43,488 bases of DNA from Phoronis australis. Lineage: Eukaryota; Animalia; Phoronida. The DNA lies in contig NMRA01000928.1 in NCBI GenBank assembly GCA_002633005.1, positions 1 through 43,488 of the forward strand. Reading direction: 5' to 3'. The notes under the pieces are model-generated. The model was not told the origin of the DNA. It worked only from the letters and a program-made list of their open reading frames with translations, and did no database searches. Position numbers and translations under genes: made by a program. Positions 1 to 43,488 of this stretch are shown in pieces. Positions within the stretch are counted from its first letter, which is position 1; every line of letters begins with the position of its first letter.

Positions 1-1947
1 GCAATATGAACGATTGCGTCTGCAGTAACAGTCACGACCTCCGACCCCGGGCCTTTTTTGGAGAATTATCACCCTCGGGGATAACGCCCTTCGGGCGATA
101 ATTCTCCAAAATCCACTTGGGCTCTAGATAACGGGAGATAACGACTTCGCCATGTAATAATCTATATAAATTAAACGTGGTTATGATGTTAAGTGATGGG
201 ATTGAATTCAGCGCTTTCATTCTCGACTGAGCGCTTTTAAAATTCTTCCGCTCTACAGAATCTTCGATAATTCACTCAGGGCACGTTCCATAAACAATAT
301 TTAGCAGCTGATTGACACGGGGCACACCAGCGATTTCTAAGCCATCTTCACCGAATCATTGGTATATCATGTGATCTCACACGGTCCTTGCAAGCAAGTG
401 CGCTAGATTTCGGATTTGGCGTCAGCTGTCATGGCTGATGCAAACTGGCGTTTACACATATTTAGGGCTGTGAATGGTTAAAATCGCAGTTAATATTTGT
501 CTAACACCCAGGGTGATCCGATACTGATATTTCCTTATTCAGATACGATGTTTTACCGACACTTTAAGTAAAAATCAGTCTATCAGCAAACATGTAAACA
601 ATGGTATCAATTCATTGACCAGATTTTATTTTTATTCACATGTTCAAGGTAAAATCTCAAAAACCCTGTCACAGTTCTGTGAATTATTGCTTCGTTTTTA
701 TCGAACTTTTATTTTTCCATAAAAACATTCTTGTTACTTCTCATACAAATGTGGAACATTTTGCAAACAATTCCTAATCGACTTTTGGAGAACATTGCTC
801 AAAGCACAATGATGTCTAAAAGTTTAAATTAAATCTAATCAATCATTTCCAAGTAACGATGTACCGACGTTAGCCAAACTTGGCCATTTTTCCAGAGTGT
901 GACATAATCTTAAAGAACTTTTGGTGACTAGATATTTTGAGAAAAGTAGCGGTATTTTCAGCCATTTAGCTATTCTATGGTCTTAAACATATGCATTTGT
1001 TCAACTGAACTCAACTATTATTAAAATCTCTTGGTCTGTTTACACAGCTATCTTTTCTATTTACATGTTCACGACGTTTCGGTTGGTCTATTCTCCAGCC
1101 ATCGTCAGGTGTTCCCGCGAGTACGGATATAGGGTACCCTCATGGTGTGATTTTTGTCTGAGGCAGGATTTGAACCCACTACTTCTGAAACTACAAATAA
1201 TTCGCGGAACCGACAAAACTGCTATTTTACCATTAAATACAGTTTCAAAAAACAAAGTGTTAACTGAAAAGTATTTCAACGTTATATGAAGGCAAGCAAT
1301 AAAATATGAAAGTATGTACATTCATGATAACGTACCCTCGCTCTACGTCTATTAGAACTCGGCCATTGAAACCCGCTCGTGGAACTATTTCCGTGAAAAC
1401 GATAGCGCTCTCACAATGCGCTATTCAAGACCACCGGCGTTCTCGTGCCACTTTCTGTTTTAATCACCATACTTCAGCCAGAGCAGATTCGCGTGAAGAG
1501 ATGTCTCATGGGAAAGTCACCCAGCGAATTAAATACGATTATGGAATGTGTAAAAAGCACACAGATACCTCTATTGCCACAGGTCGTTGGTTCGAGGGGG
1601 TCGGGCGTCATGGGTCTTTCAAAATAACACTCCCACAATCCAGTCAAATGGTAATGTGAGTGACTTACCACGCTTGTCACTTTAAGAGTGATCCTTATCA
1701 AGGGAACGCCCTTGTATAACCAGTTTAGAGGGATTGCCACCGCGATTTTGGAAGAGGCCCAAAGGTGAGCACATTCAAGGGCCCAAGTTATTGTTAACCC
1801 GCCGCTGGTGCTAACTACACCAAGGAAACCGCACAGTGTGACAGAATGCCTGTCTTATCTTCATCGGGAGATACAAACAAAACCCACTTACACATTCTCA
1901 ATTGGCTGACATATTTTCAACAGCCCGGTAGTGTCTGGTGGATAGGC

Positions 1948-3091
1948 GTTGACATGTATGCAGATGATACTACTTTGTCTGTTGTGGCCAAGTCGCTGAT
2001 CGCTTGAAAGGACAGTCTCCAGTCTGATCTGGATATGGTTGCTACCTGGTGTACTGATAATAAAATGGTAATTAATGCTGAAAAAACAAAATGTACGAGT
2101 ATTGCCTCAGAGTAACGGCAAAGTAGAAGTAATCTTGAGCTTAACCTTGCTATTTTCAATGTACGCCTCAAATATGTTGACAGTGAAAAGTTATTAGATG
2201 TTACTGTAGACAAGACCCTCAGCTGGTCTAGCCATATTAATGAGACTGGCCAAAATTAGGCAGCGCCTTGGTCTTCTCCGGCGTATATCACCATTTCTTC
2301 CCACAGAAGGGCGCCTGCAACATTTCAGCGCTTTTGTATTCCCTCAGTTAGTTTATTGTGGTACAGTGTGGCCAGGATGCAATGGAAAATTAGTTTCCTC
2401 TTTATTGAAGGCTCAGAAGCAGGCGGCCAGACTTGTTCCAGGTGTGCCTTTTGACACTCTGTCAACTCATATGTTCATCTGACTGGGTTGGCTCTCTGTT
2501 CACAAATATTTTATTTATAGGCGTTTGTGTATGATGCATAGGTACTTTCACGGTACTGTACCGACTTATTTATCTCGTTATCTCGCACTTCTTCGAAATA
2601 GCCACCGAATCAGGCCAAGATTTTGTGCCTCAAACAATTTGGTTTTTTTCCAAACACAGATCTTCGTTTTATTCTAAGTCCTTCTTTATTCAGACCATCC
2701 AACAGTGGAACAATAATAGTCTTAAGGATGCTGACCGTTATGGTAATTTCAGACACCACCTCATCAGTTACCTGTGGTCGTCATAGCTATCCCAACTTTT
2801 TGTCTTTCCAATATATATACCATAAACATTTTATTTATTTATTCATTTATTTATTATATATCTTTAATTCAATTTGTAAATCCAATTTGTAAATACTATT
2901 ATATTTAATGTATCTAATTGTATCTAAATTTAATCTGTTTATCTAACTTAATTTAATTAATCTAATTTCTTGCTGCAGAGGACCATGCTGGATATTAGCC
3001 TTTGGCTAATGCCTATTTTACATTTATTGTATTTTTATCCTCTTTCAATGAAGTTCATTCTTCTTCTTATTATTATTATTATTATTATTAT
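1948..3091 (+). mobile_element. 5'-truncated, degenerate L2/Crack (CR1-group) LINE: RT C-terminal half, 3' UTR and (TTA)n tail
   Basis: Manual translation from 1948 gives VDMYADDTTL...LQSDLDMVATWCTDNKMVINAEKTK...EKLLDVTVDKTLSWSSHIN, then LGLLRRISPFLP...LVYCGTVW...QKQAARLV...LGWLSV...VPTYLS, with stops and frameshifts. It ends in ttcttc(tta)n at about 3060-3091. Confidence 0.85.
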
Positions 3092-3442
3092 AAATAACGT
3101 GACCGCGTGATAATTCACCATAAATTATTTAATTAGGAATTGAAATATTTATTGATAATCCATGTAAATGCATATTTTGTGTATTGGCTACAATTTGTTG
3201 CTTAGTTTGGGAATTCAAGACAAACCGTTCAGTTTACTTCCAACTAGGCCTACATGTACATGGAGGTACCCATCTTGTGACCAATCTTGCCGTCTGGCAG
3301 CCTGAACTATAATTCCAAATAACGTTCCAAGTGAAAACATTCATTGGCGTCAAAGCTTGGAAATACCCAATGGTGTTCATTTTGTATTAATATCAATCTC
3401 ATTACATTCTTCCAATGCTCATCACTGCTTCCACAACTTTAG

Positions 3443-3756
3443 GTCAAGTTCGACAGCAAAAACGAACCTGCATGTTCAACTACAACAGAACACCCCGTGA
3501 CGGTGATGCTAGAAACTTCCAGCAACTTTCATTTGCACCTCAACCCATTGTCGTGTATGACGACGACCTGGATTATGCAATTCTGGAACTAATATACGAC
3601 CCAGATAACCCACTGCCAAAGCCATTGGAAAAGTTTAAAAGGCTCAGAGATGCAAACAAGACAATAAGTTTTGCTGGCCATCCCAAAGGCGAAGCCATGA
3701 ACGTGCAACTGCAATGTTCAGTGGTTCGCACGTCCTGTCAACATTTAATGAAATCG
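3443..3756 (+). CDS. Internal coding exon of a FAM111-like trypsin-2 serine protease (catalytic Asp region)
   Basis: Open frame ...CMFNY...DDDLDYAILEL...TISFAGHPKGEAM...C. Candidate acceptor ctttag at 3437-3442 and a consensus donor GTGAGT at 3757 (phase 0), which matches the phase of the exon at 10191. Confidence 0.8.
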
Positions 3757-4288
3757 GTGAGTTCGGGTTGCAAGATATATTTTTACGTTAACAAATTTTG
3801 CTTTGGCGTGTGTTTACAATCTGTGGACGGATAGAAAATGAAGTAAACGGTCCAGCAAAAATCCTAAATCATGGTACTGGAGTCTTTTGTTGATTCTGCA
3901 CCTCACACACTATTATGCCATGGATAGTAAACTCATGGAAAAGGTGTCTCTAAGATACCCCAGATTCTGCGTATTTACTAAGGGTAACATCAAAAACGGC
4001 TGTGTACCCCTATTGCAATTGTCCCTTTTATTTTTTCGTGAACCATTCTGTGACATTTTATAAGGATATCATGTCTGTCGTCAAATGTTTGTGAGGGCCA
4101 AACCATTGAACTTCTTTTATATGAACACCTTTTTCCGGTAAAATAGACGGTTTTACACAGCGACATAATTTTGTAAGTAGAAGCACATCTTCGTCGGGCA
4201 GGAATGGCAGATTGAAGGACCGCTAACAAGTCTTCACTACAACTGAAGTGCGTGGGTAGAGTCAAGGGGAACAAAATTAAAGTATATT

Positions 4289-4410
4289 GAGAGAGAAAGA
4301 GAAGGAGTGAGGGATCGAGGCAGGCAGGGAGGGAGGAAGGGAGAGGGAGAGGGACAGGGACAGCGACAGGGAGTGGGAGAGGGAGATAGAGAGACAAATA
4401 AAGATGGAGA
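4289..4410. repeat. Polypurine GA-rich low-complexity tract
   Basis: gagagagaaagagaaggag...gggagagggagatagagagac. Confidence 0.85.
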
Positions 4411-5647
4411 ACGAATAACACCTACACAGTACCCTTAGTGGTTTATATGTCACCATCAATGGAATTGATCATAGTGTGTTCTGGAAGGGCAAACTGTTCG
4501 GAAACTGATAGACGGCATTTGATGCACCCACATCCCACATATACATGTATATATGCGTGCATATTGTTGCATATTGTCGTCACTCTGTCGGGCCACTGAG
4601 CGTTATGTTGTTCGAGTTGACAGTTCGATATCTCGAAATCAATGGAAGTATTTTGAGGAGATTTGGCACAAGGATATAGGGCATCATTACGTGCAACTCA
4701 ACAATCTGACTCGCCCGCTGGCGTCAGGGGGCGTGACGTTTTCAGTATTTTGAGGGTGTGATGGCTTTTGGATGATATCTGGAGAACAGATCGACGGATT
4801 TCAATGAAGCTTGACGAAGAAATATGTAAGATCAATGCGCCGGCACCATTTAATTTTCAGGCGAATGCGATTACTTCGGCACATCCTAGTAGCCGTTTTG
4901 TTCTCGGGGGATGCATTTCATCTGTTATTTTTGGGGAATATAGTACTTGATGATATCTTGAGAACCGATTGGCGGATTTCAATAAAAATTGACACAGAAG
5001 TATGTCATGAAAATGCACAAGCACCATTTGATTTTCTTGGCCATGTTGTGTGGCAGTGTTTCCGGGTTTTATGAGGAGAAGTCAACGACCTCAGATTCTA
5101 CTGTGCGACGTGGGAAAATCTCAAATCCCAACGAAATCGACGCTTTGAGTACCAAAGTCGGACAATTAATCCCTCTTAATGGGTTTTAGACTTCGTGCTG
5201 AATTCCAAGTTTTATATTACTGTCATTTTTCCTAGATTCGTTAGCTATGATTCACAGTTGCCCCATTTATTTTAAGAAATCAGCGTATTTACTACAACAG
5301 CAGTCAGCACACATCAAAGACGCGCTTAAGTTATAACATAAAGTAAACGGACAGAAGTTGCAATTGTTCAGCAAAAATCGGGTGAGATCGGTGAAATACG
5401 CGCTACCAGAGAATGTGTTTGTCTGAGCTCCATGTTCATTCGTTGGCGGGAGGAATTGGTAATGAATATCCACTTACGGGGAGGAATAAAAGGATTTCGT
5501 CAGCCGATTTACTTAGTCTTTTTACCGTCTTAATCGGTCACTTTGTATACGGTCGATCTTACCTCGCCAATAGGTGTCTCGTTTACCTGTGAGGAAGGGT
5601 GAAAAACGACGCAGCAACGTCAGTCGTTCTGAAGAGTGTGTGCCGTT

Positions 5648-6019
5648 ATGGTGTGGTGTATCGTTCCCGCTTGCACGAACTATGAATCTGCGAGGAAAGC
5701 GCGTATATCGTTTTTTCGATTTCCTCGATAGCCATTAATGCTTCAAAAGCGGCTCTCTGCAGTGAAGAATGGAAAGCACGCCGTTAATACCAAGTATGAG
5801 GCCGTGGAACCTGCCCATGCGTGTGGCCGTCATCTCGACCACAGTGATTCCACTGACAAATGCTGGCTTACCAAACAGCTCACGCCAGGGCAGAAACAGA
5901 GACTGAAGCTGAAGCCAGATACTGTACTTGGTGTGCTTCTATTCGGAAGGAAGGAGACAAAGAAACACAGGTCAGCTGTTGATCAGTTTTTGATAATGGA
6001 GAATTATAGTTGGCTATGA
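5648..6019 (+). pseudogene. THAP zinc-finger N-terminus of a Kolobok transposase (premature stop, catalytic domain deleted)
   Basis: MVWCIVPACTN...ISFFRFPR*(5729-5731)...ACGRHL...RLKLKPDTV matches the THAP C2CH signature (CxVPxC, FxFP, CxxH, LKxDAVP-like). Confidence 0.78.
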
Positions 6020-6090
6020 AAACATAAACAACTACAATTAGTTTAAGGCATGAGAACATAGCGTTTTACATGAAATGTTTGAAGACTTAC

Positions 6091-6513
6091 ACGCTCGTCA
6101 GGCTTCTGTTTCGACCTCTGGGTATAGGATGTTTTCGCCAGTTCATTTCCCTGCCCTAAAAACGTGGTTAGCACACCTCTTTTTAGATGCGATGCAAAAT
6201 CCGGATGCTCAGTGAGACACATCTGCGCATCTCCAAGAAGGCGTTTCACTTGCGGAATTTCGTGGCAGCAAACGCAAGGGTCAGTCTTTTCCATTATGAT
6301 CGTGCAGTTAGCGCACTGATACCATGACAAGTCATCCAAACGGTTTGCGGAACTCTCCGTACGTTCAGTTGTCAGTGCACGTTCACGCCGCCTCTCTAGT
6401 ATTTCTTGATCAGTGTATTCCGGTTTGAACTAATAGCCTGTGAAACCTAATGATCGACCAGTGAAGTTTTCTTCGGATGAGCACTCGTGTATGTCGGGAA
6501 TGCAAGTTGCCAT
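6091..6513 (-). pseudogene. KolX / P2RX7 intracellular (ballast) Cys-rich domain-like pseudogene, exon 1
   Basis: MAT...GY*FKPEYTDQE...RLDDLSWYQCANC...CVCCHEIPQV...CLTEHPDF, with a GTAAGT donor at 6090-6085 on the minus strand. Confidence 0.78.
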
Positions 6514-8173
6514 GGTGACGTTTATGATTTTGCGTTTTGTTTCAAAATGATTTGTTCTCGCCTTAACCAATGCTTATATAAAACTGAAACAAAGCCTGTC
6601 TCTTAGATATAATTTGTGACGCCTTTGGAGTGTTCGTGAGTGCAAATGTTTTGAGAAGCCAGCAATGAATAAATCATTGCATAACCGGCTTTTGATGCAA
6701 TGAAGGTAATTGATCGGGCACCGAGGCCGTGTGAGCGCATGCTACATCAGAGCTTGCTGACAGAAATCTGATGTAAAACAATAACTTAATTTTATGTCCT
6801 ATGGTCAGATGTTAGGGGAATCCTTGTAGGTATACATATATATTATTTGAATCACTATTACTGTACAACTTTTTCCCTGACGTTTCTGTGGAAGGGGAAA
6901 CTGACTTTGCAGCCCCCCACGAGAAAATATATTTGCAGTTTCGCAACTAATTCACCAAAATAGTCAAATGCACGTTGTTTCTTTGGCTCGTTATTATAGC
7001 CTTTTTGTGGCCTGAAGTCTAGTTTCTAAGTTTGGCTAGTTTATGTTCATGATGCCAGTCCGGCGACGACGGGCCTGATCGGCTTCCGAGCCAGTGGCTG
7101 GGATAGCAACTGTTTTGTGAACTTAGAGCTGAAAAAATCACGTGCCTAAAATGACAACACACAGCTATGTTCTCCTGTTTGTATTTCACGGAAGAATATT
7201 TCGAAATTATCACCGAACACACCCCAAACTCCTGTGAATGATCATGGGCAATTGGTCTACCAAACTTTGTGAGCTACAGTACTTTCAAATACCTATAAAT
7301 CCGTGACAGTGAATTAAAACAACACAGAACAGAACTCGATGAAATTGTAAAGATTTTACATCGAATTTTGATGAATTTAAGCGATACGCCAGTAAGCTTG
7401 TAGTAAACTGCTGAACAGACTGGCTTCGAAACTGTGACGTCATTTGTTACTTTCAACTTCTTTGCCTGTCGCCAGTTGTCAGGTAAAACAACTGGGCTTG
7501 CTGTTATCGAGTGGAACTATTCGATCGCATTTGATACAAAATAGGTTGTGTTTTTGAGTGTCATTCTCCTTTAAGAGGTACGCGTAAGATTCCGAGAATG
7601 GGGCACGGCACGACCGTATAACTTTTTTGTCTACGATTTCTACGTCCGATCGGCAACATCACAATTCAGTTTTCGAAACATCAGATTTGAGTTGGCGACA
7701 TAAGATTTTTGCCAGCTCGCCAAATGCGACTTGACGTTAACCTAAGGTCGAGCAACTGGAACCGATTGAATAATTTCATTGAACGTTGGCATAAAGGTCT
7801 TTCATTTGATATTTTGGTGGATTCAAATACTTCAGCGCCATGTTGTGTTTAAGAGTTTTTGGATTATGTGTAGAGAACTGGTTAAAAGATTTCCATGAAA
7901 GTTAACTCAGAGGTATCTGATGGCAGTGCAATTGCACTCTGTAATTTCTATGCACATTCAATCACTTCAGAATCTGTAGTGGATATTTTGTTTTCGGTAA
8001 GGGATTTGTTGTTTGGAGAAAAGCATTTGTGGATAATATCTAGGGATCCGATTTTTGAATTTCACAAAGTTGAACCATCAGATTGCGCCAGCTCCACTGG
8101 ATTTTCATGCGGATTCAGCTACAGCAGCGCCTACTAATAGCCATTTTGTGCGAGAACGTTTCTGGATGACGTG

Positions 8174-8417
8174 CATGCGCACATCCAAAGGAGGCTCGAT
8201 CGACCCCCCATTTCGCGAAGTGGGCAAAAAAGGTCAATCTCAGAGAAATTAAGTCTCCGAAAAAAGTGGAAAACGCAAGAAAAGTCCTTTTAAAACCAAG
8301 AACCAGCAAAATTCGGGTGATGTACAATTCATTGCTCTGAACATACCAAGTGAATCTTAGTAAAAGGTCCACATTCTCAAAATTTGAGCCCCCGTTTTTA
8401 GGCTGGGAGCGTGCATA
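8174..8417 (+). mobile_element. hAT-like MITE, copy 1 of a ~250-bp family (CATGCGCGCACCC termini)
   Basis: Termini catgcgcacatcc...gggagcgtgcata. The internal cgaagtgggcaaaaa(a)ggtc and gagccc motifs are shared with 11961-12200 and 41531-41792. Confidence 0.65.
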
Positions 8418-10190
8418 ACTGGAGAACCGGTTGAAGGATGTTAGTGAATGTTGCTGAAGGGCTTGGGATATGACAATGTGCCGACATCAATAAATTTTCG
8501 GGCGCATTCAAACGACTGAAGCACCTCCAAGGAAAAGGAGCATTTTAAATGTTGTTTGGAGGAAAAAAACTTTCCAGATGATATCTAGAGAAATGTTAGA
8601 CTGATATCCGAGCGGATTCAACTACATGTAGTAATGCCCTCCATATTTGTTTTTCTGTGAGAGTGTTTCGGGATGATATGTAAAGGAATTCAACGAGAGT
8701 TGACAGACAGATATGTGATGGCAATGCAGCAGCAACATTAAATTTTCGAGCTCATTCGACCACTGCAGCACCTCCTAGTGGGATTTTCAATAGTTGTTTG
8801 GAAGAAGATGTTTGCTGGATGATATCCAGAGGAGTGATTGACGGATTGACACATGTTCATGATGTCAGTGCTCGGGCACAGTATTACTTTGGGCGGATTC
8901 GACCACTATATATTATAGAATAATTGTGGGCTGTCTGGTTGTACGAGATGTGCTCAGGCCAGTCGGTTGGGACCAATGTTATGGAATCCTTTCCAGATAT
9001 CTTGAGACTTGATCAACGGATGTTAATAAAACTTCACACAGAGGTATGTGATATCAATGCTGTGGGACCATTAGATTTTCTGGCAACTTCAGCTGTTTGC
9101 CGGGGTGAATAGCATTTCAGGATGATATCAAGAAAAAAGATTGGTGCATTTGAATGTCACTTAACACAGGTTTGTGATGTCAATGCGCTTCCATCATTAC
9201 ATTTCGTATGGATTCAACTACTTCAGCATCTCCTGTTGGCCCCTAGCATCATATTGTTTGAGGTGCACCGTGGGGGCATATCAACGCCCCAATGTTGCTC
9301 TTGTATACTAACAAAAAACTAGTTGACACTCGTGCGTGAGCCCTTGTCGTTCCAATTGCCCATTCATCTGGTGAGATCAATAGGGCACAAAACTGAGTCG
9401 CAAGCTCGATCATGTCGTCTTGCAGTGTACCTTGTCTCATTAATACAAGTGTTTTAGTTCGTCATTCTTTTAAGTAACTCACTACATAAACAAGCCTAAC
9501 ACAGTGGTTTTGTATTATCATGATAATGCATGTGGATCTTTTTTTAACTTGTATTGACTGTTTGTGTATGGTGGCTTTTAGTGTAGCAAACTATATTGTC
9601 CAATATGGCGCTCGGATTGCCAATAGAACGGACGGAACCAAAATGGGATGGAAATGCAAAAAATGGGAAAAAAGGCGTTTGAAATTAGCGCAATTGTATG
9701 ATTGATTTAATAGCCCGCCATCAAATTGTTGGGAATGCCAGTTTTTGAACTGGAAAATTATGTAATATCAAAGCAGCAGTGTGGAATGAGAGACACTTTC
9801 GGGTGCTACATTTACACGTATGTACGTGTTTACGTGCAATTTAAATTTCTACTTGTTTGTGTGTGCAATCTGGGAACACAAAGCGATAACAAATCCGGCC
9901 TTCCCATCATAACAATTTTTCCGATGTCTCCTACTTCCTTCCCGTTCTCGTCCTTGCTTCCTGTTTCTCGCCCATCCTTCCCATTTTTGTGTGTGTCCCT
10001 CTCATTGACAGTCCGAACCTATTGTGGATGATAAATCCCCAGTAGTTAATGTATTTATGCTTATCAAAATGTCTACCACAATGTTGTTTCAGAAATTTAA
10101 CTTCAAGCACAAATGTAACTAGAAAAGTCTCACAAAACGGTGAGATTAATGAAAACAACATTCTGCATGGATTATTTTGCTTCTTTTCAG

Positions 10191-10523
10191 TACACTGATG
10201 CTGTTAACTGGTCAATGGCTACCTTTCACCTTAACGCGTACCAAGAGCTCCTCGACGAAAATCGTGTTCTTTACCACACAAGCGAAAGGTTCACCAAAGG
10301 CAGCTCCGGCTCTCCTGGACTGATCAGTGACGTCAGAGACAATGCTTGCGTAGCTGCTGTACATGTGTGTCAGTTTCCCGGTGTTCCTTCTGAGTTGATG
10401 ACCCATGTTCCAGAAAAGTACACTGTAGAACAGGGTATTCGGATTGAGGCTATCTACAAACATTTGTTTGAGACGAATGAGGTTTTATGCTCAGAAATAT
10501 TTCCTGAAGGTGAACCTGCGTAG
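10191..10523 (+). CDS. Terminal coding exon of the FAM111-like serine protease (catalytic Ser, GSSGSP)
   Basis: Strong acceptor ttttgcttcttttcag ending at 10190 (phase 0). Translation YTDAV...RVLYHTSERFTKGSSGSPGL...VAAVH...VEQGIRIEAIYKHL...TAG (10521-10523). AATAAA follows at 10665 and 10689. Confidence 0.82.
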   Translation, partial: YTDAVNWSMATFHLNAYQELLDENRVLYHTSERFTKGSSGSPGLISDVRDNACVAAVHVCQFPGVPSELMTHVPEKYTVEQGIRIEAIYKHLFETNEVLCSEIFPEGEPA

Positions 10524-10651
10524 GTTAGTTGACGTTTTCAGACGTGCATAAAACGAGACACCCATTAGCGAGTGACATAGCAAACTAAAAGGAAACTGTA
10601 CCTGTTTTGTTGATTTTATCGCCTGTTGGAAACAGCGGCAACTTGCCTTAA

Positions 10652-11334
10652 AGGTCTACTCACCAATAAATCATTAGCCTCTATACGCAATAAAGGAACA
10701 TAAATATATCCGGATAAAGTTCAACTAAATTCCTGACATTTTATTGTAGCAAATATGCTACGAAACTGACACATAATTCTGACACGAGCTTCGTCCAACT
10801 TTGGCAGAGTCTGACAGTTCTTTCAAAGCATGTCTGCTTTAATTTTGAAAAAAAACACGATACCTGTGGGCGGAGCATATCTCCATGCCCGGTTTCTTTG
10901 TTTTTTTGGTTCTATCCATCTGTCCTGATTCAAGTACGTCCTGGATTCCATGCGTCCCTAGATAACCAAATCTGGATGAAGGATGTCACATGTATTTCCC
11001 GTATTCAGTGTGTCCCAAGACACCTGATGTGCTCTCAAGCAAACAGTCTCAGAATTTTGTGGCTCTTAGAGACACGTCAAAATCGAGGTTTCACTGAACC
11101 TGTTTTAGGTAACGAGTGCTGTTTTGGCGAATCTCAAGAATACCATAGCGATGTGTTATTACGAAGCAAGTCAATAACATTATTCTCGCTAAAAGATATG
11201 CAGATTCGTAATATCCCTCTGGCTAAGTCACGGCGTTAGACAATTGAATCAAGGAATCACACTTAATTAATTTTGAAAAAATGTAATTGTCTGGATGTTT
11301 TGAATATGAGTACTCATTACAGGTAGATTGACCG
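10652..11334. mobile_element. Possible Kolobok-type MITE
   Basis: TTAA|aggtctactcacc ... ggtagattgaccg|TTAA. The imperfect TIR matches at only 8 of 13 positions. Confidence 0.35.
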
Positions 11335-11960
11335 TTAAGTCACTGATTTTATATTAACACTAACGATGAGTTATTTAACTCAATGCTCTCTATTTACACC
11401 CTGATGATTAAAATATGAGAATTGCAGATAAAATGTCGCAAACAGAGGAAAAGAGAAATTAGAGAAAGATGATAAGTTTCAATATTGCTGTATAATAAAC
11501 TTGCATAGAACATTACCATTTTCAAAGTAAACCGAACAGAGTTCGACTGATGTCTGCCAGACTCAGAAATACTTTAAGTCTTGTCACAATGAAATAACCT
11601 TTTAACCCCAGATTGACGAGACATTATTGCGCCCAACCGCTGATTTTTTATTCGTGAAAGACCTACCTCGCTAAATTATCGCGAGTATGACAAAATGCAC
11701 GGAGCAACAGTCGATGTTTATTAAAAATATAACGGTTTACAGACGAATTTCGATGTTCTCCAATGTGTGTTGAAGCTATTGTTTTACGAGTTGGTCAGGT
11801 GGGTAGTTGTAACTGACGGTAAGTGAAACTTCCAAGAGCGGCTCAAAGTCATGCAAAAGTGTAACAGTGCTAGGGTATACTTAGTTCCGTGTTGTATTCA
11901 CATCGTTGTACTGCGGCCTAAACGTGCATATTGTAGGGGAAGATGTATGTTCACTGGATG

Positions 11961-12200
11961 GATGCGCGCACCCAACCTAAAATATAGCGGGCTCAAATTT
12001 TCCAGTATGTGGACCTTTTCCAACAAAAACACAAAAACGGGGTACTACGTTCAGACGTACATGTATGAACTGTGAATTTGCCCCAAGTTCCTATGGACTT
12101 TCGTCTCGTTTTCTCGGACTAGGGCGCTCCTTTTTGCCCATTTCGCCAAATGGGGGGCTTCTTCGAGCTATCCGAGCACCCACTCCTGGGTGCGCGCATG
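11961..12200 (-). mobile_element. hAT-like MITE, copy 2 (inverted)
   Basis: TIR gatgcgcgcaccc...gggtgcgcgcatg. Its reverse complement aligns with the 8174 and 41531 copies. Confidence 0.7.
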
Positions 12201-13320
12201 GTGTGTAATAAGTTATAGGCGGAATGTGCAAGGAATGCCGTGTGAACGACATTTCTTAACAACAAAGTCGATATTTGAAGTACAATTCGAAACTTTTTAT
12301 TGCATTTTGGGTGCATTTAAGATGTTTGGACCCATTCTTGTGGTCAGCTTGATTGTTTAACTCACAGGGAAGCATTTGGAGAGCAGAAGTCTTGAACTAA
12401 CTACATTCGAAGTATACGTTAAAGCTTTTTGTCTCCCTGCTTAGTTGGCTAAGAAACGGAAATCGAATTCGGCCTTTTAATCTCATAAAATGGGTCTCAT
12501 AATATTTCTTATTCCAATTAGATCCTATTTCCATCACCAACAACAACAAAGGCAAAGCGTACATTTGACGTTTTGCAATTCGAAATTTTTGGGGTTGTCC
12601 AACCAATAATTTCTGAAAAGTTTTCTCCATATCGCTAATGGTGTCCATGTTCTGTGTAACAAATATAGAAACCTACCACGGTAAGCAATATTATGAAACG
12701 TTTTTTTTTACTAGAGTTAATGACCCAGTTGGATTTTCGTACTTTTAGTCAGTTTTGCTCAAATACATATCAAACGTAGTATGAAAGGACGCAACTCTGT
12801 TTGGAATGCCATCGTGTTCTTTTGAGCACCTGTACAATTAATGTTTTCGTGCTGAAGTGCGAGCGCGTGGGCGGAAGTCACTTTTACTGCGGTTGCAATG
12901 TACATTAACGTTTTCCATACACACAAAGTTTACAACATTATTTGCTTTACTACCAGCAATTGCTGGAATTAAGGGAATTCCGTTTTAACAGCGAGTGTAT
13001 TATCAAGGTGTGTATGTCAGTCTGATCGAGCTGTGAAATGCATGGGAATACAAAAGAACACGTTTTGTGTCTAACAATTCTATGGTTCGTTGCAGTTGGT
13101 GCTATCCTGATGGCAAAAGCATTGCACGTTGTAGCACCAGAGCTACAACTGTATGCAAACTGTTTACTAAGCCTATTTACCTTATAGGCTGCACCTGCGC
13201 GATACGTCCTTATACATTTATGTATCTATCCCCATGCTTATAGCCTGTCTTCATCTCTCACAAGTTCACTGGCATGACATTAGTAAGCTAAGGAGTATAC
13301 ATTGTACAGATATGTGAATT

Positions 13321-13322
<2 letters not shown>

Positions 13323-13384
<62 letters not shown>
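13323..13384. repeat. (TG)n microsatellite ending at a single-N contig join
   Basis: About 31 perfect TG units followed by n at 13385. Confidence 0.97.
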
Positions 13385-15840
13385 NGCATACCAGAGTTTG
13401 TAGTCACGTAAATGTGATAATGTTTTAATTGACCGGACTGCTTTAATGTGTTGAACATGGTTTTCTACTGCTTTATGCCGTCAGTGAACCTTGATTATTG
13501 TGAGTTTCTTAAGCCTACCACACACTACATATAGAGATATGGAGGTCATCAATTTCCCTTACAGGCTCAATAGGAAATGTACACGGGTTCCTCTTGATAA
13601 AGGATTGATTTCTTTGGACAATGTCTGTTTTATTTTTAAAGGATTTTGGTCTATGGATTTCTTATTATGTCGGCTTAAGAGAATTTTTATGGATTTTGAG
13701 TACCCAAGTTTTAGGGTATTGGCTTTTAAGCTAACAAATCATATCCGTTAATTTTGTGTTTTGATGTTTTGTTGTGATTCACCTTGTGTTTGCCTTGAAA
13801 CAAGAAAATTAGTTGTCACCGTTTTTAGCTATGTCAACAGTGTCACTTAAGAATGCACAATTTGACGTTTAAAAGCTCGCCAATATTTGGATCTCGATTG
13901 GACAGTTGCATTTTTCTAGATGACGATTGTGTTATGTTGTTGGGAATGCGAAACAATTTTAGTTCATGTAAATCAACTGATGAATTCATGTTTACCGTTT
14001 TTCCTCGAAGTCACTTTTTACACTTGTTTGTGTTTTTTGTGTTTTGTACATCATTGTGAAATTTGATGTCGCGGGCTATTGTTTAAAACTTTAATGATGA
14101 AAAAGCCAAAATGAACATTTTCAGGTTGATTCATCTATTGTTTGAAATAAATAAAACATTTCAAATGTTTGATGAGATAGTGAACATCGTAGGACAACGA
14201 CTGCTTTGCGGCCTTTTATCAAACGGCGCCGAACCCCATTAAGGCATGCATGTAGCGTTTGTAATTCTGGGTCCGGTTACAGAAGAGTTATTTGATGAAT
14301 AGCAGCGATGGTGTCGCATAATACTATGTACGTTTCACGTGGCTGCACTTAATGGGCTTCACTAGTTTGGCCCTTTCAACCACCCAAGACAGGGTGGTCT
14401 CTAAGCCAGAAGTCGTTGTCGAGAACCAATCAGATGTTTTGGCCTAGTTACCCGGCTAAATCGACGAAGCCAATCAGGTGCAGCCGATGTAGTTGACGTC
14501 ATACAACAGTCAATTTCTCCGCCGGATAAGTTTTGAAGTTTTATGCAACCCAGCTGTGATGTTTTCATGCTTCTTAGCATAGTTTTTACATGTAGATGTG
14601 CTGTGATACACTTCCGTTTTTAATAAATTCGTTCAAGGAATGAGTTTGTGGTTTTGTTTTTTTTAAGTAATTTATATGTTTATTTTCTCATATACCATAT
14701 TCTAGGAAATGATAAGACGTGAGAAACCCCAGATACACAAAAAAGTGCAATTAACCCCATGTCATTTGTGGTGCATCACACGTGTGCAGGCATTATGGTT
14801 GAGCCAACCGCACGAAACTCCTGAGGTAAAACACGAGAGTCCTGTTTTCGATCAGCGGGTTCTTCGAGCTTCAGCTTGTCTCCTTTAAGGAAACGAACAA
14901 ATTTTTCCATTTTCCATGTTGTATATGTTGTAGGCATTTAAGAGCAATTCCATATAAAAACCAGATGGTGGGCTATATATGCAAAATCACCAATTTTTTT
15001 GAAACTTAGCACATCAGCTGGCCTTGTCAAAAGAAACCTCAGCCTGACTTTTTAAGTTTCCGAGTTGTTTTTTTAACCCTTTTTACGACCACTTTGTACT
15101 TTTTCCGAAAAATAGCAAATAATAGTACTTGGAAGTAGGTAACTTTTGGTCAGCAACAACACATCATCGCTTCACGCTATAGAAAAAAATAATTATATAG
15201 CAGAAAGAAGAAAGAAAAACGTACAAGAAAAACTAGTTCGGATGGATTTTTTGATTTTTGATGTCCTCCCATTTTAGCCTACAAAAATATCATTTTCACT
15301 GCTTATTATTAAGGCCATGTTTACGCATTTTATCACTCTCCCAAATCTATATCGGATTCTTTTGGAACATGAGTTAACTTCCATCTGTTACTGCTGTCTT
15401 TGTTCAGCCCAACGCAAAAATAAAAAATCTTGTCCCTGTATATGAGCATGAAAAAGTCCTCTAAAACTAATAGTTCATACTAAAACTAATCAAGATCTTC
15501 GAGATCACACGTGAAAAAAGGACGGTGGATACGAGGAGAAGTGTCGTGTTATTGCACATACAAAGTGTCACGCAATGCTTCCTGTACTACACAAAAGCGG
15601 CCGAGCATGGTGGCAGTGCGCCAGTGGAATTTGCAATTTCAGAAAAATAACAGGTACGGATATTTACGATTGAAAGCATAATACTTTCAGTGATATCCAA
15701 GATACCGGCTTTCCAAACCAGTATTTAAGCAATTGGGTGTTGTTGCGACTTACCAGCTAAAAGTTTCACAATATGTAAGTTCCGGTCATGCGGCGGACTC
15801 AAAACCTCACTTACTTGTAAACATGGTGGTATCTGCTACC

Positions 15841-15910
15841 CAGCGTCGTCGTCAGCTAGGAGTCCATCTTCATCGTGGGTTTCGACCTTGACCTAGAACC
15901 CTCTCCGATG
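15841..15910 (-). ncRNA. Candidate hammerhead ribozyme with non-canonical (pseudoknotted) strand order in the retrotransposon 3' UTR
   Basis: Sense RNA CAUCG-gaga-GGGU-U^CUAGG-ucaag-GUC-GAAA-CCC-a-CGAUG-aagauggacu-CCUAG-CUGACGA-c-GAC. It has the cores CUGANGA, GAAA and NUH, stem I CUAGG/CCUAG, stem II GAC/GUC and stem III GGGU/ACCC plus CAUCG/CGAUG. Confidence 0.65.
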
Positions 15911-15929
15911 GTAGGTCTCTGAAGGCTGA

Positions 15930-18900
15930 TCAGACCTCCAGCCGACGCTGGGGTTGCCATTTGTTCTCACGCTGTAACCACAGCCACACGGTTGCTTCCT
16001 CCGCTGCTCTTACAGTAGACTTAAACATATCAGCTCGCCCTTTTGATGAAATGCCCAGTAGCTTCGTCATCCGCCACATGCTTCCAGCAATAAACCCTCG
16101 ACATCCAACTTCTATGGGGAGACAGAAGCATTTCCAGCCATTCGCTGCACATTCCTGCGATAGCTCTGCGTACTTGAGTTGTTTCCTCTCGTGAGCCTCT
16201 TGCACCCTAGTCTCCCACGGCACCGTTAACTCGATCAAAGTCACTATCTTCTTGCTGTCTGCCCACAACACTATGTCTGGTCGTAACTGGGTTACTGCAA
16301 TATGGCTTGGGAATGAACCCCTAGTTACCACATCCGTCACCATCTTCCAGTCGACAGCCATTCCTAGAATACCTGAATCACGCCTCTTAGTGGATACCCC
16401 GCCTTTGTTGAATTGAATGAGTGCTTTACCAGAGTTAGTCGCCTTCCTTCTTTCCAGATCTAAAACATGTGCAATACACTTGAGAATCTTATCATGGCGC
16501 CAAGTGTACTTCCCTGAGGTGAGAGCTTCTCTACAGCTGGATAGAACGTGTTCTAAGGTACACCGCTTGCCACAGCCCCTACAGCTGTCATCCTCAGTTT
16601 TGCCCCACGTTCGAAGATTTACAGGTGTTGGGAGAGTGTCATATATGGAACCAAGTAAAAAGCCCAATCTGAATTGGTCTGAAGACAGAAGGTCTTTACC
16701 CGTTATCCTTCTGCTGTTCACTCCTTCCCATGATGTCCATGCGCCCTGTTTCCTCAGTCCGACCGCTTCAGCATACCTTCTCTCGTTCTCCTGGGATCTA
16801 ACTTCGTCCAAAACCATTTTGCGCCTCTCTTTGCCCGTTGACAACTTCCACCTCTTCCCCGGAACCATTCCCAATCCCTGTCTTCCATGGCAGACGGTTC
16901 CCACGATATCTTTATGCCGTAACCTGCTCTCTGCCTCCTCCACTGCTACAGCAGCCTTCCACTTTCTTCCAGAATCTACCGATAATTCACTCTCTCTGAT
17001 CATCTCATCTCTCGAGTTCCGCAGAGTCAATAATGTTCTGCACTTTATCACCTTGAACTCCTCCACAATCGATGTCACAGGCAGAGAAACTGCGCCTCCT
17101 TTGATGTATAAGCCGAGTCTTGCAAAACTTGGTGGGACACCCAACCACTTTCTTAACCATCTGCTCACCATCCTTTCCATTTTCTCTGCAGTTGAAATTG
17201 AGAAATCGTACATTGTCAGTGGCCACATAACTTTAGGGAAAAGTCCAAACTGGTAGCACCAGACTTTGAATCTGCCCGGGAGACCGCTCTTCTCAATCTT
17301 GATCAAATTGTCACTCAGCTCTTTGATGGCTGCCTTTACATGCTCCACATCTTTCAAAGACCCGCTGTAGAACTTCCCTAAGTACTTAACTGGTTTTCTG
17401 CTCACAGATGGAATGGCCTCTGAACCTATCTTGAACGTATGGTGTGGGTTGACTTTTCCCTTAACAATGACAAGGCTACGGGACTTCTCCACCTTGAAAC
17501 TCATGCGTGCCCAATTAGCCAGCTCGCCCAGTGTCTTGACCACCCAAGCGGCACCTACCGCAAACCCTGTCGTAATCGTCAAATCATCCACAAATGCTCT
17601 GCAAGGTGGCATCCTTTTACCCTGCAACAAAGGTCCTCTGCACTCTTTACTAGCCCGCTTGATGATGACATTCATAGCCATGATGAAAAGGATGATCGAT
17701 ATGGTGCACCCTGTCATTATCCCCTTCTCGAGCGGCTGCCAACCTGTAGTGAAGTCGTTGACTGTGAACCTCATATAAGTCCCACGGAAGTAACTTGTAA
17801 TGAGATCTCGAAGTTCTCTAGGGATATGGTAGGTCTCCATTGCCAATTCAATTAGTGCATGGGGCATCGATCCATAGGCATTTGCCATGTCCAACCATAC
17901 CACTGCTAAATCAGCCTTGTTTCGCTTAGCATCTTTAATGAGCTCTGTTATGGCGCTATTATGCTCCAGACACCCTGCATATCCAGGAATTCCACCCTTC
18001 TGTACTGTTGGATCCACAAACTTGTTGCTCAGGAGATAACTCGTCATCCTGGCTGAAATGACTGCAAAGAAGATCTTCCCTTCCACATCTAGAAGCGAGA
18101 TGGGACGAAAATCACCTATCCTGATGGCTTCCTTCACCTTCGGGATATACACCCCTTCTGCTTTACCCCAAGTGTCAGGCAGAATCTTCTGTTTCCATAT
18201 AACTCTCTGAAGCTTTCACAGACGCTTCAACAGCCTTGGACACTTCTTATACACTTGATAAGGCAGACCCGACGGCCCTGGGGCTGACCCTGATCTTGAC
18301 TTTTCTATGACATTCTTCACCTCTGAGAACTTGATGTCCCCCATTTCCAAGGCTACACTTGGTGCATCCTCAACATCCAGCCAATCGAAGTCCGCCAACT
18401 GTGCATTCCTGGCCCCGTCACTGTGAACGTCCTTCAGATGGTTTTCCAGCTCCTCCTGTGTACACTTCAGACGCCCACTGGCCTCCTTCACCAGAATGCC
18501 CTTTACAAACTTGAAAGGGTTAGCCATAAACCTCTCTCTTGTGCGTGTACGCTTGGCTCTCTTCTTCCTCAGACGTTCAGCTTTGCTTAATCTCAAAAGC
18601 CCAGATCTGAACTCGAACCGAAGCTGTGCCAAATCTTCCTTCTCCTGCTGAACAGCCTTGTTCCACAACTTCTTCATATGTCGCAACTCCTGCCTGATTT
18701 GAGAAATCTCTATCTGCCTTCTACTTGGGCCCGCTGGTTCTCTGGGTTTTCTTCTCTCCTCTTCCCCAAATCTATCTTTGCAAATCGAGTAAACCAACTG
18801 AGTCATCGTTCCCATCTTCTTCTAAGCAGAACCCACCAGCGTTACCTCAACGATTGAGTCAATGTCCTCATCTAGTTGTTTCCATTCCTTCTCTGCTGCA

Positions 18901-19343
18901 CCCTTTGGCCACTCCAGCTTCTCCTTGTGTGGAAAATCGTGGACAGCTCTTGTTGGTTCCTGGGGCCTTGGGTAGCTGGTAGCTTCTTTAACTGGTGTTT
19001 ATCCGAGCAGCTGTGACATAGACTGTAGAGTGAACACAGCCCTCTGCTCTCTTTCTTCCAGGAATACCTCGTCAGTGGTGACTGCTGACATCTCTACTAT
19101 TGAAGCTTGAGTCTGTGTCTGGGCCAAAGCATAAGTCGCATCAGCCTCTTTCTCTACACTGGCATTGAATACAGTAGCTCTGTGGTTTCCTCCCCGGCTA
19201 CTACCTTCATTCGTCTGACTAGAAGTACTTGCTGTACCATCTAAGCGCTGCCGTTGAAGACATTTCATCTTCCCCTGTTGTATTCTGACACCTCGTGCAT
19301 TCTTGCATACTTTGCCACAAACACAAACTCTCGTGTTGTCCAT
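15930..19343 (-). pseudogene. RT-RLE polyprotein (1137 codons) with three in-frame nonsense codons
   Basis: N-terminal zinc finger CVCGKVCKNARGVRIQ..KMKC; RT motifs APGPSG, FRPISLL, QKGG, WLDMANAYGS, GIMTGCTIS, AFVDDL, KYLG; CCHC knuckle CRGCGKRCTLEHVLSSC; RHD; RLE RPDIV...IELTVPWE...ERKQLKY. ORFs 18999-19355, 18216-18815 and 15930-18152 share one frame, broken only by TAA 19001-18999, TAG 18824-18822 and TGA 18218-18216. Confidence 0.92.
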
Positions 19344-19859
19344 ATTCAATCTCACTGTCCTTGTTCGTTGCCGTGTCAGTTTCTTGAAGGTATGCTAGGT
19401 TTAGTGTATGATGCATTTCTACGCAACACTTCAAAAAACTGCATTCTGTTTGAAGAAAACAAGAGCTACTGAAACGCAAAGTCTTTTTATTTTGCTCAGT
19501 ACACATGTCCAAGATAGACATTTCTCAAAACTAGATAATCACTCCTATGAAAATCTCAGTAGTTTCAAGAGAATCAATCATGTAAAAAGTATGCTTTACC
19601 AGTCTCAAAATGAACATAAAACAAAAACGCTAGTAAAAAGTGACAGAAGATTTCAATGTTGACCATCAGTGGCTTGGATTATTTTCCCCAAACAGCCACC
19701 ATTCAAATCTCTCCCCCATGGAATCCCCTAATTTGCGTCATCTTCCATTTTTTCAATTTCGCCCAGGGTGGACCCCAGTCCCCTAGCTACGATAATGATG
19801 ACCACAACAACATCGTAAGAATAGACAACAACTAAACATGTTCATAATTTCCTACAGTT

Positions 19860-22679
19860 TATGATGATAACTCATTCATGACTTCAAGCTCCAACTCATT
19901 CATTGAGGCAAACTCGTGGGCAGCAGCAGCATCAGCATCTTCATTATTCTGAATATTTCCGATTCGAGACGCGGCAACCATACGGGAAAAATTCCAGCAA
20001 TCTGCTACTCCGACAGCCACTCTTCAGAGGAGAAAACTTTGCTTTGCTTATTCCTGGCTTCTCGCATCATCTTTACAACCTCAGCTGGCTGTTGTTTTCT
20101 GCCTGACTGTTCACCTTCAGAAAATATATCGCTGGGTTAAGTCTTTACCTTCTCAGAGAAGCGGACTGCTTTTCTAGTACTTTTCAGGGCCCAATCCTGC
20201 GGCGACTTGATCAACAAGGTAAACGGCAGACAACTCAGGTGATGATACAGCTGTGGTAGTAGATAAAATCTCAGATTGTCTTGAAATGTGGTCGAACTGA
20301 GTCTCGTTCTGGAGGGATGATGAATGAGCACCAACATCCAAGTGCTCATTAAGCTCAGCATCTGTAGGAAAAGATTTCGAGCACCCATAGAATGTGCATG
20401 TGAACTTCGTATGGCGTTCACGGGATACCAGCCCCGACTCAACCCTTGGAGTTGTAAAACACTCGAGTGTTGCAAGGTCAAGACTTTTCAGAGGCAATAG
20501 TTTGGCAATGACTTGTTGATGACAAGTTTTCCCTCCCCTACTCTATGGGCCTTCCATGCTCGAATGCCATCTGCGGAATATTCAGTTTGTCAGCAAACTT
20601 ATCCCTGGGATACTGTGCTTGGGAAGGACCTTTGGGGCATTCACACTATAGGACGACACCTAACAGGCTTTGACACCTCCTCTAGACTCTAGCGCATGTT
20701 TTAGGTCGACTGCTTTTTGAACGCTGTTGCCTTCATTGACGGAGTACTTGGCATGGGACTTCAAGGGTGCGAATTCCTGTCAAAATGTCTTTTCCCTTCT
20801 GACTTTCCCTGAAATCGAAGCGCAGAATGGAGATGCCGGTGTTACCAGATATGTAGAACAAATGAATCAGAAGGGCGGCTGAATGGTAACAATTGTTATT
20901 GCCTGCCTTAGCACATCTAGCGTTAAACAGCAAACAGTGAAAAAGTCTTGCTTGCAGGCATCTAGAGTATGGATGTAAGTATGTACCTGAAATACAATAA
21001 TTATGTAACTCAAATAGGTCAGCTAGTTTAAAGAACTACCTTATCATATCTTATTACCACCTAAACCGCAATCCCACCACTCAACTTCAAACATGTTTCG
21101 TCTCAACACGGTTATTATATCAGTAGCNTCATATCTAAATTTAGAAATTATGCTTCCGCGATATCACTTAACGTTTGATTTTACCACGCCGTCATTAATT
21201 CAACGTAAAGTTTTAGGCTGGTGTAATGTCACGCACTTCGTATTTGTAGGTTGATTCGATTTTATTTCCTTTCAATAGTTGAACAAAAGTTTATAAGCCG
21301 ATGTCAAGAACTGAGTTGCCAGTGGTGAACGAACAGCGAACAGTAAAATGTTTGTTTGGCCAAAGTTCACCCGTTAAGTCATAAAATGGTAATTGCCGAC
21401 CAAGGACACGCTTAATCCGAATTGATCGTCTACGCTAGGCGACCACTTAGCCGACCCAAGTGCCGACCACAGAGGCGGCTCAAGGGTGCGAATTCCTGTC
21501 AAAATGTCTTTTCCCTTCTGACTTTCCCTGAAATCGTAGCGCAGAATGGAGATGCCGGTGTTACCAGATATGTAGAACAAATGAATCAGAAGGGCGGCTG
21601 AATGGTAACAATTGTTATAACCTGCCTTAGCACATCTAGCGTTAAACAGCAAACAGTGAAAAAGTCTTGCTTGCAGGCATCTAGAGTATGGATGTAAGTA
21701 TGTACCTGAAATACAATAATTATGTAACTCAAAGAGGTCAGCTAGTTTAAAGAACTACCTTATTATATCTATATTACCACCTAAACCGCAATCCCACCAC
21801 TCAACTTCAAACATGTTTCGTCTCAACACGGTTATTATATCAGTAGCTCCTTCAAAACATTTCTACGGAGGGGGAAAATTTCCCCTTCACAGAGATATGA
21901 AAATCATTCATAAGTACAAAATGGCTTCAGTTAAAATGAAGGCTTGTGTGCAAAATCTACAAAGAGAAAAATAATGCATCACTGTCAAGCTTTTGTTGGG
22001 AAATGACAAAAAGACTAGATATCAAGTGCACACTCCCTGTATCTTGCACTGTTACAGTAAATCAATATACAAAAAGAGGTAAAGGCAACAACATTGTTCA
22101 TCACTGTCTTTCTGTTTAATATTGAGCACATCTGAGAATTACTTTGTAACACCGTGAATACTAATTGAGGATTTATTTTTACCTGATGGCTTTCACCTTT
22201 CTTTGTGATACAAGCCGCCACTTGCCGTGAGATCCTTTTTACCAAACCAGTCGGACTGTGCTTCACGGAAACTGATGGGTATGAACTTCATTGCAAAATC
22301 CATTACAACCAAAACTTGGTGTGGGGGTGAGAGATGACATCAGATCCTGTTTTGCTTGTTCCTGATTTATCCCTCTCACAATATCCTGTGTGCTCGTGAT
22401 AACAGCAAATCACTTTTTGTCTAAAACCAAGTCCAAACTTATGTCGATTTGTAAAATATATAACGGCGCATTTCCATTGGTTTGCCAGTCCAACCTCCTA
22501 TTTCCAGCTCTGGCAAGAATCAGCTGTAATTCCGATATACTTTCAAACTTCTGTAGCACTTTGCACGACCTCAGATGACTTCTGACGTCTTTAACACAGC
22601 TAATGAAGGCCACATTTACTCCGCGATCACACGTATGTAACGAAAATTGACCAAATGTACAAGAAGGAAACTCCTCCAT
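19860..22679 (-). pseudogene. Sola3-type DDE transposase pseudogene (spliced, frameshifted, internally deleted)
   Basis: N-terminus SCVKDVRSHL...SELQLILARAG; then IVRGINQEQAKQD...VLVVMDFAMKFIPISFREAQSDWFGKK; NNCYHS...RFDFRESQKGKD; ALESRGGVKAC...IPGISLL...GIRAWKAHRVGEGK; C2H2 CTFYGCSKSF...LNEHLDVGAH; WALKSTRKAVRFSEK...GEQSGRK...WLSE*QIAGIFSR. Confidence 0.8.
20761..21849. repeat. Near-identical ~370-bp direct duplication (20761-21127 and 21480-21847) of a Sola transposase exon and intron
   Basis: The copies differ by a handful of substitutions, and the first copy ends exactly at a single N (21128). Confidence 0.9.
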
Positions 22680-23133
22680 ATTCTTTGCAGTGACAGGAAG
22701 TGCATGTAATCTCGAACCCTAAGTGCTATTGGTAAAGTTAAACAAAGAATGGAGTGTTTTAGAAAATTGGAGTCTCAAAAGTGATATTTATTTTTTGTGA
22801 TATTGCATTGTTGATATTAGATCATATATTTTAGGTGATATCTCTAAACTAAAAGAGTAGCCTCAACTCTCTTGTCAGTCAGAGTAAGGCCACATCACAA
22901 AAATGCCCAAATTCGAGGGCCACGTTTAAACAGTACACACCATGGATTTTTGCACATTTTGAATTACCGGTGGCCACAGACTAAATGTATGACGTAAAAT
23001 TTAGCTAAACCCATGTTTATTTTGTGTAATTAGCTCAAAATTTGGATTATTCTTTCAATTTTGCCAATTTTCACATTTCCCGCCATGTGACGTCATGGGT
23101 TGAACACAAGAGATCAGTGACTAGCATTGAACA

Positions 23134-23401
23134 ATGGCGGAGACCAGGGAATTTGAAAGTGACGACGATTATGAGCAAGAATTGAACGAATGCTATGAAG
23201 AAACGTATGAGAATGGTGGCCAGGATGAGGAAATGGGGTTGCACGAAAGCGAGAACAGGTTTAATGTGCTTCCGGCTGCGTACTTTTCTACTTTGAGCCT
23301 TATGAACTGGATACTCCCGCGAGAGAAGCGGCCTCGGGCTCGGCGAGTCAACCCAGTCATCCAACAGACGATCCTGAATTAAGAGCTGATGTTTCTGAAT
23401 G
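23134..23401 (+). pseudogene. KolX-like exon 1 remnant of a further Kolobok element nested in the Sola3 element
   Basis: Acidic N-terminus MAETREFESDDDYEQE..., then after a frameshift FYFEPYE...PELRADVSE-TG|ataaat (mutated donor). This parallels ELRLDVSD-TG|gtaag at 31615. Confidence 0.6.
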
Positions 23402-23503
23402 ATAAATATTGTCCTTTATTGAACCAGGCCTTCATCGTCTCCTGTGACTGGAGTCGAAACACGAGTCCTCAAAGTGGGCAGAACACAGAGTGGCCCCGGA
23501 CCG

Positions 23504-24372
23504 NNNNNNNNNNNNNNNNNNNNNNNNNNNNNNNNNNNNNNNNNNNNNNNNNNNNNNNNNNNNNNNNNNNNNNNNNNNNNNNNNNNNNNNNNNNNNNNNN
23601 NNNNNNNNNNNNNNNNNNNNNNNNNNNNNNNNNNNNNNNNNNNNNNNNNNNNNNNNNNNNNNNNNNNNNNNNNNNNNNNNNNNNNNNNNNNNNNNNNNNN
23701 NNNNNNNNNNNNNNNNNNNNNNNNNNNNNNNNNNNNNNNNNNNNNNNNNNNNNNNNNNNNNNNNNNNNNNNNNNNNNNNNNNNNNNNNNNNNNNNNNNNN
23801 NNNNNNNNNNNNNNNNNNNNNNNNNNNNNNNNNNNNNNNNNNNNNNNNNNNNNNNNNNNNNNNNNNNNNNNNNNNNNNNNNNNNNNNNNNNNNNNNNNNN
23901 NNNNNNNNNNNNNNNNNNNNNNNNNNNNNNNNNNNNNNNNNNNNNNNNNNNNNNNNNNNNNNNNNNNNNNNNNNNNNNNNNNNNNNNNNNNNNNNNNNNN
24001 NNNNNNNNNNNNNNNNNNNNNNNNNNNNNNNNNNNNNNNNNNNNNNNNNNNNNNNNNNNNNNNNNNNNNNNNNNNNNNNNNNNNNNNNNNNNNNNNNNNN
24101 NNNNNNNNNNNNNNNNNNNNNNNNNNNNNNNNNNNNNNNNNNNNNNNNNNNNNNNNNNNNNNNNNNNNNNNNNNNNNNNNNNNNNNNNNNNNNNNNNNNN
24201 NNNNNNNNNNNNNNNNNNNNNNNNNNNNNNNNNNNNNNNNNNNNNNNNNNNNNNNNNNNNNNNNNNNNNNNNNNNNNNNNNNNNNNNNNNNNNNNNNNNN
24301 NNNNNNNNNNNNNNNNNNNNNNNNNNNNNNNNNNNNNNNNNNNNNNNNNNNNNNNNNNNNNNNNNNNNNNNN
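23504..24372. other. Assembly gap (869 N)
   Basis: Run of N. Confidence 1.
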
Positions 24373-24702
24373 TTTACTGACATGAAAAAATGCAAAATAT
24401 GACTTTATAGCCAAATAGGTCATATCTCGGTAACCAAAGGTCACTGAGTGCAAATATTGCAGCAGTGTACTTTGGACCAGCATCCCAACACATGCACAAA
24501 TTATTAGTTCTGTATGAATTTTTGAGTATATAGTGATTTTTCATTTTCATATGGTTTTTATATGGAATCATTCTTAATATTTAATGTTTCTCACTTATTT
24601 TTGGGTTACCAATCCAGTTCAAACATATCCTTCAAGGATTTATCTCAGTGCATTGTGAAAATAACTGATTTTTCTATAGCCCAGAATTCTTTGTAGGCCC
24701 AT

Positions 24703-25338
24703 AAACGAAATGGACCCTACCTAGAAATGGTGTGTGACATAATTGAAGTTGAAGAATTATTACCCCCTCAATTTTCTGTGTAGCTTGATTCGCCAAATAA
24801 TCCCAATCAATAATTTTTATGAGCTATAAGTTTATTGGTCAGCAGTGAAACATGCTAAGACAAGTTTTCTTTTATTGAGAAGTCAGTAAATAGTTTACAA
24901 GAAAACAGGTGTTCTATAACTTGATAAAATATGAAAGCCAAAAACCTAGCATAAATGGAGCCACAGCTAGAATTCGTAAACATGTTTGTACAAACTTAGA
25001 CCAAAATCGCTTTCAAAATCTTCAATTTTTGAGCTCATCTACGAATTCAAAGTTGGTGCAGTACATATTCATGATGTCTAATGTAACTCTTAAAGACAAA
25101 ACAAATGGTCTTTAACTTGGTTAACTTTGAGAAGCAAACAGCTAACATGACTTTGGCCAATAATGAAATTCGCACAAATTCTACTACATAATCAAAACCA
25201 ATAAACTTATAGCTTCATAAAAGTTTTGATTGGGATTCTTTGGCGAATCAAGTTAACCTCCACACAGAAAATTGAGGGGGTAATAATTCTTCAACAATTA
25301 TGTCACACAACATTTCTAGGTAAGGTCCATTTCGTTTT
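24703..25338. repeat. ~140-bp imperfect inverted repeats (24703-24840 and 25197-25338), probably a foldback MITE
   Basis: aaacgaaatggacc.tacctagaaatg...aattattaccccctcaattttctgtgt...cttgattcgccaaa...gctataagtttattggt has its reverse complement about 360 bp downstream. Confidence 0.8.
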
Positions 25339-27241
25339 CACTTTTTCCGAATCTTATGAACTGAATTTCCTGGAAAAAACAAGGCTTTCGTGTTGAAGAA
25401 AATCACTTTTTGCAGGGTCACATGAATATAGAATAAAATGTCATTGCCTTTCCAAGCTGAATGGCGTTTAGCGTTTCGTCTTATGGTGACTCCCATTTTA
25501 GACGTTACCCTCTCTCGGTGGCGCGTTTCGGCCCTGGGGGAATTGTCCCTTTGCCCCTCTATAAACCTTCGACATGACACTGCCAAGTAGCCTATTTACG
25601 AGGAGAAGCTGAGATTACAAATTCATCAAAAACCCAAAATGTTTGTGCACAGCACAACAGTATCAAGATATTCGACCCGAACAACCAAAAAATATGAAAA
25701 AATGAAATAGGATTGACCGCCTTCGAAAAGGTGGAATTTTCAAGAACGTAAAGACCACCAAAGGACTGTTTCAGATGGTTCGTTATGAAATATTACTTTT
25801 TCCCATACTATCGCAAGAAAAGTACTTCTTTTGAAGATCCTTACTAGGAGTTGTTTGTAAGGAATTTGCACATGACCGTGTACTCCATGTATATCGAGCG
25901 GGAGTTCTTGTAACGGTGGCGATAGAAACTGAGCGAGTGGGTGGAAATAGTTTGGCGAAGTCGAATTTGTTTGCAAATAGTGGCTTCTGGGATAGCACTG
26001 AAGATTTGTCAGTTCATAATGACCAAGCTCGTTACCTGAAATGACAAGCCAAGTTGACGAGCCTAGTTTCAAGCAATAACGAATTGTCAGTTCTCTCGAA
26101 GCACTGAAACTTTCTCAGTTGTCTAAAGAACAGTTTCTAACTGACGTCTTAACGGTAGGAGATCTGAATCGAAATTTTTAAGGCAGAAGGTTGGTATATT
26201 GCCGATGTAGTAAACACGTCTTTGGACTGCATTTCCGTGACCTGTATTTGGTTGTCTCTAAGGGTGTAACCATGCACTGGGCCCTTGCAAACACCTCCCT
26301 TCTCAGAGGAACTGGTGTCCCATCGAAGGAACCTAGTGAAGTTTCAGCTGAGGACGTTGTCGCCTTCGGCCGGAGCTAAGACAAAAACAAATGTGCTTGA
26401 TTCTTTGCTTCATCTCCACTGTGCACGTCTGCAAATTCATTGAGGGCCTCTCTGTGCCACCTCAGGAAATGGCGTCTTGCAGAGATTCCACTTGTGCATG
26501 AATGCTACATCTGCTGTCTTTCCTTCAAAACCTTTCACTTTATTCAATACATTGACCCGCTTAATCATGTTAAATAATTACTTAAAATTCGAATCGTAAA
26601 CCCGATAACTGAGAAATGATCTGGGTTCTGCGCAGTCAAACAAAATTACGAAAACTGGTTTTCTTTTGTCTGCACAGAGGACACCCACTTGCGACTAAAA
26701 GCACATGATCCGAAATTCATAACACTTGATTTCGTTTTACCTTAAAAAGTAGTTCTTCGAATAAATGCACATGGGTCTAAATACACCCTCGTGTTCATAA
26801 CAAAATGGCGCCTTTGAAATGCGTCAGTTGACACCAAAGAAATACCCGGTTTTTCCTTGCAATATGTATTAAAAGTTCAGCAATATAAAACAATTGCGAT
26901 TGCACTGCAAAATCAACCTAAAAATGAATCGTTACATGAGAAGTCTAATATCAAATGACCGAATTACAGCGAATCAGGCAAAACTAGTAAAGCACGCGGG
27001 AGAAGCCCGATTGTTATTTTCAGGCATAATAATGCTTGTTTCTTTCCAGCAGTCACTTGACGTTGAAAGGCCTAAATGACTTAGAAGCTGCCTCGCTTAG
27101 GCCGACAGTCAACATACATTACAAGCCATGACCTAGGAAATCGTGAGATCAAACAAGTTCAATAGTCTTTTGAATTTTCCAAGAAAAAAATTGGAAGATT
27201 TTATCCATAATATCATGACCGGTTGATCAATGCAGTGGACT

Positions 27242-30216
27242 CTGATACGCCGTAAAATCTAACAATTTCGTAAAATGTAACAACTGTGGATGCAGATTAG
27301 GCCTACTTCTTGGTAACAAGGATGTTGATATTTAAATTCTTGTTTAGACGTGTACCAACTTCAAAAATCGATTATTTATGAACTATCAGAAAGCACTATA
27401 TAACTTTATCCATCTGTAGTTTGCCACCCACAAAGAACTGGACTCAGACCGCAATGTTTTACTTACATCTAAACGTGAGGAGGAAATCCATCGTGTAACC
27501 ATTTTTGCCTCTTGTTTTAAAAGAACTGGGGATCGTTCCACGATGATGTGTAAGTTCAAAAATTGCGTTAAGTTGAACTCCGGAGGCAGACATTTTTCGT
27601 GAACTAACGGCTGCGGTCACCGGTTCATTAGAATAGCTGGTAACGGACATACACTAAAACATACAACGACTTTATGTACTACGGGTCCCAATGTTCTTAT
27701 TTAAACCTAGTACTTTAAAAGAGTGAGTTGAACTAGGTTTCACTGAAAGTGGATAGTATGAAGCAAAAACGGCCAATGCCAAAGTCAGTGATGTTTAATA
27801 TGAGCTTTTAATTCAACGTATCAACGGGGCTAATAAACCAAATTCCCCTATCTGCGAGTTGCAACACAAAAATGGCGCCTCATGGGACACGTGACTTCAC
27901 GGCCATTAATAACAGAATGTCCAATCTTTTTGTTTATACACGTATGCCCTTCGAACTAACAAACATTAACCAAGTAGCAATTTTAATAGAAAAAGAAAGT
28001 GCATGCCTTTGTAGCCATCTTTTTTGGACTACTGTCCCTTTAAACTATCGACCCAGACCAAGCTTGGTCGAAATGATCATGTCATTTCAGAGTGCAAAAT
28101 ATTTTCTATTTCCCCGGCTAGGCATCCCATTTTTACGTNTATACACGTATGCCCTTCGAACTAACAAACATTAACCAAGTAGCAATTTTAATAGAAAAAG
28201 AAAGTGCATGCCTTTTTAACCATCTTTTTGGACTACTGGCCCTTTAAATTATCGACCCAGACCAGGCTTGGTCGAAATGATCATGTCATTTCAGAGTGCA
28301 AAATATTTTCTATTTACCCGGCTAGGCATCCCATTCTTACGTATACACGTCACAGTTTGACCTGTTGTTACTACTATTTCAGACAGGTTTGACATCAGAT
28401 ATTTCTCTCAGCCCGGCTTTTAAGCTGAATAAACACGCCACTGCGCCGCAACTTTTTAAACTATTGACTCGCCCGTCTCAAAGTCTATATTTGCTGTTGA
28501 ATTGAATAACTCCGTCAACTTCCCGGCAAATACATTTAAATGCGTACATATATTTCCTTCTACCGCAAATAGCCAAATACAATGTCATTGTTGTGCTTAC
28601 CAAGGGAATTGTGTTTACTGTAATGCAGGATACACAACTGGTTTATGGCCTGTGAGCGGCAACAAAAGATTGCAAGAACGCTTTAACAATAAAAAAATGT
28701 TACCTGATCCTGAAAGCCCCTTTCGTGTCGTGTTGAAATTGTACGCTATACATTTTTGACAATACCATAAAACTACTCATGTTAAAAACCATTGAAATCA
28801 CACAGGGTCACATCTATAAATTCGACCTGGCACATTTGATAGCATTTCTTTCACACACACACCGATAAAAAGGCGTCAGGTGTTAACAGTTTTCCTCCGT
28901 GTGCAAAATATCATGCAAACTCATGAAATATGACGTTGCTTTCGTAAAATGTAACAATGGTACATTTCTTGCAAGTGCATTCGACGTAAATTGTAACAAT
29001 CACATAAAATGTAACAACTTGTTACATTTTATGTGATTGTTACAATTTACTTAAAACAACCTGTTACATTTTAAGGGAGGCGTTGCAACGTAAAATGTAA
29101 CAATGACAGAAAATGTATTTGCTAAATTGTTACGTTTTACGGCGTATCAGGGCGCAGCCGTGATGTGAAGGCTAAGCTTGCCTGATGCAACCAAAGCTAG
29201 ACATATACTGTGTACATGTAGTTGGGCAATTGACGGGCAGTGGTGTCGTTTAAATAGCCGACAGTCGTCGACTGTTGCAATCATAGACATCTCAATACAT
29301 AGAGAGGGCGCGCGCCACTCAGATACGTGCAGCTCGCCTTGTCAATATGACGCCATATTGGAGAGTGCTACACAGGACAAAAATGGCGGAAAACACTGGG
29401 TGNTATACACGTCACAGTTTGACCTGTTGTTACTACTATTTCAGACAGGTTTGACATCAGATATTTCTCTCAGCCCGGCTTTTAAGCTGAATAAAACACG
29501 CCACTGCGTCGCCCCTTTTTAAACTATTGACTCGCCCGTCTCAAAGGCTATATTTGCTGTTGAATTGAATAACTCTGTCAACCTCTCGGCAAATACATTT
29601 AAATGCGTACATATATTTCCTTCTACCACAAATAGCCAAATACAATGTCATTGTTGTGCTTACGAAGGGAATTGTGTTTACTATAATGCAGGATATACAA
29701 CTGGTTTATGGCCTGTGAGTGTCGACAAAAGATTGCAAGAACGCTTTAACATTAAAAAAAAAAATGTTACCTGATCCTGGAAGCCACTTTCATGTCGTGT
29801 TGAAATTGTACGCTATACATTTTTGACAATACCATAAAACTACTCATGTTAAAAACCATTGAAATCACATAGGGTCACATCTATAAATTCGACCTGGCAC
29901 ATTTGATAGAATTTCTTTCACACACACCGATAAAAAAGGCGTCAGGTGTTAACGGTTCTCCTCCGTGTGCCAAATATCATGCAAACTCATGAATTATGAC
30001 GTTGCTTTCGTAAAATGTAACAATGGTACATTTCTCGCAAGTGCATTCGACGTAAATTGTAACAATCACATAAAATGTAACAACTTGTTACATTTTATGT
30101 GATTGTTACAATTTTCTTAAAACAACTCGTTACATTTTAAGGGAGGCGTTGCAACGTAAAATGTAACAATGACAGAAAATGTATTCACTAAATTCTTAGG
30201 TTTTACGGCGTATCAG
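27242..30216. mobile_element. Non-autonomous TIR DNA transposon with AAATGTAACA subterminal repeats (right end present twice, at 29150 and 30216)
   Basis: TIR CTGATACGCCGTAAAA ... TTTTACGGCGTATCAG. It splits a repeat whose uninterrupted paralogue lies at about 30772-30990. Confidence 0.75.
27935..28341. repeat. Tandem ~203-bp duplication joined by a single N (28139)
   Basis: 27935-28138 and 28140-28341 are near identical, and both begin tatacacgtatgccc. Confidence 0.92.
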
Positions 30217-30458
30217 GGCGCAGCCGTGATGTGATGGCTAAGCTTGCCTGATGCAACCAAAGATAGACATATACTGTGTACATGTAGTTGGGCAATTGGT
30301 GTCGTTTAAGTAGCCGACAGTCGTCGACTGTTGCAATCATAGACATCTTAATACATAGACCGGGCGCGCGCCACCCAGATACGTGCAGCTCGCGTTGTCA
30401 ATATGACGCCATATTGGAGAGTGCTACACAAGACAAAAATGGCGGAAAACACTGGGTG
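28342..30458. repeat. Tandem ~1.06-kb duplication joined by a single N (29403)
   Basis: 28342-29402 and 29404-30458 are near identical with scattered SNPs and indels, and both begin tatacacgtcacag. Confidence 0.92.
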
Positions 30459-31330
30459 CTAGCTCATTTTTGGGGGTCCTTTTTTGGTTTCTGCAGGACC
30501 CATTCCAGAGTGCAATTTGTCTTTCTTGGGTCATTCGGTGTTCAGTGCCGTACTATTGTTCGTTTCAAATGTTTTGGTTGGTACTGTACCTCGAATATCT
30601 AGTCTAGCTCATTTTTGGGCTCTTTGTAAGGCTCCCAGGGGTCACACCCAGAGTGCAGACAACGGCAGACGTCCATTTCTGTACATACTGAGGTGGACTT
30701 TAAATGCTCCCGTGGTCAGATGTTGGTACCTCGTTGATCTATGCTAAGTGCTCTGGGCTGCCGGTCTAAAATGCTTGCTTCTATCCAGCAGTCACTTGAC
30801 TTTGAAGTTGCCTCGCTTAGGTCGTCAGTCAACATACATTACAAGCCGTGACCTTAAGGAAATCGCGAGATCAAACAGGTTTAATAGTCTTGAATTTTTC
30901 GAGATAAACATTGGAAGATTTTATCCATAATATCATAATCTGTTGATCAATGCAGTGGGCCCAGCCGTGAAGCCTAAGCATGGCTGGTGATAAAAAAGGC
31001 TATGGTAACTACAAACACGTATTTTGACATTCAAAAATAAGGGGAGATTAAAGACTCAGATATTCACTATGAGCCGTGTGCCCTATGTCCCCGTTAAAGA
31101 GGAAGTTGCAAGGTCCAAGCCAATCTGAACAACAATATGGTCTAAATTCTAGGTTATATTTATCATTGCTATATTCTTAACATTAACTGAATTGTACCCC
31201 GCTATACAAAGTTATTTACATATTTAGTGTCGTGGTGTTGTAACGCCATCGTTGTAACGGATAATAGAAACGGCGCCATTTTCGTTCGTTACACATCTGG
31301 GACGTGGTGTTGGGGAACACAAAGGAAGCA

Positions 31331-33216
31331 ATGTGTGTCCAAGTGAGTACAGCAGCGTATATGAGAATACTTTGAACGATACAGGACGGACAGGTGGACT
31401 TTTCAGATGATTCCCACCTTTCGGACGTGGAGGTGGAGGTGACAGATCCTAGAGGAACAATATGTGTTCACAGCTTTTCTGTAGTGGAGCCGTTGTCCCT
31501 CGATCCCTTTCACGGCCCTTTCTCTGGTGGCCGAAGACTCAATCCCAGCGGGTTCGTCCTGTGAAAGTCAACAGGCTGAAGGTGCGCAGGAGTTGCGATT
31601 AGATGTTAGTGATTGGTAAGAATATTATCAATATGTATCCTACAACTGCGAATTATAACTTGGTCTTTTTTAATTCAAAAGTAGGTGCTTTACCAGTCCC
31701 ATATCCCCATTGGTGAATCGTGTTTCAGCCGTGGATAAATACCAGTTTCAAACTGGGATTTTTTGCATTATAGCAAATCACTCAAAAAGTGTTAGGTCTC
31801 TGATTATTTTTAGACAGTGTGGCTCTGTGGTTTGAATCCTGGCTTTCACTGGCATGCAATTTGAGCATTGAACAAAATTGTCTCTTACTTCTCCGAGGCT
31901 GAGCGGGGTGTTACTAGTGAGTGAATATATGTAAGCGAGGGAATGAATGAGAACCACTTTGGAATAATCAACTGTGAATTGTAAAGAAGAGGATGAAAGA
32001 ATTGCAATTTTATTATTTAGACTTTCTCACCTTGGTGCTGGGGAGGGCATAATTCTATAGGTTATAGAACAACTCATTTCATTTTCGTACTCAAGTCAAC
32101 TCGGACCTATATCAATCTACACATGTGTTCCAAAGGCGATGCTTGAAATGGAAACAACCATTTCATGTCGATGTACATTGACCCAATGTTGCTATTATTT
32201 ATAAATGAAATATGGTACATGGCTTGGTTACGAGTCGACTTGGGTAGGAACCGCCTGGTGAAGTTTTCTATAGAGTAAAGAGAGCATACCATTGGATTGG
32301 TGACTGCCCATATAGAATATCAAGAAGTTTTAATGTAATATTTAAAATGTGGGAGACCCTTTGAGTGGCAACACTGCTTTTCAAGTTGGTTTACCCCATT
32401 GTCACTGTCTAGTTTGATTAATGGTATGTGGGTGCCGATAGGATTCAGATTGGGAGAACAGGTCTCACGACTACATACAAAACAGTCCCCTCCATCAATT
32501 AATCAGGGCAACAACATTTTGTCTTAGGGTCAGCTAAAAATCAAACAACTAATGTCCATTACTATATCCCCTGGGCATGATCTACCACTGCCTTGGGTGT
32601 AGCACTATTCATTTGTGTGAAAAGTAAATATCGTTTCTATATATGATCAATTTGTACAAAAAATAAATAGGTTGTGATGTTCCAACCAATTTTCCTGAAA
32701 ACTGAAGTCGTATGCAGACCCCTCAATTTGGTAGATGCACTCTTGGTAAATTTTTCATTTCGAAATTTTGATGTTTACTGAAATAATGTATTACTGTTGA
32801 CACATCTTGCAGGTGCACCTGGGGCAACTGTCAGACAACCTCAGTTGTTGAAGAAAGAGTATGTTACCAAGAGGTTGACAAGGTTGTTGCAAAACTTGAT
32901 GAAGAAATGAAGCGTGACAACTAACACAGAAGAAAAAATGTATTGTGGAGCATGGGGGTTTAAACCTGTATACATCAATCGTGGTGTTTTGGAGACTGCA
33001 TGGTTGCAGTACAAAAGCCAATATCCTGATGGCTATGACAGACCCTTGGATAAAAGGATTTGACACGTGGCCTACAGACACTTCGTAAGATGGGTACACG
33101 GTCACTTAGGACGAACAGTCCGTGTTGTCATTCCAGCATGCGCAGTAGCCTGCATCAGAGCGTTCTACGCTCCGCCAGGAAATGAGGAAGACTTTGAGTT
33201 TCAAGGATTTTCTTAA
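31331..33216 (+). pseudogene. Two-exon KolX / P2RX7-ballast-like pseudogene (31331-31615, 32813-33216)
   Basis: Exon 1 is acidic and ends ELRLDVSD-TG|GTAAG. Exon 2 begins cag|G-TGC and reads CTWGNCQ...ERVCYQE...CIVEH.GF...VLETAW...I*HVAYRHFVRWVHGHLGRTVRVVIPACAVACIRAFY..P...FQGF*. Splice phases match; stops and frameshifts are present. Confidence 0.85.
31817..32018 (+). mobile_element. Possible degenerate tRNA-derived SINE in the KolX intron
   Basis: B-box-like ggtttgaatcc at about 31829 and an L2-like tgtaaag...ttattatt 3' end. Confidence 0.35.
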
Positions 33217-34311
33217 AAGTTTCACCCATTTATAGATATCAACAGTTGTCTTAGCCCTGGAATGCCAACTCCTCCACATGACCTATGTATTCTGTTACAA
33301 AAACTTGTGACTCGGGGACTAGTTTTATGTAATTCAAACGAGTTGCAAAAAGTTGTAGTGACAAATTCCATAGAAAGATCAAACATCGTAATAAACGAAT
33401 GCAATCGCAGTGCAACCTCAGCGGCATGAAATTGAAGTTGATATTCCATGAATAGACTTCTGTGGTTTTAGAATGGTAAATAATTGACACAGCGAGCAGC
33501 ATTTATTGATGCTCATCAATCTGGTTACTTATAATAACATGGTCACGACAAGTGTAATTTAACTAAGACTACATTATAAACCTCTAAACTCAACATCAGT
33601 TAAACTTATGGTTTACCTAGGTAAACAGAGGAATTTGTCTCATTGGAGCCCAGTTTGTGTGCTTGAAGTGAACACATTGAACAGTATGGCTGTTACATAA
33701 AAAATTAAAAGTTTTGAATCTGGGCCATAGTCTGAAGTCGAGACTGAATCTTCTGCCTTATGCAGTAGAAGTCTCTAAATTGGTAGCGCTTCAGTGGGAA
33801 CTTTAGAAAGGTTAGCATTAATTCCGCAGTAACGCCTCCAAATAACTCTAACTTTGATGAAATATCTCAGTCTCACTGGATACAACTTAGCGAGTTCTAC
33901 TGTAATTCAATGAGAAATCAAATAACACGACACAGCAACCACTGAATCTCAACCCAAAAGCTCCAGTATGCAATAGCTTTAGATGTCTATGACATGGTGT
34001 GAAAACACAAAAAGTATGCACATGAGTAGGAATTGGGAAATCTGGAGGGAGTGCTTATACCACTCACTCAAAAATTCCCAAGACAATGTTCGAATTCTGT
34101 GCAAGTGATTATTCTGTGTACAATTTAGATGAGATTGTCGCACGAAAAGACTGACGACCCAAACAAGTACCTTTTCACCCCCACTTAAGAAAGTCTTCCT
34201 TTACCGACCCACTGTATGGGACAGCAACAGTTTAGTGCAAATCAAATATACTTAAAAAAGCTATGCCGCAATATTTATAGTCATTGTATTGAAGAACCAT
34301 TGAAATGTTTC

Positions 34312-34459
34312 CAGGTGCGGATCCAGGATTTTGAGTTAGGGGGGCCAGGGCACGGTATTAGCCAGGATTTTGCCCGTCAGACATTCGCACCCCCAAACAG
34401 TCAAATGGAATCTGGGAGAATTTTAGGGGGGGCATGGCCCCCCTCTAAATCTGCCACTA
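34312..34459. mobile_element. Small hAT-like MITE with a 5-bp TSD
   Basis: GTTTC|caggtgcggatccag...ctaaatctgccacta|GTTTC with G/C-run internal motifs. Confidence 0.7.
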
Positions 34460-35283
34460 GTTTCAATATAAGAACATAGTATATCACTGGGTTTATCTAT
34501 ACAAATGGGACAGCCAAATACCACACACAAAAGCTTTTCACAATTTCCACTACTGGTACTATAAACACTCTGGCATTGCTATCTGTACCACTATCAAAAA
34601 TTTGATCTAAAACATTGGTAGTGACTGTTAAATATGTGACGGAAAGAAATTCCAGTGCTGTCCATTGACAAAGCACCAAGTCTGAATTTATCTGTGCCAC
34701 GGCATCCTCCTTGGACACATCTGGAGCACCAGCAGTCGTCATTGGAGGGGCACCAATTTCTAAGCGAATTTCAAGATCTCCAGCTTCTCTTTTGTTCCGC
34801 ACTAAGTGGAAGGTGTTCTCCTTTCATTTACATACTCTGAAAAGCACAACAGCGGCAATTCAAAAGTAAAAAAAAAAAATTTTGAATCCAGAGTTGTCCA
34901 TGATTAAAGTAAAACGCGATGACATCTAATTGCAAGTTTTCGCCTTCTTTTATAACCTTCAAGCAAATGCCAAAACTAGATTTTAATCCTGTTTTTTTGA
35001 AACAGACTACTTTAATAATCAAAATCTTGGAATTGAGTTACCATCCTGTTTTACTTTATTCATAGTCTGCATTATTTTCAAAATACATGCATCTTTTGAG
35101 ATCAGCTTTATTTGTTGTGGCTTTTAATTTTACTGATCCATTTATAACTAAATATCTTTCACGGAAAAACAACAGATTTTAAACACTTGAGAACTACGGT
35201 GATTGTGAAAAAAGATTGTCATTGTTCAGGCACTGAGAAAGCGTCATGAATTATTAGACATCAAAATTCTCAAGGTAACTTAC

Positions 35284-35529
35284 CTTTTTATAAGACCAGC
35301 TTCAACCTTCATTATGTGTTTGTCGTCAAAGCAGCCGTCCTCAAAATGGTCGGAGCATATTTCGGCTCCGACAGATGGCTGGCTCGACAGTCATTTTCAA
35401 AAGACGAGCAGAGCACACGAAAACCTGCCATTACGCAGCCAGATGCTTGTCTTTTTAGAATTTAAATGGGCTCATGCCTTCCACGTGGGTAGTGTTAAAA
35501 TAGTTAGCACACACACACCGATGCAGCAT
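35284..35529 (-). pseudogene. THAP-domain first exon of the Kolobok transposase (degenerate)
   Basis: MLHRCVCANY.N...FKF*KDK...W..FV...(frameshift) EICSDHFEDGCF..., with donor GTAAGT at 35283-35278. A possible further exon remnant lies at 34497-34837. Confidence 0.72.
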
Positions 35530-36613
35530 GGCTAAAACACGCCAAGGTTGAACGGTCTTTGTTCTTCGTGTACTGTGATATAATAGCAGTGAACTGCATT
35601 GTGGGATATGATCTGGTTTGTGTTCCCCAACACCATGTCACAGTGTCAAAGGTCAACTTTTCGCGCATTTTCTTATTTTCGCTTTTTTAAATAACTAAAG
35701 ATACAATTATACGATGATTTGAATAAAATACATCCAAACAGCAATACCTTGAAGATATTATTGCAATTTAACATACTTGGACCTTGCAAATTACACTTTA
35801 AAGCGATTTTGCTCGGCTTTGCCTGGGAAAGAGGTCCTTCATATCATGGCTGGCCAGTGAAAAATTGAAATTCTCAGGAACCAGGAGTAATAAGTGTTTT
35901 ACGACAGAGCCTTTGTGTATCTGTGTTCATTGCGATAAATCATCGGCAGAAGTTATACACGTAAAACGGTTAACTAATCATGATGATGGCTGGCCGGGAT
36001 TTGTGAATCCTACTTTTCCGGTAATCCTTTTGCCAAAAATCCCCATCCTCTGGTCACCTGTGACCCCATTATAGCCACTATCCCCCAATGTCACCAGTAA
36101 GACAGCATGCTGCAGGCAATTTAATATTGTGCATTTCTCCTGGCAAACATTGCTCATTAACTTTATTGATCATATTAATTCTAATCCATCAATGCATTTT
36201 TTCTGCACCCTGTGTTTCAGGTTGAGATGATTCTATTGATCCGATAAACGTTTGCATTAATAATGGGTCGTTGAGGCCTTTGAGCCAATGTTACAGCAAT
36301 GTAAAAAAATTATTTATCTTCATGACAATAGATGCAAAGTGCTTTAGAGCCATATGGTGTATGTGTACACTGTACGTATTGGCTGGTCAGACCTTGGAGC
36401 TGTCGTCCACCAAGTTTCAGTCACACTGGAGTACATGTAAGTGGATTGATTTGCACTGCGTGTTCACCCACACGATTGTAAGTTGTTTCAATACATTGCA
36501 GGAAACAGAATTGGGTGACTGAGGGTGCCCCTTTCTGGACGTAAACGTGGGTTGTAAGTGGAAGTAATACCGAAAGTAAGTCGGCCATATTTCCATATTA
36601 CTTTTACTCGGAA

Positions 36614-37393
36614 TGTGGTATATCAATGCGTGTTGTGGCCGATAAATGGCGCGCACGTGGTAATAAGTAAAACAACACACGAATACTTTAACAATAGAAT
36701 ACGTCTATTAATTTACAGCGTTGTGATTTACAAATTAAAGATTACATTAAGTTGTGAGACTGACGACTAACTGATTGAGACAGCATATCCTTACAAGAAA
36801 AACTACTAATCAACAGTGCCACCGGTTCCCGTAGCTACCGCACACGTTAACACAAAACAAGTTCCAACAGAACTAACCCTCCAGAACAATCACTAGCCGG
36901 TTCAAATTGACTTAACAGGCTGAGACCAACGCCCGTGATTAATGTCTATACCTCAGTTGTTCTTTTCCCCTTGACTCTTTGGTCGCAGAAGTTGTTCGTC
37001 TTCCAGCTCTGGAGTCGTGCCCCGTAGTCTCAAGTTTTGAACTAAGGTGGATCCAGTCTGCCCTGGTCTCGAGAGCCAGTGCTTTAAATACTAAACTAAG
37101 TGGCATCACGGATGGACCCTCTCTGTATGTACATTTATGTCCATCTCTCTATGACGAGCTGAATATAACGAACTAACTGACCACGCGATGGACCCATTCT
37201 GCATGTACATATATGTCCATCTCGTTATAACTAAAAATTCTTGCATAGCTGCCACTATTCCTGTATTATTGCATAACTGCCACTATTCCTGTGTTTTCAA
37301 CATCAGAGTACTATTCCTGGATTTAACTACCTCAGAGATAGCATATCCCCTGAAATTTATTGCACATGGAGGGCATAGCTTCATTATATTACA
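36614..37393 (-). mobile_element. Solo LTR (Gypsy-like, 780 bp)
   Basis: GGAA|TGTGGTATAT...ATATTACA|GGAA, i.e. TG...CA termini with a short inverted repeat and a 4-bp TSD. A TATA-like TATTTAAA lies on the minus strand at about 37083-37090, with short internal tandem duplications (37106-37290) on the U3 side. Confidence 0.6.
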
Positions 37394-37984
37394 GGAATTC
37401 GAGCAACTGCTCCAGTCAAGTTCAGGATTTACGAATGTCACTTATTTAGGACAAAATGCAAGAAAAGACGTGTAGCTTAGGGATTTCATGCCACTAGTGC
37501 TGATATGTACCACTGTTTAGAGATATGTATTCATTTGCATTTACACATACACTGATATTGCGCGGTTTGCTGGAGTCTGTTGGGTCAAGGAGTGTTGTAG
37601 TTCATTGTATGCCGAGATTGTACCTGAGATTGAACGCTGTAAATATTAAAGTGTGCAAAGAATGTGCGTTTATGTAGATATTTCCAAGCGTAAATACTTT
37701 TGGTGTTCTCTCTTATTCTGTGAGATGGACACGAAAACAGAAGTCTTGTTGTTTGAAAATGCAGTGGATGGGCCAATTAAATCTTGAATGGAGTATTGGC
37801 AAATACCACGAGTACATGACCTGCCTGCATGGTGACTACGGTAATCCCACATTAAAATAGAAACAATGGATCTTATTGATGCGTAGTTGACAAAGGAACT
37901 GTGTGCCAATTCTATGTTAATAAACAAAGAGGAATTAACTTAGGTTTTTTATAAAATTTCCAGGACGAATGAGACTACATTGTA

Positions 37985-39254
37985 CGATGGCCCAAAGATG
38001 AGATCACGCTTTTAGTTCAATTTTAACCATCTCGGGATCTCGAGATGGCGACTTAATTATCTCAGGATCTCGAGAAACCGAGATAATTTTCCTCAGCATG
38101 TCACTATTCGCTAGCAGTCTTCTGGCGCGTCGCACTGCCATACTACATGAATTTGGATCGACAGCAGAAGGAATGGTGTGCTCATTTTCTCGTTTCACCA
38201 CTAAGCCTATAGTGACACATTTTTGATGCACGAATCTTTAATTATGTTGCTCCTGGCATCAATAAGTGTCGGTCTATGAAACCAATGATATTATCAATTT
38301 GTATGAATAATTGTTACTACGCGCAAGCCCTAGTCTCGATAAAAAACGGAAGATACCTAACGCTAATAATGATACCTGGGCATGTCTACCGTTTCTTTTT
38401 ATTTTGTAACAGGAAGAGGCCTAGTTCTATTTTTGTTTTTCAACAAGCAAAACTGGGGGAAATGCAGTTTTTAGCGGAAAGGTAATCTTTAAACTGATCC
38501 CATTAACATCAGATGTGTAAATCTGTTGTGACGTGATAAATCTAAGTTGTGTCCTTTCCTCGGATCATGCTATCTGGACTGTTGACAGATGGAAGTTCTA
38601 CACATTACCGTTTTCATTAATGTTTTGCTACTATGATGCGTCTAGTCCTGATAGCTCTACTGTACACTGCGTGGGTCAGGATTGTAGATGACTTTAATTA
38701 TTATGGTGCATCAAAACAAGTTGAACTTGTAAAAATCTTGTTGTTTTCATTATTATATTCTTGTACAAAATGCCTGCAGTATTTTAAGCAGTTGTACTTT
38801 ATACAAAGTTACCAGCTGTCAACAATCACCTAAATGTACGTAGCAACATTTAAACTTTTCCCGTCAACTTTTGAGGACCCCTCGTGGGTTTTTAAGTTAT
38901 TATCCTTGTCCAACTGAGGCCTACCGGCCCAAACCTCTTGAGCTTTTGTTTTTGTTGTGCCGTTTTTGTTTTATTTTCTTCACCAACTTGCCCCCTTAAC
39001 TTCTACGGGCCATGGGGTTGTCGGCCCTTCTGTCCACCTGTTATCGCCCCTGACCATGCAGTGCCGCAACGCTTTTTCATCCAAACCACAGCGAGTATTC
39101 GTTGTGGAAACTACGACTTATTACTTGAGACAGGTGGGCATTTGAAAACAGACCGAGATGTTGATAGAATCAAGATCCCAAAGTAATGAAGTCAGGATCG
39201 CGAGATCCTGAGATAATTAAAAAAGAAACGCGAGATGTCATCTTTGGGCCACCG
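37985..39254. mobile_element. Non-autonomous TIR element with TA target duplication
   Basis: TA|CGATGGCCCAAAGATGAGATCACGC ... GCGAGATGTCATCTTTGGGCCACCG|TA, with subterminal atctc(a/g)ggatctcg repeats at both ends. Confidence 0.82.
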
Positions 39255-39739
39255 TAGACTTATGGATCTTAATGTGTCCCATGAATCGTGAGTCGATTAG
39301 CTGCTCACGATTTTCGTTGCCTCGATTATCAAGGTGACGCTGGATACACTCCTTCGCCGTTAGGGTCACACAGGTTTGTGCGTGAACACGATATTTCGGA
39401 TCAATGATCTACATATCTAGCTCATTGATCGGTTATTCTTTTATCGGTGCAGCCAGTTGGTAAAATAGCATATCATGACAGTGCGTGGCACGAGGTCCAC
39501 CATATTGATGATGAACGCTATGTAAACAAAAGCACGGTAGCCTTATGGAAGCCGGTGAGTTTTCAGAATAAAATTTGAAATTTTGAATACTAACGAGGTT
39601 CTAAGCAATGTAAACCTGTGACCCACGCATTGCTTAAACGGTCATATAAGCCATTGCAAAGACAAAACTCCTGAAATTCTCACGGAGTGCTGCTAGGGCC
39701 TGGGAGATTTTGCCGGCTCAGTCGAAAAGACAATCGCCG

Positions 39740-40753
39740 ATGCCTTTGGAGTGCTCGTGAGTGCAAATGATTTGAGAAGCCAGCAATGAATAAATCAATG
39801 CGTTACCGTGCAAGTAAATCTAATTGACGTCGGGACACCTATAGGCAGTGTGAGCTCATGCTAATTTAGTGTATGCTGGCAGAAACTGTTGTGAAACAAC
39901 TCGATTTCCATCCCACGGCCAGGTGTTAGGGGAATCTTTATTTACATTTACATTACTCAAATAATGATTGTCAATTTGCAACGTCTGCCCTGACGGCCGG
40001 GTGCTGTGGCCAAAGCGGAACCTGAATTCGCGGCCCCCGACAAGTAAGTAGATTTGCAGTTTCGTGGCTAATTCACCAACATAATCACGTGCACATTACT
40101 TTGGCTCACTAGTATAGTATTTTCTTGATTGGAAGTTTAGTTTCCAATGATTTTTGGCTGGTTTATGTTCGTGATGTCTGATCAGTTTCCGAGCCACTGG
40201 CGCGGGGCGGGGATAACGAGTCAATCCGGCCGGCCGCAACGGTCCTGATCGGGCTCCGAGCCACTGGGCAGGATAACAAGCGTTTTGTGTTTAGAACTCA
40301 AAAAATCACAAGTCTAAACAACACAGATCTAGGTTCTCCTCTCTGTATCTCACGGAAAGCACTTCGACATTATCTCCAAACAGACCCCAAACTCCTGTTA
40401 CGGACCTTATTGGCCTGCCGAACTTTGTAGGCTACGGTGTGTCCAAATACCAATAAATCCGTAAGAGCGAAATAAAACAACACGTTTTTATAAGAACTCG
40501 GTGTACTTTTAAGGATTTTACATCGAAGTTTGATGATTTATTGGTGTTAAACGGTAACTTCAAGCGATAAGCTGACACCAGTAACCCGTGTTGTGGACTG
40601 CTGAACAGACTGCGTGTGAAACCGATGACGTCATTGGATAATTTCAACACCTCCGTCTGCCGTCAGGTAATGCAACCGTACGTGCAGTTATGGAGTAGAA
40701 CAACTCGATCTAAATTAATACAAATTAGGTTGTTTTTTGGGTAGCATGCTCCT
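39740..40753. mobile_element. Kolobok terminal fragment homologous to 6620-7570
   Basis: Colinear blocks (gcctttggagtg.tcgtgagtgcaaatg..ttgagaagccagcaatgaataaatc; tgttaggggaatc; ccgagcca.tgg; accccaaactcctgt) ending ctcct|TTAA (40754-40757). Confidence 0.8.
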
Positions 40754-41530
40754 TTAATGTTGTAGTCACTTTTTGTGTGTCAACATAGATCTTGGTCACT
40801 AAACCCTTAAAGACATACAGTTGTATCGGACTAAGAAGGAAAGTCAAGTAATAGACCATGAAACATCCACTTTAGTGGGTGGTCTAGGGATTAACACCCA
40901 CAAAATCATTTTATTTCAGTTTCAATTTTTAAACCTCGAAAGACAAAAAATTATATATCATTGACTCTGGGTCTAATCTTTTTACTAAAAATCAAACTTT
41001 ATTTTTTATTTTTTCTGCTGTAACTAAAGACTCCTTAATTCTGTGCACAAGCATGCAATGATTTTCTTGGGTGATTTTCAAAAAATCCTAGTTTGCACTT
41101 GACGATACAAACAAAAGCTATGAGTTTTTACTTGCAATCTCGCGTTGTTACCAATATTGGTTCCTGGATACTACACAGTACATACACATCTCCACTAACA
41201 TGGTTCATTAGCAAGATGGCGGACTACTCCGCTCAACCAAAACCACGCGACTTGAACTCTAGTTATATTTATCTCATTGGCGTCGATTAAATCCGATGTA
41301 TCGCTGCATACGTGGCGCTGGTTGAACTCCTTCGCGGTAGGGTCGCACGTGTTCCTGCATCAACTCACGACATATCGGATGCATTATTTAAACAGTGACA
41401 CCTGTAGATAAGATCGCTTAATACAATTAGGCTTCTATTTTGATTTACGATATATCGATACATTTTATATTTCTCAGACTTGCGGTCGGTATACCGCCTG
41501 TCATTGTGATGGCTGAAATAAGGAACACTT

Positions 41531-41792
41531 CATGCGCTCACCCGGGGGGGGGGGCTCGGGGGCTCGAATGAGCCCCCACATTTGGCGAAGTGGGCAAAAA
41601 GGTCCGCCCTTGAGAGACAAAATGTCCGAGGAAATGGGACAAAAGTCCAGAAAATAAGCGCAAACGTGCAGTCCAAAGTTGTGCTCCCGTTTTTTTTTTA
41701 TTTTTTTCTTAGTCCGCCCGCTCGTTTTTTAGCAAAAGGTCCATAACGTCAAGAAGTCGAGCCCTCCATTTTGAAGGCTGGGTGCGCGCATC
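41531..41792 (+). mobile_element. hAT-like MITE, copy 3, with a 5-bp TSD
   Basis: CACTT|catgcgctcaccc...gggtgcgcgcatc|CACTT. Confidence 0.75.
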
Positions 41793-41806
41793 CACTTAGT
41801 ATGTTG

Positions 41807-42435
41807 GAGCCATGCAGAATGGTGAATGTTGGCCAATTCCCCTTTTGTCCACTGACGTCACAAGCATACTGGCGCCCCCAGTGAAGGCCCTGAGAACTCG
41901 TAACTAAACCGAGTTCATGAACCCGGTAGTATCCAGCCTAGCAACGGCCGAGCCAAGCTGGCGAACAGACTTGTATTTATTGTGGGACGTTGAGTATCGT
42001 TTTTTTTTCTAAAAACATAATGCATAGTATATAATAATGAATGGTATATAGTATCAATTAATTATGATTGAAAGATTCCTTTTTAGTCGAGCGTAAACGA
42101 GGCAATTTCGCGTGGGGATAAAACTTTGGCTTTGCCGTGTGTAACACAGAAGAACATTTGCATGGTGTTGCAGGATCGCGAGAATGAATATTCCAATTTT
42201 CTTAATTTATTGGAACAATATTAATTTTCTGAGAGTTTTGACATGCAACATTATTTAAAAAACACACTAAAACATAGCGACTCTGGAAAAATCATAAAAA
42301 AATACTTTAACCACAGTCGCCAGCATGCTTGTTTACGAGTTCTCAGGGCCTCCACCGGGGGCGCCAGTATGCTTGTGACGTCAGTGGACAAAAGGGGAAT
42401 TGGCCAACATTCACCATTCTCCAGGGCCATGGGCT
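41807..42435. mobile_element. MITE with ~90-bp near-perfect TIRs (possibly PIF/Harbinger-like)
   Basis: agaatggtgaatgttggccaattccccttttgtccactgacgtcacaagcatactggcgccccc...gagaactcgtaa (41816-41903) has its reverse complement at 42333-42420. A possible 3-bp TTG duplication flanks it. Confidence 0.82.
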
Positions 42436-42718
42436 TTGAACACACGAGATAGTCGGATATGATGCGTAATACAAATAAAGATAACGTTGAATGCATAGTG
42501 TCAATCCGACAAGGCCGGCTTCACTGAAACAAATATATACACAAAACGTACCGAGAGTGGCGTACATGTAGTAATATCCCACGAGAGATTATTACGCGTA
42601 TCACCCGAGGTAGTGTGAGAAAAACTTGTATAAACTTACAATGATATTGGCTCTAGGCTCCACGAAGAAAAAGTATCGTTAGCGTTAGAGTAGCGGTACA
42701 TGATAAGAAGGCCGGATA

Positions 42719-42895
42719 CAGGGGCGGATCTACGTTTTCAGTAAGGGGGGGGTTTAGGATTCCCGCAAAGGTCGAATCCGAGGCACGTGGCGCCGAGAGG
42801 GGGGAGGTCGGGAGTGGGGTTTCCCCCCTCCGTGTAAGACCATTTTTTTGTTTTTGTAGCCAAGTAGTGAAATTTCCATGCATCCTGGTAAGTTT
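42719..42895 (+). mobile_element. Left-end fragment of a hAT-like MITE
   Basis: caggggcggatcta terminus resembling that at 34312, followed by G/C-run motifs. No matching right end was found. Confidence 0.5.
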
Positions 42896-43488
42896 CTGGC
42901 ACTAATAACATGTCTCTTGAGTTTTTCTTAAGATAATTTAAAACCCTTCTCGATTTCGTTGCATGAACGTGGCTCACAAGTTTCGTGAAATCATATTTGT
43001 GCACATCTGGGTATGAATTACGCCACCAGCAAAAATTTTTGTTGGAACATCTGCTTATACACACCTTTTTAGCATACGAAAAGTCGTATATGAAAAAGTG
43101 TGGTGTGTGTGGGGGTTAGACAACTACCAAATATTCAAGAGCATAAGGAGCACCCGACGGGGAGTAAAACATTGAATAACAAATGATCGCGTAACAGCAG
43201 CCTCAAGTTGTTTAAGAACGAAGACCTGTACTGTTAGTCTGGAAATAAACATGTGTTCTGTCTAATTATGAGAAAAACTGGCAAACGATGGTGCTCTCAG
43301 CTCATAGTATATTATTAAAAGCGACAATAAACAATTAGGTATCACTTCATTAAGCTGAATCACGTTGACCACAATTGAAAAACGTCAAATGTATCTGGAA
43401 ACGAATCAGCTGAAAACAGTTTCAAGAAACCAAAACATTCTGTACATCGTGGTGAAAATATAAACAGGACCAGTTCGCAGAGGGACCA

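Follow-up and report, generated by a model that had tools for sequence, protein, structure and literature searches.

A conserved hammerhead-type RNA motif with a split core in the 3' region of HERO-type retrotransposons

An inactive HERO-type element in the Phoronis window

The window (the whole 43,488-nucleotide stretch analyzed, contig NMRA01000928.1 of Phoronis australis) contains, on its minus strand, a copy of a non-LTR retrotransposon of the restriction-like endonuclease (RLE) type. Its main features are:

15806..19390, minus strand: RLE non-LTR retrotransposon copy (HERO/Zebulon type), both boundaries approximate
15930..19343, minus strand: single ORF of 1137 codons, with three internal stop codons (at positions 19001, 18824 and 18218) and no frameshift
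15806..15838, minus strand: terminal tail, including a UGU(A/U)-type motif like the one found ahead of the 3' boundary in relatives

The ORF (19343-15930) encodes an N-terminal zinc knuckle, a reverse transcriptase (RT), a CCHC finger and a PD-(D/E)xK endonuclease. The product matched RVT_1 (E 1e-17) and has the RPD...ELTVPWE and CCHC motifs. Relatives of the ORF occur in fish, lancelets, bivalves and sea urchin. The Tetraodon polyprotein Q7T1J8, which we take to be Zebulon of the HERO clade, is 43% identical to the window protein and nests among our comparison loci in a quick protein tree. The combination of RT and restriction-like endonuclease in one ORF is that expected of the HERO clade, and it agrees with the HERO-like host proposed in an earlier note on this DNA. 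HERO is described as one of five RLE clades (PMC4640811).

The window element is inactive and 5'-truncated, with the motif described below nearly intact. The three internal stops indicate that this copy is dead, and it lacks the 5' hairpin array found in full-length relatives. We placed its 3' boundary from relatives that end +90 to +96 nt past the predicted cut; inspection by eye revealed no target-site duplication around the copy.

For comparison we used 79 metagenome loci, the best 79 of at least 538 confirmed relatives, plus six loci from prokaryote assemblies. The tree of these loci was a quick version. Three of the six prokaryote-assembly matches are distant (25-29% identity) and have long 3' flanks without the motif; the other three stop inside the ORF. 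All six look like contamination. Among these assemblies, L080, L082 and L085 are HERO fragments in bacterial isolate assemblies, probably of eukaryotic origin. No relative of the element was found in viral contigs.

Extent and fold of the motif

The earlier note had described a hammerhead core at 15841-15910, lying wholly after the ORF stop. The core blocks are where it placed them on the minus strand, with CUGACGA at 15855-15849, GAAA at 15883-15880 and the NUH triplet GUU at 15899-15897. The full motif is larger (15952-15839, minus strand), pairs differently, and begins 20 nt upstream of the stop codon rather than after it. Its parts, in order along the RNA, are:

15943..15952, minus strand: helix A 5' strand, within the last ORF codons; 10/10 pairs with 15848-15839
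15919..15941, minus strand: hairpin B, arms 15941-15935 and 15925-15919, loop palindrome UGAUCA at 15932-15927
15913..15917, minus strand: stem II strand 10.1-10.5 (GACCU), moved 5' of the cleavage site
15907..15911, minus strand: helix D 5' strand (CCAUC), counterpart of the type SGC clamp helix between stems I and II (PMC10085705)
15904..15906, minus strand: GGA side of the kink-turn-type loop
15897..15903, minus strand: stem III 5' strand (GAGGGU) and H17, with the triplet GUU; predicted cut between 15897 and 15896
15889..15896, minus strand: stem I 5' strand (CUAGG) and 3-nt linker UCA to stem II
15875..15888, minus strand: stem II 3' strand (AGGUC), GAAA, stem III 3' strand (ACCCAC)
15864..15874, minus strand: GAU-GA-A side of the kink-turn-type loop and helix D 3' strand (GAUGG)
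15849..15860, minus strand: stem I 3' strand (CCUAG) and core C3-A9 (CUGACGA)
15839..15848, minus strand: helix A 3' strand, starting straight after A9

The general order is thus A5', hairpin B, II5', D5', GGA, III5', NUH, I5' and the linker, followed by II3', GAAA, III3', NNN-GA-N, D3', I3', CUGANGA and A3'. Stem I, stem II and the D/III pair cross one another in the model. A9 leads directly into helix A, which is followed by hairpin B, and the end of B connects to G10.1; the core is thereby predicted to be interrupted at its center by a four-way junction. The non-circular, pseudoknotted strand order NUH, GAAA, CUGANGA that had been proposed was confirmed both in the sequence and in homologs, as was the short linker between stems I and II, and the predicted cut at 15897/15896 agrees with the revised model.

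In the window copy, helix A and half of hairpin B (15952-15930) lie in the last codons, and the UGA of the loop palindrome UGAUCA is the ORF stop codon. Because of this overlap, a terminating ribosome would be expected to open the fold in the window family. In several relatives the ORF ends earlier.

Conservation and covariation of the motif

We searched with a descriptor consisting of the core and five helices (stems I-III and two further helices). It matched 52 of 83 3' regions (82 loci and the window). There were no matches in 838,700 nt of dinucleotide shuffles and a single match across the two strands of the window. Upstream and antisense sequence, 507,344 nt in all, gave only two matches, both of them upstream tandem copies. 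A second CGAAAC...CTGATGA at 13949-13983 (plus strand) of the window fails both the descriptor and the covariance model described next, and was treated as chance.

A covariance model was built from 43 non-redundant examples, and 42 of the 79 loci were in its training set. It matched 65/79 loci at E≤1 and 62 at E≤0.01, in every case on the sense strand and 3' of the ORF; this agrees with the occurrence in related HERO-like elements that the earlier note had suspected. Carriers of the motif are distributed over the entire quick tree. Ten of the 14 loci without a match have ≤133 nt beyond the ORF match. Two others (L024 and L063) belong to a long-UTR family in which the motif lies about 700 nt downstream in the relative L055; in these three loci the long 3' UTR carries repeated UAAUCC/GGAUUA stretches upstream of the ribozyme. 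The motif is absent from L028, a complete tandem unit, and from L031. L028 (3824 nt, 25-nt terminal overlap) has no Rfam ribozyme between its stop and the next ORF.

We tested stem covariation, a check the earlier note had called for, in a structure-blind MAFFT alignment of 43 non-redundant homologs. The core was kept, and stem I, the revised stem II and stem III covary. With controls that ignore relatedness, the revised model pairs 83.9% of cells compared to 59.2% in shuffles (0 of 500 shuffles reach this value), and its covariation score is 0.580 compared to 0.197. In the same 43-homolog alignment, sliding the helix partners gave at most 45.2% paired.

The individual helices fared differently from the smaller fold first proposed. 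Stem I (15896-15892/15860-15856), proposed as CUAGG/CCUAG, was confirmed, with 90.5% paired in homologs and two-sided changes at 5/5 pairs. Stem II, proposed as GAC/GUC, was not supported: it is 50.4% paired, and all three pairs occur together in only 4/43 homologs. The partner of GGUC is instead the upstream GACCU at 15917-15913; the resulting GACCU/AGGUC helix is 93.5% paired, with two-sided changes at 4/5 pairs. For stem III (92.5% paired; one A-A mismatch in the window copy), the core GGGU/ACCC held up, and the proposed extension CAUCG/CGAUG (56.3% paired) did not. The extension is better read as helix D, CCAUC/GAUGG (73.0% paired), joined to stem III through a GGA/GAUGAA loop. What had been taken for a single extra nucleotide between A9 and G10.1 is an insertion of two covarying helices, in which the strand after CUGACGA pairs with 15952-15943. 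This helix A has a pair probability of 0.95-1.0 in the window copy and is 79.4% paired in homologs. The gap between A9 and helix A is absent in 42/43 parses, made by a parser that penalized gaps.

U16.1, GAAA, U4/G5 and G8/A9 are invariant in 43/43 examples, positions for which the descriptor had selected, and H17 is U, C or A in all 43, the parser having excluded G. The catalytic residues and cleavage triplet are kept across proteins 33-52% identical to the query, while the helices vary freely. C3 and G8 form a pair in the active hammerhead fold. In the L014/L059 family (L014 = L059), found by a relaxed scan, U3 occurs together with A8, and since C3 and G8 pair in the active fold, this looks like a compensatory change that keeps the active-site pair.

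General searches did not report the motif. Rfam gave no relevant family, hammerhead models included, for the window at E≤10 or for 20 loci at the gathering score. Single-sequence folding of 15835-15915 was uninformative, with a z of +0.82 in a scoring scheme that does not cover pseudoknots. The nested fold of the window copy prefers another pairing (-45.5 vs -37.8 kcal/mol for the non-knotted part of the model, pseudoknots being unscored).

A kink-turn-type loop and a palindromic hairpin loop

The kink-turn consensus has a C-stem, a 3-nt bulge, tandem G-A/A-G pairs and an NC stem. By sequence, the loop between stem III and helix D fits this consensus in 31/43 examples; four more keep only the second A, and eight do not fit. 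From these sequences, the loop is predicted to be of kink-turn type and to tie stem III to helix D, the clamp of stems I and II. In L022, L035, L070, L074, L076 and L078 the loop is shortened or absent and the core is intact, which makes these loci natural controls.

The loop of hairpin B has a perfect 6-nt palindrome near its center in 29/43 examples, compared to a mean of 5.3 and a maximum of 14 in 2000 shuffles. There are seven kinds of palindrome: UGAUCA (20), UGGCCA (4), GACGUC (2), and UGUACA, UCAUGA, AGUACU and CCUAGG (once each). The 20 UGAUCA loops are alike by descent, and most of the palindromes share descent. In 15/29 the palindrome is half a base off center, with one extra base on the 5' side, so it is not a plain extension of the stem. 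GACG loops are found in 6/43 (two of them also counted as palindromes) and occur in four distinct groups of the quick tree, interspersed with UGAUCA carriers. Altogether 33/43 examples have a palindrome or GACG, and ten have neither.

The 6-nt palindrome of the HIV-1 DIS and the GACG tetraloops of MuLV are retroviral dimer contacts (PMC5874298). The hairpin B loop likewise has a 6-nt palindrome or GACG; unlike the retroviral loops described there, it sits inside the ribozyme motif of a non-LTR element. By this resemblance, the hairpin B loop is predicted to dimerize two ribozymes, in trans or between neighboring units. The ten examples with neither loop type and the shared descent of most palindromes speak against such a role.

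Relationship to known ribozymes

The core (CUGANGA, GAAA and NUH) and the abutting, covarying stems I-III are those of a hammerhead. The order is site, GAAA, CUGANGA (S-G-C), which differs from the cyclic C-G-S order of types I, II and III. This scrambled order is real, as the earlier note had proposed, and it is already in print as type SGC (HRIMA-1 and variants), which cleaves in vitro at the site corresponding to the one predicted here (Eckert et al. 2023, PMC10085705). Type SGC typically has a 3-nt linker between stems I and II, requires its clamp helix for cleavage, and cleaves at rates of 0.007-0.19 per min (PMC10085705). The HERO motif shares with it the order, the short linker, the clamp helix (here helix D) and the full core.

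There are also clear differences from type SGC. In type SGC, block C is intact. In the HERO motif it is split: the stem II strand lies 5' of the site, helices A and B lie between A9 and G10.1, and the strand following A9 pairs in helix A, not in stem II. The clamp helix of the HERO motif reaches stem III through the kink-turn-type loop, and the host is eukaryotic LINE DNA rather than the metatranscriptome circles reported for type SGC (PMC10085705). Topologically, SGC turns into the HERO motif by circular permutation: the ends of SGC are connected by the kink-turn-type loop, and a new opening is made between A9 and G10.1. The conserved, covarying RNA is, in its predicted structure, a complete hammerhead core in SGC order, opened between A9 and G10.1 and reclosed by two helices.

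In the account of Eckert et al. block C is assumed never to be interrupted, no such RNA is reported from a known eukaryote genome, and the spacing from CUGAnGA to its stems is at most 1-2 nt in all published hammerheads (PMC10085705). The HERO motif interrupts the CUGAnGA block with two helices and so breaks this stated rule. With it, the range of non-circularly permuted ribozymes grows from metatranscriptome contigs of unassigned origin to include an entire clade of retrotransposons. The available portions of the main text and supplement of PMC10085705 do not mention a kink or k-turn, HERO is absent from that supplement, and 'retrotranspos' occurs in the references only.

Classical type I, II and III hammerheads in Penelope-like elements and retrozymes resemble the HERO motif in core, retroelement host and tandem layout, and provide precedents for dimeric action and circle formation (PMC6765202, PMC7229834). 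Unlike the HERO motif, they are circularly permuted three-way junctions without core pseudoknots (PMC6765202, PMC7229834). Retrozymes are non-autonomous, whereas the HERO host is autonomous; animal retrozymes are cut, ligated by RtcB and found as tandem copies (PMC7229834). The HDV-like ribozyme of R2 is likewise in an RLE non-LTR element and upstream of the element's 5' end when units are in tandem, but it belongs to another class and lies at the 5' end rather than within the 3' UTR (PMC3774820).

The HERO motif belongs to the hammerhead family, outside types I-III and strict SGC, and by analogy probably works like them. In the literature searched, with most subscription journals and Repbase Reports outside its scope, we found no published description of the split-core HERO motif; the features not found in print are the interruption of the core, the loop of kink-turn type, the loop resembling dimer sites, and the autonomous RLE LINE as host.

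Tandem units, tails and 5' hairpin arrays

HERO units often occur head to tail, although collapsed assemblies over-represent tandems. In short-tailed families the 5' hairpin array starts 91-118 nt after the cut. Where the tail gives way to flank, the boundary has a fixed position at +90 to +139 past the cut; compared with the tandem form, this is 3-6 nt short of the first hairpin. In 9/10 loci with sequence upstream of the 5' start, a ribozyme or tail is present there. L019 begins at the 5' hairpin, with an unrelated flank upstream. The L001 sequence extends from +2 past the cut through to +91 in the second tail, and L003, a single case, joins two units that are only 69% alike, both with UGGCCA loops.

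In the L014 family the junction from tail to 5' end is spanned without differences in three data sets (X5, X12 and X15/X16), one contig goes round an entire unit, and four runs had no loose end at the 5' hairpins. Logan contigs of this family aligned to L014:1-700 were unbroken at the predicted cut and had no loose end there, contigs being unable to show RNA ends. A 5-fold higher depth over L014:1-214 in one RNA data set (filed twice) spans both sides of the cut and is thus no sign of cleavage. Among contig ends near the motif, 2/15 (L001 and L017) fall within 2 nt of the cut, compared to about 0.45 expected, which is a weak hint.

Full-length elements open with four to five short covarying hairpins that have GGAAAGA-type loops and UGAC spacers (L001:97, L002:2293, L004:2495, L011:3187, L014:220 and 13 more matches). 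These hairpins are likely protein-binding sites adjoining the start of reverse transcription.

Proposed role and alternatives

The conserved active site and the SGC precedent argue that the motif self-cleaves, which we consider quite likely. It is somewhat less certain, and in our judgment a little better than an even chance, that self-cleavage cuts multimeric HERO transcripts into units with paired, rejoinable ends. The tandem context points to the cutting of multimers and not to the formation of the element's 3' end. Covariation, the invariant core, the U3-A8 change, the spread over 65/79 loci, the SGC and retrozyme precedents and the tandem context favor multimer cutting. Against it we count the intact Logan contigs, the small number of contig ends at the cut (2/15), the over-representation of tandems in collapsed assemblies, the flank of L019, the absence of the motif from L028 and L031, the competing nested fold, and the insert between A9 and G10.1, which, unlike anything in published hammerheads, may slow or stop catalysis.

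According to the proposed mechanism, the kink-turn-type loop would bend helix D back along stems III and II, clamping the far ends of stems I and II, while helices A and B would meet stem II and the core at a four-way junction. The cut would fall after the NUH triplet and turn read-through or tandem HERO transcripts into unit-length RNAs. After the cut, helices A, II, D and III, which span the predicted site and amount to about 25 bp in the window copy, would keep the strands together; this fits the earlier argument that the products must stay paired. The cut would then act as a nick, to be copied across or to be rejoined by the ribozyme or by an RtcB-type ligase, and because a nick can be copied across or resealed, the motif could be inherited though it lies inside the element. 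Two cuts on a tandem transcript would release a permuted unit that might then circularize. The proposed start of reverse transcription is at a constant position roughly 90-140 nt beyond the cut and 3-6 nt ahead of the 5' hairpin array; a reverse transcriptase that continued into the following unit would produce copies arranged head to tail. Where units are in tandem, some 100 nt separate the upstream ribozyme from the start of the next unit, and in R2 this is the place of the HDV ribozyme (PMC3774820). If this is true, a nick with paired products and a built-in dimer loop would be a new kind of LINE template preparation. The motif offers a testable mechanism for HERO tandem arrays and would make a compact scaffold for RNA circularization tools. 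A more tentative and rather doubtful extension is that HERO elements are autonomous LINEs replicating through a self-cut, religated circular RNA, produced by a new hammerhead architecture (split core, four-way junction and kink-turn) that would also pair two RNAs by retrovirus-style kissing loops; if so, both the tandem arrays and the joins between different families would be explained.

Two alternatives share the structure and differ from multimer cutting in the role they give it. In a linear cycle like that of R2, the active ribozyme of an upstream unit would free the downstream unit while the unit's own copy stays uncut or is nicked, and tandems would be due to the reverse transcriptase jumping from the end of one template to the next, or to new copies inserting at the ends of existing elements, with RNA dimers assisting. 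L019, which starts at the 5' hairpin on an unrelated flank, is what a linear template should produce; the L003 join of dissimilar units with UGGCCA loops, the extent of L001 and the R2 precedent of cleavage upstream of the junction (PMC3774820) fit as well. The unvarying junction and lack of loose ends at the 5' hairpins in the four L014-family runs, and the tail preceding 9/10 5' starts, do not, and we regard a linear cycle as unlikely. We give still less credence to a silent or tightly gated scaffold, a hammerhead-derived 3' UTR site for protein binding or dimerization that cuts rarely or never. The L014-family contigs, which cannot show RNA ends, have no cleavage signal, the core interruption is of a kind absent from known hammerheads, and an efficient cut within the template would be costly. 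However, the catalytic residues and triplet persist across proteins 33-52% identical while the helices turn over, and the U3-A8 change preserves the active-site pair.

That the resemblance is due to chance, or that the earlier, smaller fold is correct and stem II uses the strand following CUGANGA, seems to us extremely improbable. GAC/GUC is able to pair in the window copy; the descriptor found nothing in the 838,700 shuffled nt, the proposed stem II is about 50% paired with its three pairs together in 4/43, and covariation already refutes both ideas.

Other features of the loci and the window

In L020, L033, L039, L041, L067 and L079, tRNA-like A-box and B-box sequences lie between the ORF stop and the motif. 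ARAGORN found no full tRNA in these 3' UTRs, and the boxes are, by sequence, a possible internal Pol III promoter upstream of the ribozyme.

Elsewhere in the window, 4760-9200 consists of degenerate repeats with a spacing of about 178 nt and shorter, and its longest open frame is 123 aa. Long inverted arms (MITE-like) and tandem duplications (about 720, 205 and 1065 nt) are present at 24703-25337, 41809-42427, 20761-21847 and 27920-30461.
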